DNA of 64,000 nt. Source: Pseudomonadota bacterium. Lineage in GTDB: Archaea > Thermoplasmatota > SW-10-69-26 > JACQPN01 > JAJPHT01. The DNA lies in the NCBI GenBank assembly GCA_021325135.1, contig JAJPHT010000026.1, positions 56,094 through 120,093 on the forward strand, in the 5' to 3' direction. A program made the position numbers and the translations under genes. The notes beneath the pieces were generated by a model that was not told where the DNA came from, did no database searches, and saw only the letters and a list, made by a program, of their open reading frames with translations. This document shows positions 1 to 64,000 of this stretch, in pieces. Positions within the stretch are counted from its first letter, which is position 1. Every line of letters begins with the position of its first letter.

Positions 1-591
1 GTAGACGGTCTTGCCCGCCTGCTGGATGAGGTGGCCGTCCATGCGCGCCTGGTACGAGTCGACCTTGAGGATGATGGGGTTCTCGGCGCGGCGGAGGCCC
101 GCCGCGAGGGCGTTCTCGTAGGTGCGCGAGAGGTGCACCTTCTGGCGGTCCGTGGGCGCGAGGCCGCGCTCCAGGATCAGCTCGACCTCCTCCTCGGTGA
201 CGGGGTAGTAGAGGTCGTCGGGGACGTCGTCGCCGGGGAGGTCCTTGAGATCCAGCTTCATGCTGTGGCCGTAGGTGGCGCGCACCTTGTCCCCCTCGAT
301 CTGGTAGCGCCCCTTGGGGTCCGTGGCGACGATGGCCACGAGGTGGTAGGGCTTGATCCAGTGGAGGCGGTCCTTCTGCGTGCGAAGCTGGCCGATGAAC
401 GCGTCGATGTCCACCCACCCCTGGGGGTCCATCTCGACGCCGAACTTCTCGGGGAAGTGGCGCAGCACGCCGGCCATGATGCGGCCGACCCTGTTCAACT
501 CGTGCTCGTTCATGAGGAACCGGCCCTCTTGGCCACAGTCGGGGCACGTCTCGCCCCGGAAGTAGCCATGGCTTTGGCATTCCCGCAGCAT
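1..591 (-). CDS. kptA: RNA 2'-phosphotransferase KptA/Tpt1 (3' end runs off window)
   Basis: Translated by hand, not in the ORF track: MLRECQSHGYFRGETCPDCG...GVLRHFPEKFG...WVDI...KGRYQI...RATYGHS...VHLS...GKTVY. Has the LRH, RAxYGHS and VHLS motifs plus the archaeal N-terminal Zn ribbon. Alternative start at 609. Confidence 0.92.
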   Translation of the reverse strand, partial: MLRECQSHGYFRGETCPDCGQEGRFLMNEHELNRVGRIMAGVLRHFPEKFGVEMDPQGWVDIDAFIGQLRTQKDRLHWIKPYHLVAIVATDPKGRYQIEGDKVRATYGHSMKLDLKDLPGDDVPDDLYYPVTEEEVELILERGLAPTDRQKVHLSRTYENALAAGLRRAENPIILKVDSYQARMDGHLIQQAGKTVY

Positions 592-702
592 CTTGATCGG
601 GCGCGCCATCCGGGCGTTGGCCTTTAAGGATTCTGGGGGCGGGGTGCCGAGAACAGAACGTTCTTCGCGTCCGGCCCGGCTCCCAGGGGCGGAGGCTTCG
701 CC

Positions 703-1941
703 GTGCCCAACCGTTCCATCGTCCTCGCTCTCGCCTTCGTCCTCGTGGCCCCCTCCGTGGCCGCGCTCCCCCTGCCCTGCCTGCCCGTCATCATCACGTG
801 CGCGCCCACGACCCCCGGCTGGCTGGCGTGGGAGCAGCGCGCGCCGTCCAACTCGTTCAACGCCACCGCGATCTCGCCCGACGGCAGCGTCGTCGTGCTG
901 GAGAGCGCGAACCTCTCGGGCGCGTCGCCCAGCTACGGGCTGCGCGGCGTGGAGTGGTCCACGGGCCACACGCTCTGGACGCTGGCCTTCGCCTCGCCGC
1001 CCGCGGCGTTCGCCCTCGACTCCTCGCGCGTCTACGTGACGACCACGTCCTACGAGGCGCTCAACACCACCGCGTACGGCCTGCGCAACGGCACGCTGGC
1101 GTGGGCCCAGACCAACTTCACCCTCAGCGGCGGCGAGAGCATCCTCGTCACGCCCAGCTGGGTGGGCACCGTGGAGGTCGACGCGTTCAACGGCCACGAG
1201 ACGCTGCTGCGCTACGCGCCCGCCAACGGCACGCTCCTGGGCACGCTGGACACGGGCATCGACTTCTACGACCACATGGTGGGCACGGACGGCAGCAGCG
1301 TCGTCTTCGTGGGCACCAACGGCTCCAGCGCCCACGGCCTCAACGCGTTCAGCCTCAACGGGACGCTCCTCTGGTCGACGCCGCTGCCCGACACCCTTCA
1401 GTTCTTCCAGATGGGAGGGCCCACGTTCATCTACGACTACTTCCAGTGGTTCGGCCCCAGCCGCATCGGCGCGGTGAACCTCACCACGGGCGCCGTGGCG
1501 TGGGACGAGCCGGAGCCCAGCTTCGTCGAGTCGCTGGTCGTGAGCGCCGATGGCCGCACGGTGGAGATCACGCACTCGGGCGACTACTTCTATCCCCCCG
1601 AGATCACGGCCCTCGACGGCGCCACGGGCGCCACGCGCTGGACGACGTCCTTCAGCGGCGACTCGGAGACGGTGGCGGTCTCGGCCAACGCCAGCCGCAC
1701 CTACGTCTCCCTCCACATCCAGACGTCGGGCAACACGACCGGCAACGCCACGGGCGGGCCGGCGTGGAACGCGACGCAGACGTGGGCCCTCGACGCCTCG
1801 GGGAACCCCCTGTGGAACCGCACGCTGGACCACGCGTTCCCCGTGGGCATCGCCACCGACGCCCTGGGCTCGCGCGTCGTGGAGCTGGCCGCCAACGAGA
1901 CGGCGGTGGCGGGCATTGCGCGCGGCTACTACGGAGGCTGA
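703..1941 (+). CDS. Secreted PQQ-like beta-propeller repeat protein
   Basis: Signal peptide; repeated 'G..LW' / 'ALDGATGATRW' PQQ-type blades; many N-x-S/T sequons. Confidence 0.75.
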   Translation: MPNRSIVLALAFVLVAPSVAALPLPCLPVIITCAPTTPGWLAWEQRAPSNSFNATAISPDGSVVVLESANLSGASPSYGLRGVEWSTGHTLWTLAFASPPAAFALDSSRVYVTTTSYEALNTTAYGLRNGTLAWAQTNFTLSGGESILVTPSWVGTVEVDAFNGHETLLRYAPANGTLLGTLDTGIDFYDHMVGTDGSSVVFVGTNGSSAHGLNAFSLNGTLLWSTPLPDTLQFFQMGGPTFIYDYFQWFGPSRIGAVNLTTGAVAWDEPEPSFVESLVVSADGRTVEITHSGDYFYPPEITALDGATGATRWTTSFSGDSETVAVSANASRTYVSLHIQTSGNTTGNATGGPAWNATQTWALDASGNPLWNRTLDHAFPVGIATDALGSRVVELAANETAVAGIARGYYGG

Positions 1942-1976
1942 CAAAGCTCATCCGTCGCCCCCTCCGTGCCCGCCGC

Positions 1977-2672
1977 ATGACCCTCTCGCCCCAGGACGCC
2001 GCCAAGAAGGCCGCCGCGGAAGCCGCGTGCAAGCACGTCCGCGACGGGACCATTGTGGGCCTGGGCACGGGGAGCACGGCCGACTTCGCCGTGCGCCACC
2101 TGGGCGAGCGCGTCAAGGAGGGCCTCCGCATCCGCGGCGTGCCCACGTCGCTGAAGACCGAGCGGCTCGCGCGCGAGGTGGGCATCCCCCTCGTCGACCT
2201 CAACGAGGTGGAGGCCATCGACGTCACCATCGACGGCGCCGACGAGGTGGACCCCAAGCTCGACCTCATCAAGGGGTTGGGCGGCGCGCTGCTGCGCGAG
2301 AAGATCGTCGCGTCCCTCACCGCGCGGCAGGTCATCGTCGTCGACCCCAGCAAGATCGTCCCCAAGCTGGGCACGCGCTCCCCGCTCCCCGTGGAGGTCC
2401 TCCCCTTCGGCTGGGCCGTCGTCGAGCGCCGCCTCCGGAAGGAAGGGCATCACCCCACGCTGCGCCAGAAGGAGGGCAAGCCCGTCCTCACCGACAACGG
2501 CAACCTCGTCCTCGACGTGCGCTTCCCCGAAGGCATCGCCGACGCGGCCAGGCTGGAGCGCGACCTCAACAACGTGCCCGGGGTCGTGGAGAACGGCCTC
2601 TTCCTGGGCATGACGTGGCGCGTCGTCGTGGGAGAGGCCGACGGGCGCGTGCGCGAGATCGTCCGCGGCTGA
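1977..2672 (+). CDS. rpiA: Ribose-5-phosphate isomerase A
   Basis: GLGTGST, DGADEVD, IKGLGGALLREK, TDNGN and PGVVENGLF motifs; ATG at 1977 within ORF 798..2672. Confidence 0.97.
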   Translation: MTLSPQDAAKKAAAEAACKHVRDGTIVGLGTGSTADFAVRHLGERVKEGLRIRGVPTSLKTERLAREVGIPLVDLNEVEAIDVTIDGADEVDPKLDLIKGLGGALLREKIVASLTARQVIVVDPSKIVPKLGTRSPLPVEVLPFGWAVVERRLRKEGHHPTLRQKEGKPVLTDNGNLVLDVRFPEGIADAARLERDLNNVPGVVENGLFLGMTWRVVVGEADGRVREIVRG

Positions 2673-2678
2673 GCGCGC

Positions 2679-2999
2679 CTACGGGCGGCCGACACCCTTG
2701 CCCGCCTCGTGGCCCGGCGCGGCGCTCTTGCCTTCGCGCACCATCTTGGCCTGGAGCAGGATGCGCGAGCGCCACTGCGTCCAGTCCGCCTCGGTGGGCA
2801 GCAGGAGGAGCTGCTCCACCAGCGCGGGCGCCACGAGGCCCTGGCACGCCTCGCGCAGGAACGCCTGGAACGCCGCGAGGTCGGGCGTGGCGCGCAGCGC
2901 GTCCAGGACGCCCGGCTCCCCGCGGGCGCGCTCGCCCAGCCTCGAGCCGATGGCGCTCACGAGGCCGTAGGCCTTCTTCGCGTCGGGGGGCAGGCTTAT
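2679..2999 (-). CDS. Hypothetical protein, probable ATA start (first canonical start is GTG at 2960)
   Basis: Coding-like codons continue upstream of 2960 (ISLPPDAKKAYGL) to an ATA lying 3 nt after the Shine-Dalgarno GAGGTGAT. Confidence 0.6.
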   Translation of the reverse strand: MSLPPDAKKAYGLVSAIGSRLGERARGEPGVLDALRATPDLAAFQAFLREACQGLVAPALVEQLLLLPTEADWTQWRSRILLQAKMVREGKSAAPGHEAGKGVGRP

Positions 3000-3008
3000 G
3001 CTATCACC

Positions 3009-3332
3009 TCACTGGATGGGGGGCGGCGGGCCCTTGCGCTTCTCGGCCTTGCTCGCCTTGACCTGCTGCGCGATCTGGCCGCGCTTCCCCTTGGGCGGGG
3101 GCGGCGGCGCGTCGTGCTTCTTCTGCGGCAGGAGCCCGAAGAGGAGCGTGCACCCCGCCACGATCCAGATGAGGTACGCCAACGGCTCGTTGGGATAGCG
3201 ATAGACGAGCCACCCCAACGCCGCGATGGCCACGGCGATGACCGCCCAGAAGAGGATCTCCAGTACGCGACCGTAGGGCGGCGTGTGGAAGACCTCGATG
3301 AGGCGCGCAAAGGGGCCAGGACGCGGGGCCAC
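3009..3332 (-). CDS. Small two-TM membrane protein with basic, Pro-rich tail
   Basis: Two hydrophobic segments. GTG 3332 chosen because the upstream part of the listed ORF is repeat DNA. Confidence 0.65.
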   Translation of the reverse strand: MAPRPGPFARLIEVFHTPPYGRVLEILFWAVIAVAIAALGWLVYRYPNEPLAYLIWIVAGCTLLFGLLPQKKHDAPPPPPKGKRGQIAQQVKASKAEKRKGPPPPIQ

Positions 3333-3378
3333 GCGCGGGCAAACCTGCCGCGACGTTTGGCGCTTGCGCCCAAAACGC

Positions 3379-3468
3379 GGGGGGTTCGGGGGGCGCAGCC
3401 CCCTGACGTGAAGGAAACGCCCAGCAGACGACTTCACGTCAGGGGGGCGAGCCCCCCTGAAACCCCCC
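3379..3468. repeat. REPIN-like paired inverted repeat, copy 1
   Basis: GGGGGGTTCGGGGGGCGCAGCCCCCTGACGTGAAG, short spacer, CTTCACGTCAGGGGGGCGAGCCCCCCTGAAACCCCCC. Confidence 0.85.
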
Positions 3469-3509
3469 ATTTTGCGCGCGCTGCGGCGCGCGCGACGAAA
3501 CTACAGTTT

Positions 3510-3770
3510 CTAGTAGGCGTGCATGAGGCGTCGGCTGGCCCGGTAAGGGGGACGGCGCCCGCGGCGGCCAAGCCCCTGGATGACGGCGCGCTTGTGCTTG
3601 CACATCTTCCCATACAGGCTTGCCTCGCAGAGGCACGAGAGGCGCCCCTCGCCCTCGTCGTGCAGGTCCACGAGAAGCTCGTGCTTGACGCCGGGACGGC
3701 TCTCGCTGTCGAAGACGAAGCGGTGGAGCCCGGGGCCCAGCGTCTCGTGCCGGTAGCGAAGCACGCACAC
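3510..3770 (-). CDS. SWIM zinc-finger protein
   Basis: CLC-x8-CKH SWIM motif preceded by 'DSESRPGVKHEL'. Start uncertain (3770 or 3818). Confidence 0.7.
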   Translation of the reverse strand: MCVLRYRHETLGPGLHRFVFDSESRPGVKHELLVDLHDEGEGRLSCLCEASLYGKMCKHKRAVIQGLGRRGRRPPYRASRRLMHAY

Positions 3771-3814
3771 GGTATGATTTTCCTCGACTTGAAGGTGACC
3801 TTCCGGTGGGCATT

Positions 3815-4183
3815 TCACTCGGGGTGGAGGGGGCGCTGAAAGATCTCCACCATGGGCCACGCGGCGAGGCGCCAGAACGTCCAGCCCCCCACCTCCTCGG
3901 GCACCACGATGCGGGCCGATTCCAGGACGCGCAGGTGATGGGACAGGGTGGAGGACGCGATGCCCAGCGCCGCCTCGATCTCCGTCGTCGCCAGGGCGCC
4001 GTGCCTCCGGAGAAGCTCGCCCACGAGGAACCGGTTGGGGTCGCCCAGGGCGCGGAACATGGCGAGGCGCAGCTGCGCGAAGTCGTCGGCCGCCACCTCG
4101 AGCGCCGCCGCGGCGGGGTCGGGCAGGCGGGCGCCCCCGGCGTCGCGCAGGCGGGCATAGCGGCCAGAAAGGGGGGCGGGCAT
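3815..4183 (-). CDS. ArsR/SmtB family transcriptional regulator
   Basis: FRALGDPNR...STLSHHLRVLESARIV winged-HTH signature. Confidence 0.88.
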   Translation of the reverse strand: MPAPLSGRYARLRDAGGARLPDPAAAALEVAADDFAQLRLAMFRALGDPNRFLVGELLRRHGALATTEIEAALGIASSTLSHHLRVLESARIVVPEEVGGWTFWRLAAWPMVEIFQRPLHPE

Positions 4184-4282
4184 ATCTCGATGGCCATCGA
4201 GATGATGGGATAAAGCTCCGGCGGAAACGGTTATGTGGGGGCGGCGCTTTCGGCGGCCGTTCCCCCAACAGGAGGGGCCCCA

Positions 4283-5026
4283 ATGGCGAAGCAGAAGCGT
4301 GGCGCGCTCTACAAGCAGATCAAGTCCCACTCCAACACCCGCCGCGAGTACATGGGCGGCGTCCCCGGCTCGCGCATCACCCAGTTCGACCTCGGCGACA
4401 AGAACGGCAACTTCAACGTCAAGGTCAGCCTCGTCGCCGGCGAGCGCGTCCAGATCATCCACAACGCCCTCGAAGCCTGCCGCGTCGCCGCCAACCGCGT
4501 CCTCATGAAGAACTGCGGCAGCGCCGGCTACCACCTCAAGGTCCGCGTCTACCCCCACGAGGTCCTCCGCGAGAACAAGCAGGCCTCCGGCGCCGGCGCC
4601 GACCGCGTCTCCCAGGGCATGCGCCAGAGCTTCGGCAAGGCCATCGGCACCGCCGCCCGCGTCGAGGTCGGCCAGCCCATCATGACCGTCCGCGTCACCC
4701 CCGAGCGCTTCCAGTTCGTCAAGGAGGCCTTCCGCAAGGCCAACACCAAGCTCCCCATCCCCACCCGCCTCGTCATCGAAGAGGGCGAGGACGAGGTCAA
4801 GAAGTTCATCGCCAGCGGCATCAAGGTCAAGGTCGTCGCCATCGGCAGCACCGGCGAGGCCGAGGCCAAGGCCGCCAAGGACGCCGCCAAGGCCGCCGCG
4901 GGCGCCGCCGCCGGCGCCGAAGGCGAGGCCAAGGAAGGCGACAAGAAGGAAGGCGACGCCAAGGCCGGCGACAAGAAGGCCGAGCCCGCCAAGGGCGCCG
5001 GCAAGCCCGCCGACAAGAAGAAGTGA
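4283..5026 (+). CDS. rpl10e: 50S ribosomal protein L10e (uL16) with Ala/Lys/Glu-rich C-terminal extension
   Basis: YMGGVPGSRI, ALEACRVAANR, YPHEVLRENK, GADRVSQGMRQSFGKAIGTAARV; GGAGG Shine-Dalgarno upstream. Confidence 0.97.
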   Translation: MAKQKRGALYKQIKSHSNTRREYMGGVPGSRITQFDLGDKNGNFNVKVSLVAGERVQIIHNALEACRVAANRVLMKNCGSAGYHLKVRVYPHEVLRENKQASGAGADRVSQGMRQSFGKAIGTAARVEVGQPIMTVRVTPERFQFVKEAFRKANTKLPIPTRLVIEEGEDEVKKFIASGIKVKVVAIGSTGEAEAKAAKDAAKAAAGAAAGAEGEAKEGDKKEGDAKAGDKKAEPAKGAGKPADKKK

Positions 5027-5055
5027 ACCGGCCCCAGGGCCTGGCTTGCTTCTCG

Positions 5056-5097
5056 GGGGCGCCTTTTGGGCGCCTCCGGCTTTTTTCTTCGTTTTTT
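5056..5097 (+). terminator. Probable terminator after rpl10e
   Basis: GGCGCC-TTTTG-GGCGCC hairpin followed by two T6 tracts. Confidence 0.6.
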
Positions 5098-5118
5098 CGT
5101 GATGAGGAGTGTGAGCCA

Positions 5119-5250
5119 GGCGGCGCCAGGTGGGTACGGGCGTGCACGGCTGCGCCCGTCCGTGCACGCCCGTACCCGCCCGGTTCCACCCGTGCACGCC
5201 CGGCTCCACCCGCCCCCGCCTGGCGGCACCTGGCGCCAGCCGGGGACAGG
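5119..5250. repeat. Degenerate 10-bp tandem repeat with a perfect 18-bp inverted repeat
   Basis: Units ccgtgcacgc/ccgtacccgc/ccggttccac/ccgtgcacgc/ccggctccac...; 5132-5149 is the reverse complement of 5160-5177. Confidence 0.75.
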
Positions 5251-5265
5251 TGCCCCCTCCCCTTT

Positions 5266-5282
5266 GTGACGTCCCACGTCAC
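5266..5282. promoter_or_regulatory. Palindromic operator candidate GTGACGT-CCC-ACGTCAC
   Basis: Perfect 7-3-7 palindrome just upstream of a T-rich promoter-like site (CCCTTTTG) for the HTH-ppsA unit. Confidence 0.5.
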
Positions 5283-5326
5283 GTCCAGTCGACACCCTTT
5301 TGCGCACGCCGGCCTGAGCCCCCCGC

Positions 5327-5755
5327 ATCACCCACGACCTCTTCCTCCCCTCCGACCTGCGCGGGTTCCAGCAGGAGCTTGCCGGCCGGCTCGCGACGCT
5401 GGACCAGCCGGGGGGCGAGGTGAAGGCGCTGCGGGAGCGCTACGGGTTCACACAGGACGTCCTGGCGCGGCTGCTGGGGCTGCGGCGGGAGAGCCTGTCG
5501 CGCATCGAGTCCGGCCGCGTCGCGCTCACGCTGCCGGTGCTGCAGCGGTTCGTCCGGGTGGTGACGCTGGCGCGGGGCGTGCGCGAGCACCTGGCCTACG
5601 CGGAGGCGCGGGGGAACATCCCCGACGAGCGCCGCCTGGACGTGCTCGCGCAGTCGCTCCGCATCGAGAAGGATGCGGCCGACGAGGTCGTGCTGCTCTC
5701 GATGATGGCGTACGACAAGAAGCGCAAGGACACTCTCACGCAGTCTCTCCGGTGA
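5327..5755 (+). CDS. XRE/Cro-type HTH regulator, probable ATC start (first canonical start is GTG at 5420)
   Basis: LRERYGFTQDVLARLLGLRRESLSRIESG HTH. The in-frame upstream segment ITHDLFLPSDLRGFQQELAGRLATLDQPGGE has nearly all G/C third positions. Confidence 0.8.
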   Translation: MTHDLFLPSDLRGFQQELAGRLATLDQPGGEVKALRERYGFTQDVLARLLGLRRESLSRIESGRVALTLPVLQRFVRVVTLARGVREHLAYAEARGNIPDERRLDVLAQSLRIEKDAADEVVLLSMMAYDKKRKDTLTQSLR

Positions 5756-5761
5756 TCTCAC

Positions 5762-8098
5762 ATGACCTCGAAGCCTACCTCGGAAGTCGTCTGGGCGCAG
5801 AACATCGGCAAGGATGATATCCCGCTCGTGGGCGGGAAGGGGGCGAACCTGGGCGAGATGATCGGCATCGGCCTTCCGGTGCCGCCCGCGTTCGTGGTGT
5901 CGGCGCCGGCGTTCCACCATTTCCTGGTGGAGTCGGGCGTCGCGGAGAAGGTGTTCGGCGACCTGGCGCGGCTCGACGTGGAGGACAGCAAGGCGCTGCG
6001 CGAGGCCAGCGAGCGGGCGCGGGAGCTGGTGCTCAAGGCGAAGCTGCCGCCCGCGCTGGAGCGGCAGATCCGCGACGCGTACCGCTCCCTGGCGAAGTCC
6101 GAGGGGGGGAAGGACCCGCTGGTGGCGGTGAGGAGCAGCGCGACGGCGGAGGACCTGCCGGAGGCAAGCTTCGCGGGCCAGCAGGACACGTACCTCAACG
6201 TGCGCGGCGAGGATGCCCTGCTGGAGCACGTGCAGCGCTGCTGGGCGTCGCTCTACACGCCGCGGGCGGTCTACTACCGCGTGAAGCACAAGTTCCCCCA
6301 CGAGAAGGTGGCCATCGCGGTGGTGGTGCAGATCATGGTCGACGCGGCCAAGGCGGGCGTCATGTTCACGCGGCACCCCACGACGGGCGCGGACAGCACG
6401 CTCATCGAGGCGGCGTGGGGGCTGGGCGAGGGGGTCGTGAGCGGCAACGTCACGCCCGACACCTACGAGGTGGGCGCGGACGGGAAGCCCACGAGCGTGC
6501 GCGTCGCGTCCAAGGAGACGATGTACGTGCGCGGCAAGCAGGACCGGACGGTGGTCGAGGCCGTGCCGGGCAACAAGAAGCAGGCGCGCGTGCTCTCGGA
6601 CGAGGAGCTCAAGCAGCTCCACAACCTGGGCCGCGCCATCGAGAAGCACTACGGAAGCCCGCAGGACATCGAGTGGGCGATGTCGCAGGAGGGCGTCCTC
6701 AACGTCCTCCAGGCGCGCCCCATCACGACGCTCAAGGGCAAGCCGGGCGGCTCCGCGGCGGCTCCGCAGGCGGCGGGCTCGGGGGCGGCTTTGCTATCAG
6801 GCCTCGGCGCGAGCCCGGGCGTCGCGGTGGGCAAGGTGGCCATCATCGCCAACGTCGAGCAATTGGAGAAGTGCAAGCCCGGCGACATCCTCGTGACGCA
6901 GATGACGATGCCCGACATGGTCCCGGCGATGAAGCGCGCGGCGGCCATCGTCACCGACGAGGGCGGGATGACGTGCCACGCGGCCATCGTGTCGCGCGAG
7001 CTTGGCGTGCCCGCGGTGGTGGGCACGAAGCAGGCCACGAAGCGGCTCAAGGACGGCATGGTGATCACGGTGGACGGCGAGAAGGGCACCGTGACCGAGG
7101 GCGGCGCGCCCGCGCAGAAGGCGGGCGAGGCGGGCGCGATGCCGGAGCGCCCCATGCCCAAGGTGGGCGCCTCGAAGCCCGTGACCGCGACGCAGGTGAA
7201 GGTCAACATCAGCATGCCCGAGGCCATCGATCGCGCCCTCGCCACGGACCCGGACGGCGTGGGTCTGCTGCGCATCGAGCACATCGTCCTGGGCCTGGGC
7301 AAGCACCCCCTCACGTTCATCCGCGGCGGCAAGGAGCAGGAGTACGTCGACTACCTCGTGAAGAGCATCAAGACCGTCGCGGAGCCCATGTACCCGCGCT
7401 CCGTCTGGGTGCGCACGCTGGATGCGCCCACCGACGAGTTCCGCCAGATGGAGGGCGGCGAGGGCGAGCCCCACGAGCACAACCCCATGCTGGGCTGGCG
7501 CGGCATCCGGCGCGGCCTGGAGCAGCCGGAGCTTCTGCGCGCGGAGCTGAAGGCCATCCGCAAGCTCCTCGACCAGGGCGTCACCAACGTGGGGATCATG
7601 CTGCCCCTCGTGCAGCACCCCCACGAGATCCGCCAGGCGAAGCAGATCGCGCGGGAGTGCGGCATCGAGCCCCACAAGGACTGCGAGTTCGGGATCATGA
7701 TCGAGATCCCCGCGGCGGCGCTGGTCATCGACTCGCTCCTGGACGAGGGGCTCGACTTCGTGAGCTTCGGCACCAACGACCTCACGCAGTACACGCTGGC
7801 GGTGGACCGTAACAACGAGAACGTGGCGCGGCTCTACAACGAGTTCCACCCCGCGGTGGGCAAGCTCATCGAGATGAGCATCAAGGCGGCCCGCGCGCGC
7901 GGCGTGCAGACCAGCATCTGCGGCCAGGCCGGGAGCAACCCCAAGTTCGTGGAGAAGCTCGTCGCGTGGGGCATCACCAGCGTCAGCGCCAACATCGACG
8001 CGCTGGCGCGGGTGCGCGAGACCATCGCGAGGACCGAGCAGCGCATGCTCCTCGACGCGGCGCGGTCCAAGGGGGGTTCGGGGGGCGCAGCCCCCTGA
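5762..8098 (+). CDS. ppsA: Phosphoenolpyruvate synthase
   Basis: GGKGANLGEM, AVRSSATAEDLPEASFAGQQDT, GGMTCHAAIVSRE (phospho-His), EHNPMLGWRGIR, SFGTNDLTQY. Confidence 0.97.
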   Translation: MTSKPTSEVVWAQNIGKDDIPLVGGKGANLGEMIGIGLPVPPAFVVSAPAFHHFLVESGVAEKVFGDLARLDVEDSKALREASERARELVLKAKLPPALERQIRDAYRSLAKSEGGKDPLVAVRSSATAEDLPEASFAGQQDTYLNVRGEDALLEHVQRCWASLYTPRAVYYRVKHKFPHEKVAIAVVVQIMVDAAKAGVMFTRHPTTGADSTLIEAAWGLGEGVVSGNVTPDTYEVGADGKPTSVRVASKETMYVRGKQDRTVVEAVPGNKKQARVLSDEELKQLHNLGRAIEKHYGSPQDIEWAMSQEGVLNVLQARPITTLKGKPGGSAAAPQAAGSGAALLSGLGASPGVAVGKVAIIANVEQLEKCKPGDILVTQMTMPDMVPAMKRAAAIVTDEGGMTCHAAIVSRELGVPAVVGTKQATKRLKDGMVITVDGEKGTVTEGGAPAQKAGEAGAMPERPMPKVGASKPVTATQVKVNISMPEAIDRALATDPDGVGLLRIEHIVLGLGKHPLTFIRGGKEQEYVDYLVKSIKTVAEPMYPRSVWVRTLDAPTDEFRQMEGGEGEPHEHNPMLGWRGIRRGLEQPELLRAELKAIRKLLDQGVTNVGIMLPLVQHPHEIRQAKQIARECGIEPHKDCEFGIMIEIPAAALVIDSLLDEGLDFVSFGTNDLTQYTLAVDRNNENVARLYNEFHPAVGKLIEMSIKAARARGVQTSICGQAGSNPKFVEKLVAWGITSVSANIDALARVRETIARTEQRMLLDAARSKGGSGGAAP

Positions 8099-8162
8099 CG
8101 TCTTGATCGTCTGCTCGACCTGATATCACGTCAGGGGGCTTCGCCCCCCGAACCCCCCTTGG
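8067..8162. repeat. REPIN-like paired inverted repeat, copy 2 (overlaps ppsA 3' end)
   Basis: CCAAGGGGGGTTCGGGGGGCGCAGCCCCCTGACGT...ACGTCAGGGGGCTTCGCCCCCCGAACCCCCCTTGG. Confidence 0.88.
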
Positions 8163-8187
8163 GTGCGCACGGCGAAGATGGCGGCTC

Positions 8188-8379
8188 CTACTCCGTCGCC
8201 GCGGTGATCGCGCCCATGAGGAGGCACGCGATGGCGAGGACGGCGAGGAGCGCCGCGCCCGCGCCGCCCAGGAGGACGGCGCCCGCCATGCCCAGGACGC
8301 CCAGCGCCAGCAGGATCCACGTCACGATGCCAAGTTCCACGAAGGCCGGACGACGGGGCGAGGGATAAGGCTCGCTCAT
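8188..8379 (-). CDS. Small membrane protein
   Basis: MSEPYPSPRRPAFVELGIVTWILL..., two TM segments; ATGA overlap with the upstream gene. Confidence 0.6.
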   Translation of the reverse strand: MSEPYPSPRRPAFVELGIVTWILLALGVLGMAGAVLLGGAGAALLAVLAIACLLMGAITAATE

Positions 8380-8708
8380 CCGTCGCCGGGCGCGGCGGAG
8401 GCCTCGCCGTGGGGGCGCTTCGCGCGGTCCCACGCCTCGATCATCTCGAAGCCGTGCAAGCCCACGAGGCCCAGGGCGGAGGCGAGGCTCGCGACGCCCA
8501 CGAAGACGGCCCACGACGTGGACATGACGCCCGCGGCGGCGAAGCGCACCTGGAGGATGGTGATGACGACGAGGAAGACGGAGAGCGTCGCGAGGCGGAG
8601 CCACTCCAGGCGGCTGCGGCGCGCGAGCCCTTCGCGACGGCCGACGCGGAAGACCCCGTAGACCGCCCCCAGGAGGAGCGGGTACGCGAGGAGGGCGCCG
8701 CCAGCCAT
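8376..8708 (-). CDS. Three-TM membrane protein
   Basis: Hydrophobic segments and typical codon usage. Confidence 0.6.
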   Translation of the reverse strand: MAGGALLAYPLLLGAVYGVFRVGRREGLARRSRLEWLRLATLSVFLVVITILQVRFAAAGVMSTSWAVFVGVASLASALGLVGLHGFEMIEAWDRAKRPHGEASAAPGDG

Positions 8709-8805
8709 GCCGGAGCCCTCTCCCAGGGCCCCTATTCATACCCTGCGGAGCGAGTCCCAGGCTCCTCCCGAAAGCCTCATCACGGCCCGCCGGGTCCGAG
8801 CGCCC

Positions 8806-9570
8806 ATGGCGACCATCGCCCCCGGGGACCTCGTGGCCCTGGCCGACGAGGAGGGGGGCCGCACCCTGGTGCGGGCGCAGGGGGGCGCGCAGAAGCTCCG
8901 CGGCGTGGGCATCCTGGCCGGCGAGCGCCTGGTGGGCCTCGCCTGGGGCGACGTGCTGACCCACGGCAGCAAGACGCTCCGCCTCCTCAAGCCTGGTGTC
9001 GCGGACCTCACCGCGGGGCTCGCGCGCAAGGCGCAGATCGTCCTCCCCAAGGACGCCAGCCGCATCCTCTTCGAGTGCGACGTGCGCGCCGGCAGCCGCG
9101 TCGTCGAGGCCGGCATCGGCAGCGGCGCGCTCACCACCGCGCTGGCCTGGGCCGTGGCGCCCACGGGGCGCGTCTTCACCTACGAGATCCGCCCCGACTT
9201 CATCGACTGGGCGCGCCGCAACCTGGAGGAGAGCGGCCTCGCCCCCCTGGTGGAGGTCAAGGAGGGCGATATCACCAAGGGCGTCCAGGAGCGCGACGTC
9301 GACGCGGTCGTCCTCGACGTGCCCAACCCGTGGGACGCCGTCCCCGCCGCGCGCGAGGCCCTGCGGGGCGACGGCCACTTCTGCGCCTACAGCCCCCTCG
9401 TGTCGCAGGTGGAGCTGACGCACAAGGCGCTCCGCGAGCACGGCTTCCACGACCTGCGCACGCTGGAGATCATCGAGCGGCGCTGGACCGTGGGCGAGCG
9501 CGGCTCCCGCCCGGATCACGAGATGCTCGGGCACACGGCTTGGCTGACCTTCGCTCGGAAGGGCGTCTAG
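8806..9570 (+). CDS. trmI: tRNA (adenine-N1)-methyltransferase TrmI
   Basis: RKAQIVLPKD, VVEAGIGSGALT, YEIRPDF, LDVPNPW, RP...GHTA. Confidence 0.93.
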   Translation: MATIAPGDLVALADEEGGRTLVRAQGGAQKLRGVGILAGERLVGLAWGDVLTHGSKTLRLLKPGVADLTAGLARKAQIVLPKDASRILFECDVRAGSRVVEAGIGSGALTTALAWAVAPTGRVFTYEIRPDFIDWARRNLEESGLAPLVEVKEGDITKGVQERDVDAVVLDVPNPWDAVPAAREALRGDGHFCAYSPLVSQVELTHKALREHGFHDLRTLEIIERRWTVGERGSRPDHEMLGHTAWLTFARKGV

Positions 9571-9588
9571 GGAAATTTCCCTGGTCAA

Positions 9589-9688
9589 GGGTCCAAAGAA
9601 CGCGATGAGCGCGAAGAGCGCCAAGGACGCGACGAAAGGAGACTTCGCGACCTTGGCGCTCTTCGCGCTCATCGCGTTCTCTGGACCC
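9589..9688. repeat. Long intergenic hairpin (~44-bp arms) built from 9-bp units
   Basis: GGGTCCAAAGAACGCGATGAGCGCGAAGAGCGCCAAGG... is nearly the reverse complement of ...CCTTGGCGCTCTTCGCGCTCATCGCGTTCTCTGGACCC. Confidence 0.85.
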
Positions 9689-9772
9689 GCCGGTCGGGGG
9701 GCATCCCTGGCCACGCGGGACCCGGCTTTCTTATAGAGAGACCCGCATCCGCGCCCCATCCGAGGACTCCCC

Positions 9773-11230
9773 ATGGGACGCAAGCAGGAGAACTTCTCCG
9801 AGTGGTACAACGAGCTGGTCGAGAAGGCCGACCTCATCGACAAGCGCTACCCCATCAAGGGCATGGACGTCTGGAGGCCCTACGGCCTCAGCATCATGCG
9901 CGCCATCGACCGCTACACCCACGAGGAGATGGCCCGCACCAGACACCAGGAGGTGCAGTTCCCCCTCTTCATCCCGCAGACGGAGTTCAACAAGGAGGCC
10001 GAGCAGATCAAGGGCTTCGGCGGCGAGGTCTACTGGGTGACCAAGGGCGGCAACAACGACCTGGACGTCCCCCTGGTCGTGCGCCCCACCTCCGAGACGG
10101 CGATGTACCCCATGTTCAGCCTGTGGGTGCGCTCGCACAAGGACCTGCCCCTCAAGGTCTACCAGATCGTCTCCGTGTTCCGCTACGAAACGAAGCAGAC
10201 GCGCTCGTTCATCCGCGTGCGCGAGATCCACTTCTTCGAGGCGCACACCGCGCACGACACCTACGAGGACGCCGAACGGCAGATCCACGAGGACGTGCAG
10301 ATCTGGGCGCGCCTCGCGGAGAGGCTCTGCCTGCCCTACGTGCTCAGCAAGAGGCCCGACTGGGACAAGTTCCCCGGCGCGCACTACTCGGTGGCCGCGG
10401 ACGCCATGCTCCCCGAGCTCAAGACGCTCCAGGTCGCGACGTTCCACCACTACAAGGACAACTTCGCGAAGGCCTACGACATCAAGTACGAGTCGCAGGA
10501 CTCCACGCACGTCTTCGCGCACCAGACGACCTACGGCATGAGCGAGCGCCTGCTGGGCGCCATCATCAGCGTGCACGGCGACGACAAGGGCCTCATGCTG
10601 CCCCCCGCCGTCGCGCCGCACCAGGCCGTCATCGTCCCCATCCTGTTCAAGGGCAAGGAGGCCGGCGTCATGGACGCCGCGCGCCACCTGGCGAACCTCC
10701 TCCTCGCCGCGGGCTTCCGCGTCCACGTGGACGACCGCGAGGAGACGGCGGGCTTCAAGTTCAACGACTGGGAGATGCGCGGCGTGCCCGTCCGCATCGA
10801 GCTGGGCCCCAAGGACGTCGAGAAGGCCCAGTGCGTCATGGTGCGCCGCGACAACGGCCAGAAGAGCTTCGTCGCGCAGGCCGACGCCGCCAAGGGGCTC
10901 GCCGAGACGCTGGCCTCCTACGCCGACGGCCTCGTGAGCCGGGCGTGGAAGACCATGACCGAGAACGTCCGCGACGTCAAGACCGCCGAGGAGGCCAAGA
11001 CCGTCTCCGGCATCGCCCGCGCCGGCTGGTGCGGCAGCGACGAGTGCGGCCAGAAGATCCAGGCCGTCACCGAGAAGACCGTCCTGGGCGTGCCCCTGGA
11101 CGTGGCCTTCCCCTCCTTCAAGGAGGAGGCCCACGGCAAGCTCGTCCTCCCGGGCAAGGGCTTCTCGGGCCACTGCGCGGCGTGCGGGAAGGCGACGACG
11201 ACGCCGGTGCACATCGCGAAGACGTACTGA
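9773..11230 (+). CDS. proS: Prolyl-tRNA synthetase (archaeal/eukaryotic type)
   Basis: FSEWY, RPTSETAMY, FRYETKQTRSFIRVREIHFFEAHT, GMSER, HGDDKGL, C-terminal Zn-binding domain ending AKTY. Confidence 0.97.
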   Translation: MGRKQENFSEWYNELVEKADLIDKRYPIKGMDVWRPYGLSIMRAIDRYTHEEMARTRHQEVQFPLFIPQTEFNKEAEQIKGFGGEVYWVTKGGNNDLDVPLVVRPTSETAMYPMFSLWVRSHKDLPLKVYQIVSVFRYETKQTRSFIRVREIHFFEAHTAHDTYEDAERQIHEDVQIWARLAERLCLPYVLSKRPDWDKFPGAHYSVAADAMLPELKTLQVATFHHYKDNFAKAYDIKYESQDSTHVFAHQTTYGMSERLLGAIISVHGDDKGLMLPPAVAPHQAVIVPILFKGKEAGVMDAARHLANLLLAAGFRVHVDDREETAGFKFNDWEMRGVPVRIELGPKDVEKAQCVMVRRDNGQKSFVAQADAAKGLAETLASYADGLVSRAWKTMTENVRDVKTAEEAKTVSGIARAGWCGSDECGQKIQAVTEKTVLGVPLDVAFPSFKEEAHGKLVLPGKGFSGHCAACGKATTTPVHIAKTY

Positions 11231-11402
11231 GGCTTCTTGGGGTCGGGCCGACCCCTCCATCTGAAATCCCTCAGCGTAGCCGCTGTTCCGATGGAGTCTC
11301 GTTCACCGGAAGCGCACGATGCATAGACCCACCGGTTCCATCGGAACCAGCCGATGCATATAGCGCACCGGTCGCGGTTTCGACTTATTAGAACGCTTCC
11401 GC

Positions 11403-11423
11403 CGAAAATGATATCGCCACCGC
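11403..11423 (+). promoter_or_regulatory. BRE/TATA-like promoter candidate for the structured element
   Basis: CGAAAATGATATCGCCACCGC; resembles ACATATTTCGCCACCGC (~12987) and ATGATATCGCC (~36292), which precede + strand genes. Confidence 0.45.
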
Positions 11424-11435
11424 GCGCGTAGTAGG

Positions 11436-12055
11436 GGTTGCCTCCTTGGAGGCGCAACGCGCGCAGGCGCCAAGGCCGGACCCGGCGACGGGGCTGGACG
11501 AAGCGTCTGCGGAACGACGCCGGCTCGGCATGCGCCGCCCCGACACGCGATTCGAACGCGGGGACGGGCACACGCGCGCGCCGGCGGGGCAGCCGCAACT
11601 CGAGCGAAGGACTGCCCGCCCCCGTCCGCAAGGGCCCGGGTCCGTTCAACCGCCCCCTCCGGAACCCGCCGGCGAACCACCCCGGCTTCGGAGGAACACG
11701 CCACGAACCCGCCGAACTGACGGCAGGCCGCGCGTCCGTGTGATGGATCGCGGCCCATCGCAGACCGGCGCTGATCTCAGCGCCCCTGCGACCCCCTCCG
11801 ACGCGCGAGCGTCGGGGAGCCCCGGCAAGCATGCACCGTGGAGCCGGGGGCCGGCCGAGGCCTGGCCAGGCCAAGGCGGCGGGACGGGTTCTCCCCGCTC
11901 GTAGCCGAGCGGGGACGACCGGCCAGCCCCACCCCCGTGGGGCCCGCCACCGGACAAGCCTCGTGCCGAGGGAGTCCGGAGCGCCCGCGCCCCGCGCGGG
12001 AGGACCGGTCGGTGGCAGGCGGCTCCGCGTCGCGCCTCCAGGAAGAGCACCTTTT
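11436..12055 (+). ncRNA. Candidate large structured non-coding RNA (~600 nt), family unknown; strand tentative
   Basis: No credible ORF; 11448-11461 pairs with 12026-12039; many nested helices; A about twice T on + strand by hand count; ends in CACCTTTT. Confidence 0.65.
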
Positions 12056-12112
12056 CCGTGCCCACCTGGCCTCGTCGGGGAATAAATACGTGCGAGCCGG
12101 TGGTGGATCCCC

Positions 12113-12958
12113 GTGCGCGTCCTGCCCTTCGCGCTGCTGGCCTTCCTGGCCGCGGCCCTGGCGCTTCCGAGCCCCTTCGCCCTCTGGGCCCTGAGGCCTG
12201 TGCCCGATCCGCACCAGGCGTACCTCGACGCCCGGATGCTCGCCTCCGCCGCGCGCGTCGTGGCCGCGATTCTCTTCCTGGCGGGCGCGGTCGCGCTGGC
12301 CTTCGCGGTGCGGCGCGGAGAGGCTGCGCTCCCGCGGGCGCTTCCCGTCCTCGCCCTGGCGAGCCTTGCCCTGGGCGGCGCGCTCCTGAGCCCCTGGGGT
12401 TCCAGCCTCGCGACGGACTCGATCCACGAGCGCTACGAGCGCGGGGGCTTCCTGAAGCCCTACCCGGACGTGGACCTCGCCCGCGGCCCGCTGCCCAACG
12501 AGACGTACTTCGCCTTCACCGGATCGCGCGAGGTCTCCAACGTGACCGCGCCCATCGACGTGGGGCCCGTCCACGCGCGCCGGGGGGACGTGTGGGACGT
12601 CGGGACGAGGGGCGACGGAGCGGGATGGCCGGGCGACGGTCGCCCCGCGATCTCCAGCGACTTGCCCCTGCGCTGCGTTCCCGGCCCCTTCCTCGACGAG
12701 AGGAGCGACGCGCGCTCGCCCCTCGTCGTCTCATGGTGGCGCTGCGTCGCGCTCGCCTCCGGCGACGCGAGGGTGCAGGTCTCCCTGCCAGGGCCTGCGC
12801 CTGGAACCGTCGTCGTGCTCGTGAACGTCCTCCCCAGCCTGGATGCAGCGGTCGCGACCACGCTCGCGCGGTCGGAGGCCCTCCTTGCGCTTGGCGTCGC
12901 GGCCGCGGCGGGCGCGGGCGCGTGGGCCGTGAAGAGGCGCGAATCCCGTCCGCGCTGA
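12113..12958 (+). CDS. Hypothetical membrane protein with extracellular loop
   Basis: Three N-terminal hydrophobic segments and a C-terminal anchor; AATAAATA box about 25 nt upstream. Confidence 0.6.
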   Translation: MRVLPFALLAFLAAALALPSPFALWALRPVPDPHQAYLDARMLASAARVVAAILFLAGAVALAFAVRRGEAALPRALPVLALASLALGGALLSPWGSSLATDSIHERYERGGFLKPYPDVDLARGPLPNETYFAFTGSREVSNVTAPIDVGPVHARRGDVWDVGTRGDGAGWPGDGRPAISSDLPLRCVPGPFLDERSDARSPLVVSWWRCVALASGDARVQVSLPGPAPGTVVVLVNVLPSLDAAVATTLARSEALLALGVAAAAGAGAWAVKRRESRPR

Positions 12959-13047
12959 AATTACAGATTGGCTAGCGGAGAACGTAACATATTTCGCCAC
13001 CGCAGGCGTTCGGCTCGTCGTCCGGAGCATCCGGACAGGGAATTGTT

Positions 13048-13605
13048 GTGCTACCTACGTTGAGATCCAGATCGATCGCTGTCGCGCTCCTCCTCTTTTC
13101 GGTCGTCACGCTGCCTGCGGTCCAGGCGGACTCCATCGCCTCCCCGGAGCGCGCCCGTCCCCTCGACACGCTCTGCTTCCTGCTTCCCGTCGCGCCGGGC
13201 GCGGTGCAATCGGAGCAGTGGTGCGCGAAGGCGCTGCGCGGGACCCCCCTTGACGAGATCCTGGCCAACGCCCCCGAGCCCTTCGCGTCGAGCCACACCA
13301 ACGTCAACCTCGGCGTGGACTACGAGAACTCGAACCTCGGCGGGGCCTCGTTCACCTGGTGGGGCACCACCGGCTGCACGTCCAGCATCAGCTACATCGG
13401 CAACTATCCCGCCGAGTGGGTGGACCGGGTCTCGTCGGCCATCGTCGTGTCCGGAAGCGGATGCAACTGGTTCTACCACTTCAACGACAACGACGAGAGC
13501 GGCAGCTACTACTACTGCGGGCTGACCGTCCACAAGTGCGACCAGGACCAGCTCTACATCCAGGGGTTCGACAACGCGGCCAACTCGATGCGCATCACGG
13601 CCTGA
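13048..13605 (+). CDS. Secreted protein with C-terminal beta/gamma-crystallin-like domain
   Basis: Signal peptide; WVDRVSSAIV and GFDNAANSMRI match the (W/F)-N-D-x-x-S-S-x-x-V Greek-key motifs. Confidence 0.6.
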   Translation: MLPTLRSRSIAVALLLFSVVTLPAVQADSIASPERARPLDTLCFLLPVAPGAVQSEQWCAKALRGTPLDEILANAPEPFASSHTNVNLGVDYENSNLGGASFTWWGTTGCTSSISYIGNYPAEWVDRVSSAIVVSGSGCNWFYHFNDNDESGSYYYCGLTVHKCDQDQLYIQGFDNAANSMRITA

Positions 13606-13617
13606 GCCCCGCAAGGA

Positions 13618-13643
13618 GGCCCGCTCCGGCGGGCCCCCCTTTT
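13618..13643 (+). terminator. Hairpin plus T-tract terminator
   Basis: GGCCCGC-TCCG-GCGGGCC followed by CCCCTTTT between convergent genes. Confidence 0.5.
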
Positions 13644-13644
13644 G

Positions 13645-14448
13645 CTATCGCTCCTCGCGCCATCGGACAAGCTCCTGCGCGAAGCGCGCCGGCTGCTCCA
13701 GCTCGGGGAAGTGGCCCGCGTCCTCCAGCACGACCACCTTCGCGCGGGGCGCGTGGCGGCGGAGCCCTTGGGGGTCGCTGCCGCGGTGCGTGCGGTCCCT
13801 GGCGCCCCACACGGCCAGCACGGGCAGGTCCGTGGGGGGCGGGGGCGCGGCGCGCTCCAGGGCGCGGAAGGCGGCGGCGAGGGGGAAGCGCGCGCCGTGG
13901 TCGAACGACTCGACGGCCAGCGCGCCGAAGGCGTCGCCCGCCTCGCGGGTGGGGAGCGCGGCGCGGTACCACGAGCGGGCGATCTCCGGGGCGCGCACGT
14001 AGCCCAGCGCGGGGCCCACGAGGGGCGCGCGCAGCGCGCGGCGCCTGTCGACGCGGTCGATCCACCGCAGCGCGTCGTCCCACGCAGGGGCCTGGAGGGC
14101 GACCAGCGAGTCCACGAGGTCGGGCCGCGCGGCCGCGACGCGCAGCGCGACGTAGGCGCCCACGCAGGGCAGCGCCAGGGTGCACGGCCCCAGGGCGAGC
14201 TTGTCCAGGAGGGCGATGGTCGCCTCCGCCTGCGCGTCGGGGGACTGCCCCGCGCCGCGGGCGGCCTTGGAGTGGCCGAACCCCACGGGCTCGAAGGCGA
14301 CGACGCGCGCGTGGGGGCGCAGCGCGACCATGAGGGGGCCGTACTGCTCCAGCACGTTGGGCGGGTCCGTCGCCAGCACGAGCGGAGGCCCCTGGCCCGC
14401 CTGCCGCAGGCGGACGGAGCCCTGGGGGATCGCGACCTGGCGGATCAT
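13645..14448 (-). CDS. Alpha/beta fold hydrolase
   Basis: VVAFEPVGFGHS, LPVLAVWGARD, DAGHFPELEQP; ATGA overlap with the NUDIX gene. Confidence 0.85.
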   Translation of the reverse strand: MIRQVAIPQGSVRLRQAGQGPPLVLATDPPNVLEQYGPLMVALRPHARVVAFEPVGFGHSKAARGAGQSPDAQAEATIALLDKLALGPCTLALPCVGAYVALRVAAARPDLVDSLVALQAPAWDDALRWIDRVDRRRALRAPLVGPALGYVRAPEIARSWYRAALPTREAGDAFGALAVESFDHGARFPLAAAFRALERAAPPPPTDLPVLAVWGARDRTHRGSDPQGLRRHAPRAKVVVLEDAGHFPELEQPARFAQELVRWREER

Positions 14449-14861
14449 TGATATCGCGAGACGAGGGCCGCGAGGGCGCGCTTCTGCTCGGGCCACGAGA
14501 GGCGCGTCTCCGCCTCGGCGGCGCTCACCCACTCGGCGCCGGTGTGCTCGTCGCTCAGGGCCTCGGTGACGCCGGGCTCGACGCGCGCCGCGTAGGCCGT
14601 CTCGTGATAGCGCCCCTTGCGCGGGCCGTCCTTCAGCTCGTAGGTGAAGGTCACGCCCAGGGGCTCGGGGGAGACGTCGAAGCCCGTCTCCTCGTCCACC
14701 TCGCGCACGGCGGCGTTGAGGAGGCCCTCGTGCGCCTCGACGTTGCCCGTGACGGGGTGCCAGAGCCCCTTCTCGGTCTTCGCGCGCTTCAGGAGCAGGA
14801 TGCGGAGGCCGTCGGGCGTCTTGCGGTAGAGGAAGACCTGGACCTTCCGGCGCAGGGGCAT
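14445..14861 (-). CDS. NUDIX hydrolase (NudB-like)
   Basis: WHPVTGNVEAHEGLLNAAVREVDEETG Nudix box; LSDEH. Confidence 0.88.
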   Translation of the reverse strand: MPLRRKVQVFLYRKTPDGLRILLLKRAKTEKGLWHPVTGNVEAHEGLLNAAVREVDEETGFDVSPEPLGVTFTYELKDGPRKGRYHETAYAARVEPGVTEALSDEHTGAEWVSAAEAETRLSWPEQKRALAALVSRYQ

Positions 14862-14981
14862 GGCAACGGCAAGCCTGGCGGGGGGCTTGAAGGTGGCCCT
14901 TCGCGGCCCACGCCCCCGGGCGGCGCGGGCGCCGCTGGAAAAGCCAAGGCATCGTCAAGAGGCAGGGCCCTTCAGGCGCCC

Positions 14982-15113
14982 ATGTATTGCGCAAGATGCG
15001 GACGCCCCTTCGACGACGAGCTGCTGGCGTGCCGCGTCTGCGAGCCCGGGGAGGGGCGCCGCCTCGCGCAGGCGCGCCTGCTCCGCCGGCGCCAGAGCCT
15101 CCTGGGCTGGTAG
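14982..15113 (+). CDS. 43-aa zinc-finger microprotein
   Basis: MYCARCGRPFDDELLACRVCEP..., two CxxC motifs. Confidence 0.6.
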   Translation: MYCARCGRPFDDELLACRVCEPGEGRRLAQARLLRRRQSLLGW

Positions 15114-15153
15114 GCCGGCAAACCTCCAAGCGCGGAGCCCCCGCTGCGTCGCC

Positions 15154-15471
15154 ATGGACCACGTCTCGGTCTACGTCACGTTCCCCGACGCGGACGTCGC
15201 GCGCCGCGTCTGCCGCGCCCTGGTGGAGGAGCGCCTCGTCGCGTGCGCCAACCTCGCGCCCACCGAGAGCCTGTACGAGTGGGAGGGGCGCCTGGAGGAG
15301 GCCCGCGAGGTGGCGGCCTTCTGCAAGACGCGCGCCGCGCTGGTGGGCCGCGTCGCGGCCCGCGTCAAGGAGCTTCACCCCTACGAGGTGCCCTGCGTCG
15401 TGGCGTTTCCCCTGCTGGGCGGCCACGGGCCCTACCTCGCGTGGATCGACGCGCAGACGCGCTCAGCCTGA
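15154..15471 (+). CDS. cutA: Divalent cation tolerance protein CutA
   Basis: VYVTFPD, LVEERLVACAN, SLYEWEG, LHPYEVPC, YLAWI. Confidence 0.93.
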   Translation: MDHVSVYVTFPDADVARRVCRALVEERLVACANLAPTESLYEWEGRLEEAREVAAFCKTRAALVGRVAARVKELHPYEVPCVVAFPLLGGHGPYLAWIDAQTRSA

Positions 15472-16092
15472 GCGCACCGGCACGCCGAGGCCCTCCACGA
15501 TGCGCCGCGCCCACGCGAGCTTGCGGAGCTTCGCGGCCGCGTCGCGGCCAGGCTTCGGCGCGGGCGTCTCGAAGTCGAACCCCACGAGGCGCAGCGACGC
15601 GGCGCCCATGGCGACGGCGAGGCACGCGGCGCGGTCGCCGTCGGTGAAGCCGCCGAAGTCGCGCATGCGGCCGCGGGGCTCCGCCTGCGTCGTGCCCAAG
15701 ACGGGGCCCAGGAGGCGCGGCACGTGGCGCGCGAGGGCGTCGCGGTTGTCGCCGTGCGCGTGCACGACCAGCGGAACGCCCAGGGCGGAGAGCGCGACCT
15801 GCAGCGCGACGTCGCCGTCCAGGTCCGTCACCACCGCCACGGGCTCGCGCGGCGGGGGTGCCCGGGGGTCTGCCACGAGGAGCGGGCCCTCGGGGACGTT
15901 CTCCGCGGGCGCGCCGCCGAGGATCACCGCCTCGCGGCCCGCAAGCTCCGCGCGGAACGCGTCGAGGTCCACGCAGAGGCGGTCCTCCAGCAGCGCGTCC
16001 AGCTCGTCGCGCGCCGCCTCGTCCGCCGCGCGCGAGAAGCCGAAGTCGGCGAGGATCGCCTCGTAGGTCGGCTCCCAGCGCGCCCAGTCCAT
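15463..16092 (-). CDS. mptE: 6-hydroxymethyl-7,8-dihydropterin pyrophosphokinase MptE-like
   Basis: WEPTYEAILADFGF, VVTDLDG, VHAHGDN, FGGFTDGDRA, GFDF, KLRKLAWA. Confidence 0.88.
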   Translation of the reverse strand: MDWARWEPTYEAILADFGFSRAADEAARDELDALLEDRLCVDLDAFRAELAGREAVILGGAPAENVPEGPLLVADPRAPPPREPVAVVTDLDGDVALQVALSALGVPLVVHAHGDNRDALARHVPRLLGPVLGTTQAEPRGRMRDFGGFTDGDRAACLAVAMGAASLRLVGFDFETPAPKPGRDAAAKLRKLAWARRIVEGLGVPVRSG

Positions 16093-16154
16093 CGGGCGGC
16101 CAGCGGCGCGCCCCGCCATCAGGCTTCTTCCTCCCGCGCGCCCACTGCCGGCCG

Positions 16155-16730
16155 ATGCCCGAGATGTCGCGCGTCGAGCGCCTCCTGGTCAACGGCCCCC
16201 TCGTCCGCATGGCGCACCGCGACGTGGCCGTGCCGCGGCTGCTGCGCCTCGCGCTGGCGCCCCTGGAAGGCCCGCTGCTGGAGGTGGGCTGCGGCGAGGG
16301 CGCCACCACCGAGGGGCTGCTGGACCGCCTCCCCGGCATCGAGGTCACGGCGCTGGACTTCGATCCCTTCCAGGTGGAGCGCGCCCGGAGGCGCGTCGAG
16401 GGCCGCGCCCTCGTCGTGCAGGGCGACGCCGCTGCGCTGGACTTTCCCGGAGGGTCGTTCGCGACGGTGGTGGAGATGAACGCGTTCCACCACGTGCCCG
16501 AGTGGCGCAAGGCCCAGCGGGAGGCGTTCCGCGTCCTGAGGCCCGGCGGCCAGTTCCTCTTCATGGACTACGCGCGGAGGTTCGCGCGGGGCCTCTTCGC
16601 GACGAGCGCTTTCCAGCCCGGCGCGTTCACGCCCGACGAGTTCGTCCACGGCCTCGCGGACGCGGGCTTCTCCCCGGTGGTGCTGCGCGGCTCGTGGGTG
16701 GTCACGGGCTGCGCCCGACGACCTCGATGA
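16155..16730 (+). CDS. Class I SAM-dependent methyltransferase
   Basis: LLEVGCGEG, GDAAALDFP, FHHVPEW, RVLRPGG. Confidence 0.88.
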   Translation: MPEMSRVERLLVNGPLVRMAHRDVAVPRLLRLALAPLEGPLLEVGCGEGATTEGLLDRLPGIEVTALDFDPFQVERARRRVEGRALVVQGDAAALDFPGGSFATVVEMNAFHHVPEWRKAQREAFRVLRPGGQFLFMDYARRFARGLFATSAFQPGAFTPDEFVHGLADAGFSPVVLRGSWVVTGCARRPR

Positions 16731-19611
16731 TCCCCTTGCCGTACTTCTCCACCTTCTTGGGCCCCATGCCCTTCACCGCCAGGAGGTCGGACTCGGTGGC
16801 GGGCCGCGCCGCGGCGATGGCGCGCAGCGTCGCGTCGTGCGCGACGACGTAGGCCGGCACGCCCTCCTCGTCCGCCCGCGCCTTGCGCCACGCCTTCAGC
16901 GCCGCCAGCAGCGCGTCGTCCACGTCCGAGGGCTCGGCGCCCGCGGGCGCCTCGCGCTTGGGCGGCGCCTCGACGACCAGGGGCCGCTCGCCGAAGAGGG
17001 CGTCGAGCCCCTTGGGCGTGAGCTTCAGCATCGTGCCGCCGTGCTCCAGCGTCGCGCGCTCGACGTAGCCCATCTCCTCCATGCTGCCGATGAGGGCCTT
17101 CACCTTGCTCTCGCTGCGCAGGCCCAGCGAGCCGCGGGCGGGGAGCTTGTCGGCCCACGGCGGGCTGCGCGCGTCGCCGCGCAGGTGCCAGATGAGGTTG
17201 CGCTCGCCGATCCCGCGGCCCCCGGAGAGCGCGTTGAGGACGTGCCGGCGCGCCTCCTCCTCGGAGCCCGCGCCCTCCTCGGGAAGCTCGTGCGCGACGC
17301 CCAGGCAGTTGTCGCAGCTGCCGCAACGCTCCGGCACCCCCTCCTCGCCGAAGTAGCGGCGCAGGTACCAGTGGCGGCAGCGCGTCGTCTTCACGTAGTC
17401 GAGGATCTCCTTGCCGCGCTGCTCGGCCAGCGCCGCGTAGCGGTCCAGGACCGCGGGCGCGCCCTCCGCGGAGCCCGTGACCTTGTGCAGGATCGCGCGG
17501 GGGCCCACCTGGAAGAAGAGCGCCCCGTCCGCCTCTTTCGACAGCAGGGTGGGCTCGACCTTCTCGGGGGCGACGCCCAGCGCGCGGGCCGCCTCGAAGA
17601 GGCCCACCTCGCGGCCCGAGATGGGGAGGTCGCCGCCGTGGACCAGCACGCTGCGCGGCGCGTCGGCGAGGCGGACCGCGGCGCCGGCCTCCGCGAGGAT
17701 GGAGAGCGCGACGCGGGGCTTCACGTCGTCCTCGGGGTCGAGCGCCGCCACCTGCGCGGGGTCCAGCAGGCTGTAGCCGTCCTCGCCCGCGCTCGCCAGC
17801 AGGAGGCCCCACGCCTCGTGGACGAGCTTCGCGCTGGGCAGGTCGCCCCGCGCGCGGCTCTTGAGCTGCCCGCCGTCCTGCGCGGTGGCGAGGAGCACGC
17901 AGCGCGCGGGAAGCCCGTCGCGCCCGGCGCGGCCCGACTCCTGCGAGTAGCTCTCGACGCTCTCGGCGGGGTCGGCGTGGAAGACGAAGCGGATGTCCCC
18001 CTTGTTGATGCCCATGCCGAAGGCGACCGTCGCGACGAGCACGTCGACGCGCCCCTCCATGAACTCCTCCTGGCGGCGCGTCCGGTCGTCGAGCCCCGCG
18101 TGGTAGGGCGCGGCGCGCAGGCCCGCGCGGGAGAGCGCCTCGGCGAGCTGCTCGCACTTGGCGCGGCTGCTGGCGTACACGATGCCGGGGCCCGGCGTCT
18201 CGCGGCAGAGCTGCACGAGGTGCGCGAGCTTGTCGTCCGCGCTTCTGGCGAGGATCGCCTCGTAGCGGAGGTTGGGGCGCGCGGTGCTGGCGCGCACGAC
18301 GGTCATGGGGCAGAGGCGGCGCACGATGTCGCGCTCCACGCGCGGGGGCGCCGTCGCGGTGAACGCCGCCACGGGAGGGCTCCCCAGGAGCGTGCGCGCG
18401 TCGGCGATGCCCAGGTAGTCGGGGCGGAAGTCGTGCCCCCACACCGAGACGCAGTGCGCCTCGTCCACCACCAGGCGGACGACGCCCGCGCGGCGCAGCG
18501 CGGCGAGGAAGGTCGCGTTGCGAAGACGCTCGGGCGCCGCGTAGACGAGGCGGTAGCGCCCCGCCGCGATCTCGTCGAGCGCGCGCCGCGCCTGGGCCTG
18601 CGTCAGCTCGCTGGTGAGCGCGACGCTGGCGGCGCGCATGGGCGCGGGGAGCGAGTCGAGCTGGTCCTTCATGAGCGCGATCAAGGGGCTCACCACCAGC
18701 GTGACGCCGCGCGAGAGCACGGCGGGCAATTGATAGCACAAGCTCTTGCCGCCGCCCGTGGGCATGAGGGCCAGCACGTCCTCGCCGCGCAGGATGCGCG
18801 CCAGCACCTCGCCCTGCCCCTCGCGGAGGCCCGCATAGCCGAAGTGGCGCCTCACGAGGTCCGCCGCGCGCTGGATCTCCTCCGGCGACACGGCGGGCCC
18901 GGAGGAGACGGCCTTGGGCGCCGCCTCCTGGCGCGGCGCCGCGGCGGCGCCCACGAGCGCGGCGGCCTCGGCGCGCTGGAGGGAGAGCGCCTCGGCCATG
19001 GCCTGCGCATGGTGCTCCTCGCCCGCGCCCTCGAAGAAGCGGCGCAGCCTCTGGTGATAGCTCGCGGAAAGCGGGCCCTCCTCGTCGCCGCGCGTGTCGA
19101 GGAGGCGCGCCGCGAACGCGCTGCCCGACACCCAGTCGCCCATGGCGCCGCACGCCTCCGCGAGGCCCAGGAGGCCGCGCCTCCTCGTGGGGTGCTCCGC
19201 GACGGCGGCCTCGAAGGCGCGCCGCGCAGGTGCGGCCTCACCGGCCTCCAGCAGCGCCTCGCCCAGGATGACGCGCCGCAGGTAGGGAGCGAGCCCCGGC
19301 TGCGCGTCCAGGAAGGAAGGCACCTCGGCGACGCGGCCCAGGCGCGCGAGGGCGCGGGCGCGCAGGCCGAGGCTCACGCTGGAGGCGCCCTGCGCCTCGC
19401 GGCGCTCCACCGTGGCCAGCGCGCCTGCGGCGTCGCCCGTGTCCAGCTGCGCCTCGGCGAGGAGGTCCAGGGCGAGCAGGCCCGCGCGGGCCGGGTCCAC
19501 GAGGCGGACGACCTCCTCGGGGCGGCCGGCGACGAGGAGCGCGCGCAGGTGGGCGGCCTGCTCGCGGGGCGGGCGGTCCGCGAAGTCCATCGCGAAGCGC
19601 AGCGCCCCCAT
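16702..19611 (-). CDS. recQ: RecQ family helicase with N-terminal TPR-like region and C-terminal HRDC
   Basis: MPTGGGKSLCYQLP, VDEAHCVSVWGHDFRPDY, ATVAFGMGI, QESGRAGRDG, CR...YFGE...CGSCDNC, HRDC (LKAWRK...VPAYVV). Start may be 19590. Confidence 0.92.
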   Translation of the reverse strand: MGALRFAMDFADRPPREQAAHLRALLVAGRPEEVVRLVDPARAGLLALDLLAEAQLDTGDAAGALATVERREAQGASSVSLGLRARALARLGRVAEVPSFLDAQPGLAPYLRRVILGEALLEAGEAAPARRAFEAAVAEHPTRRRGLLGLAEACGAMGDWVSGSAFAARLLDTRGDEEGPLSASYHQRLRRFFEGAGEEHHAQAMAEALSLQRAEAAALVGAAAAPRQEAAPKAVSSGPAVSPEEIQRAADLVRRHFGYAGLREGQGEVLARILRGEDVLALMPTGGGKSLCYQLPAVLSRGVTLVVSPLIALMKDQLDSLPAPMRAASVALTSELTQAQARRALDEIAAGRYRLVYAAPERLRNATFLAALRRAGVVRLVVDEAHCVSVWGHDFRPDYLGIADARTLLGSPPVAAFTATAPPRVERDIVRRLCPMTVVRASTARPNLRYEAILARSADDKLAHLVQLCRETPGPGIVYASSRAKCEQLAEALSRAGLRAAPYHAGLDDRTRRQEEFMEGRVDVLVATVAFGMGINKGDIRFVFHADPAESVESYSQESGRAGRDGLPARCVLLATAQDGGQLKSRARGDLPSAKLVHEAWGLLLASAGEDGYSLLDPAQVAALDPEDDVKPRVALSILAEAGAAVRLADAPRSVLVHGGDLPISGREVGLFEAARALGVAPEKVEPTLLSKEADGALFFQVGPRAILHKVTGSAEGAPAVLDRYAALAEQRGKEILDYVKTTRCRHWYLRRYFGEEGVPERCGSCDNCLGVAHELPEEGAGSEEEARRHVLNALSGGRGIGERNLIWHLRGDARSPPWADKLPARGSLGLRSESKVKALIGSMEEMGYVERATLEHGGTMLKLTPKGLDALFGERPLVVEAPPKREAPAGAEPSDVDDALLAALKAWRKARADEEGVPAYVVAHDATLRAIAAARPATESDLLAVKGMGPKKVEKYGKGIIEVVGRSP

Positions 19612-19615
19612 GGGC

Positions 19616-20371
19616 CTAAAGCTGTGCCCCTCTCGATCCGACGGCCACGTGGACCTCCACCGGGAAGGCGAGCCCGTGCGGGCCCGTCCAGGGCCGGAGC
19701 GCGTCGTCCACGTCGCGGAGCAGCCCCTCGCGCGCCTCGTCGATCGCCTCCGCCTCCGAGAGCGAGGAGCCCGCGACGTAGGCCTCGGCGAAGGCCGCGC
19801 CGCTGGCGAAGCGCGCCTCCCTGCGCAGCCGCTCCACGGTGACGCCCATCCCCGCCTTCTCGAAGAGGCCGCGCAGCCCCGCCTCGGTCTCCAGCGCGTC
19901 GTCGAAGCGCAGCGCGAGCCCTTGGCCCAGGCGCTTGCGCGCGGCCTCGTCCAGCGCGCGGAAGCCCGGGCTCTCCGCGAGGCCGGTCCACAGGAGGACG
20001 CCCACGCGCGGCGCGACGCGGGCCAGCTCCGCCACCGCCCGCGCCGGGTCCTCCGCGAAGGGGAGGCCGTGCTGGCAGAGCGCGACGTCGAACGCGCCGT
20101 CGTGGAAGGGCAGCCGCTCCACGTCGGCCAGCGTCCAGCGCGCGGAGGGGACGACGCCCCGCGCGAACGCGACCATGTCGTCCCAGCTGTCCGCGGCCAC
20201 CACGCGGGCGCGCGGGAGGAGGCGCGCGAGGGCCCCGGTGCCCGCGGCGGCGTCCAGCACGCGCGCGCCGGGCGCGACCGGGACCCGCGATAGCAATTCC
20301 CGCGCGAGGGGGAGCATGAGCGCGGGGACGAGGCCGCGCTCGTAGCCTTGGGGGATGGGCGAGGTGGTCAC
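19616..20371 (-). CDS. Class I SAM-dependent methyltransferase
   Basis: VLDAAAGTGAL, ADVERLPFHDGAFDVALCQHGL; GTG at 20371 overlaps the upstream stop. Confidence 0.85.
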   Translation of the reverse strand: MTTSPIPQGYERGLVPALMLPLARELLSRVPVAPGARVLDAAAGTGALARLLPRARVVAADSWDDMVAFARGVVPSARWTLADVERLPFHDGAFDVALCQHGLPFAEDPARAVAELARVAPRVGVLLWTGLAESPGFRALDEAARKRLGQGLALRFDDALETEAGLRGLFEKAGMGVTVERLRREARFASGAAFAEAYVAGSSLSEAEAIDEAREGLLRDVDDALRPWTGPHGLAFPVEVHVAVGSRGAQL

Positions 20372-20691
20372 GCGGCCCACTCCAGCGCCCACTCGTAGCT
20401 CTCCCGCAGCCAGGCCATGAGCTGCGAGTCCACGTCGCCGGGGGCCTCCACGACGACGCGGTGCGGGAGGAGGGGCATGCGCGCGGCGCGGGCGTCGAGG
20501 ATGCGGTCGTGGTCGGCGCGGCCCACCTTGCGGAACCCCACGTCGACGCGCCGCGCCAGGGGGCGCAGGACGGCGAAGGGCGCGCCGCCGCGGTGATAGC
20601 GCACGAACCCGTTGCGCGTCTCCACCGTCACGTCGGGGCCGAAGCGGCGCAGCGTGCGGTCGAGGAACTCCGCGGCGGCTCGCGCGCTCAC
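20368..20691 (-). CDS. DUF5655-like protein
   Basis: FGPDVTVE...VRY...FA...DVDSQLMAWLRESYE pattern. Confidence 0.65.
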   Translation of the reverse strand: MSARAAAEFLDRTLRRFGPDVTVETRNGFVRYHRGGAPFAVLRPLARRVDVGFRKVGRADHDRILDARAARMPLLPHRVVVEAPGDVDSQLMAWLRESYEWALEWAA

Positions 20692-20783
20692 GCCTCGGCA
20701 ACGAAGGGCACCCGCTTCAAGGTCTCCGGTGGGACGATCTCCTCCCTTCCCCCGTTGGCGCCATGGCGCGGCGTCTTGGGAAT

Positions 20784-20815
20784 CGTCGCGTCGTGGCGCC
20801 GTCGCGCCGTGGCGT
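20784..20815. repeat. Short 8-bp tandem repeat
   Basis: cgtcgcgt/cgtggcgc/cgtcgcgc/cgtggcgt. Confidence 0.5.
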
Positions 20816-20838
20816 CAAGTGGTGGCGAGAAGGCAGGC

Positions 20839-21081
20839 TCAGCACCCGGAGGCCATCATGGCCAGGGGCGACGCGGCGGCCTGGCCGTCGAGGTAGGCCT
20901 GGTTGGCCGTCGTCGTCTCGTGGAGGAGGAAGGCGCCCACGCAGGCCGAGAGGACGCCGAAGGCGAGCCAGACGGGGGGCGACGCGCACCGGGCGCGCAG
21001 CATGAGCGAGCCGCCCAGGAGGACGAGCACGTAGGCGAGGTCCAGGACGAGCCAGTCCCACGGCACGACGGGCCCGCACAT
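20839..21081 (-). CDS. Small membrane protein
   Basis: Two TM segments; start uncertain. Confidence 0.5.
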   Translation of the reverse strand: MCGPVVPWDWLVLDLAYVLVLLGGSLMLRARCASPPVWLAFGVLSACVGAFLLHETTTANQAYLDGQAAASPLAMMASGC

Positions 21082-21185
21082 GACGACCGGCGCTGGGCGC
21101 TCCTCCCGGATGGCCCGATCGCCGGGGGACAAGGGGCCCTGGGGCCCGCGCAACCCTCATGCGGCGGCGGGGAATGGTCCGTGCG

Positions 21186-21494
21186 ATGCCGGCCGTCAAG
21201 GGGAACAGCCTGGGCGCGCGCATCCTGCTGCTCCTGGGCGAGCGATACCCCATCACCCTGCGGCAGGTGGCGCTGGCGCTCCAGACGCGGCCCGACGCCG
21301 TGGAGCGCGAGACGAAGCGCCTCCTCGCGCAGGGGCTCGTCGTCACGGAGCGGCTGGGCGAGGAGACGTACGTCGCGTTGAGCGGCGCGGGCGTCACGTA
21401 CCTCGGGCTCCCCGCGAAGGAGGCGGAGCGCCTGAAGGGGCGCAAGCCCGCCCCCGCGAAGCCGCGCGACGAGGGCGACCCCGCGTTTGGCTAG
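21186..21494 (+). CDS. Winged-HTH protein
   Basis: ILLLL..RYPITLRQVALAL...VERETKRLLAQGLV. Confidence 0.7.
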   Translation: MPAVKGNSLGARILLLLGERYPITLRQVALALQTRPDAVERETKRLLAQGLVVTERLGEETYVALSGAGVTYLGLPAKEAERLKGRKPAPAKPRDEGDPAFG

Positions 21495-21555
21495 CGCCTT
21501 CGGGGAATGTACCAGAAACCCCCTTCTCTCCCGTCACGCGTGAGACTCGATCCTC

Positions 21556-22371
21556 GTGCCCGCTTCGTTCCGGCGCATCCTCCACATCGAAGACTCCGAG
21601 ACCGACGCCTACATCGTGAAGCGCGCCTTCCGCGACCAGCCGGACGTCGAGATCGCCTGGGCCACGACGGGGAGCCAGGGGCTCCAGAAGCTCCTCGAAG
21701 GGAACTTCGACCTGGTGCTCCTGGACTACGCCCTGCCCGACATGACGGGCCTGGAGGTGCTGCTGCAGGTCGTGGAGAAGTCGCCCGGCACGCCGGTCGT
21801 CATCGTCTCGGGCTTCGGCAGCGAGTACGTCGCCGCGCGGGGCCTCCAGGTGGGCGCCATCGGCTACGTCAACAAGGACGCGCCCCACTTCCGCGAGGAG
21901 CTTCCCCGCACGCTGGAGCGCCTCCACGAGCAGAGCCGCTCGCAGCGCCGCGCGAAGGAGATCGAGGAGCGCATCCGCACGCGGCCCAACCTGCGCCACA
22001 GCATGGAGGACGTGCTGGGCACGCTGCGCGAGGCGCTCCCCGAGGCGCGCGGCACCTTCATCACCTCCTCCGACGGCCTGCCCCTCGCCCTCTCCAAGAG
22101 CGCCGAAGGCGGACGCGACATCGATCCGCTCTCGGCCATGGTGTGCGGCTCGGTGCTCCGCAACCTCGACATGATCGGCGGCAACCTGGACCTCGCGGAG
22201 CAGGAGACGGGTGTTGTGCGTTACCGCGACGGCTCGCTGGTCTACCGGCGCGTCCCCGACGTGGGCAGCCTCGTCGTCGTCTTCGACCGCGAGGCCCACG
22301 CGCGGGAGGACCTGCGCGAGGTGGACGTCGCCGCGCGGGAGATCACGAGCCTCGTGAAGGACGTGGCCTGA
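21556..22371 (+). CDS. Response regulator receiver fused to Roadblock/LC7 (MglB-like) domain
   Basis: ILHIED, DLVLLDYALPDMTG, GAIGYVNK; C-terminal GTFITSSDGLPLA...LSAM...GSLVVV roadblock pattern. Confidence 0.85.
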   Translation: MPASFRRILHIEDSETDAYIVKRAFRDQPDVEIAWATTGSQGLQKLLEGNFDLVLLDYALPDMTGLEVLLQVVEKSPGTPVVIVSGFGSEYVAARGLQVGAIGYVNKDAPHFREELPRTLERLHEQSRSQRRAKEIEERIRTRPNLRHSMEDVLGTLREALPEARGTFITSSDGLPLALSKSAEGGRDIDPLSAMVCGSVLRNLDMIGGNLDLAEQETGVVRYRDGSLVYRRVPDVGSLVVVFDREAHAREDLREVDVAAREITSLVKDVA

Positions 22372-22408
22372 CCCAAACCCCCAAGTGCAGCATCCCTGGT
22401 TCCCCCGC

Positions 22409-23245
22409 GTGCTCCGCGCCCTGCTGCGCATGACGCGCCCCGGCAACGCCCTCGTCGCGGGCGCCGGCGCCTGGGCGGGCTCCCTGCTGGCGGGCGCGTC
22501 GCTTCTCCCGGCTTGGCGCGCGTGGCTCGCGATCCTCGCCTCGGTGGCCTTCGCCGCCGCGGGCAACCTCCGCAACGATGTGCTGGACGTGGAGATCGAC
22601 CGCGTCGCGCACCCCGAGAGACCCCTCGTGCGCGGGGAGGCGACGCCGCGGGCGGCCAACGCGCTGGCCATCGCGCTCTACGCGGCCGCGCTGGCGTGCG
22701 GCCTCCTCGTGGGGCTCTGGGCGGGGCTCGTCGTGCTGGTGGCGCTTCCGCTGATGGAAGGGTACGAGCGCACGCTCAAGGCGCGGGGGTTGCCGGGGAA
22801 CGTCGCCGTCGCGCTGCTGACGGGGGCTCCCTTCCTGGTGGGCGCGCTGGCCGCAGGGGGCATCCGCGCGCCCGCGCTGGCGGTGGCCGGGCTCGCCGCG
22901 CTGGCGACGCTGGCGCGGGAGGTGCTCAAGGACGTGGAGGACGTGGACGCGGACCGCCCGCACCGCTGGACGCTCCCCATGCGCGTCGGGGCGCAGAGCG
23001 CGTGCGCGCTCGCGGCCGCGGCCCTCGTCGCGACGACGCTGCTCTCGCCCCTGCCGTGGCTTCAAGGAAACGTTTTAGGGTGGGCCTATGTTCCGGCGGT
23101 CGGCCTGGCCGACCTGGCCTTCCTCGCCGCCGCGTGGACGGGCTTCTCGCGACCGGGCCGCGGACAGCGCCTCGCGAAGGCCGGCATGGTGCTGGCGCTT
23201 CTCGCCCTCGTCGCGGGCCGGGCGCAGGCGGGTGGACTGGCGTGA
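22409..23245 (+). CDS. Digeranylgeranylglyceryl phosphate synthase (UbiA family)
   Basis: RPGN, NDVLDVEIDRVAHPERPL, AREVLKDVEDVDAD; coupled to GGGP synthase. Confidence 0.88.
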   Translation: MLRALLRMTRPGNALVAGAGAWAGSLLAGASLLPAWRAWLAILASVAFAAAGNLRNDVLDVEIDRVAHPERPLVRGEATPRAANALAIALYAAALACGLLVGLWAGLVVLVALPLMEGYERTLKARGLPGNVAVALLTGAPFLVGALAAGGIRAPALAVAGLAALATLAREVLKDVEDVDADRPHRWTLPMRVGAQSACALAAAALVATTLLSPLPWLQGNVLGWAYVPAVGLADLAFLAAAWTGFSRPGRGQRLAKAGMVLALLALVAGRAQAGGLA

Positions 23246-23997
23246 GCGGGCGCGTGTGGAAGACCATCCAGGATCGCCTCCAGGGCGGCCCCATCCACAT
23301 GACGCTCCTGGACCCGGCCACCTCGCCGGGCCCCGTGGGCGAGAGCATCGCCACCATCGCCGCCAACTACGGCACTGACGCCATCATGGTGGGCGGCTCC
23401 ACCGACGTCTCCAGCGACAACCTCGACGAGCTGGTGCTCCACATCAAGGAGAAGACGCGCCTGCCCGTCATCTACTTCCCCAGCACCGCGGGCGCCATGA
23501 GCCCCCACGTGGACGCCATCTACTTCCTCAGCGTCCTCAACTCCCGCGACCCGCGCATGATCGTGGGCGAGCAGGCCCGCGGCGCGCCGCTCCTGAAGGC
23601 GCTGGGCACCGAGGCCATCCCCATGGGGTACGTCCTCGTCTCGCCCGGCATGAAGGTGGGCCAGGTGAGCCACGCCGACCTCATCACCCGCGACGCGGCC
23701 GGGGCCGAGCGCGCCGCCAACCTCGCCCTTGCCGCCCAGATGTTCGGCATGAAGCTGGTCTACCTGGAGTGCGGCAGCGGCTCCCCCGAGCCCTGCCCCG
23801 TGGAGATCGTCCGCGCCGTCCGGCAGGTCCTGGACGTCCCCCTGGTGGTGGGCGGCGGCATCCGCACCGGCGCCCAGGCGGAGGCCCTCCTCGCCGCGGG
23901 GGCGGACATCCTGGTCACGGGCACCATCGCCGAGAACCGCCACTTCGACCGCCTGGCCGAGGTCGTGAAGGCCGTCAAGGGCGCCCGCAAGGCCTGA
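23242..23997 (+). CDS. Geranylgeranylglyceryl phosphate synthase
   Basis: HMTLLDP, IMVGGST, LSVLNS, YLECGSG, VGGGIR, GADILVTGT. Confidence 0.93.
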   Translation: MSGRVWKTIQDRLQGGPIHMTLLDPATSPGPVGESIATIAANYGTDAIMVGGSTDVSSDNLDELVLHIKEKTRLPVIYFPSTAGAMSPHVDAIYFLSVLNSRDPRMIVGEQARGAPLLKALGTEAIPMGYVLVSPGMKVGQVSHADLITRDAAGAERAANLALAAQMFGMKLVYLECGSGSPEPCPVEIVRAVRQVLDVPLVVGGGIRTGAQAEALLAAGADILVTGTIAENRHFDRLAEVVKAVKGARKA

Positions 23998-24086
23998 AGA
24001 CCGTCAAAACCCGGCCGATTTCATTTCAACGACGTTTCAACCGCCGGCCCACCATGCTTATATGTCGACCCCCCAGGTGGGAGGCC

Positions 24087-25727
24087 ATGCGAGCCGCAGC
24101 GATGCTGGTCCTCGTCGTCCTGGCCGTCGTGCCCCTGGCGGCCGCGGCGGCGCAGTTCGGGTCCGACAGCACGCTGGAGGCCAACGACCCCATCCTCCTG
24201 GACGGGCGCGCCGACTCCGCCTACGTCGCGGGCGTCGTGGGCTTCGTCTCCTCCAAGGCGGACACCCCCGTCTCCCTCCATCTCAAGGCCGACGAGGTCG
24301 GGCTCAACGAGACCACCTACGATCCCGGAAGCTGCCCCTCCGGCACGCCCCTGGCCCAGCCCGCCTGCGTGGGCACGGCCCCCGCCTCAAAGACCGACAC
24401 GCTGCGCGACGCCGTGCTCACCGTGGACGCCGCGTCCAGCGCGTACAAGGTGGCCGTCTCCAACAACCGCACCCAGGGCACGCCCTCCGCCAGCTTCGGC
24501 GCGCCGGGCAGCCTCGTCGCCACCACGGGCCCCTCCAGCGTGCTGGGCACCAACGCCGCGGCGGACCACCTCTCCCCCTACGAGGCGGACTGGTCCGGCA
24601 GCACCGCGCGCGCCCCCGGCGAGCCCTTCTACGCCGCGGACCCCGACGCGCCCAAGCTCTCCACCACCAGCGGCGGCTCCGTGAGCGCGGGGCAGGGCCT
24701 CCGCGTGCTCCTCCAAGGCGTCAAGGTCCACGTCACGGGCACCTCGGCCGCGGGCCAGCGCGTGGACGAGACGCTGGACCTCGCCTCCTCCGACTCCAAG
24801 GTCCACTTCCTCGTGGTCGACGCCAGCGGCGCGGACCTCGCCGCGCAGAGCAGCGCGCCCTTCACGGGCTACGGCCTCGCCATCGCGGACGTGCACGGCT
24901 CGGCGCAGCTCACCAAGGTCTCTGGCCACGCCACCGTGGACGGCCACCCCGTGGACTACAACACCAACAGCGACGCCGTCCTCCCCGGCCCCATCTCGCT
25001 TGGCATCGTGAAGGTCAAGCCCGGCGACACGGCGCGCATCGTCTTCACCCTCAGCAGCACGCTGCGCGTGATCGCGCCCCACCCCGACGCCACGCGCCAG
25101 AACACTGCTGCGCTCGTCGCCGCGGGCGCGGGCGGCGCGGCGGGCGCCGGCCTCCTGGCGGGCCTGATCTACTTCTGGCCCCGCCTGCGCTTCGCGCTCA
25201 CGGCGCTCATGCTCCCCCTCTACAGCCGCATCGAGCGCACCGAGGTCCTGGAGCACACGAAGCGCGACGAGATCTACGAGCTCATCCGCGCGACGCCGGG
25301 CATCCACGCCCACGAGATCGGCGAGAAGGCCCTCATCGGCTGGGGCACCACGGTCTACCACCTCAAGCTCCTGGAGAGCCACGGCCTCGTCGTGTCCAAG
25401 AAGAGCGGCCGCTACAAGCGCTTCTTCGTGAACACCGGCGAGTACACCAAGAAGAAGGACGTGTACGGCGCGCTGCGCAACGAGACCGCCAAGCGCGTCG
25501 CCGAGTTCATCGTCGAGCACCCCGGCAGCAGCCAGAAGGAGCTGTGCGCCGCCGTGGGCATCCAGCCCTCGCTGGCCTCGTGGCACGTCGAGAAGCTGGA
25601 GGGCGTCGGCCTCGTGAAGCGCGTGAAGGACGGCCGCCAGGTGCGCTACTTCGCGGGCCCCGCCTGGGGCGACCTCAACGTGCAGGTGACGCCCTCAGGC
25701 GGCGCGGACACGCCGGCGGAGACGTAG
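24087..25727 (+). CDS. Membrane-anchored regulator: extracellular domain, TM, tandem winged-HTH
   Basis: Signal peptide; Ser/Thr-rich ectodomain; TM; LYSRI..VLEHTKRDEIYELIRATPGIH...YHL; second wHTH IVEHPGSSQKEL...WHVEKL. Confidence 0.85.
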   Translation: MRAAAMLVLVVLAVVPLAAAAAQFGSDSTLEANDPILLDGRADSAYVAGVVGFVSSKADTPVSLHLKADEVGLNETTYDPGSCPSGTPLAQPACVGTAPASKTDTLRDAVLTVDAASSAYKVAVSNNRTQGTPSASFGAPGSLVATTGPSSVLGTNAAADHLSPYEADWSGSTARAPGEPFYAADPDAPKLSTTSGGSVSAGQGLRVLLQGVKVHVTGTSAAGQRVDETLDLASSDSKVHFLVVDASGADLAAQSSAPFTGYGLAIADVHGSAQLTKVSGHATVDGHPVDYNTNSDAVLPGPISLGIVKVKPGDTARIVFTLSSTLRVIAPHPDATRQNTAALVAAGAGGAAGAGLLAGLIYFWPRLRFALTALMLPLYSRIERTEVLEHTKRDEIYELIRATPGIHAHEIGEKALIGWGTTVYHLKLLESHGLVVSKKSGRYKRFFVNTGEYTKKKDVYGALRNETAKRVAEFIVEHPGSSQKELCAAVGIQPSLASWHVEKLEGVGLVKRVKDGRQVRYFAGPAWGDLNVQVTPSGGADTPAET

Positions 25728-25805
25728 CGCCGGGAGCAGCCCGGGACATCGCCTCGGCTGCGCCCCCGCCACGTTGAATCCAGGAGCGCCGCATCCGCGC
25801 CTCGC

Positions 25806-25988
25806 ATGCGCGCCACCCTCCTCCTCGTCGCCCTCCTCGCCGCCACCGCCCTGGCGCCCCTCGCCGCGGCGGACATCGTGATCGAGTTCCCCTTCTGCGG
25901 CCCCGACGGGCCCCAGGACTGCGGCTGCCACGACGTGACGGTGCCCTTCCCCAAGGAGATCGACCCCGTCCACTGCCAGTGGGTCTGA
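25806..25988 (+). CDS. Secreted 4-Cys micropeptide 1
   Basis: Signal peptide ending AAA, mature DIVIEFPFC-x7-CGC-x15-CQWV. Confidence 0.7.
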   Translation: MRATLLLVALLAATALAPLAAADIVIEFPFCGPDGPQDCGCHDVTVPFPKEIDPVHCQWV

Positions 25989-25996
25989 GCCGCGCC

Positions 25997-26179
25997 TCAG
26001 CGCACGAAGTTCTCGCGGTGCTTCGAGCGCCGCGTCTGCGCGTCCGCCCTCGGGGGGCGCGGCTCCAGCCATCCGGCCTCGCTGCCCACCACCGACTCGT
26101 CGCGCTCCTTGAGCACGCGCATGCGGAACTCGCGCATCGCCTCGTTGGACGTCACGGCGGGGTTCTTGCGGCCAGACAT
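25997..26179 (-). CDS. Small basic hypothetical protein
   Basis: MSGRKNPAVTSNEAMREFRMRVLKE..., coding-like codons. Confidence 0.5.
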   Translation of the reverse strand: MSGRKNPAVTSNEAMREFRMRVLKERDESVVGSEAGWLEPRPPRADAQTRRSKHRENFVR

Positions 26180-26327
26180 GCCGCTTCCCTTGGCGGCACG
26201 GGCAGATGAACCGCGCGCCCTTTCCGAGCCCCCGATTGACTCGGCGCGGCGCGCCCGCACCGATTCGAGCAGCGCGCAGGATGCAGGGGCGGAACCGCGA
26301 TTCGCCGCGCGCTGCGTGGGGAGCCCC

Positions 26328-26516
26328 ATGGCCCGCGCCATCCTGCTCGCCATGCTGATCCTGGCCATCCCGCTCACCACCGCGACCCTCGCGGCGGCGG
26401 ACGTCAACGCCAGCGTGCCCGTGTGCGACGGCGAGGGCCACTGCAAGTGCCAGCGCATCCACGTCTCCGAGCCCGTCGCTCTCGCCGACCCCACGAACTG
26501 CAACTTCTCCGGGTGA
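26328..26516 (+). CDS. Secreted 4-Cys micropeptide 2
   Basis: Signal peptide, mature DVNASVPVC-x5-CKC-x16-CNFSG. Confidence 0.7.
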   Translation: MARAILLAMLILAIPLTTATLAAADVNASVPVCDGEGHCKCQRIHVSEPVALADPTNCNFSG

Positions 26517-26522
26517 TCCCTG

Positions 26523-26705
26523 ATGTCCCGCGTCCTGCTCCTCGTCGCCCTCTGCGCCTTCGCCGCCGTCGCCCTCGCCCCCGCCGCCTCGGCGGACGTC
26601 ACCGTGGGCGTCCCCGTCTGCAACGTCAAGAGCAACATCTGCGTCTGCGTGGTCGAGCACGTCCCCGCGCCCGTGGACGAGCGCGCCGGCTGCCCGCCCT
26701 TCTGA
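26523..26705 (+). CDS. Secreted 4-Cys micropeptide 3
   Basis: Signal peptide, mature DVTVGVPVC-x6-CVC-x14-CPPF; GGTGAT Shine-Dalgarno overlaps the previous stop. Confidence 0.72.
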   Translation: MSRVLLLVALCAFAAVALAPAASADVTVGVPVCNVKSNICVCVVEHVPAPVDERAGCPPF

Positions 26706-27134
26706 TCAGCGGAAGTCGCCAATGCCCCAGAAGGGGCCCACGGTGGCGGCGCCCACGTCCTTGCCGTCGGTCCAGTACGGGACGTAGTGCCCGTTGTTGT
26801 AGAGGTAGAGCTTGCACGTCCCGTCGGGGTACGTCTGCACCAGGGCGGCCTGCCCCAGCTTGGGCGCGTAGAGGGGCTTGCCCGCGGCGCAGCCCACGAA
26901 CGCGCTGGGCAGGTCCACGGTCCACTCGCCCGAGCCGCCGCCCAGCGCGAGCGTGCCCGACTCGGTGGTGTGCGCCACGGTGACCTCGCCAAGGCCCAGG
27001 TCGGGCGGCGGGGTGACGTTGGGCAGGGTCCACGTCCACGTCCCCGTGAGGGCGCTGGTGGACGCGTTGGCGGGCGATCCCGCGACGGCCAGGGCCGCGC
27101 CGAAGAGAAGCAGGGCTGGTACCAGGATGCGCAA
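26706..27134 (-). CDS. Secreted hypothetical protein
   Basis: TTG start, signal peptide RILVPALLLFGAALAVAG, beta-rich mature region. Confidence 0.6.
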   Translation of the reverse strand: MRILVPALLLFGAALAVAGSPANASTSALTGTWTWTLPNVTPPPDLGLGEVTVAHTTESGTLALGGGSGEWTVDLPSAFVGCAAGKPLYAPKLGQAALVQTYPDGTCKLYLYNNGHYVPYWTDGKDVGAATVGPFWGIGDFR

Positions 27135-27220
27135 GCGCGTTTCCCCTCCCGCAGCGGGAAGGGTGCGCGCCGGCATTCCCCTTCGCGTGTCCCCTTGGCG
27201 ACGACACGTCTCGCGAGACC

Positions 27221-27868
27221 CTATGCGCCCACCGAGGGGACGCCGAGGCCGGGCAGCGCCTGGGAGAGGCCGTTGAGGATGAACTGCACCGCGACGGCCG
27301 CCAGGAGCAGGCCCATGACGCGGGTGAAGACCTGGAGGCCGCTGCGGCCCATGAAGCGGAAGAGGCGCTCGCCCGCGATGAGGAGGACCACCGCGATGGC
27401 GAAGGTCACGAGGACGGCGCCGTAGATGACCGCGCGGTCCAGCCCCTCGGGGTGGCTCGCGACGAGGATCATCACGGTGGTGATGGCGCCGGGGCCCGTG
27501 AGCAGCGGCACGCCCAGGGGCGTGATGCCGATGCTCTCGCGCTCCAGGGCGTCGGCGATCTCCTGGTCGTTGCTGTCGGCCTTGGGGCGCTCGCCCTGGA
27601 GCATGTCGAAGGCGACCTTGAAGATCAGGATGCCCCCCGCGATGCGGAAGGCGGGGATGGTGATGCTGAACACGGCGAAGATGACCTGCCCCGCGAGCCC
27701 GAAGAGGATGAGCAGCCCCGCGCCCACGAGGACGGCCTTGGCGATGACGCGGCGCCGCATGGCGGCGTCGTAGCCCCCGGTGAGGGCGAGGAAGGTGGGG
27801 ATGACGCCGATGGGGTTGACGATGGCGAAGATGCTCACCTGGATCGCCAGGAGCGTCGCCCAGTCCAC
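27221..27868 (-). CDS. MarC family membrane protein
   Basis: IFAIVNPIG, AFRIAGG, PLGVPLLTGPGAI, RVMGLLLAAVAVQ. Confidence 0.93.
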   Translation of the reverse strand: MDWATLLAIQVSIFAIVNPIGVIPTFLALTGGYDAAMRRRVIAKAVLVGAGLLILFGLAGQVIFAVFSITIPAFRIAGGILIFKVAFDMLQGERPKADSNDQEIADALERESIGITPLGVPLLTGPGAITTVMILVASHPEGLDRAVIYGAVLVTFAIAVVLLIAGERLFRFMGRSGLQVFTRVMGLLLAAVAVQFILNGLSQALPGLGVPSVGA

Positions 27869-27986
27869 GGGCGGAAGCGAGCCCCCGACGGAGAAGAACG
27901 TTTCGGAGAACGCCGGGCGTCACCCCTTGGAGGCACGGCTCGCCTTTATAACCCGGAAGGGGGGTCGAGCGCCGGAGGCTTCCCCG

Positions 27987-29537
27987 GTGAAGGCCCTCGC
28001 GCTGGCTCTCGTCCTGTCCCTCCTGGCCGTGGGCGTCCCGGCCCAGGGCGCGGCCGGCCTCCCCACGGGGTGCCGCGCCGACGGGGCGCGCTACGTCTGC
28101 GAGTGGACCGACGACGACACGCAGCCCGGGGCCGTGACCGGCCGCTCGGGCGTCTCGGGGCCGCCCCTCTTCGACCACCCGATCCCCGCCTTCCCCCGGA
28201 CGCTGGCCACCATCACCGTCACGCTGGAGCAGTACCGGCCGCCCACGCCGGGCTCGCCGATGCCGCCCCTGGGCTTCGACGCGGGCTGGCACGTCAAGGT
28301 CCTCGACGGCGCGAAGCCGCTCTCCGTGAGCCGCCACCCGGGCGACAACCGCGGGCTCCAGCGCCCCAACGAGACGGTCACCGACACCAGCGTCCACCTC
28401 CTGCTCCACGAGGGGGGCGGGGCGCCCGTGCTCCAGCTGGTCCCCACCTACGCGGACCCCGAGCAGCCCCCCTCCGGGACCGGCGACGCGCAGAGCGTGG
28501 GCACGTTCCACGTGCGCTACGTCGCCGAGGACCTGCCTGAGGGCGTCGCCCCCCGGCGGCCCGCCGCGACGGAGCAGGACCCGCAGCTTCTCGACGCGCC
28601 CGACGACGTGGTGAACCCGGCCCACGACCTGCGCGCCGCGTGGCTGGACGACGCGGCCCTGGGCGACGGCCTCTTCGAGGTCCACCTCACCGTCGCGAAC
28701 CTCACCAACCCCGACTTCTCCCAGGCGCCGACCCCCGACCCTGGCACGGGCGGCACGCCCGCGCTGCGCTGGCTGGTCCACTTCGACGTGGCCGGCCACA
28801 GCTACGGCCTCCTCTACCGCCTCCCCAGCCGCGGCGACGCGGACTGCGAGCTTCTCAGCGAGGACGACCTGGCCAACGTGCGCGTCATCATGTCGCCCGC
28901 CTGCGACGCGTGGCCCGCGCGCGGCACGATCAACTGGAGCGTCCCCGAGCGTAGCGTCGGCTCCCCCGGCTCGGGCGTCCTCTTCACCAACCTCCACGCC
29001 ACCACCGACGAGTGCCCCGAAGGGGGCCAGGCGAGCTGCCCCTCGCTGGACGACATGCAGGGCGAGCGATATCCTTTCGCGCTGGGGGGCCCGGACGTGT
29101 GGAGCCGCCTCAACCCGCGCCTCGACCCGCCCGTGCTCCCGTGGTACAAGGACCCCGTGAGCGAGGACAACCTGCCCAACACGCTCCAGGTGGTGGGCAC
29201 GATCCTCGCGGGGCTCACGTTCCTGGGCGGCGCCATCGCCGTCACGCACCGCCGCCGCCAGACGCGCCGCCTGCTGGACCGCATCGACGCCGCGGAGCAG
29301 AAGGCCGGCGTCGACTCCCGCGCCGTCCTCGTGGCGCTGGGCCGCCTGGAGGAGGAGTTCACGCTCCTCTTCCGCCGCCACCGCATCAGCGAGGCGCAGT
29401 ACCAGATCCTCAGCCAGCGCATCGCGTCGGTGGCCACGCGCTTCGCGCTGCGCCGCGAGCTGGGCCTCGTCACCGGGGAGGCCAGCGCGGTGCGCGTGCC
29501 GGTGCGCGACGCGACGCCAGAGGACGCGCCCCGCTGA
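27987..29537 (+). CDS. Large extracellular protein with C-terminal TM and cytoplasmic helical domain
   Basis: Signal peptide, ectodomain, TM (VVGTILAGLTFLGGAIAV), helical tail; TTTATAA box at ~27945. Confidence 0.7.
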   Translation: MKALALALVLSLLAVGVPAQGAAGLPTGCRADGARYVCEWTDDDTQPGAVTGRSGVSGPPLFDHPIPAFPRTLATITVTLEQYRPPTPGSPMPPLGFDAGWHVKVLDGAKPLSVSRHPGDNRGLQRPNETVTDTSVHLLLHEGGGAPVLQLVPTYADPEQPPSGTGDAQSVGTFHVRYVAEDLPEGVAPRRPAATEQDPQLLDAPDDVVNPAHDLRAAWLDDAALGDGLFEVHLTVANLTNPDFSQAPTPDPGTGGTPALRWLVHFDVAGHSYGLLYRLPSRGDADCELLSEDDLANVRVIMSPACDAWPARGTINWSVPERSVGSPGSGVLFTNLHATTDECPEGGQASCPSLDDMQGERYPFALGGPDVWSRLNPRLDPPVLPWYKDPVSEDNLPNTLQVVGTILAGLTFLGGAIAVTHRRRQTRRLLDRIDAAEQKAGVDSRAVLVALGRLEEEFTLLFRRHRISEAQYQILSQRIASVATRFALRRELGLVTGEASAVRVPVRDATPEDAPR

Positions 29538-29598
29538 CCGCTCCACTTTCGGGGACCCCGGAGCGAGGCCCATCCAGGGCGCGGCGCTCGCATGGGGC

Positions 29599-30060
29599 GT
29601 GTACGCCGTCGTCGCGTGCCCGCGCTGCCGCCGCTCCCTCGTCGTCGAGGAGGGGCGCCGGCAGGCCGCCTGCGTGCGCTGCAGCCGCCCGTTGGACCTC
29701 GCCAGCGTGCGCGCGTTCCACCGTGGCGAGGACGCGGAGGAGGCGCGCCGCGTGGCGGGGCTCGTGAACGCGCGCCTCGCCGGCCGCGAAGGAGAATGGG
29801 AGCGCTCCCTCGTCCCCCCACCTCCGCGAGAGGCGCGGCACGACGACCGCCACCACGCCGCCGCGGCGGCCGCGCGCAAGGCCCGCAGCGAGAAGGACCG
29901 CGCCGACGCCATCGCCCGCGCGCTGGGCGAGTTCACCCAGGAGGACCTGGAGCGCGCCTTCGCGCTGGCGCGCGTGGGCAAGCCGGAGGCGCACCTGGCG
30001 CGCATGCTCGCGACGCAGGTGGTCCACGAGCCGCGGCCGCTGGCGTATCGCGCGCTCTGA
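29599..30060 (+). CDS. Archaeal Zn-ribbon protein (DUF1922/DUF5817-like)
   Basis: MYAVVACPRC...CVRC with a C-terminal wHTH-like 'VHEPRPLAYR'. Confidence 0.7.
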   Translation: MYAVVACPRCRRSLVVEEGRRQAACVRCSRPLDLASVRAFHRGEDAEEARRVAGLVNARLAGREGEWERSLVPPPPREARHDDRHHAAAAAARKARSEKDRADAIARALGEFTQEDLERAFALARVGKPEAHLARMLATQVVHEPRPLAYRAL

Positions 30061-30067
30061 AAAGCGA

Positions 30068-30382
30068 TCAGCGGTGGGCGGCCTTGCCGCCCTTGCGGCC
30101 CGCCTTGGCGTGCTGCGCCTTGCTGCCGCCGCGGGACTTGCCGCCCTTGCGGCCGGCCTTCTTCGAGGCGCGGCTCGCGGCCTTGCGGCCCCCCTTCTTC
30201 GCCTTGCGCGCGCCCTTGCTCTTGGAGCCCGAGCGCTTCGCGGGCGTCTTCTCGCCCTTCCGCCGCGCCTCGCTCATGGCGGCGGCGACGGCCTGGTCCT
30301 GAGGCATCCCCTCGTGGCGGTGCTTCTTGACGTGGCGGCTGATGGTCTTGCGCGCGGACGAGGAGTAGGCGCTTTCGGCCAT
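30068..30382 (-). CDS. Basic protein, DUF6496-like with Lys/Arg/Gly-rich tail
   Basis: QAVAAAMSEARRKGEKTP motif followed by repeated KKGGRK/KAGRKGGK. Confidence 0.65.
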   Translation of the reverse strand: MAESAYSSSARKTISRHVKKHRHEGMPQDQAVAAAMSEARRKGEKTPAKRSGSKSKGARKAKKGGRKAASRASKKAGRKGGKSRGGSKAQHAKAGRKGGKAAHR

Positions 30383-30526
30383 GCGGCGGTGGTGCGTCGT
30401 CACATGCTAAACCCTGTCGCCTGCCCGCGCATCGTTCGCAGGCAGCCGCGCTCTCGGCGGGGACGCGGCCTCCGGACGGGCGCAACGCACTTACCCTGCG
30501 CCCGGCATCCGCCGCGCGGGTTAACT

Positions 30527-31162
30527 ATGGCGTTCCAGCTTCCGAACCTTCCCTACGCGACCGACGCCCTGGAGCCGTCCATCGACAAGATGACCATGGA
30601 GATCCACCACGGCCGCCACCACAAGGCCTACGTGGACAACCTCAACAAGGCGCTCGAAGGCAAGCCCGACTGGGAGAAGAAGGGCCTCGACGCGATCCTC
30701 GCCGACCTCAACGCCGTTCCGCAGGACGTCCGCATGGCGGTGCGCAACAACGGCGGCGGCCACTGGAACCACAGCCTCTTCTGGCAGATCATGGCGCCCA
30801 AGGGGAACGGCGGGCACGCCAGCAGCGAGCTGGCCCGCGCCATCGACGCGGACCTGGGCGGCATGGACAAGATGAAGGCCGCCGTGAACGACGCGGGCGT
30901 CAAGCGCTTCGGCAGCGGCTGGAGCTGGATCGTCCTGGGCAACGACGGCAAGCTCCACGTCACGAGCACGCCCAACCAGGACAACCCGCTCATGAAGGGC
31001 GTCGTCGAGGTCACGGGCCACCCCATCCTCGGCGTCGACGTCTGGGAGCACGCGTACTACCTGAAGTACCAGAACAAGCGCGCCGACTACCTCGCCGCCT
31101 GGTGGGACGTCGTCAACTGGGGCAAGGTCTCCGAGCTCTACGCGCAGGCCAAGAAGCACTAA
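30527..31162 (+). CDS. sodA: Superoxide dismutase [Mn], bacterial type
   Basis: LPYATDALEP, HHGRHH, NNGGGHWNH, FGSGWSW, TPNQDNP, DVWEHAYY. Confidence 0.95.
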   Translation: MAFQLPNLPYATDALEPSIDKMTMEIHHGRHHKAYVDNLNKALEGKPDWEKKGLDAILADLNAVPQDVRMAVRNNGGGHWNHSLFWQIMAPKGNGGHASSELARAIDADLGGMDKMKAAVNDAGVKRFGSGWSWIVLGNDGKLHVTSTPNQDNPLMKGVVEVTGHPILGVDVWEHAYYLKYQNKRADYLAAWWDVVNWGKVSELYAQAKKH

Positions 31163-31204
31163 GAAAAGACCGGCGGCCGATCAAGGCCGCCGTGACGTCT
31201 CTTT

Positions 31205-31498
31205 TTAGGCCGCCAGGATCGGGTACGTCGTGCTGTAGCACGGGTGGCCGCCGATCTCGTGGTCGACGACGGCGCAGATGACGCCGTCGTAGTAGATCAG
31301 CTCGCCGTCGACGTAGTTGATGGTGGGCTGGGCGACGACGATGATGCCCTGCGCGGTGTCGTAGACGGCGCACTCGCCGCGGTGGACGGCGTCGGGCTGG
31401 GTGCGGTCGCAGATGCTCACGGAGCCCTGCGCGGACGCCAGGGGAAGGGCGGCGAGCACGAGCAGCAGCGAGGCGGCGAGGGGGACGATGGTCTTCAT
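31205..31498 (-). CDS. Small secreted 4-Cys protein
   Basis: Signal peptide ending ASA; four Cys. Confidence 0.6.
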   Translation of the reverse strand: MKTIVPLAASLLLVLAALPLASAQGSVSICDRTQPDAVHRGECAVYDTAQGIIVVAQPTINYVDGELIYYDGVICAVVDHEIGGHPCYSTTYPILAA

Positions 31499-31595
31499 GG
31501 TGGGGAACCTCCGGAGCCAACGGCTCCGGCCCGCTGGAGCCCGCTGGCAGGCGATGAAGACTTCGCCCTAGCAGTTACTGAAGTGCGCGCAAGCG

Positions 31596-33401
31596 TTAGC
31601 GTGGAACCTTGCGCGCGCGGCCCAGCGCGGCGCCCATCGCGCACGCGGCGCCGATGGCCAAGGCGCCCACGAGGAGGGGCGAGGCGTTGACGACGCCCAG
31701 GAGGCGCGTCGCGCCGGACTGCGGCACGAAGAAGCCGCCCTCGGGCACGAACGCCGCGTGGGCGCGCATCGCGGCGGGCACGTCGACGACGCGCTCCGTG
31801 CGCACGGTGATGGCGCCGTCCACGGCGTAGGTCGTGCCGGGCATGACGCCGTTGGGCCGCGCGCGCAGCGCGTAGGCGCCGGGCGCCACGGCGTGCGCGA
31901 GGTGCAGGTGCCCCGCGGCGTCCTGGTCAAAGGGGAAGGAGCCCTCGGGGCCGTCCAGCTCGGCGCTGAACGCGCCGGCCGAGCCCGAGGCGTTGAGCCA
32001 CAGGTCCGCCGCGACGCCGCCCTGCGGCACCGTGACGGGAAGGACGATCTCGCTGGCGGGCGGCAGCTTCGCCGCGCCGTCGTCGGCGAGCACGAGCCCC
32101 GCCGCGGCGAGCACGGTGCCCGACGCGTGGACGGGAAGCTGCGTCTCGACGACCACCAGGCGGCGCCCCTCCTCGCTCGCGCGCGCCGCGTCCAGCGCGG
32201 CCGCCACGTCGAGCATGCCGTAGCCCGTGCCCGAGTCGGGACCCGCGGGGCCCATGTCGCGCGCGCTGCCGGTGAGGATCGCCGCGACGCTGGCGGGCGT
32301 GAGCGCCGGGTGCGCGTCGAGCAGGAGCGCGGCCGCCGCGGCGACCTGCGGCGCGGCCATGCTCGTGCCGTTCATGACCGTGTAGTAGCGGGCCTCGGCG
32401 CTGGACGCGCCCGAGAAGGTGGCCGCGTTGGCGCGCGCGCTCTCGATGGCCGTGCCGGGCGCCGCGAGATCGGGCTTCACCCACGCGAGCGCGCGGCCCC
32501 CGGCATCCGTCGCCGGCCCGCGGCTGCTGTACGGCTCCGCCTGGCCCGAAGGAGAGCCCGCCGCCACCGTGAGCACGTTGGGGTTCGTCGCCTCGGTCGT
32601 CAGCGTCGCATCGCCATCGCGCCCCCGGTTCCCCGCGCTGAACACCACCACGAGCCCATCCGCCACGAGCCCATCCGACGCCCGGATCACCGGATCGTCC
32701 GCATCGTAATGCGCATCCGGCTTCTCGCGCCCCCACGAATTGCTCACCACCCGGATGTCGTACTGGGCGTGGTGCTCGTGGATCCAGGCGAAGGCGCGCA
32801 CCGCCGTCGTCGTCGTGAAGGAGGAGCTGATGTCCACCGCGACGAGCTTCGCGCCGGGAGCCAGGCCGTGCAGGCGGCCGTTCTGGCTCTGCGCGCCGCT
32901 CCCCGCCACGATGCCCGCGACGTGCGTGCCGTGGCCGTCGGAGTCGCCGCGCCCCGCGTCCACGCTGCCGTCCGCCTCGATGCGCACCGAGGCCGCCACG
33001 CGCCCCGCGAAGCCCGGGTGCTGCGCGTCAAGGCCCGAGTCCACCAGGGCCACGGTCACGTTGCGGCCCGTGGGCCAGTCCGTGGCGCCCGCGGGAGGGT
33101 CCGCGTGGTCGATGGCGCGGGCGCGGTCCAGGAGGAGCGTCACCGGCTCGTCGCGGTAGACGCCCGCGACGCCGGGCAGCGAGCGCAGCGCGTCCAGGGC
33201 CGAGGCGGGGCCTTCGAGGAGCGCCACGCGAGCGAAGGGGAAGGCCTCGACGACGCGCGCCGGCCCGAAGCTTGACCCCACCGCGGGGGGCGCGTCGTCG
33301 AAGCTCACCAGGCGCCGCTCCGTCCCCTCGGCCGTGGCCGCCGGCAGGAGGACCGGGGCGACGAGCAAGAGCGCGAATCCGAGGAGGACGGCGCGGCGCA
33401 C
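31596..33401 (-). CDS. S8 (subtilisin-like) serine protease with C-terminal membrane anchor
   Basis: VALVDSG, GHGTHVAG, FSAGN, GTSMAAPQVA; signal peptide and propeptide. Confidence 0.93.
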   Translation of the reverse strand: MRRAVLLGFALLLVAPVLLPAATAEGTERRLVSFDDAPPAVGSSFGPARVVEAFPFARVALLEGPASALDALRSLPGVAGVYRDEPVTLLLDRARAIDHADPPAGATDWPTGRNVTVALVDSGLDAQHPGFAGRVAASVRIEADGSVDAGRGDSDGHGTHVAGIVAGSGAQSQNGRLHGLAPGAKLVAVDISSSFTTTTAVRAFAWIHEHHAQYDIRVVSNSWGREKPDAHYDADDPVIRASDGLVADGLVVVFSAGNRGRDGDATLTTEATNPNVLTVAAGSPSGQAEPYSSRGPATDAGGRALAWVKPDLAAPGTAIESARANAATFSGASSAEARYYTVMNGTSMAAPQVAAAAALLLDAHPALTPASVAAILTGSARDMGPAGPDSGTGYGMLDVAAALDAARASEEGRRLVVVETQLPVHASGTVLAAAGLVLADDGAAKLPPASEIVLPVTVPQGGVAADLWLNASGSAGAFSAELDGPEGSFPFDQDAAGHLHLAHAVAPGAYALRARPNGVMPGTTYAVDGAITVRTERVVDVPAAMRAHAAFVPEGGFFVPQSGATRLLGVVNASPLLVGALAIGAACAMGAALGRARKVPR

Positions 33402-33483
33402 GCTCCGTGTCTCTGCACGGACCGGCCATCAAGCGCCACGGCTGGCGCCCCGGGGACGCTGGCGCGTGGGCGTTTCGGCCAAG

Positions 33484-33519
33484 GGGGACCAGGGGACCTG
33501 GGCCCCTGGGGCCCAGGGG
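33484..33519. repeat. 8-bp tandem repeat
   Basis: ggggacca/ggggacct/gggcccct/ggggccca/gggg. Confidence 0.5.
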
Positions 33520-33570
33520 TTTTGTCGACTCCCTGGCATCGTATTCCCTGCGCCGCAGCGCGGTGACATG

Positions 33571-33887
33571 AGGGGGTTTCAGGGCGAAGCCCCCTGACGT
33601 GAAGGGAAAGCCTGGCAGACAACCCAGACTTCAGGGGGCTGTGCCCAGCACCGCGCACGTAGGCCATCGCGAGTGGCGGGCGACTTGAGGAAGCGCCCTC
33701 GTGGGTTCGCTCCGCCAAGGGATTTGCCTCCAGAAAAGGCGGGACTCCGCGCAACGAGGGACCACGCCACCGTGCAGGGACCTCAAAAAATCCCTTGCGT
33801 GGGCGATGCTGGGCACAGCCCCCTGGTGCTAGGTCGTCGGATCGGGAGAACGAGACGTCAGGGGGGCGAGCCCCCCTGAAACCCCCC
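33571..33887. repeat. REPIN-like pair, copy 3, expanded by a nested element
   Basis: Left arm GGGGGTTTCAGGGCGAAGCCCCCTGACGTGAAG; right arm ACGTCAGGGGGGCGAGCCCCCCTGAAACCCCCC. Confidence 0.8.
33632..33825. mobile_element. MITE-like element (194 bp) with ~32-bp imperfect terminal inverted repeats
   Basis: Left CAGGGGGCTGTGCCCAGCACCGCGCACGTAGG; right (reverse complement) CAGGGGGCTGTGCCCAGCATCGCCCACGCAAGG; no credible ORF inside. Confidence 0.6.
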
Positions 33888-33928
33888 GGTTTGCGCGCGC
33901 AATACGCGAAGCAGGGGGCCGGCGTTTC

Positions 33929-35836
33929 TTACGAGGACGTCTGATAGCTTCCCGTCAGCGTCCAGGCGTTGCCGCCCGTGTCCGAGGGCGCCGAGACGGG
34001 CGTGCCCGCCGGGGGCTGCACCGGGAGCGGGCCCGTGGGGCCGTCGGCCGAGTAGCCGCCCTGGTCGCTGTGGACGATCTCCACGGTCCAGACGCCGCCC
34101 GTCGCGCCGTCGACCTTCACGTCGACCGTGCCCTTGCCGTCGGCGCCGTTCTTGGCCGTGGCCATGCCGACCATGGTGCCGTTGGGCGCGATGACGTGGA
34201 CGGCGTAGCCGTCGGGCGTCGACGAGTAGCCGGTGGGCGCGGGGGCGTCGGTCCAGGCCAGCTTGACCTCGAAGGCGCCCGTCGCGTTGTCGGGGAGCGT
34301 GAACGTCTGCGTGGCGTTCGCCTTGGGGGCGGTGGTGCCCTTGGCGTCGGGGAGCGCGTGCGTCACCAGCGAGGCCGCCGAGAGGGGCTCGCTGCCGCCC
34401 GCGCTGCTCGTGACCTTCTGGACCGGGACCGCGCTGCCCGCGAGGACGAGGGCGGGGATGGCCAGGAGGATGAGCAGGGCGGCGACGAGGCCCATGGGGA
34501 GGCGGCGGCGCGGCGCGGGCTCCGAGGGGGCCTCGCGCGTCTTGCGCGTGACGATCCAGTTGTAGATGAGGAACGCGCCCGCGCTGGCGAAGCCGATGCT
34601 GGCCATGATGGCCCAGTAGAGCTCGGGGCGGCCCAGCTCGACGCCGAACTTGGCGTAGAGGTCGCCGCCCACCTTGGCGCCCAGGAACTGGCCCACGCCG
34701 ATGGGGATGAAGCCGTAGCCCAGGAAGGTGCTGACCTTCTCGGAGGGCGCGATGCGGGAGACGTAGGCGAGCCACGCGGGGTAGGTGATCAGCTCGCCGA
34801 TGCTGTAGACGACGACGCCGCTTGCGAAGAGGAGGCTCGTGCCGGTGAAGCCGATCATGATCAGGCCCACGGCGTAGACGAGGACGCCGGTGGCGATGAG
34901 GGTGAGGGGCTTGAAGCGCGTCGCCAGGGGCGCGATGAGGGGCGCGCCCACGACGATGACCAGCGGGTTGAGCGTCTGGAGGTAGAGCTCGTTGAACCAC
35001 GAGGGCATCCGGTGGAAGTCGTCCATGTAGGCGGGCAGGAACGAGAGCACCAGGCCGTACATGAACCAGAAGCCGGCGTAGATCGCCATGAGCACGAGGA
35101 AGCTCGGGTAGTGGCGCACCTCGCCGAGGACCTTCATGCTCTCGCCGAAGCTCTTGTCCTTCTGCGGCGCGCGCAGGTTGCGGTAGACGAAGAGCGCGAC
35201 GAGGACGTTGAGGGCGACCAAGGCCGCGGAGACGGCGAAGGTGAGGTGCCAGAGGCGCGTGTCGCCCTGGTTGCCCCAGCCGAGGATCGTGCCCGCCAGC
35301 GCGATGCCCAGGGGGAAGATCAGCGCGCCCAGGTTGATGCACGCGTAGTAGATGGAGAACGCGAGGCTGCGCTTCTCGTCGCTGGAGGTCTGCGTGACGA
35401 TGGAGGCGGGGATGGGCTTGAAGATGCCCGCGCCCACGCCGATGAGGAGGACGTAGGCCACGACCATCCAGGGGACGCTGGTGAGGAAGCTCGTCGTGTA
35501 GCCCGCCGCGAGGAGGACGAAGACGAGGACGAGGCTGGAGCGGTAGCCGAAGCGCTCCGTGAAGGGGGACGCCACGACGGGGACCGCGTAGAGGAGCAGG
35601 AAGAGCAGCGCGCCGAAGGTGGCGGCCAGGGAGGTGGCGGCGACCGCGGTCATGCCGGCGCCCTGGAAGACGCTGCGCATGAACACGGTGGAGACGGCGG
35701 CGAAGGAGTAGTACGCGCCGCGCTCCAAGAGCTCGATGCCGTTCACGACCCAGAAGGTCTTGGGGAAGGCGAAGGCCGACCGCATGCGGTCCTTCGTGGA
35801 GGGCTTCGCGTCGGGAGTGGCAGCCGGGCTCGACAC
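33929..35836 (-). CDS. MFS (POT/PTR-like) transporter with C-terminal extracellular beta domain
   Basis: ELLERGAYY (ExxERxxYY), GAGIFKP, FSIYYACINLGA; extra TM and a Thr/Gly-rich domain; TTTTAAG box upstream of GTG 35836. Confidence 0.88.
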   Translation of the reverse strand: MSSPAATPDAKPSTKDRMRSAFAFPKTFWVVNGIELLERGAYYSFAAVSTVFMRSVFQGAGMTAVAATSLAATFGALLFLLLYAVPVVASPFTERFGYRSSLVLVFVLLAAGYTTSFLTSVPWMVVAYVLLIGVGAGIFKPIPASIVTQTSSDEKRSLAFSIYYACINLGALIFPLGIALAGTILGWGNQGDTRLWHLTFAVSAALVALNVLVALFVYRNLRAPQKDKSFGESMKVLGEVRHYPSFLVLMAIYAGFWFMYGLVLSFLPAYMDDFHRMPSWFNELYLQTLNPLVIVVGAPLIAPLATRFKPLTLIATGVLVYAVGLIMIGFTGTSLLFASGVVVYSIGELITYPAWLAYVSRIAPSEKVSTFLGYGFIPIGVGQFLGAKVGGDLYAKFGVELGRPELYWAIMASIGFASAGAFLIYNWIVTRKTREAPSEPAPRRRLPMGLVAALLILLAIPALVLAGSAVPVQKVTSSAGGSEPLSAASLVTHALPDAKGTTAPKANATQTFTLPDNATGAFEVKLAWTDAPAPTGYSSTPDGYAVHVIAPNGTMVGMATAKNGADGKGTVDVKVDGATGGVWTVEIVHSDQGGYSADGPTGPLPVQPPAGTPVSAPSDTGGNAWTLTGSYQTSS

Positions 35837-35913
35837 GGGGATCAGCACGAACCTCGCGGGGGACTTAAAAGGGCTTCTTGGCCAAGCCTTGATCAAGGCA
35901 CGCCCCCGATTGG

Positions 35914-36204
35914 TTGAAGAGGGGCCCCCCGGATGCGCGGCGCGTGCTCCAGAAGCTGCGCTCGCGCCACAGCATCGACCTCCCCGCCGAGACGTGGGGC
36001 CGCCGACGCCCGACGCTGGCCATCCTGGGCCTCATCGCCGTCGTCTTCCTCATCGTGCCCTTCCTCATCGCCCTCCTCTCGGGCTTCTACGACGGGGGCG
36101 TCCAAGTCTCCCGCGCCGAGGGCATCGCCGCCGGCGTGGGCCTCCTGCTGCTGGTCCTCATCGTCGCGGGCCTGCGCGGGAAGCCGGGCTGGAACAGGAA
36201 GTAA
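35914..36204 (+). CDS. Small two-TM membrane protein
   Basis: Two hydrophobic helices; start uncertain. Confidence 0.55.
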   Translation: MKRGPPDARRVLQKLRSRHSIDLPAETWGRRRPTLAILGLIAVVFLIVPFLIALLSGFYDGGVQVSRAEGIAAGVGLLLLVLIVAGLRGKPGWNRK

Positions 36205-36331
36205 CCGCGCTCCAGCCACCATCGGCAGATTCAACGTTCTGTCCCCGGGCGCGCGGCCCCAGGGAATTCACGGTTTTGCTCGCATAGGATGATGATATCG
36301 CCCCGGATTTTTCCGGCGGCGTGATCCCCCC

Positions 36332-37117
36332 ATGCGTCTCCGATCCCTTCTCCTCCTGGCCCTCCTCCTGAGCGCGCTCGCCGCGTGGGTCCCCGCGCCC
36401 GCCGACGCCGGCTGCACCGTCCCCTTCGTCTTCACCGGGAGCGGTCCTCTCCCGCCCGCCGGGGTGTTCGCCAGCAGCACCGCGGCCGACGCGTGCCAGA
36501 ACGTCACCCTCTCCTCCGTGGACGCGAAGGTGGTCGCCACCCACTGCGACGCCGCCGTCGACGTCGCCCTTGCCACGGCGTGCGCGGCGCTCAGCGTCGC
36601 GGCCACGGTGCCCGTGGGCGGCACCCCCTCGGTGACCGAGGTGGCCATCGCCAACGCGTGCGTCTCCGAGGCCGTGACCACGCCGCCGCAGTCGGTCTGC
36701 ACGTCCACCATCGTGCCCTCCGTCGCCCTGCCCCCCGCCGGGTTCATCACCCTCGCGGACGTGGGCACCGGCCTCCAGGTCGTCACCGGCTACGACCCGG
36801 CCGACTGGTCCTGCGGCGTCGTCTCGGCCGCGCCAACGCCCATCGCAAGCTGCGTCCCCCTCCAGGGCTCGCCGACGTGCACGGAGCTCGTCGTCTACGC
36901 GCAGTCGCTGGGCCCCAGCGGCGCGGTCCACGGCCGCGGCTCGTGCGCAGGGGCCGGGCTCCCCGAGGTCCAGACCGGCGACGCCATCGGCGCGGGCCAG
37001 TTCGGCGTCTTCTACGCGCCCCAGGGCCCCGCCACGGAGATCCGCTGCGAGGCGCGCGGCGTCTTCGGCAGCCCCACCCCCTCGCCCCCCTACAGCGTGA
37101 CGTGCGCCACCGCGTGA
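36332..37117 (+). CDS. Secreted Cys-rich protein
   Basis: Signal peptide; about a dozen Cys; beta-rich. Confidence 0.7.
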   Translation: MRLRSLLLLALLLSALAAWVPAPADAGCTVPFVFTGSGPLPPAGVFASSTAADACQNVTLSSVDAKVVATHCDAAVDVALATACAALSVAATVPVGGTPSVTEVAIANACVSEAVTTPPQSVCTSTIVPSVALPPAGFITLADVGTGLQVVTGYDPADWSCGVVSAAPTPIASCVPLQGSPTCTELVVYAQSLGPSGAVHGRGSCAGAGLPEVQTGDAIGAGQFGVFYAPQGPATEIRCEARGVFGSPTPSPPYSVTCATA

Positions 37118-37212
37118 GCCCGGCTCCCGGCCTCGGCAGGAGCGGGCGGCGCCAAGCCCCTGCCGAGGCGCAAGGTTTCTGCCTGCCAGCCGCCCTCCGG
37201 CGGCCGGTTCCC

Positions 37213-37608
37213 ATGGCGATCGCCACCGCGACGACGGCCCAGAAGCCGATGACCCTCTTCCAGGAGTTCCGCGCCTTCCTCGACAAGTACGGCGTCGTGG
37301 GCCTGGCCATCGCATTCGTCATCGGCGCCGCGCTCACGACCCTGGTGAAGGCCGTCGTCAACGACGTGCTCATGCCCATCGTGGGCCTCGTGACGCCCGC
37401 GGGCGGCTGGGAGAAGGCCGTCCTCTACGTCCCGCCCCTCCCCGCCGGCGCCGACCCCAGCGCGCCCGGCTTCGTCGTGCCCGCGCACACGCTGGCCATC
37501 GCGTGGGGCGACCTCCTCTCCAACGCGATCAACTTCGTCATCATCGCGGCGTTCGTCTTCCTCGTGGCGAAGTACCTCCTGCGCCAGAGGGAAGTGGGGA
37601 AGATCTGA
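37213..37608 (+). CDS. mscL: Large-conductance mechanosensitive channel
   Basis: FQEFRAFL...VVGLAIAFVIGAA...VNDVLMP...WGDLLSNAINFVIIA. Confidence 0.92.
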   Translation: MAIATATTAQKPMTLFQEFRAFLDKYGVVGLAIAFVIGAALTTLVKAVVNDVLMPIVGLVTPAGGWEKAVLYVPPLPAGADPSAPGFVVPAHTLAIAWGDLLSNAINFVIIAAFVFLVAKYLLRQREVGKI

Positions 37609-37625
37609 GGCGGGGGCGCGGGGCC

Positions 37626-39047
37626 TCACACCTTCATCGTCTTCCACCTGCCCTGGCCGAAGCGCGCCGTCGTGACGGCCGCGCGCAGGTAGTATTCCAC
37701 GAGGTAGCCCGCCCAGATGCCCGTCATGCCCATCCCCAGGTGGAGGCCGAGGTACCACGCGACGGGGAGGCGCACGAGCCAGAGGCCCGCGAAGCTCACC
37801 ATGAGGGGCCAGCGCGTGTCGCCTGCGCCGCGCAGCGCGCCCGCGGCGGTGAAGTGGAACGCGATGGCGGGCATGGCGAAGACGAGGACGTGGATCCACG
37901 TGACGGAGAGGCGCAGCGCGTCGGGGTCCGAGGTGAAGAGGCCCGCCATCTGGGGCGCGAAGACGAACATGGGAATGCTTAGCGCCACCATGCACGCGAG
38001 GCCCATGACGGTCGCGACCCAGCCGTTGGCCTCCGCCTCCTCGGGGCTGCCGCGGCCGAGGCCTTGGCCCACGAGGGCGGAGGCCGCGGCGGCGAAGCCG
38101 AAGCCCGGCATGAAGGCGAAGCTCTGCACGCGCAAACCGATCTGGTGCGCGGCGAGGGAGGCGGCGCCCAGGTGCACGATGAGGAGGAGGTACGCCAGGA
38201 AGCCGACGTTAAGGAGGAGCTGCTCCAGGAACGCGGGGCCGCCCACGCGGACGACGCGGCGCGCCGTGTCGGGGAGGCGCAGGTCCCGCGTCGCGAGGCG
38301 CACCGGCCGCCGGCCGCGCAGGAGGAGGACGAGGAAGATCGCGCCGCCCACGGTGTAGGAGGCCGACGTCGCGACGGCGGCGCCCACGAGGCCCAGCGCG
38401 GGGAAGCCCCAGTGGCCGTAGATGAGGAGCCAGTCGAGGCCCAGGTTCACGACGTTGACGCCGATGCCGACGTAGAGGGCGGGCCGCGTGTCGCCCGCGC
38501 CCTGCATGGCGCCCGTCGCGGTGGTCATGACCATGTAGCCCAGGATGCCCCACGCGAGGACGTGCAGCACAAGGCTGCCGTTGGCGACGATGCCCTCGAT
38601 GTCCGCCCCCGTGGAGCCGAACGTCATGAGGCGCAGCAGCGGCGCGTCGAAGAAGTACGTCAGCGCCAGGAGCGGGACGCTCAGCGCGGCGGCCACGAGC
38701 ACGGCCGAGGTCGCGCTACGGTCGCTCTCGGCCTGGTCGCCCGCGCCCACCGCGCGCGCCACGAGGGCGGTGGCGCCCGTCGCGAGGCCCGTGGCCAGCG
38801 TCATGCCCACCATGAAGAGCTGCGTCGCGAAGCCCATGGCGGCCTGCTTCACGACGCCCTGGGACGCGACCATCACGAGGTCCACCGTGAGGGCGAGGCT
38901 CTGGAGAAGGTTCGTGACGACCACGGGCCACGCGATGGCGAGGACCTTCTTCGACGTGGGCAGGTCGGGCCGGACGACGCGGCGCCAGACGGTGCCGAAG
39001 GTGGCCGCGGTCTGGCCCCCCACCGGCGCGCGGCCTGGCGTCGTCAC
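37626..39047 (-). CDS. MATE family efflux transporter
   Basis: AWPVV, GAGDTRP, LIYGHWGFPALGLVGAAVATS, LRGAGDTRWP. Confidence 0.93.
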   Translation of the reverse strand: MTTPGRAPVGGQTAATFGTVWRRVVRPDLPTSKKVLAIAWPVVVTNLLQSLALTVDLVMVASQGVVKQAAMGFATQLFMVGMTLATGLATGATALVARAVGAGDQAESDRSATSAVLVAAALSVPLLALTYFFDAPLLRLMTFGSTGADIEGIVANGSLVLHVLAWGILGYMVMTTATGAMQGAGDTRPALYVGIGVNVVNLGLDWLLIYGHWGFPALGLVGAAVATSASYTVGGAIFLVLLLRGRRPVRLATRDLRLPDTARRVVRVGGPAFLEQLLLNVGFLAYLLLIVHLGAASLAAHQIGLRVQSFAFMPGFGFAAAASALVGQGLGRGSPEEAEANGWVATVMGLACMVALSIPMFVFAPQMAGLFTSDPDALRLSVTWIHVLVFAMPAIAFHFTAAGALRGAGDTRWPLMVSFAGLWLVRLPVAWYLGLHLGMGMTGIWAGYLVEYYLRAAVTTARFGQGRWKTMKV

Positions 39048-39105
39048 GCGCGGGCCATCCGGCTCTCCCCTTTAAGAGTCACGCGAACCCGCCGGTGTGC
39101 CTGGC

Positions 39106-39852
39106 CTAGCCAAGGGCGCGGAGGCGGGCCGCAATAAAGTCCATCGTCTCGCGCAGGTTCCGCGCGGGGTCGAACGCCTTGGCGACGCGCTCGCACGCGG
39201 CGCGGTCCCCGCGGAGCGCCTCGACCTCGCGCGTGATGGCCGGCACGGCGCGGCGCACGTTGTCGGTGACGCTCACGCTGGCGGACTTCGCGGTGCGGCT
39301 GAGCGGGTTGAGGTCCACGACGACGACGGTCTTCCCCATGTCGCGCAGCGCCTGGCAGCGGTCGCCGTCCTCCAGGGGCACGAGCACGACGTCCGCGCTG
39401 AAGATGCCCTCCACGGTGCTGCGGCCGCGCTCGTGGTCGAGGCCGGGGATGGTGGGCTGCGCGCCTTCGCCCAGCACGCGCTCACAGCCGTGCGCCTCCA
39501 GGAAGGCCGCGAGCCTGCGCACGCGCTCCTCGGTGCGGTGGAAGAGGTTGACCTCCACCTTGCAGCGCAGCGCCTTCTGGAGCGCGGCCAGCTCGTCGGG
39601 GACGAGCACGGCGGTATTGCCGTTGACGGAGAGCACCGGGTTGCGGGCGAGGAGAAGGTGCGCCGCGGCGGCGCGCTCGGCCTCGGCGGCGGGGGGGATG
39701 GTCCCCTCGCCCAGGAGGTAGTCGAACGCCTCGCCGCGGCCGTGGGCGATGAGCCCCTGCATGGAGACGAGGCCGCTGCGCACGCCCTCCTCGACGCGCG
39801 CCCGCGTCATGAGCGACTCGTAGCGCGGGTGCGAGCGGGGGACGTCCGTCAC
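39106..39852 (-). CDS. 4-phosphopantoate--beta-alanine ligase (phosphopantothenate synthetase)
   Basis: SHPRYESL, GLIAHGRGEAFDYLLGE, SVNGN, EVNLF, VPLEDGDR, DLNPLSRT. Confidence 0.95.
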   Translation of the reverse strand: MTDVPRSHPRYESLMTRARVEEGVRSGLVSMQGLIAHGRGEAFDYLLGEGTIPPAAEAERAAAAHLLLARNPVLSVNGNTAVLVPDELAALQKALRCKVEVNLFHRTEERVRRLAAFLEAHGCERVLGEGAQPTIPGLDHERGRSTVEGIFSADVVLVPLEDGDRCQALRDMGKTVVVVDLNPLSRTAKSASVSVTDNVRRAVPAITREVEALRGDRAACERVAKAFDPARNLRETMDFIAARLRALG

Positions 39853-39897
39853 GCCGCGGCCATCGGGCGCGCGGCGGATGGAGCTTTCGCCGCGCCC

Positions 39898-41157
39898 TCA
39901 CGAGGCGGGGACCATGGCGTAGCGGACCTGCGGGTTGTTGTCGGTGAGGTCGTCGCTGCCGTAGGAGACGTGCACGTTGCCGGCCGCGTCGAAGGCGACG
40001 CCCTGGTAGTCCAGCATGTCGCGCGGGTCGTTCTGCCCGTTGCTCACGCCGCAGGAGGTGCCGTCCATGCAGAACCAGCCCGCGTGGTTGCCGGTGGTGG
40101 TGACCTGCGTGACGGTGACGTTGGGCGTGGCGTTCCAGAAGCCGCGCACCTGGGCGACGTAGACGTTCCACGTCCCGCTGAAGGAGGACTGCGACGGGTT
40201 GCCCGAGGAGGTCGAGCCGTACCAGGCGATGGCGAGGTGGTCGTCCGCCACGGCGATGGCCGCGAAGGTGTTGCTCTTGAGCGTCGCGGGCGAGACGGTG
40301 AGCGTCTTGGCGGTGCCGGTCCACGAGGGGTAGCCGATGACCTGGATCGCGCCGTTGCTCGTGGTGGGCTGCGCGACGTAGAGGCGGTCCGAGGAGTCGA
40401 CGGCCATGGGGGTGAGGATCTGCGCGCCCTGGGCAGGGATGCTCCGGGTCTGCATGGTGAGGCTGCACGGCGTGGGCCAGCGCTGCATCTGGCCCGCGAT
40501 GGCGAAGTAGAGCGCGCCGTGGCTGTCGAAGCTGGCGCTGCCGGCGTTGGGCGTGCCGCCGTTGCCCGCGGTGCGGGAGAGCCACGTCGTGCCCGAGTCG
40601 GTGGAGTACGCGCACTCCTCGTCCAGCACGGCGTTGTCGATGACCGCGACCTTGCCCGCGCCGTTGGTGGCGAGCCAGGGGCGGTCGCTGAGGCCGTCCG
40701 CCTTCACGATGAGGCCCACGATGGCGGACCAGGTGGCGCCATCGTCGGTGGTGGAGGCCACGTTCACGAAGGGCCCGTCGGTGGTGGACGCGTAGATGCG
40801 GCCGGCCGCGTCCTGCGCGAGGGCCCAGCCGTCGGAGATGCCGCCCGAGACGACGGGCGTGCTGATGGTGCCGGGGATGAACGTCGGCGTCACGTCGGTC
40901 CACGACGAGCCGTCCAGGCGGTGGACGCCCAGCGAGTCGCCCACGAGGATGACGCCGGTCGCGTGGTCCACGAGGATCGTGGGCTCGCCGCCGCCGTTGT
41001 CCACGACGCTCGCGTCGGGCAGCGCCAGGGCGGGGCCCGCGCGCACGAAGGTGGGCAGGTCCAGGCGCGCGGCCGCGGGGGCCGAGGGAGCCGCGGCTTG
41101 CAGGAAGCCGGCGGTGGCGAGGACGATGAGGGACAGGACGAGGAGCCTCCGGGTCAT
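39898..41157 (-). CDS. Secreted BNR/sialidase-like beta-propeller protein
   Basis: Asp-boxes TTDDGATW and STDSGTTW; DRPW; signal peptide. Confidence 0.75.
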   Translation of the reverse strand: MTRRLLVLSLIVLATAGFLQAAAPSAPAAARLDLPTFVRAGPALALPDASVVDNGGGEPTILVDHATGVILVGDSLGVHRLDGSSWTDVTPTFIPGTISTPVVSGGISDGWALAQDAAGRIYASTTDGPFVNVASTTDDGATWSAIVGLIVKADGLSDRPWLATNGAGKVAVIDNAVLDEECAYSTDSGTTWLSRTAGNGGTPNAGSASFDSHGALYFAIAGQMQRWPTPCSLTMQTRSIPAQGAQILTPMAVDSSDRLYVAQPTTSNGAIQVIGYPSWTGTAKTLTVSPATLKSNTFAAIAVADDHLAIAWYGSTSSGNPSQSSFSGTWNVYVAQVRGFWNATPNVTVTQVTTTGNHAGWFCMDGTSCGVSNGQNDPRDMLDYQGVAFDAAGNVHVSYGSDDLTDNNPQVRYAMVPAS

Positions 41158-41275
41158 GGACCCCGCGAGGGCCGAGAGCCCCATAAGCCCTCCTCCGCGC
41201 ATGGGCCCGACCCGAAGCCGCCCTCGGGAGAACGTCCAAGACCGCCTTGCGGGATGCGCCCCCGGGAGACTGTCC

Positions 41276-42274
41276 ATGCGAACCGTCCTCAGCCTCGCGC
41301 TCGCCGCGCTCGTCCTCGCCCCGCCCCTCGTCGCCGCGCTCGCCTCGCCCGCGCTCCCCGAGGAGGGGCCCGACGTCCCCGCGGCCACGGCGCCCGTCGC
41401 CACGGTCACGGTGCTGGACCACGAGCAGTTCTCTTACACCGCGGGCTACCGGGGCCACAACGTCAGCGTGCCGGCGGGCCCGTGGAACCGCGTCGTCCTC
41501 GTCTGGGAGCAGAAGCCCGTGGACGACCCGTGGGACCGCACGTTCAGCGCGTCCATCGGCGGCGTCGAGGTGCTCCGCGGCACGACGCCCCGCGCGGAGT
41601 TCACCGTCCAGAAGGACGTCACGCGCTACGCGTCGCTCCTGCCCGCGGGCGGCATCGCGATGGTGGAGGGCTACGCCGACTCGTGGGTGGGCGCGGGCCA
41701 GCTCGTGACGCTGACGCTCCAGTTCTACGACGACCCCAGCGCGGCCGCCGTCCAGCCTGCCGCCACGCACGTCTTCGGCATCCAGCGCATGGCCGGCATG
41801 AGCATCGGCAGCCAGACCGGTCCCAGCGCGGTGGACTTCGGCGCGACGGCGCCCTCCTCCGCGTCGGTGGAGTTCATCGCCAGCGGCCACGGCGACCAGG
41901 AGGACTGGTTCATCTACCCCGAGTCGCCCCCCAAGTTCACGCTCCTCGTGGACGGCACGCCCGTCGCGACCGCGGTCGCCATGCCCTACACCTACGCGTT
42001 CTTCGGCGTCTGCAGCGGCCCCGGCTGCACGGGCACCTCGACGGACCAGACCGTCGCGACCGCCATGTGGTGGACCGCGCAGCGCGGCGCGGACCTCGCG
42101 GGCGTCCACCAGGGTGTCGGCGAGATCCCCGCGTACCGCGCCGTCGTCGCGCCTGGGGACCTGCACCTCCTCCAGGGCGCGCACAACGTCACCGTCCTCC
42201 TGGACCGCGACGCGCTGGGCGACGCCGACGGGTCGGGCGTGTGGATCACCAGCGCGTCGATCCTCACGCAGTAA
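41276..42274 (+). CDS. Secreted peptide-N-glycosidase (PNGase)-like protein
   Basis: DPWDRT, EVLRGTTP, KDVTRYASLL and ASGHG motifs seen in PNGase A/F-like families. Confidence 0.65.
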   Translation: MRTVLSLALAALVLAPPLVAALASPALPEEGPDVPAATAPVATVTVLDHEQFSYTAGYRGHNVSVPAGPWNRVVLVWEQKPVDDPWDRTFSASIGGVEVLRGTTPRAEFTVQKDVTRYASLLPAGGIAMVEGYADSWVGAGQLVTLTLQFYDDPSAAAVQPAATHVFGIQRMAGMSIGSQTGPSAVDFGATAPSSASVEFIASGHGDQEDWFIYPESPPKFTLLVDGTPVATAVAMPYTYAFFGVCSGPGCTGTSTDQTVATAMWWTAQRGADLAGVHQGVGEIPAYRAVVAPGDLHLLQGAHNVTVLLDRDALGDADGSGVWITSASILTQ

Positions 42275-42340
42275 GAGTGGCTAGAGCCGGGGGGGCCTCG
42301 GGGCAACCGTCGTCCGGCCGCGCCGCAGCGCGGCTACCCG

Positions 42341-42426
42341 AGGGGGTTTCAGGGGGCGAAGCCCCCTGACGTGAAGTCGCTTGATCAAACGACCGAAACG
42401 TCAGGGGCCTTCGCCCCCGACCCCCT
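42341..42426. repeat. REPIN-like paired inverted repeat, copy 4
   Basis: AGGGGGTTTCAGGGGGCGAAGCCCCCTGACGTGAAG...ACGTCAGGGGCCTTCGCCCCCGACCCCCT. Confidence 0.85.
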
Positions 42427-43441
42427 ATGGCTCGTCCTCGTGCAGGTGCTCGCGCGGCACGCCGCCCGTGCGGAGCCACCCGGCGATGGGCTTGGGGCGG
42501 TAGGGCTCTTCCAGCCAGCGCAGGTCGGAGGCGTCCAGCTTGATGTCGAAAGCGCCGACGGCCTCCTCCAGGTGGCGCATCTTGGTGACGCCCACGATGG
42601 GCGCGACGACGCCGGGCTGGTGGAGGAGCCATGCCAGGGCGATCTGGCTGGGGGTGGCGGACTTGCGCTTGGCCAGCTCGTCGACGCGGCTGGCGATCTC
42701 GCGGCTCTGCTCGTCGTCGTAGAAGGAGCGCCCCGCGTCGGTGGCGCGTCGCGCGCCGCGCTCGCGCGACTCGTGGCCCGCCAGGAAGCCGCGCGCCAGG
42801 GGGCTCCACGGGATGAGGCCCACGCCCTCGTGGCGGCAGAGGGGGATCATCTCGCGCTCCTCCTCCCGGTACGCGAGGTTGTAGTGGTTCTGCATGGTGA
42901 CGAAGGGGTGCCAGCCCTTCTCGCGCTGGCGCGAGAGGAGGCGCGCGAACTGCCACGCCCACATGGTGGAGGCGCCCAGGTAGCGCGTCTTCCCCTGGTC
43001 GACGAAGGAGGAGAGCGTGGAGAGCGCCTCGTCCTCGGGCGTCTCCTCGTCGAAGCGGTGGATCTGGTAGAGGTCGACGTAGGACGTGCCCAGCCTCTCC
43101 AGCGAGTCCCGCATCGCGGCGACGAGATGCTTGCGCGAGAGGCCGCGGTCGTTGGCGGCAGGCCCCATGGGGTGATATCCTTTCGTCGCGATCACGAGAT
43201 CGTCGCGGCGCCCCTTGATGGCCTCGCCCACGATGCGCTCGCTCTCGCCCACGGAGTACATGTCCGCGGTGTCCAGGAAGTTGACGCCCAGGTCCAGCGC
43301 GCGCTTGAGGATGGGCAGCGCCTCGTCGCGCTCCACGACCCAGGGGCGCCACGACTTCGAGCCGAAGCCCATGGTGCCCAGGCAGATGCGCGTGACCCGG
43401 GCGCCGGAGCGTCCCAGGCGCGCGAGGGGGATGTCCGTCAT
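42425..43441 (-). CDS. Aldo/keto reductase
   Basis: LGTMGFG, DTADMYS, IATK, DLYQIHRFD, MQNHYNL, PWSPLARG. Confidence 0.95.
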   Translation of the reverse strand: MTDIPLARLGRSGARVTRICLGTMGFGSKSWRPWVVERDEALPILKRALDLGVNFLDTADMYSVGESERIVGEAIKGRRDDLVIATKGYHPMGPAANDRGLSRKHLVAAMRDSLERLGTSYVDLYQIHRFDEETPEDEALSTLSSFVDQGKTRYLGASTMWAWQFARLLSRQREKGWHPFVTMQNHYNLAYREEEREMIPLCRHEGVGLIPWSPLARGFLAGHESRERGARRATDAGRSFYDDEQSREIASRVDELAKRKSATPSQIALAWLLHQPGVVAPIVGVTKMRHLEEAVGAFDIKLDASDLRWLEEPYRPKPIAGWLRTGGVPREHLHEDEP

Positions 43442-43448
43442 CGCGGGC

Positions 43449-43778
43449 TCAGACGCCCGTGCAGTATGAGAACTGATCGGCGCCCGTCCAGACGGTCTCC
43501 TCGATGAGGCAGTGGGGGTTCGTGGGGTTCACGCACCACTCCTCGTACCCTTCGAAGCCGACGCGCTGGCCGTGGCAGAGGGACGTGGGCACGGCGGGCG
43601 CGCTCGCCTTGGGGACGCAGGTCGCCTTGGCGGCAGTCCAGACGCACGCGGTGCCGGGGCAGGGCTGGACGCCCACCTTGCCCAGGACGCAGACGGCGAC
43701 GTCGGGCGCGGCGCCGGCAAGGGGGACGATGGCGAGCACGAGCAGGGGGACGACGAGGAGCGCGATGCGCATGGCCAC
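43449..43778 (-). CDS. Secreted Cys-rich small protein
   Basis: Signal peptide; eight Cys in the mature part. Confidence 0.65.
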   Translation of the reverse strand: MAMRIALLVVPLLVLAIVPLAGAAPDVAVCVLGKVGVQPCPGTACVWTAAKATCVPKASAPAVPTSLCHGQRVGFEGYEEWCVNPTNPHCLIEETVWTGADQFSYCTGV

Positions 43779-43811
43779 AAGCCTCGCGGCGGGGAACCAC
43801 GCACCGGGGCT

Positions 43812-44723
43812 TCAATCGTTCTCGTCGGCTTGTCCAGCGTGGATCTCCTCGTAGGCGTTGTTGAACGCCACGTCCGTCGCGACCAGGTCCGGGTCCTTGC
43901 GCGAGGCCGCGAACGCGCGCACCGCGGCGGCGAAGCGCAGGTAGTCCTCCGGCGTCTGCACGGCGGGCAGCGAGACGCCCAGCTCCTCGCCCACCTCGGG
44001 GCCGGTGCGCGTCCAGTGGGCGGGCCACCGCGCGGGCGCGAAGGCGTGCAGCACCTTGGAGCCCAGGGAGAGGGCGCCCGGCTCGACGCCGTCCGCCCGC
44101 GCGAGGGCCAGGAGCGCCCCGAGCCGCCGCGCGACCTCCGCCTCGCTCGCGATCTCCGGCGTCTCGCCCTCCGCGCCGAAGGCGACGATCTCCACGGCCT
44201 CGCGCAGGCGCGGGCTGCGGATCAGCTCGCTGGCGATCTGCTGGCGCGGCCACGCGGCGTTTCCCCCGTGGATCTGCAGCTTCCCCGCCGCAAGCTGCGA
44301 AGGAAGCTCCTCCGCGGAGACGCGGCGGAACACGTAGTCGCGCATGTCGTCCCAGTCCCCCAGGCTGTTGTACCCCTGGATGCGGCGCCCCTCCACGGTC
44401 ACGTCGAAGAGCTTCACCATCGCCAGGTAGAACGCGCCGCGGAAGGTCGCCGGGTCCTCCTCGTCGCTGGTCCGCGGCGCGACGCGCGCCGGCTTGTCAT
44501 ACGCGGCCCAGTAGAGCGCCGCGCTCCACGGCTTCCCCCGCGCCCCCGCCATCATGCGGCGGAACCGCTCGTGGCACGCCAGGCGCAGCGCGCGCCACGT
44601 CGCGTCGGGGTCGTGCGCCGCGGGGCCCCTCGCCGGGGGCGGGCCCACGCGGGACATGCCGCACTGGGGGCACGTCGAGCGGAGCTTCTTGTGCTCGCAG
44701 AAGAGGGACGCCGCCATCGCCAT
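43812..44723 (-). CDS. Hypothetical protein with N-terminal C-x-H-x5-C-x2-C zinc motif
   Basis: CEHKKLRSTCPQCG; start overlaps the M28 stop (TGATG). Confidence 0.65.
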   Translation of the reverse strand: MAMAASLFCEHKKLRSTCPQCGMSRVGPPPARGPAAHDPDATWRALRLACHERFRRMMAGARGKPWSAALYWAAYDKPARVAPRTSDEEDPATFRGAFYLAMVKLFDVTVEGRRIQGYNSLGDWDDMRDYVFRRVSAEELPSQLAAGKLQIHGGNAAWPRQQIASELIRSPRLREAVEIVAFGAEGETPEIASEAEVARRLGALLALARADGVEPGALSLGSKVLHAFAPARWPAHWTRTGPEVGEELGVSLPAVQTPEDYLRFAAAVRAFAASRKDPDLVATDVAFNNAYEEIHAGQADEND

Positions 44724-45760
44724 CACTTCGGCGTGTCCGGCACGAACGCGCTGCTCGCCATGTAGGCCAGGAGAGGCGTAACAACGTTCATCGTCGTCTG
44801 GAAGCCGGCCTCCAGCGTGGCCTCGTCCCCGGCGGACGCCACCATCGTCTCGTAGGTGTCCATCTTGTGCCACCACGGGTAGGGTCCGACGTAGGGGACG
44901 GGCGTGTCGGGCGCGATGGAGCCGTCGGGGAGGACGTACTCGTCCCAGTCGCTCCAGAAGTAGACGGTGCTGACGTTGACGCCGATGAAGGAGGCGCCGT
45001 CGCTGCTGCCGCCCTTGGGCTTGCGGAACTCCAGGTGGTCGGCGGGGATCTTGCTGGCGTTGGCCAGGAGGCGGACCTCGGCCTGGAGGCTGGGGCTGTT
45101 CTGCCAGCAGATGAGGTTCGCCGGGTGGGGCCACGTGATGCCCACCATGTCCAGGTCCAGCATGGCGTCCACCGCGATCTTGTGCTTGAACGTGCCCTTG
45201 GCGACGGACTCGACGAAGGCGTGCGAGCCCACGAGGCCGCGCTCCTCCTGGTCGAACTCGATGAAGGCGAGGGTGCGCGTGGTGTTGACCTTGGCGAAGG
45301 CCTTCGCAAGCTCGACGACGTCGACGGTGCCGCTGCCATCGTCGTAGGTGCCGTACACCGCGCCCTCGGTCACGTCGTAGTGCGCGCCCACGACGACCCA
45401 GTGCTCGCGGTCCTCGCCCCACTTGATGCCGATGACGTTCTGCCCCGCGACGGGGACGGCCGCGACGGGGCCCACGGACTCGAAGTCCTGCCGCTCCGTC
45501 TCCAGCCCGGCGTCCTTCATCGTCTTCTCCAGCGCGTCGCGCGCCGCGAGGTGGTTGGGCGTGCCGCTCTGGCGGTACGGGTACGCCTCGCTGAACGACT
45601 TGAGCGCGTCGAGCACCTCGCGCGCCTTGGGCGGCGTCGCGTTCCCCGCGAGGAGCGCCGCGGCGTCGGAGGGGGCGGACGCGGTGGAGGCTGCAGGCGA
45701 TCCGATGCACCCCGCCAGCGCAGGGGCGACGAGGAGGGCGACGGCGAGGAGGGCGCGCAC
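44723..45760 (-). CDS. M28 family metallopeptidase lipoprotein
   Basis: Lipobox LAGC; VVVGAHYD, GTYDDGSG, QEERGLVGS, LDLDMVG, SSDG, WHKMDT. Confidence 0.88.
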   Translation of the reverse strand: MRALLAVALLVAPALAGCIGSPAASTASAPSDAAALLAGNATPPKAREVLDALKSFSEAYPYRQSGTPNHLAARDALEKTMKDAGLETERQDFESVGPVAAVPVAGQNVIGIKWGEDREHWVVVGAHYDVTEGAVYGTYDDGSGTVDVVELAKAFAKVNTTRTLAFIEFDQEERGLVGSHAFVESVAKGTFKHKIAVDAMLDLDMVGITWPHPANLICWQNSPSLQAEVRLLANASKIPADHLEFRKPKGGSSDGASFIGVNVSTVYFWSDWDEYVLPDGSIAPDTPVPYVGPYPWWHKMDTYETMVASAGDEATLEAGFQTTMNVVTPLLAYMASSAFVPDTPK

Positions 45761-45878
45761 GGGGATCGCACCTCGGAGGCGGCCAGATAAGCGTTGTTGC
45801 GGCCCGCGCGGGCAGCGGCGTAGGCGATACCCTTTTGGAGCGCGCGCAGGTCGTGGGGAGCAGCGTCGAGGCCGCCCC

Positions 45879-48800
45879 ATGAGCGCTCCGGACCTTCGCA
45901 CCGTGCCCGTGGACGCCGCGGGCGATCCCCTGGCGGCCCTCGTCTCCCCCGAGTCCCTTGACGCCCTCTTCGGCGGGCTCACGGACGGCGTGACCGTCCA
46001 GTCCGCGGCGGGGCTCGTCTACGCCAACGACGCCGCGGCGCGCGCCATGGGCTTCGCGTCGCGCCACGACCTCCTGGGGGCCGACGGCGCGCAGCTGGCG
46101 TCCGGCTTCGAGATCCGCGACGCCTTCGGGGCGCCCGTCTCCCCGCACGACCTGCCCGGGCGGCTGGTCCTCGCGCAGGGGAGGCCCCAGGAGCGCGTCC
46201 TCCGCTTCTCGCGCCGCGGCGCGGGCGAGGAGCGCTGGGCCGTGGTGAAGGCCTCGCCGCTGCGCGACGCGTCGGGGCGCGCGCTCCTTGCCCTCAACGT
46301 CGTCCAGGACGTCACGGAGCGGCGCCGCGCCGAGGCGCGCCTTCGCGCGCAGCACGCCGTGACGAGCCTCCTCGCCGAGGCCGACCCGGCGGACGACGCG
46401 CTCCCCCGCGCGCTCTCCGCCTTGGCCGAGGCGATGGGGTGGGACTTCGCCGCGCTCTGGCTGCGCGAGGGAGACGAGCTGCGCTGCGAGGCCACGTGGC
46501 GCTCGGCCCATGCGCCCGTCGCCGCGTTCGACCAGGCGACGCGCGAGACGCGGCTCGCGCGCGGCGAAGGGCTCCCCAGCCGCGTGCTGGCGGAAGGAGG
46601 CCCCGAGTGGAGCCTCGACTTCGCGGCCGACGCGCGCAACCCCCGCGCCGGCGCCGCGCGCGAGGCGGGCCTCCACGGCGCCGTGGCGTTCCCCATGCGC
46701 ACCGGCGGCCGCGTCGTGGGCGTGCTGGAGCTGCTGGGCCGCGACGCGCGGGCGCCCGACGAGCCCCTCGTGCGCGCGCTGGAGACCATCGGCGGCCAGA
46801 TGGGCCTCTTCCTGGAGCGCGCCGCCGCGCTGGCCGCGACCCGGGAGAGCCTCGCGCGCCGCAGCGCGATCCTGGACTCCGCGCTGGACTGCATCGTGAC
46901 CATGGACGCGGGCGGCAAGGTCGTGGAGTGGAACGCCGCCGCCGAGCGCGCGCTGGGCTGGCCGCGGGAGGAGGCCTTGGGCCGCGACATGGCCGACCTC
47001 ATCGTGCCCCCCGGCATGCGGGAGCGCCACCGCCAAGGCGTCGCGCGCTACCTCGCGGGCGGAGAGCCGCGCGTCCTGGGGCAGCGCCTTGAGCTTCCGG
47101 CGCTGCGCCGCGACGGCTCGGTCTTCCCGGCGGAGCTGGCCATCGTGCGCGTCCCCGGCGCCGGGCCGCCCCTCTTCACGGGCTTCCTGCGCGACCTCAC
47201 GGCGCAGAAGGCGGCGGAGGAGGCGCGGCGCGACGTCGAGGCGCGCCTCACGCAGTTCTACGAGCGCTCGCCCGTGGCCCTCTTCGCGGCGACCCCTTCA
47301 GGGCGCTTCCTGGAGGCGAACCCCGCCTTCGCGCACCTGCTTGGCCACTCCGACGTCGCCTCGCTCCTCGCGCGCCCCGTGGCGGCCGTGCACGCGGACC
47401 CCGCGAGGCGCGCCGAGATGCGCGCCGTGCTGGAGCGCGACGGCGTCGCGCGCGGCTTCGAGACGGAGTTCACCCGTGCCGACGGCGCGCGCGTCTCCGT
47501 GAGCGTGACCGCGCGCGCGGTCCGCGACGCGGCGGGCGCCGTCGCGCGCTACGAGGGCATGGTCGAGGACGTGACCGCCAGGAAGCGCGCCGAGGAGGAC
47601 CTCCGGCTCCAGAAGGTTCTCCTGGAGGCGCAGATGGAGAGCGTCCTCGACGCCATCCTCGTCGTGGGCCTCGACGGCCGCGTCCTCTCGTGGAACCGCG
47701 CGTTCACCGAGGTCTGGGGCATCCCGCCCGACCTCGTGGAGGCTCGCGACGTGGAGGCGTGGCGCGCCGTCGCGCTGGGCCGCGTGAAGGACCGCGACGC
47801 GTTCCTCGCCGGCACGCGCTACTACGCCGAGAGGTCGGGCGAGGTCTGCCGCGACGAGGTCGAACTTCTCGACGGGCGCGTGCTGGACCGCTACGGCGCC
47901 CCCGTGCGCATGCCCGACGGGACGCTGGTGGGCCGCATCTGGAGCTACCGCGACGTGACGCAGCGCCGCCGCCAGGAGGCCGTGCTGGAGGCGACGCTGG
48001 AGGCCGTGCAGGACGGCATCCTCATCGTGGGCGACGACGGGCGCGCCGCGACGCGCAACGCGCAGCTTGCCAGGGCGTGGGGCCTCTCCGAGGACGCCAT
48101 CGAGTCGATGCCCGCCGAGGGCGTCCTCGCGTCCCTCGCGGCGCAGACGGAGGACAGCGCGGCGTTCGTCGCGGGCATCGAGGCCATGCGCGCCGACGCG
48201 CGCCCCGCCCGCGACGAGGTGCGGCTCAAGGACAGGCGCGTGCTGGAGCGCTTCGGGGCGCCCGTGCGCGGGCGCGACGGCCTCGTGCACGGCCGCGTCT
48301 GGACCTTCCGCGACATCACGCAGGCCAAAGAGTCCGAGGAGCGGCTGCGCGGCCTCGTCGCGCAATTGAGCGCGCAGCGCGCGCGCCTGGACGCCATCGT
48401 GCGCAGCGTGCCCGGCGTCGTGTGGGAGGCGTGGGGCGAGCCCGACGCCGCGACGCAGCGCATCGACTTCGTGAGCGACCATGTCGAGCGCCTCCTGGGC
48501 TACACTGCGCAGGAGTGGCTCTCGACGCCCAACTTCTGGCTCACCATCGTGCATCCCGACGACCGCGAGGCCGCGGCCGCCGAGGCGCGCGCGAAGTTCG
48601 AGGGGCGCAAGACCGCGCCGCAGGAGTTCCGCTGGATCGCCAAGGACGGCCGCGCCCTCTGGGTGCAGGCCCACTCCACGCCCATCCTCGACGGCGCCGG
48701 GCGCCCCGTGGGCATGCGCGGCGTGACGCTGGACGTCTCCGACCGCAAGCGCGCCGAGGAGGCCATCCGCGAGAGCGAGGCGCGCTGGCGCTTCCTCGCC

Positions 48801-49874
48801 AACGCGCTGCCCGAGCAGGTCTGGACCGCGTCCCCCGACGGGCGCCTGGACTACGCGAGCCAGCAGGCGTGCCGCTACTCGGGCCGCCCCGAGGAGGAGA
48901 TCGTGGGCGACGGCTGGACCTCGCTCGTCCACCCCGAGGACCTGCCCCAGGCGCTCGCGCGCTGGTCGCGCTCCCTGGAGACGGGCGAGCCCTACGAGGC
49001 CGAGCACCGCCTGCGACGCGCGGACGGCGCATGGCGCTGGCACCTCGCGCGCGCCATCGCGCGGCGCGACCCCGCGGGCCGCGTGGAGAAATGGTACGGC
49101 GCCTACGCCGACGTGCAGGACCTCAAGGACGGCGAGCTGGCCCTCAAGGAGCGCGCGGCGCAGCTCACGCGCCTCGCCGCCCAGCTGGAGCGCTCCAACC
49201 GCGAGCTGGACCAGTTCGCCTACGTGACGAGCCACGACCTCAAGGCGCCGCTGCGCGGCATCGCCAACCTCTCGCGCTGGATCGAGGAGGACCTCAAGGG
49301 CGAGGTGCCCCCGGAGGTGCGCGCCCACCTGGACCTGCTGCGCGGCCGCGTCGCCCGCATGGAAGCCCTCATCGGCGCGATCCTGGAGTATTCCCGGGTG
49401 GGCCGCACGAAGGCGGTCCCCGAGCCCGTGGACACCGGCAAGCTCGTGGAGGAGATCGTCGACCTCCTCTCGCCTCCCCAGGGGTTCCGCGTCGAGGTGG
49501 CGCCCGGCATGCCCACGCTCCCCGCGGAGCGGCTCCGCCTCCACCAGGTCTTTCTCAACCTCATCGGCAACGCCATCAAGCACCACCACCGCAAGGACTC
49601 CGGCCGCGTGCGCGTCAGCGCCGAGGACGCGGGGGACCGCTGGCTCTTCCGCGTCGAGGACGACGGGCCGGGCATCGCGCCGCGCTATCACGAGAAGGTG
49701 TTCGTCATCTTCCAGACGCTGGAGGCGCGCGACAAGGTGGAGGGCACGGGCATCGGCCTCGCCCTCGTGAAGAAGATCGTCGAAGCCGCGGGCGGCTCCA
49801 TCCGCCTCGACTCGGACGAAGGGCGCGGCGCCGCGTTCACGTTCAGCTGGCCCAAGGCCAGCCAGGGGAGCTAA
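45879..49874 (+). CDS. Multi-PAS/GAF sensor histidine kinase
   Basis: Several PAS domains and a GAF; FAYVTSHDLKAPLR, NLIGNAIKH, DDGPGI, GTGIGL. Confidence 0.93.
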   Translation: MSAPDLRTVPVDAAGDPLAALVSPESLDALFGGLTDGVTVQSAAGLVYANDAAARAMGFASRHDLLGADGAQLASGFEIRDAFGAPVSPHDLPGRLVLAQGRPQERVLRFSRRGAGEERWAVVKASPLRDASGRALLALNVVQDVTERRRAEARLRAQHAVTSLLAEADPADDALPRALSALAEAMGWDFAALWLREGDELRCEATWRSAHAPVAAFDQATRETRLARGEGLPSRVLAEGGPEWSLDFAADARNPRAGAAREAGLHGAVAFPMRTGGRVVGVLELLGRDARAPDEPLVRALETIGGQMGLFLERAAALAATRESLARRSAILDSALDCIVTMDAGGKVVEWNAAAERALGWPREEALGRDMADLIVPPGMRERHRQGVARYLAGGEPRVLGQRLELPALRRDGSVFPAELAIVRVPGAGPPLFTGFLRDLTAQKAAEEARRDVEARLTQFYERSPVALFAATPSGRFLEANPAFAHLLGHSDVASLLARPVAAVHADPARRAEMRAVLERDGVARGFETEFTRADGARVSVSVTARAVRDAAGAVARYEGMVEDVTARKRAEEDLRLQKVLLEAQMESVLDAILVVGLDGRVLSWNRAFTEVWGIPPDLVEARDVEAWRAVALGRVKDRDAFLAGTRYYAERSGEVCRDEVELLDGRVLDRYGAPVRMPDGTLVGRIWSYRDVTQRRRQEAVLEATLEAVQDGILIVGDDGRAATRNAQLARAWGLSEDAIESMPAEGVLASLAAQTEDSAAFVAGIEAMRADARPARDEVRLKDRRVLERFGAPVRGRDGLVHGRVWTFRDITQAKESEERLRGLVAQLSAQRARLDAIVRSVPGVVWEAWGEPDAATQRIDFVSDHVERLLGYTAQEWLSTPNFWLTIVHPDDREAAAAEARAKFEGRKTAPQEFRWIAKDGRALWVQAHSTPILDGAGRPVGMRGVTLDVSDRKRAEEAIRESEARWRFLANALPEQVWTASPDGRLDYASQQACRYSGRPEEEIVGDGWTSLVHPEDLPQALARWSRSLETGEPYEAEHRLRRADGAWRWHLARAIARRDPAGRVEKWYGAYADVQDLKDGELALKERAAQLTRLAAQLERSNRELDQFAYVTSHDLKAPLRGIANLSRWIEEDLKGEVPPEVRAHLDLLRGRVARMEALIGAILEYSRVGRTKAVPEPVDTGKLVEEIVDLLSPPQGFRVEVAPGMPTLPAERLRLHQVFLNLIGNAIKHHHRKDSGRVRVSAEDAGDRWLFRVEDDGPGIAPRYHEKVFVIFQTLEARDKVEGTGIGLALVKKIVEAAGGSIRLDSDEGRGAAFTFSWPKASQGS

Positions 49875-49877
49875 GGC

Positions 49878-50321
49878 ATGCAGACCATCGGACCCACGAC
49901 CAAGGAAGACGAGCGCGAGACCAACATCCTCCTCGTGGAGGACGACGAGGTGGACGTCATGAACGTCCAGCGCGCGTTCAAGAAGAACAACATCCGCAAC
50001 CCCCTCTTCCACGCAGGGAACGGCCTCGACGCGCTCGACGCGCTGCGCAGCGGGAGGATGCCCGGCGACCGGCGCCTCGTGCTCCTGGACCTCAACATGC
50101 CCCGCATGGGCGGCATCGAGTTCCTCCGCGAGCTTCGCGCCGACCCCGAGCTTCGCCACACGCCCGTCGTCGTGCTCACCACCAGCAACGACGACCGCGA
50201 CCGCGTCGAGGCGTACAACCTCAACGTCGCGGGCTACATCCTCAAGCCCGTCACGCTCGCGAACTTCATCGAGACCATGGCCGCGCTGAACCGGTACTGG
50301 ACCATGAGCGAGCTGCCCTGA
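49878..50321 (+). CDS. Single-domain response regulator (Rcp1-like)
   Basis: ILLVEDD, LLDLNMP, VVLTTS, YILKPV, YW. Confidence 0.93.
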   Translation: MQTIGPTTKEDERETNILLVEDDEVDVMNVQRAFKKNNIRNPLFHAGNGLDALDALRSGRMPGDRRLVLLDLNMPRMGGIEFLRELRADPELRHTPVVVLTTSNDDRDRVEAYNLNVAGYILKPVTLANFIETMAALNRYWTMSELP

Positions 50322-50322
50322 G

Positions 50323-52500
50323 ATGCCCCTGGACATCCTTGTCGTCGACGACGATCTCATCGACCGCATGGCGGTCCAGCGCGCGCTGCGCGCCTCGGGG
50401 CTCGACGTCGCGCTGCGCGAGGCCTCCACGCAGGCCGAGGGGCTGGAGGCGCTGCGCGCCGGGCCCGCGGCGCTGGTCTTCCTCGACTACCTGCTCCCCG
50501 ACGGCACGGGGCTGGACCTGCTCAGGGAGATCCGCGCCATGGGCGTCCAGGCCCCCGTCGTCATCCTCACCGGGCAGGGCGACGAGGCCGTCGCCGTGGA
50601 GCTGATGAAGGCCGGCGCCACCGACTACTTGCCCAAGGCCGTGGCCACGCCCGAGCGCATCGCGCAGTGCGTCCGCAACGCGCTGCGCCTCCACGCCGCG
50701 CAGAGCCAGGCCGAGCAGGCGCTGCGCGCCCGCGAGCGCGCGCTCGCGCTGGAGCAGGCCGCCCGGGAGGAGGCCGAGGACGCGCAGCAGCGGCTGGCGT
50801 TCCTCGTGGACGCCAGCGCGCGCATCGCCGAGTCGCTGGACCCCGTGGCCATCGTGGAGCGCGTGGTCGCCCTCGCCGTGCCCTTCGTCGCCGACTGGTG
50901 TTGGGTCGACCGCCAGGAGCCCGACGGCGCCTTCCTGCGCGTCGCCATCGCCCACGCCGACCCCGAGGACAAGGACCTCGCGCGCTCGCTGAAGCGCCGC
51001 TACGAGGCCGTCCCCGAGGCGCCCCATGGGGCGAGCATGGCCATGGCGACGCGCCGCAGCGAGGTCCTCTCCGAGGTCCCCGACTGGGTGCTCGTCTCCG
51101 CCGCCCGCGACGCCGAGCACCTCGACGCGCTGCGCCGCATCGGCATCCGCAGCGCCATGGTCGTGCCCCTCGTCGCCCGCAGCGGCACGCTGGGGGCCAT
51201 CACCTTCCTCGCCTGCGCCGGCCGGCGCCCCTACGACGACGCGGACCTCGCCTTCGCCGAGGAGCTGGCGCGCCGCGTCGCGCAGGGGCTGGAGAACGGC
51301 CGCCTCTACCAGCAGGCCCTCGCCGCGGAGGAGGGGCTCCGGCGCCAGCTGGAGTTCACGACCGCGGTCGCCAACAGCCTCGCGGAGGGCGTCGTGGCCC
51401 TGGACGCCTCGGGCGTCGTCACGTTCGCCAACCCCGCGGCCGTGGCGCTCCTGGGCTCCCCCGTGGGCGCGCCGGTGGACCGCGTGCTCCTGCCCGCCGA
51501 GGGGGCCTCCGCGAGGGACCACGTCGCGCTGCGCCGCGCGCTGGCCGAGGGGCGCGCGGCCCGCTTCGACCGGGCGACCTTCGGGCGCCCCGGCGGCGAG
51601 CGGCTGGAGATCTCGCTGGCCGTCTCGCCCATCCTGGAGAAGGGCGCGCCGCGGGGCGCCGTGCTGGCGTTCCACGACATCGCCGGCCGCCTGCGCGCGG
51701 AGGAGGAGCTGGAGGCGTCGCGCCTGGCGCTCGCGCAGAGCGAGAAGCTCAGCGCGCTGGGCACGCTGGTCTCCGGCGTCGCGCACGAGCTTCGCACGCC
51801 CCTCACGTACCTCTCCAACAACATCTTCCTCCTCCACCGGCGCCTGGAATTGGCCGCGGCGCAGGACGAGTCGCTTCGCCCGCTCATGGACGAGATCGCC
51901 CACCACAGCGGCGCCGCCATGGAGGGCGTCGAGCGCATCAACGCCCTGGTGAAGGACCTGCGCCCCTTCGCCAAGGGGGAGATGGGGCGGCGCCACCTGG
52001 ACGGGCTGGAGGGCATCGTCGCGGGCGCGGTGGAGCTCTACCGCGCGACGTCCCGCGGGCAAGTGGAGGTCGTCGCGCGCTTCGACCCCACGGGCCCCGT
52101 GCTCGTGGACAAGGGGCAGGTGCAGCGCGTCATCATCAACCTCCTCGTGAACGCCGCCGAGGCGATGCCCGCGGGCGGCACGGTCCACGTCACGACGCGG
52201 TGCGTGCCCGCGGGCGCGGAGGTGGAGGTCGCGGACGACGGCCCCGGCATCCCGCCCGAGGTGCAGGGGCGGATCTTCGACCCGTTCTTCACCACCAAGG
52301 CCGAAGGCACGGGGCTGGGCCTCGCCATCACGCGCCGCATCGTGGAGGCCCACGGCGGCAGCATCCGCTTCGAGACCGCGCCAGGCAAGGGCACGACCTT
52401 CGTCGTCCGGCTCCCCCACGCCCGCCAGATCGCCGTGCAGGCGGACGAGACGGGCGCAGCCCTCGGCCTACCTCCCCCTGCGGTGGGCGATGGAAGTTGA
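50323..52500 (+). CDS. Hybrid REC-GAF-PAS histidine kinase
   Basis: N-terminal receiver; GVAHELRTPL, NAAEAM, DDGPGI, FDPFFTTK, GTGLGL. Confidence 0.92.
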   Translation: MPLDILVVDDDLIDRMAVQRALRASGLDVALREASTQAEGLEALRAGPAALVFLDYLLPDGTGLDLLREIRAMGVQAPVVILTGQGDEAVAVELMKAGATDYLPKAVATPERIAQCVRNALRLHAAQSQAEQALRARERALALEQAAREEAEDAQQRLAFLVDASARIAESLDPVAIVERVVALAVPFVADWCWVDRQEPDGAFLRVAIAHADPEDKDLARSLKRRYEAVPEAPHGASMAMATRRSEVLSEVPDWVLVSAARDAEHLDALRRIGIRSAMVVPLVARSGTLGAITFLACAGRRPYDDADLAFAEELARRVAQGLENGRLYQQALAAEEGLRRQLEFTTAVANSLAEGVVALDASGVVTFANPAAVALLGSPVGAPVDRVLLPAEGASARDHVALRRALAEGRAARFDRATFGRPGGERLEISLAVSPILEKGAPRGAVLAFHDIAGRLRAEEELEASRLALAQSEKLSALGTLVSGVAHELRTPLTYLSNNIFLLHRRLELAAAQDESLRPLMDEIAHHSGAAMEGVERINALVKDLRPFAKGEMGRRHLDGLEGIVAGAVELYRATSRGQVEVVARFDPTGPVLVDKGQVQRVIINLLVNAAEAMPAGGTVHVTTRCVPAGAEVEVADDGPGIPPEVQGRIFDPFFTTKAEGTGLGLAITRRIVEAHGGSIRFETAPGKGTTFVVRLPHARQIAVQADETGAALGLPPPAVGDGS

Positions 52501-52526
52501 AGCCACCTTTCCGCGTGGTCCGGGCC

Positions 52527-52646
52527 ATGACCCACGCCTTCCTCGCGGCCGGCCTCCTGCTGCCCGCCCACGGCACCTGCCCCCACTGCGGCCTGCTCCG
52601 CTGCCCCTGCGCGACGCTGGGACTGGAGCGCGCGGGGCACGCCTGA
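52527..52646 (+). CDS. 39-aa CPxCG zinc-finger-like microprotein
   Basis: MTHAFLAAGLLLPAHGTCPHCGLLRCPC... Confidence 0.4.
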   Translation: MTHAFLAAGLLLPAHGTCPHCGLLRCPCATLGLERAGHA

Positions 52647-52690
52647 AGCGGGGGTTCGGGGGCGGCGAAGCGCGGCCGGACGACGCCTCT

Positions 52691-53281
52691 CTAGGCCTTC
52701 AGCAGGTGCCCCATGAGGTCGCGCTTGGTGGCGAGGTAGAAGCGGTTGATGTCGTTCTCGCCCACCTGGTGCGCAAGGCGCTCCGTGACGGCGACGCCGT
52801 GGGACTCCAGCGCCGCGACCTTGGCGGGGTTGTTGGTCATGAGGCGCACGCTCTGCACGCCCAGCGCGCGCAGGATCGCCGCCGCCTCGTCGTAGGTGCG
52901 CGCGTCGGCGGGGAGGCCCAGCTTGACGTTGGCCTCCAGCGTGTTCGCGCCGCGGTCCTGCTCGTGGTACGCGCGGACCTTGTTGAACAGGCCCACGCCG
53001 CGCCCCTCCTGCTGGAGGTAGACGACGACGCCGCGCCCCTCGGCTTCCAGGGCCTCCAGGGCCTTGGCCAGCTGGGGGCCGCAGTCGCACCGCTCGCTGC
53101 CCAGCACGTCGCCGGTGAGGCAGGAGGAGTGGACGCGGGCGAGGACGTCGGCGCCGCGGACGTCGCCCTTGACGATGGCCAGGTGCTCCGCCCCCGAAGG
53201 GAAGCGGAAGGCGACCGCCTCGAAGCGGCCGAACCGCGTGGGAAGCTGCGCGGCCGGCGTCCGCACCGGGGACTCGCTCAC
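52691..53281 (-). CDS. ribA: GTP cyclohydrolase II
   Basis: LPTRFG, RVHSSCLTGDVLGSERCDCG, QEGRGVGL, LMTNNP, YLATK...GHLL. Confidence 0.95.
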   Translation of the reverse strand: MSESPVRTPAAQLPTRFGRFEAVAFRFPSGAEHLAIVKGDVRGADVLARVHSSCLTGDVLGSERCDCGPQLAKALEALEAEGRGVVVYLQQEGRGVGLFNKVRAYHEQDRGANTLEANVKLGLPADARTYDEAAAILRALGVQSVRLMTNNPAKVAALESHGVAVTERLAHQVGENDINRFYLATKRDLMGHLLKA

Positions 53282-53395
53282 GGGTTGGGCGAGGGTCGAC
53301 CCGGATATGAAGGTTCCCTTACGATCGACCTTCCCACTCACGAATTGGTAAGTTGATTCCCAGGGGGGAAGCCTATAGCACATCCCCACCTTCCC

Positions 53396-54715
53396 ATGCG
53401 CGTGTCCCTCCTGGCGAGCCCCCTTCGCCTCGGCGCGCGGGAGGCCAAGAACCGCCTCTACCGCGCCCCCGTGCTGGAGGTCGCCGGGAACGGGCCCGAC
53501 GCCGCGCGCATCCTCCGCCGCGAATTGGAGCCCAGCGCCGCCTCCGGGTGCGGCCTCGTCTTCCAGGGCGCGTGCCTCGTCACGCCCGAAGGGGGCCGCA
53601 GCGCGCCGGGGCTCTCCCGGGTCCACGACCGCGCGTTCGTCCTCTCGCTGCGCCCCGCGGTGGAGGCGGTGAAGGCCCACGGCGCCCTGCTCCTCATGCA
53701 ACTGGGCCACGGCGGGCTCCAGACCATGGAGCTGTGGCACCACGCCTACCGCCAGGAGCATCCGGACCTCGCGACGCTGGCCGTGAGCGAGCCCCCCTGG
53801 TGGATGAAGGCGCTCTCGCCTCTCCTCGACCTCTCGCGCGTGCGGGTGATGACGGACGACGAGCTTCGCGCGCTGGCCGAGGCGTTCGGCGCGGCGGCGT
53901 CCCACGCGGCGGAGGCGGGCTACGACGGCGTGCATCTTGCCGGCGCCAACGGCAGCGTCTTCCAGCAGTGCTGGAGCCCCGTGTTCAACAAACGGACGGA
54001 CGCCTTCGGCGGGCCCACGCTGCGCGACCGCTCCACGTTCTTCCGCCTGGTGGTGGAGGCCATCCGCCGGCGCACGCCGCGGGATTTCCTCCTCACGACG
54101 AAGGTGCCCGCCGAGACGGAGGCGCCCTTCTTCGTGCGCGATGCGCTCAGCCTCGACGAGGGCGCGCAGATCGCGCGCATCGCGCAGGACGCGGGCGTCG
54201 ACGCCGTGGCGCCCGTGCGCGTGGGCGTGACGCGCGACCAGGCCACCGCAAGGGGCGCGTTTCCCGAGATCGCGTGGAGCGACCCGCGCTGGCAGAAGGG
54301 GTACGACGCCGCGTTCGGCCGCGCGAGGAAGCACGCGGTCAAGGCCGCGAACCGCGTCGCGGCGAAGGCGATCCCCTTCGAGCCCGCGTGGAACGCCGCC
54401 TTCTGCCGTGCCGTGAAGCGCGAGGTCTCCATCCCCGTGCTCTGCGAGGGGGGCCTCCGCGAGAAGGCCGAGATGGAGCGCCTGCTGGGGAGCGGCGCCT
54501 GCGACATGGTGGGGATGGCGCGCCCCTTCTACGCGGAGCCGCGCCTCGCGTGGCGCCTGCTGCACGAAGACGAGGACGCGCGCCTCCTCTGCGAGTCGTG
54601 CAACAACTGCACGATCCCCCAGGTCACCGGAGCGCCGGGCGTGTGCCGCACGCCGGAGATCCTGGCGAAGCGCGGAGAGATGATGAAGCGCGGGGCCTAC
54701 GGGCCCCGCGAGTGA
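53396..54715 (+). CDS. NADH:flavin oxidoreductase (OYE family)
   Basis: KNRLYRAP, QLGHGG, AGYDGVHL, NKRTDAFGG, MARPFYAEP, CESCNNC. Confidence 0.9.
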   Translation: MRVSLLASPLRLGAREAKNRLYRAPVLEVAGNGPDAARILRRELEPSAASGCGLVFQGACLVTPEGGRSAPGLSRVHDRAFVLSLRPAVEAVKAHGALLLMQLGHGGLQTMELWHHAYRQEHPDLATLAVSEPPWWMKALSPLLDLSRVRVMTDDELRALAEAFGAAASHAAEAGYDGVHLAGANGSVFQQCWSPVFNKRTDAFGGPTLRDRSTFFRLVVEAIRRRTPRDFLLTTKVPAETEAPFFVRDALSLDEGAQIARIAQDAGVDAVAPVRVGVTRDQATARGAFPEIAWSDPRWQKGYDAAFGRARKHAVKAANRVAAKAIPFEPAWNAAFCRAVKREVSIPVLCEGGLREKAEMERLLGSGACDMVGMARPFYAEPRLAWRLLHEDEDARLLCESCNNCTIPQVTGAPGVCRTPEILAKRGEMMKRGAYGPRE

Positions 54716-54724
54716 GCCCGCGGC

Positions 54725-55228
54725 TCAGAACGTGACGTGGCAGATGCCGCTGCTGCAGACCGCCGTGGGCTCGACGTAGCCCGAGGGCACGCCCACGGTG
54801 GTGGGGCCCGAGGTGATGACCGGCTCGATGGCCGTGACGCACTCCGTGCCCACGACGCAGACCTGCTTGCTCACGAGGCCGCCGTATCCGACGGGGACCT
54901 GCTGCGAGCCGCCGTTGAGGGAGACGCACGCGTTGGTGAGCGCGTCGGGGTTGTAGTCGAAGCACGTGCTGACGGGGCCGACGGGGGGAACCGTGGCCTT
55001 CCCGATGGTGACGCTCCGGACCGTCGTGCACCAGCTGCCGTCGATGCTGCACTTCTCCACCGTGTAGGTCGTGCTGCCGTCGGGGTTCGAGCGCTCGTCG
55101 ATGGTCGGGATGAGGGGCGTGTCGCACGCGTTGCCCAGCGAGCCGCACGGGTCGGCCGCGGAGGCGGCGGGGACAATCGCCAGCATCGCCGAGGCGACGA
55201 GGAGGGTGGCCAGAAGGATCTTGGTCAT
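54725..55228 (-). CDS. Secreted 10-Cys paralog A of tandem array
   Basis: Signal peptide; YNPDALTNAC, VCVVGTEC, PSGYVEPTAVC..CHVTF shared with neighbours. Confidence 0.82.
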   Translation of the reverse strand: MTKILLATLLVASAMLAIVPAASAADPCGSLGNACDTPLIPTIDERSNPDGSTTYTVEKCSIDGSWCTTVRSVTIGKATVPPVGPVSTCFDYNPDALTNACVSLNGGSQQVPVGYGGLVSKQVCVVGTECVTAIEPVITSGPTTVGVPSGYVEPTAVCSSGICHVTF

Positions 55229-55306
55229 GGTTGGAAGCCTCTTGCCCTTGTCGGGCGAGGCCGCGATGTCGCCCCGAGGGGATGACTTCAGGGGATCAAC
55301 TGCTTG
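55229..55306 (-). promoter_or_regulatory. Conserved upstream motif, copy A
   Basis: CAAGCAGTTGATCCCCTGAAGTC...GCCC GACAA GGGCAAGAGGCTTCCAACC-ATG. Confidence 0.75.
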
Positions 55307-55358
55307 CAGGAAAGGAGGGCCTGCCGCCGGGCGTTGCGCGGCGGCAGGCCCGGCGCGC

Positions 55359-55859
55359 TCAGAAGCTCACGTGGCAGAGGCTGCTGCTGCACACGGCGGT
55401 GGGCTCGACGTAGCCCGAGGGCGCGGGGACCGTGGTCGGGCCGCCGGTCACGACGGGCGTGGGCACGGTCTCGCACACGGGGCCCACGACGCAGACGGTG
55501 GTGCTGGAGAGGGGGCCGAGGCCCACGGGCGCGGAGACCGAGCCGCCCGTCGTCTGCACGCAGGCGTTGGTGAGCGCCGAGGGGTTGTACGCGAAGCAGG
55601 TGGAGGGCACGGCGGGGACGTTGATGGAGTCGTCCTGGCAGCCGCCCTGGAAGTTGCACGTCTCCAGCGTCACGGTCTCGCCGCCGTTCGCGTTGGGCGA
55701 TTCGTGGATGCCGTTGGGGACGAGGTACGCCTCGCACACGCCGTCCTGGATGGCGTTGCACACCGCGGGGGGCAGGTGGGGGGAGAGAGCCGCCGCGGAG
55801 GGCGCCAGCGCGAGGAGCAGGGACGCGAGAAGGAGCGCAGGGGGAGCGAGCTTGGTCAT
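55359..55859 (-). CDS. Secreted 10-Cys paralog B
   Basis: Same motifs as A; ends CHVSF. Confidence 0.82.
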   Translation of the reverse strand: MTKLAPPALLLASLLLALAPSAAALSPHLPPAVCNAIQDGVCEAYLVPNGIHESPNANGGETVTLETCNFQGGCQDDSINVPAVPSTCFAYNPSALTNACVQTTGGSVSAPVGLGPLSSTTVCVVGPVCETVPTPVVTGGPTTVPAPSGYVEPTAVCSSSLCHVSF

Positions 55860-55937
55860 GGTGGAAGCCTCTTGCCCGGATCGGGCGAGCAGAGAAGCCC
55901 GGTCCGGGAGATGGCTTCTGGGGATCGAACGCTTTCG
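55860..55937 (-). promoter_or_regulatory. Conserved upstream motif, copy B
   Basis: CGAAAGCGTTCGATCCCCAGAAGCC...GCCCG ATC CGGGCAAGAGGCTTCCACC-ATG. Confidence 0.75.
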
Positions 55938-55988
55938 CAGGAGACCAGAAAAGAAGCGCCTTGCCGCGAGGCGGCGCTGCGGCGCAGC

Positions 55989-56029
55989 AAAAAAAATGAG
56001 GTTCCAGGAGGCGAGCCCCCTGGAACCTC
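55989..56029 (-). terminator. Hairpin plus T-tract after paralog C
   Basis: GAGGTTCCAGG...CCTGGAACCTC hairpin (REP-like GGCGAGCC core) followed by T8 on the minus strand. Confidence 0.6.
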
Positions 56030-56045
56030 CTCTTCTGCGGTGGCC

Positions 56046-56534
56046 TCAGAACGTCACGTGGCAGACGCCGCTGCTGCAGACGGCCGTCGGCTCGACGTAG
56101 CCGGAGGGGAGGGGGACGTAGGTGGGGCCCGAGGTGATGACGGGCTCGATGGCCGTGACGCACTCGGTGCCGACGACGCAGACGGGCTTGCTCACGAGGC
56201 CGCCGTAGCCCACGGGGACCGCGACGGAGCTGCCCGTGGTCTGGACGCACGCGTTGGTCAGCGCGTCGGGGTTGTACGGGATGCAGGTGCCGTCGGGGAC
56301 GGGCACGGGCGGGTTCACGGTGCGGGTGTTGGTGCGGCACCAGCCGTCGACGTTGCACGTGTCGAAGGTGATGGTGTAGCTGCCGTCGGCGTTCTTCTGC
56401 GCGCCCATGTTGCCGGGGAAGACGTAGATGGTGCAGAGCTTGCTTTCGACGTCGCAGGTGTCGGCGGAGGCGGCGGGGACGAGCGCCGTCAGCGCCATGG
56501 CGACGAGCAGCGCGGCGGGGATCAGCTTGTGCAT
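56046..56534 (-). CDS. Secreted 10-Cys paralog C
   Basis: MHKLIPAALL...; C-terminal half nearly identical to paralog A. Confidence 0.82.
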   Translation of the reverse strand: MHKLIPAALLVAMALTALVPAASADTCDVESKLCTIYVFPGNMGAQKNADGSYTITFDTCNVDGWCRTNTRTVNPPVPVPDGTCIPYNPDALTNACVQTTGSSVAVPVGYGGLVSKPVCVVGTECVTAIEPVITSGPTYVPLPSGYVEPTAVCSSGVCHVTF

Positions 56535-56615
56535 GTTGGAAGCCTCTTGCCCGGAGACCGGGCAAGAGGCCCAACCGAGGGGCTGGAGATGTCCTCTAGG
56601 GATCAACCGCTTTCG
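56535..56615 (-). promoter_or_regulatory. Conserved upstream motif, copy C
   Basis: CGAAAGCGGTTGATCCCTAGAGG...GCCTCTTGCCCGG TCT CCGGGCAAGAGGC TTCCAAC-ATG. Confidence 0.78.
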
Positions 56616-56625
56616 GGGGCGATCC

Positions 56626-57129
56626 TCAGAGGGTCACGCGGCACGGGGTGGGGCAGAGCGCGGTGATCTCGACGTAGCCCGAAGGGGCGGGCTCGGTGGT
56701 GGGGCCGCTCGTGACGGAGGGCACGGGGGCGCTCACGCACTCGGGGCCGACGACGCAGACGTTCTCCGTCGCGAGGCCGACGCCCACGGGGGCCGACACC
56801 GACCCGCCCGTCGTCTGCACGCACGCGTTGGTGAGCGCGTCGGGGTTGTACGCGAAGCAGGTGGAGGGCACGAGGCTCGCGGGGGCGGGGATCGTGACGC
56901 TGCGGGAGGGCCACGAGCACCAGCCGTTGATGCTGCACTCGTCGTAGGTCACGGTGTGGCTGCCGTCGGGGTTGGTCGTGACGTGCTCGTGCTCGGGGAT
57001 GACGTACTCGTTGCAGAGGAACTGCTCAAGGTCGCACACGGTGGGCGTGGGCGGGATCGCGGCCGCGGTGGGCAGGAGCGCCAGGAGGGCGGACGCCAGC
57101 AGGAGGAGGGTGGGGATCGTCTTGCGCAT
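56626..57129 (-). CDS. Secreted 10-Cys paralog D
   Basis: MRKTIPTLLL...; central and C-terminal parts most like paralog B. Confidence 0.82.
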   Translation of the reverse strand: MRKTIPTLLLLASALLALLPTAAAIPPTPTVCDLEQFLCNEYVIPEHEHVTTNPDGSHTVTYDECSINGWCSWPSRSVTIPAPASLVPSTCFAYNPDALTNACVQTTGGSVSAPVGVGLATENVCVVGPECVSAPVPSVTSGPTTEPAPSGYVEITALCPTPCRVTL

Positions 57130-57207
57130 GGGGGAAGCCTCTTGCCCGGATCGGGCAGGGCAGCAGCCGGCAGGCGAGGGAAGCCTTCTAGGGATCAACC
57201 GCTTTCG
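57130..57207 (-). promoter_or_regulatory. Conserved upstream motif, copy D
   Basis: CGAAAGCGGTTGATCCCTAGAAGG...TGCCCG ATC CGGGCAAGAGGCTTCCCCC-ATG. Confidence 0.78.
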
Positions 57208-57212
57208 CGGCC

Positions 57213-59261
57213 TCAGACGCGCAGGCGCACCAGCTCGCCGCGCGCGACGGCGTCCATCACGCGCTCGCCCGCGTCGCTGCCGCGGCTGATGCGGATCTCC
57301 CCCTTGCCGCCGATGGTGGCGGTCATGACGGGCTCGTCCTCGATCACGACCTCGGCGCGCGTGCCCACGAGGCCGCGGTCCACCAGGAGGACGACGTTCT
57401 TCTTGCTGCGGCGAAGCTCGGGCACGATCTCCGCGTAGCGGCGCTCCTTCCCGCGCGAGGCGATGCGCTCCTCCTCGGCGGCCATCTCCTCGTCGTCCTC
57501 GGCCTCGGCGTCCGCGGGCGCCTCGCGCCTCAGGGGGCGGTCAGGATCGAAACGCCCTTTTCCCTTGCCGCCACCACCATATTCCTTCGGGCTCTTCCCG
57601 CGGCCCGCGTCCCATCCGCTGCGGCTGGTCATGGGCCTGATGTCGAGCTTCACGCCCACGGCCTCCTCGATCTGCTTGACGTTGCTGCCCCCCTTGCCGA
57701 TGAGGGCGGGCACGTCGCGCTCGGGTACGTAGAGCGTGGCGCTCCCGTCGCTGCTCATCTCCACGTCGAAGGGGCCGTCCACCCAGCGGCGCAGGCTGCT
57801 GCGGAGCCCTTCGGCGGCGAACTTGTCCTTGGCGCTGGTCTTCCCGCCGCTGGCGGCGTCCAGGGGCATGACGACGACCTGCTCGCCGTAGGTGTAGATC
57901 TCGAAGCAGGCCTGCTTGGTGAGGAAGTCGCGCACGACGATGACGGGGCGCGCGAGGTCGGCCTCCACCATGCCGGCGGGCACCTTCACGGTGAAGTTCA
58001 TCTCCAGGACCTGCTGGACCTTGCCCTTCTCGATGTGGATGACGGTGTCCACGACCTGTGGGATCATGCCAAGCTCGACGCGGCCGATGAGGCGCTGCAC
58101 GGCGTCGATGGCGCGGTTCGCGTGCGTGACGCCCACGAGGCCGACGCCGGCGAGGCGCATGTCGGCGAAGATTTCGAAGTCCTCGGTCTTGCGCACTTCA
58201 TCGTAGATGACGTAGTCGGGGCGCACCAGGAGGAGCACGTCGCTGGTCAGCTCCATGTCGCGCTCCAGCGGGGCGTATTGCGTGATCTCGTCGCTGACCT
58301 GGAGGTCGCGGGGGCTTTCCATGGTCTTGATGATGACCTGCTTCTGGCGCAGCCACTCGGCGACGGCGGTGACGAAGGTGGATTTGCCGCTGCCGGGCGC
58401 GCCCGAGACGAAGACGCCTCGCTGGTAGTCCGCGAGGCGGTCGCGAAGCTCGTCCGCGATGTGGTACTGCTCCAGCGTCAGTTGCGCGACGGGCCTCACC
58501 GCGGTGATCTCCACGGCGTCGCTGAAGGGGGGCTGCGCGATGGCGATGCGCATGTTGCCCAGCTGCACCACCGTCGCGCCCTCGCGTTCGATCTCGATGA
58601 AGGAGTCCGCGTCGCGCTTGGCGGCCTCGATGATCTCGCGGCGCATGCGCGTCAGCTCGCGAAGCTCCATGGGCTTCTCGGAGAGCTTGACCAGCTTCTT
58701 CCCGGCCGGCGTGCCCTTCTTCGCCATGGGGACGACGTTCTGCTTGAGGTGGACGCTCATGGTCTCCTTGTCGAAGAACTCCATGATGCGCAGGCTCCCG
58801 ATGTCGGCCTCCCACTCCTTGGGGTCCGTGACGGGGCGGATCCACTCCACGTCGAGGCCCAGCGCGCGGGCGACGTGCGCCTGCACGCGGTCGCTGGTGA
58901 GGAGCGTGGCCTTGTGGTCCACCGCCACCTGGCGGATCATGGCGTCGATCTCGCCCGCCTTGGCCATCTCGATGGCCTCGAAGCCGGGGCGGTCCCCCAC
59001 GAACTCCAGGTGGATGTCCGCGGCGTCCTTCAGCTCCTGGAGCTTCACCACCTCGTCCAGGCCGCTGAAGCCGCTCTCGCGTCCGCGGTTCGCCTGGAAC
59101 TCCAGCTCGGCGACGCTGGCGTTGGCGATGAGGATGCGCGCCCCCTCCAGCTCGCCCCGCTGGATGCGCGCGGTGAGGCGCCCGTCCACGAGGACGCTGG
59201 TGTCCGGGACGACGGACGCGGGTTCCTTGCGCTTCGGGGGAGCCTTCTTCGCCGGGGGCAC
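57213..59261 (-). CDS. PINA-type ATPase (PIN domain, P-loop ATPase, KH domain)
   Basis: VPDTSVLVDG, FFDKETMSVHLK, GAPGSGKST, TMESPRDLQ, DEVRK, DMRLAGVG, LIGKGGSN (KH). Confidence 0.93.
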   Translation of the reverse strand: MPPAKKAPPKRKEPASVVPDTSVLVDGRLTARIQRGELEGARILIANASVAELEFQANRGRESGFSGLDEVVKLQELKDAADIHLEFVGDRPGFEAIEMAKAGEIDAMIRQVAVDHKATLLTSDRVQAHVARALGLDVEWIRPVTDPKEWEADIGSLRIMEFFDKETMSVHLKQNVVPMAKKGTPAGKKLVKLSEKPMELRELTRMRREIIEAAKRDADSFIEIEREGATVVQLGNMRIAIAQPPFSDAVEITAVRPVAQLTLEQYHIADELRDRLADYQRGVFVSGAPGSGKSTFVTAVAEWLRQKQVIIKTMESPRDLQVSDEITQYAPLERDMELTSDVLLLVRPDYVIYDEVRKTEDFEIFADMRLAGVGLVGVTHANRAIDAVQRLIGRVELGMIPQVVDTVIHIEKGKVQQVLEMNFTVKVPAGMVEADLARPVIVVRDFLTKQACFEIYTYGEQVVVMPLDAASGGKTSAKDKFAAEGLRSSLRRWVDGPFDVEMSSDGSATLYVPERDVPALIGKGGSNVKQIEEAVGVKLDIRPMTSRSGWDAGRGKSPKEYGGGGKGKGRFDPDRPLRREAPADAEAEDDEEMAAEEERIASRGKERRYAEIVPELRRSKKNVVLLVDRGLVGTRAEVVIEDEPVMTATIGGKGEIRISRGSDAGERVMDAVARGELVRLRV

Positions 59262-59345
59262 GGCCCATCATGAGGCGGGCAAGGCCCTAAAGGGAATCGC
59301 CTTGGCCCAAGCCGTCGGGTCCGTTTCCGATGCGGCCGGTGCGGC

Positions 59346-59522
59346 CTAGAGGCGGCGCCGCTCCCGGTCCTGGAGGCGCGTGTCGGCCTCCTTGCCCCGG
59401 GCGGCCTCCTGCTGGAGGCGCCCCTTCTCCTTCTTCTCAGGGTTGTCCGTCGCGTCGCCGACGGCCTCGTTGATCTTGCCCTTGATGCCCTGCCAGGCTC
59501 CGGATTCGTCCTTCTCGTCCAT
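59346..59522 (-). CDS. CsbD-like stress protein
   Basis: Translated by hand (58 aa): MDEKDESGAWQGIKGKINEAVGDATDNPEKKEKGRLQQ... Confidence 0.75.
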   Translation of the reverse strand: MDEKDESGAWQGIKGKINEAVGDATDNPEKKEKGRLQQEAARGKEADTRLQDRERRRL

Positions 59523-59576
59523 GCGAAGGCCGTTCGGCGGGGCGGCGATGAACGGTGTGGCTGCCTCGTCGATGCC

Positions 59577-60044
59577 CTACGGCAGGTAGGGGAGCATGGG
59601 CGCGCCGCTGCCGTCCAGGGTGGGGCAGCCGGGGCTCACGCCCGTTCCGAGGGCGTAGACGCCGCTGTAGCACTGGTCCAGCTCGCCGCCGTACCGGTCG
59701 GAGTAGTGGAAGGTCCCCCACCCGGCGCCCGCGGAGGGGCCGCTGCTCTGGCCGGGGCCCATGCGGGCGACGCTGACGCCGGTGTTGTTGCCGTGGGACT
59801 CGTACCCGTAGGTCGTGTCCGTGGAGTCGTAGCAGCTCTGGGACGCGTCGACCACGAGGCTGTTGCGCGAGTCGATCGGCACGACGACGCGCGCGTCGCG
59901 GACGTGGCTGCCGTTGGCGCCGCCGCACCCGTCGCCGTTGTCCGACGTCATGGTGACCACCGACGCGGGGCCCGCGCTGAGGTTCTGGTTGGCCAGCGCG
60001 AGGGGTGATAGCAGAAGCAGGGCGAGGAGGGCGAGGGCCTTCAT
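59577..60044 (-). CDS. Secreted hypothetical protein
   Basis: Signal peptide; four Cys; Gly/Ser-rich. Confidence 0.65.
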   Translation of the reverse strand: MKALALLALLLLSPLALANQNLSAGPASVVTMTSDNGDGCGGANGSHVRDARVVVPIDSRNSLVVDASQSCYDSTDTTYGYESHGNNTGVSVARMGPGQSSGPSAGAGWGTFHYSDRYGGELDQCYSGVYALGTGVSPGCPTLDGSGAPMLPYLP

Positions 60045-60096
60045 CGCCCGCGCACCGCAGGCCGCAGGGATCAGGGTTCTCGGGAGAGCCTATTCC

Positions 60097-61308
60097 TCAC
60101 GCCTTCTTCGCCGTCTTGTTGGCGAACCGGATGATCCGGTCGAACGCCTCGTTCAACGTCTCCGGCGGCGGCAGGATCACGGTGCGGAAGTGCCCCGCGG
60201 CGCTCTGGCCGAAGCCGCTGCCGTGCACGACGAGGACCTTCTCCTCCTGGAGCAGGTTGAGGACCCACTCCTTGTCGGTGGGCCACGGGTTGTGGGGCAC
60301 GCCCACGAGGGCGTAGAACGCGCCGGAGGGGGGCGCCAGGGTGAGGTTCTCCGTCTCGGCGACGCGCTTGGCCACGATCTCCGCGCGCTGGCGCAGGCGG
60401 CGGCGCAGGTCGGGGACGTGGGGCGCGTGCGCCTGGAGGGCGCGGGCGAGGGCGATCTGGATGGGGTAGCTCGCCGAGAGGCGGGAGCGCGCCTGCTTGA
60501 GGACCCCTTCCTTGATATCAGCCAGCTCGCCGTTGTCGTGCTTGAACGCGACGTAGCCCGCGCGCCAGCCCGGGACGAGCCAGTTCTTGCTGAAGCCGTT
60601 GAGGACGACGCAGGGGCCGGGCTCCTGCGCGAGGCTGGGGGCGACGTCGCCCTCGAAGACCAATTCGCTGTAGATGTCGTCCGCGATGAGGACGAGGCCG
60701 CGCTCGTGGGCGAGCTTCGCGATGGCCTTGAGGATGGGCTTGGGGTAGACGGCGCCCGTGGGGTTGTTGGGCGAGATGACGGCGATGGCCTTGGTGCGCG
60801 GCGTGACGCGCGCGGCGATCTCCTCGATCCGGGGGATCCATCCGTCCTCGGGGCGGCTGGGGTACTCCACGGGCACCGCGCCGTAGAACGACGTGACGCC
60901 GAGGTACTGCGGGTACGCCGGGCCGGGGACGAGGATCTCGTCGCCGGGTTCCAGCAGCGCGCCGAAGAGGAACGAGAGCGCCTCCGAGACGCCCGCGGTG
61001 AAGATGATGTCCTCGGGCTTCAGGTCGAGGCCGCGCATCTCCTTCTCGTACTTCGCGATGGCCTGCCGCACGTCGGGCTGCCCCTCGCTGTCGGCGTAGC
61101 GGCCCAGCTTCGAGGCCTCCGCCAGCGCGTGCGCGAGGGGCGCGGGGGGCTCGAAGTCGTAGGCGTCGGGGTCGCCGATGTTGAGCTTGAGGACCTTGTG
61201 CCCCTGCCGCTCCAGCTCGCGCGCGGGGCCCAGCACGTCGCGGATGGGCGCCTCCATGTGGCGCAGGCGGGTCGCGGCGGGGAAGCGCTTCGCGGGGGGC
61301 GGGCTCAT
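60097..61308 (-). CDS. Class I/II PLP aminotransferase (AlaA-like)
   Basis: LNIGDP, GVSEAL, SPNNPTG, ADDIYS, NGFSKNWLVPGWRAG, VHGSGFG, HFRTV. Confidence 0.92.
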   Translation of the reverse strand: MSPPPAKRFPAATRLRHMEAPIRDVLGPARELERQGHKVLKLNIGDPDAYDFEPPAPLAHALAEASKLGRYADSEGQPDVRQAIAKYEKEMRGLDLKPEDIIFTAGVSEALSFLFGALLEPGDEILVPGPAYPQYLGVTSFYGAVPVEYPSRPEDGWIPRIEEIAARVTPRTKAIAVISPNNPTGAVYPKPILKAIAKLAHERGLVLIADDIYSELVFEGDVAPSLAQEPGPCVVLNGFSKNWLVPGWRAGYVAFKHDNGELADIKEGVLKQARSRLSASYPIQIALARALQAHAPHVPDLRRRLRQRAEIVAKRVAETENLTLAPPSGAFYALVGVPHNPWPTDKEWVLNLLQEEKVLVVHGSGFGQSAAGHFRTVILPPPETLNEAFDRIIRFANKTAKKA

Positions 61309-61378
61309 GGACTCCCCACCGGCGGGGGGGTCAAAAGCGTTGGGGCCGATCCTCGCGGCGTTCGCGCCTCCGCTTGGC

Positions 61379-63193
61379 TCAGGGCGCCTCGGGCCCCACC
61401 AGGGGCTTGAGGTAACGGTCCCGCAAGACCGAGACGCCCGTCCGGAGCACGCGCTCGCGGTCCTCCTCCTCGAGGATGCGCTTCAGGCGCCCCTCCAGGA
61501 GGTCGCTGCGGGTGAGCACGCCCACCAGCGCGCCGCCCTCGTCCACGACGGGGAGGCGGCCCACGCCGGCGCGCGCCATGCGCTTCGCGGCCTCGCTGGC
61601 GGGGTCGTCGGGCGCCGCGACGTGGAGCGTGGCGGGGCGGCGGTCGCCCAGGGTCTCGCCCTCGACGACGGGCTGGAGCGCCCACTCCAGCGCGTCGCGG
61701 CGCGTGACGATGCTCACGAGCCGGCCCTGCACGTCCACCACGGGGTAGCCCTGGTGGCGGCGGGGGCGGCGGCCGGGGATCTTCTCGGCGTCGCGGAAGA
61801 ACGCGATGGCGTCCGCGACAGGCATGCTTGCGGGAAGCGCCTCGACCTCGGGCGTCATCACCTCCTTCACGCGCAGCATGTCCAGGGGGTCGACGACGTA
61901 CTCGCGCACGACGTGGTGGCCGCGGCGGGCGAGCTTCTCGGTGAGGATGCTGCGGCGCAAGAGCAGGACCGTGAGGCCGTACGCGGCGAGGCACGCGACG
62001 AGGACGGGCACCGCCAGCGACCAGTCGCGCGTGAGCTCCAGCGCGAAGAAGACGCCGGTGAAGGGCACGCGCATCGCGCCGCCCAGGATACCGGCCATGC
62101 CCACGAGGGCCCAGATGGCGGGCGTGCCCAGGGGGATGGCGGGGCCGAGGACCGCGCCCAGCGCGGCGCCCATCATGAGGAGCGGCGCGAGGACGCCGCC
62201 CGAGGTGCCGCTGCCCAGGGAGAAGCTCCAGATGAGCGCCTTGGTGAGGAGGAGCGCCAGGAGCGCCGTGCCCACGAGGTTGCCGGCGAGCATGCCGCCG
62301 ATGACGTCGTAGCCCACACCCAGCGCCTTGGGCTCCAGGAGGCCGCCCAGCCCGATGGCGAGGCCGCCGATGGCGGGCCACCACATCCAGTGGATGGGCA
62401 GGAGCGCGAAGGCGTCCTCGAAGAGGTAGACGAGACGCGTGAGGAGGCCTGATAGCAATCCGGCGGCGACGCCCAGCGCGGCGGCGACGAGGACGCCCTG
62501 CCACGGGAGGGGCGCGTGGGCGGGCACGGGGAAGAGGGGCCCCTCGCCCATGAGCGGCACGCGCAGGAGCGCCGCCTCCACCGACGCGATGGCCACCGGG
62601 AGCAGGCTGCGCGGCTTCCATTCGAAGAGGAGAAGCTCGACGGCGAGGAGGATGGCGGCCATGGGGGCGCCGAAGGTGGCGCTCATGCCGGCGGCGGCGC
62701 CCGCGACGAGGAGGATCTTGCGCTCGGAGGCGGAGAGGCGGAAGAACTGGGCGAAGAGCGAGCCGAAGGCGCCGCCCGTCATGATGATGGGGCCCTCCGC
62801 GCCGAAGGGGCCGCCGGTGCCGATGCTGATGGCCGCGCTGGCGGGCTTGAGCACGGTGACCTTGGGCTCGACGCGGCTGCCGCGCAGGAGGATCGACTCC
62901 AGCGCCTCGGGGATGCCGTGGCCGCGGATCTTCTCGCTGCCGTAGCGCGCCATGAGACCGATGACCAGGCCGCCCGCCACGGGGATCAGCACGATCCAGA
63001 GGCCCAGGTGCGCGTCGGCGGGCGAGACGAGGCGGTGGTCCCACCTCTGGTAGAAGACGAGGTTCGTGATGGTGCCGATGAGCCACGAGAGCGCATAGGC
63101 GAGAAGCGTGCCCACGGCGCCCACCACGAGCGCCATGGCCGCGAGGAGGAGCATGCGGCGGTCGGCCGTGAAGTCCCGGAGGCGGTCCTTCAT
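61379..63193 (-). CDS. ClC chloride channel family protein with CBS pair
   Basis: GHGIPE, GAEGP, GTSGGVLAP; C-terminal CBS domains. Confidence 0.92.
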   Translation of the reverse strand: MKDRLRDFTADRRMLLLAAMALVVGAVGTLLAYALSWLIGTITNLVFYQRWDHRLVSPADAHLGLWIVLIPVAGGLVIGLMARYGSEKIRGHGIPEALESILLRGSRVEPKVTVLKPASAAISIGTGGPFGAEGPIIMTGGAFGSLFAQFFRLSASERKILLVAGAAAGMSATFGAPMAAILLAVELLLFEWKPRSLLPVAIASVEAALLRVPLMGEGPLFPVPAHAPLPWQGVLVAAALGVAAGLLSGLLTRLVYLFEDAFALLPIHWMWWPAIGGLAIGLGGLLEPKALGVGYDVIGGMLAGNLVGTALLALLLTKALIWSFSLGSGTSGGVLAPLLMMGAALGAVLGPAIPLGTPAIWALVGMAGILGGAMRVPFTGVFFALELTRDWSLAVPVLVACLAAYGLTVLLLRRSILTEKLARRGHHVVREYVVDPLDMLRVKEVMTPEVEALPASMPVADAIAFFRDAEKIPGRRPRRHQGYPVVDVQGRLVSIVTRRDALEWALQPVVEGETLGDRRPATLHVAAPDDPASEAAKRMARAGVGRLPVVDEGGALVGVLTRSDLLEGRLKRILEEEDRERVLRTGVSVLRDRYLKPLVGPEAP

Positions 63194-63271
63194 CGGCGCG
63201 CGCCATCGGGCGGTGGGATTTCCCCTTTTCGGTGACGCGGCTCACGAGTGGTGATCCCCACGGGTGCGCGC

Positions 63272-63354
63272 CGCCTCCGGCGGGGAACCCCCGAATCTCC
63301 GAATCTCAGAATCACCGGAGATTCGGCGATTCGGGTTTTTCCTCGCCGGAGGCG
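63272..63354. repeat. Hairpin built from 8-bp units downstream of rps2
   Basis: CGCCTCCGGCGGGGAA...ccgaatct/ccgaatct/cagaatca...gagattcg/gcgattcg...TTCCTCGCCGGAGGCG; minus-strand T-tract at ~63371-63378. Confidence 0.7.
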
Positions 63355-63427
63355 CAGCGCCCGCGCAGGGAAAAAAAAGAAGGCGAGAAGGAAGAGAGGG
63401 GCCGAAGCCCCGCGTTCGTGGAGCGCG

Positions 63428-64000
63428 TTACAGCTGCGCCTCGAAGTCGTCCACCGTCAGCGTGAAGTCGCTGTCGGAGGCGAGCTTGCCCTGGGCCTTG
63501 AGGACCTCGCGGGCGAGGATCCAGTAGACGAGCGCCAGGGAGCGGCGGCCCTTGTTGTTCGTGGGGATGATGACGTCCACGTTGCGCGTCTCGTTGTTGG
63601 TGTCCGCCAGCGCGATGATGGGGATGCCGATGTTGAGCGCCTCGCGCATGGCCTGGGCGTCGCCCGCAGGGTCCGTGAGCACGATGAGCTCGGGCTCCAT
63701 GAACTGGCTCGTGTTGGGGTTCGTGAGCGTGCCGGGCATGAAGCGGCCCGCGATGGCGATGGCGCCGGTCTGCTTGGCCAGGACGCGGATGGGCTTCTGG
63801 CCGTACTGGCGGGCGGAGACGAAGAGGACCTTCTCCGCGGGGTAGCGGGCGATCATCTTCGCCGCGGCGCGCAGGCGCTCGTCGGTCTTCTTGACGTCGA
63901 GGACGAAGAGGCCGTCGTTGCGGACGCGGTAGATGTACTCCTCCATGTCCGCGTTCTTCTGCTGCGTGCCGATGTGGACGCCGCACGAGAGGTACTGGTC
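63428..64000 (-). CDS. rps2: 30S ribosomal protein S2 (5' end outside window)
   Basis: GVHIGTQQK, YIYRVRNDGL, GRFMPGTLTNP, DTNN, IPTNNKGRRSL. Confidence 0.97.
   Translation of the reverse strand, partial: DQYLSCGVHIGTQQKNADMEEYIYRVRNDGLFVLDVKKTDERLRAAAKMIARYPAEKVLFVSARQYGQKPIRVLAKQTGAIAIAGRFMPGTLTNPNTSQFMEPELIVLTDPAGDAQAMREALNIGIPIIALADTNNETRNVDVIIPTNNKGRRSLALVYWILAREVLKAQGKLASDSDFTLTVDDFEAQL

Follow-up and report, generated by a model that had tools for sequence, protein, structure and literature searches.

It is rare to meet a large structured RNA whose function is unknown, and such RNAs frequently prove to act as catalysts or machines. In the literature we searched, the ornate ones that self-assemble are from bacteria or phages. 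OLE RNA of the Bacillota is about 600 nt long and forms an RNA-only dimer, in which the intermolecular bridge B3 is supported by a palindrome that switches from GGCC to GAUC or AGCU (PMC12286853). ROOL and GOLLD are nanocage RNAs of 550-830 nt (PMC12286853, PMC12990946), and HYERs are ORF-less group IIC intron ribozymes; palindromes mediate the dimerisation of HYER1 and HYER5 (PMC12990946).

The locus described here lies in a 64,000-nt stretch of DNA (the window) from a Thermoplasmatota archaeon with a 3.77-Mb genome of 72% GC (G000; C-numbers denote contigs). Proteins encoded next to the RNA have Thermoplasmatota names too. An earlier note on this DNA had read the gap between proS and the next gene as encoding a large ornate non-coding RNA in the size class of OLE and ROOL. 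That reading is supported by our analysis. Size and ornateness are indeed alike, but membership of either family is not borne out; covariance models of OLE, ROOL and GOLLD give no match at E<=5-10, whether in the window copy, in the homologous copies or in the distant elements described below.

Like OLE, the window RNA combines a similar size with a chromosomal stand-alone gene and an ornate multi-stem fold, and it may share the symmetric loop in which one palindrome replaces another. It differs in being archaeal, in its helix order and in lacking both an Rfam or sequence match and a conserved neighbouring partner gene, and its dimer is a prediction. It resembles ROOL and GOLLD in size range (590-880 nt here, class-wide elements included), pseudoknots, kissing loops, abundant GNRA loops and variable peripheral arms, and its covariation-backed large fold is a feature of OLE, ROOL and GOLLD alike. 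Unlike ROOL and GOLLD, it sits in a chromosomal housekeeping context rather than in a phage or prophage, has no adjacent tRNA cluster, carries a putative dedicated two-box promoter and shows no sequence match to them. HYERs are of comparable length (about 600 nt) and some form palindrome-based dimers, whereas the window RNA has neither a domain V nor any group II match in Rfam.

A probable RNA gene downstream of proS

The gap is bounded by proS (9773-11230) and the next gene start at 12113. The earlier note saw no ORF with the codon bias of the host, and all ORFs in the gap do score negative per codon against the usage of their own genome (-0.32 to -0.79 vs +0.66 for proS). The A excess it counted on the plus strand is equally present (A:T = 92:55 across 11436-12055 and 87:46 within the closed core), and all the motifs it listed occur where it placed them, TTTT (12052-12055) and the local stems among them. 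Compared with shuffled sequences, the gap folds with z -5.8 on the plus strand and -3.8 on the minus strand. The element itself reaches z -5.1, while 23 control windows have a mean of -0.17 (sd 1.0, minimum -3.0), and z ranges from -3.8 to -11.2 across all nine full-length copies. It is single-copy in the host genome. Rfam gives no match at E<=10 for the window copy, and literature searches returned no description of this RNA. We conclude on sequence grounds that the locus very probably holds a conserved structured RNA gene (Table 1).

Two genes without Pfam match (12113-12958 and 13060-13605) separate the RNA from a hydrolase-NUDIX pair. Both are missing from the corresponding position in the metagenome assembly L226, and the second has a lower GC content, a signal-peptide-like start and several cysteines. 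In L227 (8001-14592, relative), a NUDIX-hydrolase followed by an integrase and a pentapeptide gene lies near proS, with no RNA match; judging by this assembly, the site that follows proS appears to be a hotspot for rearrangement. The 64,000-nt window contains no tRNA genes. Elsewhere in the genome (G000 C15 c46271-46358), ARAGORN calls a tRNA-SeC and, with introns allowed, a different tRNA at the same spot; the tRNA-SeC call is probably spurious.

Table 1. Features of the RNA gene and its promoter, in window coordinates.
Feature	Position	Strand	Remarks
Upstream box A, operator-like, core CAnCGGAARC	11302-11325	+	-75/-76 from TATA-like box
Upstream box B, 35 bp after box A	11337-11360	+	Related to box A
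Core promoter candidate: TTATT 11385-11389, CCGCCG 11399-11404, A/T-rich 11405-11414	11379-11414	+	Orientation predicted
Putative 5' leader	11415-11447	+	End repeats P1 3' strand; alternative hairpin 11440-11453 possible
Structured RNA core, 592 nt, closed by P1 (11448-11455/12032-12039)	11448-12039	+	Fold z-score, copies, covariation
P2 arm with inner GNRA hairpin	11462-11511	+	Double changes at 5/7 outer pairs
5' domain closed by P3 (11512-11517/11642-11647)	11512-11647	+	P3 double changes at 4/6 pairs
Long-range pseudoknot 11526-11531/11963-11968	11526-11968	+	100% paired in 9/9; one pair A-U/G-C/G-U
Site S1	11566-11571	+	GAGCTC in 8/10 copies; GGGCAC in window copy
S2, palindromic loop CTCGAG of hairpin 11587-11617	11599-11604	+	
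Nested long-range helices, 3' half	11650-12022	+	Four helices
Kissing loop: hairpin loop CCAC 11677-11680 with GTGG 11838-11841	11677-11841	+	10/10 copies
Hairpin S3	11767-11784	+	Homologue loops palindromic: CATG x5, GATC x2, ATAT x1
Hairpin S4, self-complementary GGCC loop	11859-11872	+	14-nt perfect palindrome in window copy
3' tail: GCAC then U-tract, terminator candidate	12046-12055	+	GCAC in 8/9 copies

Homologous copies in changing gene contexts

Across 10 assemblies we found 11 copies of the RNA, with 67-90% identity in the aligned columns. Of four genomes from the same genus, BLAST recovered copies in three, one of which (G001) has two in tandem, and six further copies were located in metagenome assemblies by following the neighbouring genes (L226, L229, L230 and L231; L234 and L250 partial). 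Nine copies are full-length, at 587-700 nt. They occupy at least three contexts: after ribH and before aspC, near a NUDIX-cutA pair, and after proS. The ribH-aspC site is empty in other assemblies, and neighbours are common to G000, G003 and L226. Promoter, RNA and tail move as one unit among these contexts, which argues against a leader or cis-element of a single gene as well as against a dispersed repeat. A cis-regulatory leader or riboswitch was ruled out since the gene 3' of the RNA differs between copies or is convergent, and the RNA has its own pyrimidine tail.

The tandem copies of G001 are 86% identical and both keep the fold. Two diverged copies each are present in G001 (C25; L026 3116-3815 and 4276-4974) and in the more distant genome G018 (C202 and C308; L394 and L398), with an own promoter at each where visible, possibly reflecting selection for dosage or hetero-assembly. 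In spacers near the RNA gene of several assemblies, short imperfect tandem repeats of 6-9 nt form inverted arrays (L027 ~2580-2780, L229 ~1660-1780, L230 ~6750-6830).

Among the best 20-150 candidates scored per genome, models of the RNA body matched nothing outside the genus apart from the promoter in G013. Pattern scans of metagenomes and GTDB contigs gave mostly GC-rich noise, and among the matches listed the profile recognised only the known G002 copy. Scans of viral, phage and plasmid sequences found no true copy. L194, L209-L211, L402 and L331 were rejected as chance matches or matches inside genes.

A covariation-backed fold

A plain MAFFT alignment of the nine full copies gives a consensus of 16 helices with 86 pairs. 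In it, 89% of cells are paired and double changes occur at 37 of the 86 pairs, compared with 16.7 in shuffled and 8-16 in slid alignments; the structure derives from the same alignment as was counted and the nine related sequences are few, so we take this as support rather than as a p-value. The earlier note had named a lack of homologues with compensatory changes as a refutation, and such homologues exist. It had raised the minus strand as an alternative. Minimum free energy hairpins in ten copies have 50 GNRA loops on the plus strand and two on the minus strand, and a pyrimidine tract follows the terminal stem on the plus strand, which settles the matter for plus.

The ends pair as proposed (11448-11461/12026-12039, 13 of 14 pairs with one A-C). 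The 5' domain holds the 5' strand of the pseudoknot, site S1 and the hairpin with S2. The nested helices of the 3' half are 11650-11653/12019-12022, 11700-11703/12013-12016, with double changes at all four pairs, 11705-11711/11885-11891, and 11917-11924/12002-12010, which is compensated in a hand alignment and misregistered in the pair count. A hairpin loop contains CCAC in all ten copies, its stem usually differing from one to another, and the GTGG partner is present each time. This core is invariant and does not covary, so the kiss is backed by conservation only.

Other pairings from the single sequence had to be revised. A 9-bp helix 11477-11485/11636-11644 is complementary in the window copy but not in the homologues, where its 5' strand forms a local GNRA hairpin and its 3' strand pairs with 11512-11517. 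The CGGGTTC strand (11885-11891) of a proposed helix was correct, but its partner is the second GAACCCG at 11705-11711 rather than the one at 11662-11668. A T-loop-like motif suggested for the minus strand is real in some copies only; its core is palindromic (TTCGAA) and reads on both strands.

Self-complementary loops

Several hairpin loops are palindromic in most copies. Seven copies have CTCGAG at S2 and one has CTGCAG; in G002 and G003 this loop is non-palindromic. The S3 palindrome is imperfect in the window copy and lost in G002. The GGCC loop of S4 is invariant in all nine copies, on changing stems. A pairing of this loop with a downstream GGCC strand was dropped, as that strand sits in a compensated helix, which leaves the loop free. 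On the tree, the loops, which were chosen after the fact, have changed from one palindrome to another about three times and have lost the palindrome in a few cases. Loops that stay self-complementary despite sequence change would match the signature of the OLE dimer bridge. Palindromes of at least 10 nt show no overall enrichment (p 0.02-0.9), and the signal is positional. For this reason our confidence in the oligomer is moderate; we consider it an even question whether the RNA forms a homo-oligomer.

A candidate two-box promoter

Box A has a fixed position in 12 loci, including one in a genome of another family, and is the top-scoring PWM site in its genome. The box pair is unique in the 3.77-Mb genome. 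Single box sites elsewhere in it show no excess over a reversed-genome control (29 vs 59), and no regulon emerged above control. TTATT is invariant in 12 of 12 loci, with the boxes at a fixed distance from it in all copies. General archaeal promoter geometry relates these elements to the start, and their spacing suggests transcription from near 11415. The earlier note had marked a promoter-like site at 11403; among the candidate promoter elements TTATT is the best conserved, and the 11403 site is missing in G001. Read on the minus strand, the core promoter box also looks like a tRNA-type BRE-TATA, in the manner of the host tRNA promoters. A minus-strand frame of 18 codons runs over the boxes in three copies and is broken in others (by eye).

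The upstream boxes bear what we take to be a resemblance to the ORB core. Neither the box pattern nor a match to our ORB patterns lies beside either cdc6 gene, and a replication-origin reading of the boxes finds no support there. A canonical-looking ORB-type sequence does occur between genes at a distance of 40 kb from cdc6 (G000 C45 ~27968). Single box-like sites, not above control, precede a small conserved gene of 90 aa (L393, G001:C5 ~15935; G000 C37 ~17800), presumably UPF0058-like, which may share a regulator with the RNA gene.

Promoter-linked elements across the class

The two-box promoter also heads closed, structured elements of 680-880 nt in six further genomes of the class. The one in G013 was found first, by a 5' model and pattern (E 5e-11 before joining the model). 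The promoter profile then matches G012 (E 2.6e-5), G010 (8.4e-5) and G020 (6.8e-4), and G018 and G015 weakly, the latter two confirmed through similarity to G020. All six elements carry a terminal stem plus a pyrimidine tail, and the four tested fold with z -8.5 to -11.9 and carry GNRA or UUCG loops on the plus strand. The loci scanned have no Rfam match. The same hxlR gene precedes the G010 and G013 elements and also lies near the G003 copy, and leader motifs are common to G018, G020 and the window element. The bodies do not align with the window body (best E 0.08); in G013 the ends are closed but the P1 sequence differs, and the body scores E 0.55 with nhmmer. The non-aligning bodies leave a single family unproven, although the window RNA and these elements likely form one.

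The RNAs are thus seen in 10 of 21 class genomes, in both orders. The remaining 11, three of them 97-100% complete, gave no match in these lossy searches, nor did the promoter model match in 130 genomes outside the class, in a lossy search that scored the best 20-150 candidates per genome. It is a tentative proposal that the class carries giant archaeal RNAs (590-880 nt) with one dedicated promoter and fast-evolving bodies, which would self-assemble through palindromic loops into protein-free cages. As part of that same tentative reading, such a family would be an archaeal chromosomal, sequence-independent counterpart of the ROOL and GOLLD nanocages.

Alternative explanations

The RNA could instead act as a monomer in a ribonucleoprotein, as a protein sponge, a 6S-like regulator or a membrane-linked scaffold, with palindromic loops that are protein-binding sites or incidental. 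The evidence for a conserved RNA gene fits this equally well, palindromes lack overall enrichment, and S2 or S3 is missing in some copies. Recognition by a protein does not predict loops that change yet stay self-complementary, and no protein gene accompanies the RNA across contexts; we regard the monomer as possible but rather unlikely. A ribozyme or domesticated selfish-RNA relic, group II- or HYER-like or derived from a retro-element RNA, is improbable. Similar size, palindrome-mediated dimers of HYER1 and HYER5 (PMC12990946), patchy presence, tandem duplication and the leader repeat of the P1 3' strand, a possible processing switch, speak for it; yet Rfam group I and II models match neither the window copy, homologues nor distant elements, exon context, reverse transcriptase and nuclease are all absent nearby, and invariant bases lie mostly within helices.

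The other two candidates fail direct tests. A DNA element would account for the invariant 8-bp inverted ends, the empty ribH-aspC sites and the boxes that presumably recall ORB. It could be a MITE-like insertion whose terminal inverted repeats are P1, or a structure of single-stranded DNA, for instance an origin bearing ORB-like boxes. MITE and REPIN candidates were nonetheless rejected, and the refutation foreseen by the earlier note failed: there is one copy per genome, and the flanks are not direct repeats and show no target-site duplication. Promoter and tail are conserved outside the repeats, neighbours are shared among copies, the box pattern is missing at both cdc6 genes, and the RNA-type GNRA loops and G-U substitutions point away from DNA; we regard a DNA element as very improbable. 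Least credible is a paralogue that has diverged from RNase P or SRP RNA, despite an end-to-end P1 and a pseudoknot joining 5' and 3' regions that recall the outline of RNase P. Full-length genes for both lie elsewhere in the genome: the archaeal RNase P model (RF00373) matches C34 only (E 9.8e-19) and the archaeal SRP model (RF01857; helix 8 motif, about 300 nt) C5 only (99.9 bits). Neither matches the locus at E<=1, and the P4 motifs CR-I and CR-V are not conserved in the alignment. The earlier note, too, had excluded RNase P, SRP RNA and group II introns. The RNase P RNA itself (G000 C34:57542-57927) is long, at 386 nt, and scores 68.5 bits, under the Rfam gathering cut-off of 84, so standard annotation would miss the gene.

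Proposed model and significance

Our best reading of the sequence is that the locus encodes a large ornate archaeal RNA of a new family. A standalone gene would give rise to an independently transcribed non-coding RNA of roughly 625-640 nt, with a dedicated regulator binding the two fixed upstream boxes and controlling the TATA-like promoter. Comparative analysis supports a multi-domain fold whose ends are closed by P1 and which is locked by the pseudoknot and kissing loop. Self-complementary hairpin loops would then pair between copies into an RNA-only dimer or higher oligomer. We speculate that the assembly, expressed under certain conditions, acts as a scaffold or cage holding proteins or RNAs. 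The reading as an independently transcribed, self-assembling RNA is about as probable as all else together, and the scaffold or cage function by itself is a guess we make with reserve.

The promoter offers a search handle linking lineage-specific RNAs that sequence search misses. A chromosomal RNA family in archaea whose fold is backed by covariation, for which candidate bridges can be named and whose promoter is unique, would be a ready target for cryo-EM, and it makes testable whether RNA-only multimers are general among large RNAs, a question left open by the preprint of PMC12286853.

Follow-up and report, generated by a model that had tools for sequence, protein, structure and literature searches.

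The window analysed here is a 64,000-nt stretch of DNA from the 3.77-Mb, 72% GC genome of an uncultured soil archaeon. It contains an array of four tandem paralogs, genes A to D, which encode secreted proteins and all lie on the minus strand. Each of the four genes is preceded by a noncoding leader of about 80 nt with a common layout of a 5' block and a 3' block. In the direction of transcription, the features of the array are:

57177-57207, minus strand: 5' block of leader D (CGAAAGCGGTTGATCCCTAGAAGGCTTCC...), a putative core promoter/operator
57133-57156, minus strand: 3' block of leader D, TGCCCG-ATC-CGGGCA, then AGAGGCTTCC (Shine-Dalgarno [SD] GAGG at -12), then CCC-ATG
56626-57129, minus strand: gene D, 167 aa, secreted Cys-rich protein
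56585-56615, minus strand: 5' block of leader C
56538-56569, minus strand: 3' block of leader C, perfect 12-13-bp hairpin, SD fully covered
56046-56534, minus strand: gene C, 162 aa, array paralog
55947-56029, minus strand: pair of hairpins, each resembling a terminator and carrying a T-run, in the gap that separates gene C from leader B (14-bp stem with T8; 5-bp stem with CTTCTTTTCT)
55907-55937, minus strand: 5' block of leader B, variant GCGTTCGATCCCC
55863-55886, minus strand: 3' block of leader B, GCCCG-ATC-CGGGC with AAGAGGCTTCC
55359-55859, minus strand: gene B, 166 aa, array paralog
55317-55351, minus strand: terminator-like GC hairpin of 12 bp in the gap that separates gene B from leader A, with TCCTTTCC after it as a weaker T-run
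55278-55308, minus strand: 5' block of leader A, the most diverged copy (TGCAAGCAGTTGATCCCC)
55233-55256, minus strand: 3' block of leader A, GCCC-GACAA-GGGC, with a CCTC/GAGG extension across an AA bulge; SD paired
54725-55228, minus strand: gene A, 167 aa, array paralog

There is no terminator between gene D and the 5' block of leader C. The gene upstream of leader D encodes a PIN-ATPase-KH protein, and its stop codon is 6 nt before the 5' block. The array proteins matched no Pfam family. An AlphaFold2 model of an array protein was all-beta (pLDDT 67), and Foldseek found no PDB match for it. A word search of 5.8 billion proteins for homologs returned only the array itself, and a scan of genome contigs found no relative; an exhaustive profile search gave 49 family representatives.

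We found GGGCAAGAGGCTTCC exactly four times in the window (55233, 55863, 56538, and 57133), each time just ahead of an ATG, with a gap of 4 nt in A and 3 nt in B to D. By chance, 0.28 occurrences with up to two mismatches would be expected in the window. When the whole genome was scanned, no further exact copy was found, and only the four array leaders carried the element in a matching context, at 0 or 1 mismatch. GATCCC lies 67 to 70 nt ahead of the ATG in all four leaders, and a GCCC(G)/(C)GGGC hairpin is present in all four, reaching 13 bp in copy C. The initial annotation had described this shared pattern, including the invariant element, the near-constant distance of GATCCC from the start codon, and the hairpin. 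We have confirmed each of these, with small corrections to the letters of two copies: the pattern holds in copy B, where the actual sequence is TTCGATCCC and not GTTGATCCC, and in copy A, where it is TGCAAGCAG and not CGAAAGCGG. We ruled out that the leader is coding sequence: only C and D have an upstream frame that stays open to an in-frame TTG, and copy A has 1 nt more than the others between GGGCAAGAGGCTTCC and its ATG.

Pairwise identity among the leaders was 78% in the 5' block, 88% in the 3' block, and 100% in the 15-mer, with 34% in the middle. At 4-fold sites the paralogs were 58 to 72% identical, compared with 53% expected from composition, which is near saturation. That the middle has fallen to 34% and the 4-fold sites are near saturation demonstrates that both blocks are under selection. 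In addition, the invariant 15-nt run exceeds the longest one in the coding sequence (12 nt). The initial annotation had named, as a result that would speak against the motif, conservation no higher than that of the synonymous sites of the duplicated genes. The blocks are above this neutral level and the motif stands. Thus, the element is functional.

The SD GAGG of the 3' block is at -12 or -13, which is the position of the genome-wide SD peak, and the hairpins of the four copies have predicted stabilities of -17 to -34 kcal/mol (the perfect 13-bp stem of copy C being the most stable, at -34). We observed the same arrangement throughout the protein family. In all 13 family leaders (8 from this genome and 5 from other metagenomes), a stem of 4 to 13 bp ends 0 to 6 nt before the SD (GAGG or GGAG) or over it, and the chance rate of such a stem is 6 to 8%. 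The ten lineages (5 from this genome and 5 from other metagenomes) have ten different stem sequences. Local folding was stronger in the family than in 275 other SD-led genes (-16.8 versus -10.4 kcal/mol; Mann-Whitney p = 3.6e-5). Outside the family, we found no genome-wide enrichment of hairpins next to the SD (15 observed versus 11.7 ± 3.6 shuffled). Thus, the stem-loop with the SD is family specific. The stems are almost purely Watson-Crick (108 G-C, 23 A-U, and 5 G-U pairs in total), and they fold as well on the antisense strand, as judged from sense versus antisense folding and the G-U count. Therefore, an RNA structure can be argued over a DNA palindrome only from the fact that pairing is kept without the sequence being kept. 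On this analysis, the 3' block most likely serves as a 5'UTR stem-loop plus SD with a role in mRNA lifetime and translation initiation.

This arrangement recalls the stem-loop and ribosome-binding-site stabilizers at the 5' ends of bacterial mRNAs, the E. coli ompA 5'UTR and the B. subtilis aprE leader (Emory 1992 and Hambraeus 2002, as cited in PMC3997798). As in those leaders, a strong SD comes right after the stem-loop, the genes encode abundant exported proteins, and the stem is kept in the family as a structure and not as a sequence; by prediction, the array stem-loop would also lie at the very start of the mRNA. However, the host is an archaeon, in which decay would use 5'-3' exonucleases of the aRNase J/aCPSF type (PMC7144898) and not RNase E or J1, and in some array copies the SD itself is inside the stem. 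Because some family members have a masked SD and others a free one, and because stabilities are spread so widely, a single precise function is not obvious.

We also weighed whether the 3' block is a regulatory switch, in which an SD-masking hairpin would open in response to temperature, to a small RNA acting in trans, or to an RNA-binding protein recognizing GGGCAAGAGGCTTCC. GAGG is base-paired in A and C, with partial pairing in D, as in SD-masking hairpins and thermometers such as ROSE and fourU, and RBS-masking stem-loops have been predicted in the longer 5'UTRs of a methanogen, Methanolobus psychrophilus (PMC5378194). The 15-nt invariance, which includes CTTCC 3' of the SD, is also more than the SD and the stem would require. 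However, masking is not the conserved feature, as the SD is outside the stem in four family leaders (C21b, C36b, C6, and L055). The stem stabilities of the array copies are 17 kcal/mol apart, and a motif scan of the genome found no complementary small-RNA candidate. We consider a switch of this kind unlikely. A thermometer in particular was rejected: where a marginal stem with weak or mismatched pairs is typical, the stems here are long and GC rich, the 13-bp GC stem of copy C is far too stable, and the SD is unpaired in several members. Extended anti-SD pairing was likewise ruled out as the reason for the 15-nt invariance. No 16S gene was found in this MAG, and the 16S 3' end in same-genus and same-family genomes is the usual GGATCACCTCCT, which pairs only with GAGG.

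The 5' block has the consensus CGAAAG-CGKTYGATCCC-YWGARG-nCATCYCC (about 31 to 35 nt). Conservation among the four leaders begins exactly at CGAAAG, directly 3' of terminators (the 14-bp/T8 hairpin; a second hairpin with its T-run) or of a stop codon. CGAAAG is BRE-like in B, C, and D (TGCAAG in A) and contains the conserved A: the tRNA and leaderless promoters of this genome have an A (0.89) at the BRE position about 4 nt before the TATA box, which in turn is 29 nt before leaderless starts. The genome encodes one TBP (two repeats) and three TFBs. In the array, TTGATCCC is 68 to 71 nt before the ATG, and this is the slot of the paralog TATA boxes: in distant paralogs and outside homologs, TTGAATAGG, TTCATAACC, TTCATCACC, or GTTATG is found 55 to 70 nt before the start.

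The 5' block was also found on its own. A profile made from the four copies alone detected one more 5' block, before the gene for an exported protein with seven CARDB domains (contig C36, position 21550; E = 0.0014). The next best match (contig C23, position 97937), which is 22/26 identical to copy B, is before the gene for a membrane-anchored double-wHTH regulator (E = 0.01 among 797 signal-peptide upstream regions, using a profile that included the C36 copy). Both sites have the 5' block without the 3' block. Thus, the two blocks are independent of each other. We also searched 14 genomes from the same order for the 15-mer and the 5' block: neither was found in noncoding gene-proximal places, all matches being coding or chance ones, and homologs of the C23 regulator in relatives are without the box. 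Given its solo occurrence, its position in the paralog TATA slot, and the terminators or stop codon that adjoin it, the 5' block is most likely a core promoter/operator acting at the DNA level, and the leader would not function as a riboswitch.

The initial annotation had offered, as one of two readings, a BRE plus a noncanonical TATA box with a hairpin at the ribosome-binding site. In outline this holds: the BRE-like CGAAAG, the paralog TATA slot, the solo copies, and the hairpin with GAGG all agree with it. The TATA box itself does not fit well. When the TATA matrix of this genome was applied to the leaders, the best scores were -3 to -8 bits (only the 93rd to 98th percentile), while canonical sites score at least 12, and the 5' block has no AT-rich TATA consensus. 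Related weak boxes, TTCATCC and TTCATGC, serve tRNA genes of this genome. The TBP site may be TTGATCC or, 6 to 7 nt further on, YAGAAG; both geometries fit about equally. Archaeal core promoters consist of a BRE, a TATA box, and a proximal element, as mapped in Thermococcus, Haloferax, and Sulfolobus (PMC5316973). The array leaders resemble them in having a purine-rich BRE-like element, a box from which the start is predicted about 29 nt downstream, and an A/T-containing stretch ahead of that start, with one leader copy per array gene placed after a terminator in the paralogs' TATA slot. They differ in that this slot is GC rich and in that about 33 nt is conserved as one unit, common to only six genes. 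These differences suggest that the array promoters may depend on a regulator or may need one of the three TFB paralogs.

A related reading is that the 5' block is merely a transcription factor site and that the true promoter lies at another place, such as further 5', the long leader then being processed. The poor TATA-matrix score agrees with this, as do the extent of conservation beyond a BRE and TATA box, the direct repeat inside the block (GATCCC ... CATCYCC, period 12 to 13 nt), and the fact that one carrier of the box is itself a wHTH regulator gene. However, nothing is shared upstream of the 5' block, where terminators or a stop codon adjoin it, and the block occupies the very slot of the paralogs' TATA boxes. 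We find it improbable that the promoter is elsewhere. This reading overlaps with the promoter/operator reading, in which an embedded operator is allowed.

Predicted transcription starts in the array leaders are at -31 to -42 from the ATG, and GAAG, at -59 to -62, is upstream of all of them. If so, GAAG and GATCCC would be outside the RNA. Six family members have a canonical TATA box, and in five of them the start predicted 29 nt after it falls within 1 nt of the 5' base of the stem. In the array, the predicted start is 0 to 3 nt from the stem base when the YAGAAG slot is used and 4 to 10 nt when the TGATCC slot is used. Our favored explanation, which we regard as likely, is that each array gene has its own two-module expression cassette. 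The first module, the 5' block, would act as DNA, through the BRE-like CGAAAG and a GC-rich noncanonical TATA slot (TTGATCC or YAGAAG), probably with a regulator site embedded. RNA synthesis would begin at -31 to -42 from the ATG, a region that is in the variable middle or immediately 3' of it, leaving GAAG untranscribed. The second module, the 3' block, would be the mRNA's 5'UTR, in which a GC-rich stem-loop lies at the 5' end or within a few nucleotides of it and the SD comes directly after (predicted to be paired in A and C, with partial pairing in D). This module would set mRNA lifetime and translation initiation, as the bacterial stabilizers do.

The other reading in the initial annotation was a riboswitch-like RNA. 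Here the whole leader of about 75 nt would be transcribed, and a three-way junction (P1, GAAGYC:GGCUUC; a variable hairpin; and GCCC/GGGC) would sense a ligand and cover the SD. Like riboswitches, the array leader is conserved and noncoding, is before a start codon, and has a hairpin touching the SD. The pairing potential exists on paper: 91.7% of P1 cells pair, GCCC/GGGC is kept in all four copies, P1 is within the minimum-energy fold of copy B, and the blocks are conserved beyond neutral. However, copies A, C, and D lack P1 in their best folds, its fifth position is C, U, A, or G opposite an invariant G, and the hairpin extension needs the very G's that P1 would use. Fold z-scores were inconsistent among the copies (-1.4, -3.9, -4.8, and +0.6). 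We found no pair with both sides changed, in the three-way junction and in the extended hairpin alike; within the array, the absence of compensatory change follows from the invariance of the 3' arm. An Rfam 15 cmscan of 54600-57400 gave no match in the leaders even at E ≤ 10. What it did match was a hairpin of a terminator (as ctRNA_p42d, at 27 of 50 bits), besides two sites outside the leaders that are chance matches. Unlike riboswitches, the leader has no multihelix covarying aptamer, and the downstream genes encode secreted proteins of unknown function without a metabolic link. Its upstream half is DNA-like and occurs, without the proposed 3' partner, before two unrelated exported-protein genes. 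Finally, the 5' block is in the paralogs' TATA slot with terminators adjoining and no conserved promoter upstream, and GAAG is upstream of every predicted start. This comparison supports neither the three-way junction nor a riboswitch, and we judge a ligand-sensing leader very improbable.

It is also very improbable that the similarity is functionless, a residue of recent tandem duplication or of gene conversion: the genes are indeed tandem paralogs, but this is already contradicted by the contrast between blocks 78 to 100% identical and the diverged middle and 4-fold sites, a conversion tract would not leave the differences seen in the loop and the 3-4-nt spacer flanking the 15-mer, and the stem-loop and SD are found again in homologs of other organisms.

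The two-module cassette can be taken one step further, although we put this forward as a speculation that is rather unlikely to be right. The GATCCC box may define a class of TATA-poor promoters that depend on a regulator and are private to this organism, the box being read by the double-wHTH regulator (contig C23, position 97996), which has it before its own gene, or by a TFB paralog. An outside signal would then turn on the polymorphic secreted array and the CARDB surface protein, while the family-wide stem-loop and SD would do in an archaeon what the bacterial stabilizers do at mRNA 5' ends, acting against decay of the aRNase J type.

These results remove a riboswitch candidate and put in its place two testable elements of an uncultured soil archaeon with 72% GC. 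They also hold a lesson for annotation: conserved leaders of tandem paralog arrays should be tested against the promoters of paralogs before RNA switches are proposed. The first element is a regulon of few genes whose mark is an atypical GC-rich promoter/operator; it bears on how promoters work where TATA boxes are scarce and on the control of this lineage's very large secretome. The second is a 5'UTR stem-loop, structurally conserved next to the SD across one protein family. To our knowledge, control of mRNA stability and translation through 5'UTR structure is little documented in Archaea. With ten different stems at the same position, the family offers a clean natural series for experiments.

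The assembly is archaeal (3.77 Mb in 51 contigs, 72% G+C; the window, 70-77% G+C) and encodes a TBP and three TFBs, with TATA boxes upstream of its tRNA genes. Four paralogous genes, the array, lie head to tail:

54725-55228, minus strand, gene A
55359-55859, minus strand, gene B
56046-56534, minus strand, gene C
56626-57129, minus strand, gene D

Their products (162-167 aa, 54-66% identical to one another) carry a signal peptide, share ten conserved cysteines, and matched no Pfam family. The protein family is rare, with 49 representatives among 1.8 billion proteins. It is Cys-rich (window 54725-57129; proteins P0004-P0051), with a conserved C-terminal module, CF-YNP-ALTNACV ... VCV-G-ECV ... 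GYVEAT-LC ... C-VTL, and a variable number of N-terminal NxDGS-T repeats. The AlphaFold2 model is all-beta (pLDDT 67) and found no fold match in the PDB.

The initial annotation had reported a leader motif before each array gene, and we found it in all four. Each leader consists of a 5' block (consensus CGAAAG...GATCCC...YAGAAG...CATCYCC), a variable middle, and a 3' block, in which a hairpin accompanies an invariant 15-mer containing the Shine-Dalgarno (SD) sequence GAGG. GATCCC lies 67-70 nt upstream of the ATG. GGGCAAGAGGCTTCC is identical in all four leaders (0.28 expected with up to two mismatches) and was found nowhere else in the genome. The array paralogs are old: their fourfold degenerate sites show identities of 0.58-0.72, where base composition predicts 0.53. 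Conservation no higher than at such synonymous sites would have spoken against a functional leader, and the blocks exceed it, with identities of 78% (5' block), 88% (3' block), and 100% (15-mer); the middle is only 34% identical. The longest invariant run is 15 nt in the leader and 12 in coding sequence. These comparisons indicate that the leader blocks are under selection. Gene conversion is ruled out as the cause of the likeness because the loop and 3- to 4-nt spacer adjoining the 15-mer differ between copies, and a coding reading is ruled out because frame and spacing vary. Of the 15 genomes of its order searched, this is the only one with the array or either block.

We then searched the genome with a 5' block profile built from the four array copies alone. 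It matched once more at C36:21550 (E = 0.0014), upstream of the gene for an exported protein of 813 aa that contains seven CARDB domains. The next best match, C23:97937, lies upstream of a 536-aa ectodomain-TM-double-wHTH regulator; its genome-wide E value is 1.9, falling to 0.01 among 797 signal-peptide upstream regions once the profile included the C36 copy, and 22 of its 26 positions are identical to copy B. Both sites are 47-49 nt upstream of the start codon, and both lack the 3' block. Conservation of the 5' block must therefore have a cause other than a GAAG:CTTC helix with the 3' block, and the two blocks are independent modules. Next to the gene for the C23 regulator, a membrane protein, two small secreted Cys-containing proteins are encoded in the divergent direction (L020:547-1476, G000:C23:97046-97975, minus strand): one of 126 aa and one starting MRSSIVLAAL... 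inside a 309-aa open frame.

At the tRNA and leaderless genes of this genome, the promoter reads A-N3-TCAAATAGGG and its box lies 29 nt upstream of the start. Most secreted-protein genes have a distinct promoter flavor, cgAAcg-CTTATC (for example, on G000 contigs C23, C38, and C40), 29-32 nt upstream of the ATG when leaderless or farther when a leader is present. In the array, conservation starts exactly at a BRE-like CGAAAG. Directly upstream of the block lie a 14-bp stem with T8 and a second stem with a T-run (leader B), a 12-bp stem with TCCTTTCC (leader A), or a stop codon 6 nt away (leader D). This stop codon ends a minus-strand gene (57213-59261) for a 682-aa PIN, PilT/T2SSE-type ATPase, and KH protein, with no terminator in between. 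We recovered four more distant paralogs from this genome and, from other metagenomes, five homologs. In the leaders of these genes, TTGAATAGG, TTCATAACC, TTCATCACC, or GTTATG stands 55-70 nt upstream of the start, and the array TTGATCCC, at 68-71 nt, occupies the same slot. By position and context, the 5' block seems to behave as a promoter; it fails the genome's own TATA matrix. With TGATCC as the TATA slot, transcription would start at -39 to -42, and with YAGAAG, at -32 to -35; GAAG (-59 to -62) is predicted to lie outside the transcript in both geometries. The conserved unit spans about 33 nt, contains a GATCCC ... CATCYCC direct repeat, and is shared by only six genes, which makes an embedded putative regulator site plausible, or else a requirement for one particular TFB.

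Distant paralogs carry a conserved putative operator, distinct from the GATCCC box, 6 nt upstream of TTGAATAG:

L044:480-520 and 1345-1385 (G000:C21, own genome), palindrome GCAGGG-W4-CCCTGC
L052:258-290 (JGI metagenome contig, other sample), palindrome GCAGGG-W4-CCCTGC

In three array leaders, GGTTGATCC (57191-57199, 56599-56607, and 55292-55300, minus strand) is the complement of the 16S rRNA 3' end, GGTGATCC, plus one extra T. Copy B has GTTCGATCC instead, as do the C36 and C23 sites, so the match is probably coincidental.

The leader had also been proposed to form a riboswitch-like three-way junction closed by an outer helix, P1 (GAAGYC:GGCUUC). We consider this very improbable. P1 appears in the best fold of just one copy and competes with the hairpin extension, one of its columns varies through all four bases although the G across from it never changes, and its 5' strand lies within the stretch that behaves as promoter DNA. 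There is no Rfam match, compensatory changes are absent, and fold z-scores are inconsistent among copies.

The other proposal, a promoter with a translation-controlling hairpin, fared better: the promoter-like position, the BRE-like CGAAAG, and a hairpin next to the SD were all found, while the TATA match failed. GAGG lies at -12/-13, the genome-wide SD peak. The GCCC(G)/(C)GGGC hairpin folds in all four copies; in A and C its pairing extends across GAGG as well, and in D it does so partly. The array shows no covariation in this hairpin because the 3' arm never varies. Covariation comes instead from the wider family: the distant relatives (C21a, C21b, C36b, C6, and L051-L055) each have a 5- to 13-bp stem ending 0-6 nt before the SD or over it, and the stem sequences of the family leaders are all different. 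Local folding is stronger in ten family lineages (-16.8 kcal/mol) than in 275 other SD-led signal-peptide genes (-10.4 kcal/mol; Mann-Whitney p = 3.6e-5); about 6-8% of genes have a perfect stem of at least 5 bp at that place, a frequency not above that of shuffled sequence. Pairing kept while sequence is not suggests that the stem acts in RNA, a suggestion tempered because nearly all pairs are Watson-Crick and the other strand folds equally. We predict that the stem-loop stands at the extreme 5' end of the mRNA with the SD directly after, because in five of six cases with a canonical TATA, the position at TATA plus 29 nt is no more than 1 nt from the stem's 5' base.

Part of the 15-mer, GAGGCTTCC, is common even to distant paralogs, and GAGGC(T)(T) is a preferred SD context genome-wide. 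In 186 SD-led signal-peptide genes, C follows GAGG in 59%, and the most frequent 7-mer is GAGGCTT (24/186). The 16S 3' end in same-genus and same-family genomes is the ordinary GGATCACCTCCT, which does not explain the C/CTT preference. Invariance over the full 15-mer goes beyond what an SD and a stem would call for. Outside the window, G000:C23:40880-40990 and locus L014 (G004:C84) have a canonical TTTATA box with GGGCAAGAGGCTTTCGTTCC... about 25 nt later. This stretch is conserved between the two genomes, both of the genus, and resembles the beginning of a gene for a small structured RNA; its 14/15-nt likeness to the 15-mer is apparently chance.

A 5' stem-loop followed by the SD is also the architecture described for the bacterial ompA and aprE stabilizers (Emory 1992 and Hambraeus 2002, as cited in PMC3997798). 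The array-family leaders fit this class on anatomy, and a stabilizing function would be by analogy. Archaea possess 5'-3' exoribonucleases of the aRNase J/aCPSF2 type (PMC7144898, PMC3792030), and RBS-masking stem-loops are predicted in methanogen 5'UTRs (PMC5378194). The 5' block falls outside the canonical BRE/TATA class by its TATA criterion. By analogy, the element would combine two parts: a core promoter of archaeal type, its TATA slot atypical and GC-rich, and a leader made up of the 5' stem-loop and SD. The leader is a real, selected signal of an ordinary class with two mildly unusual features.
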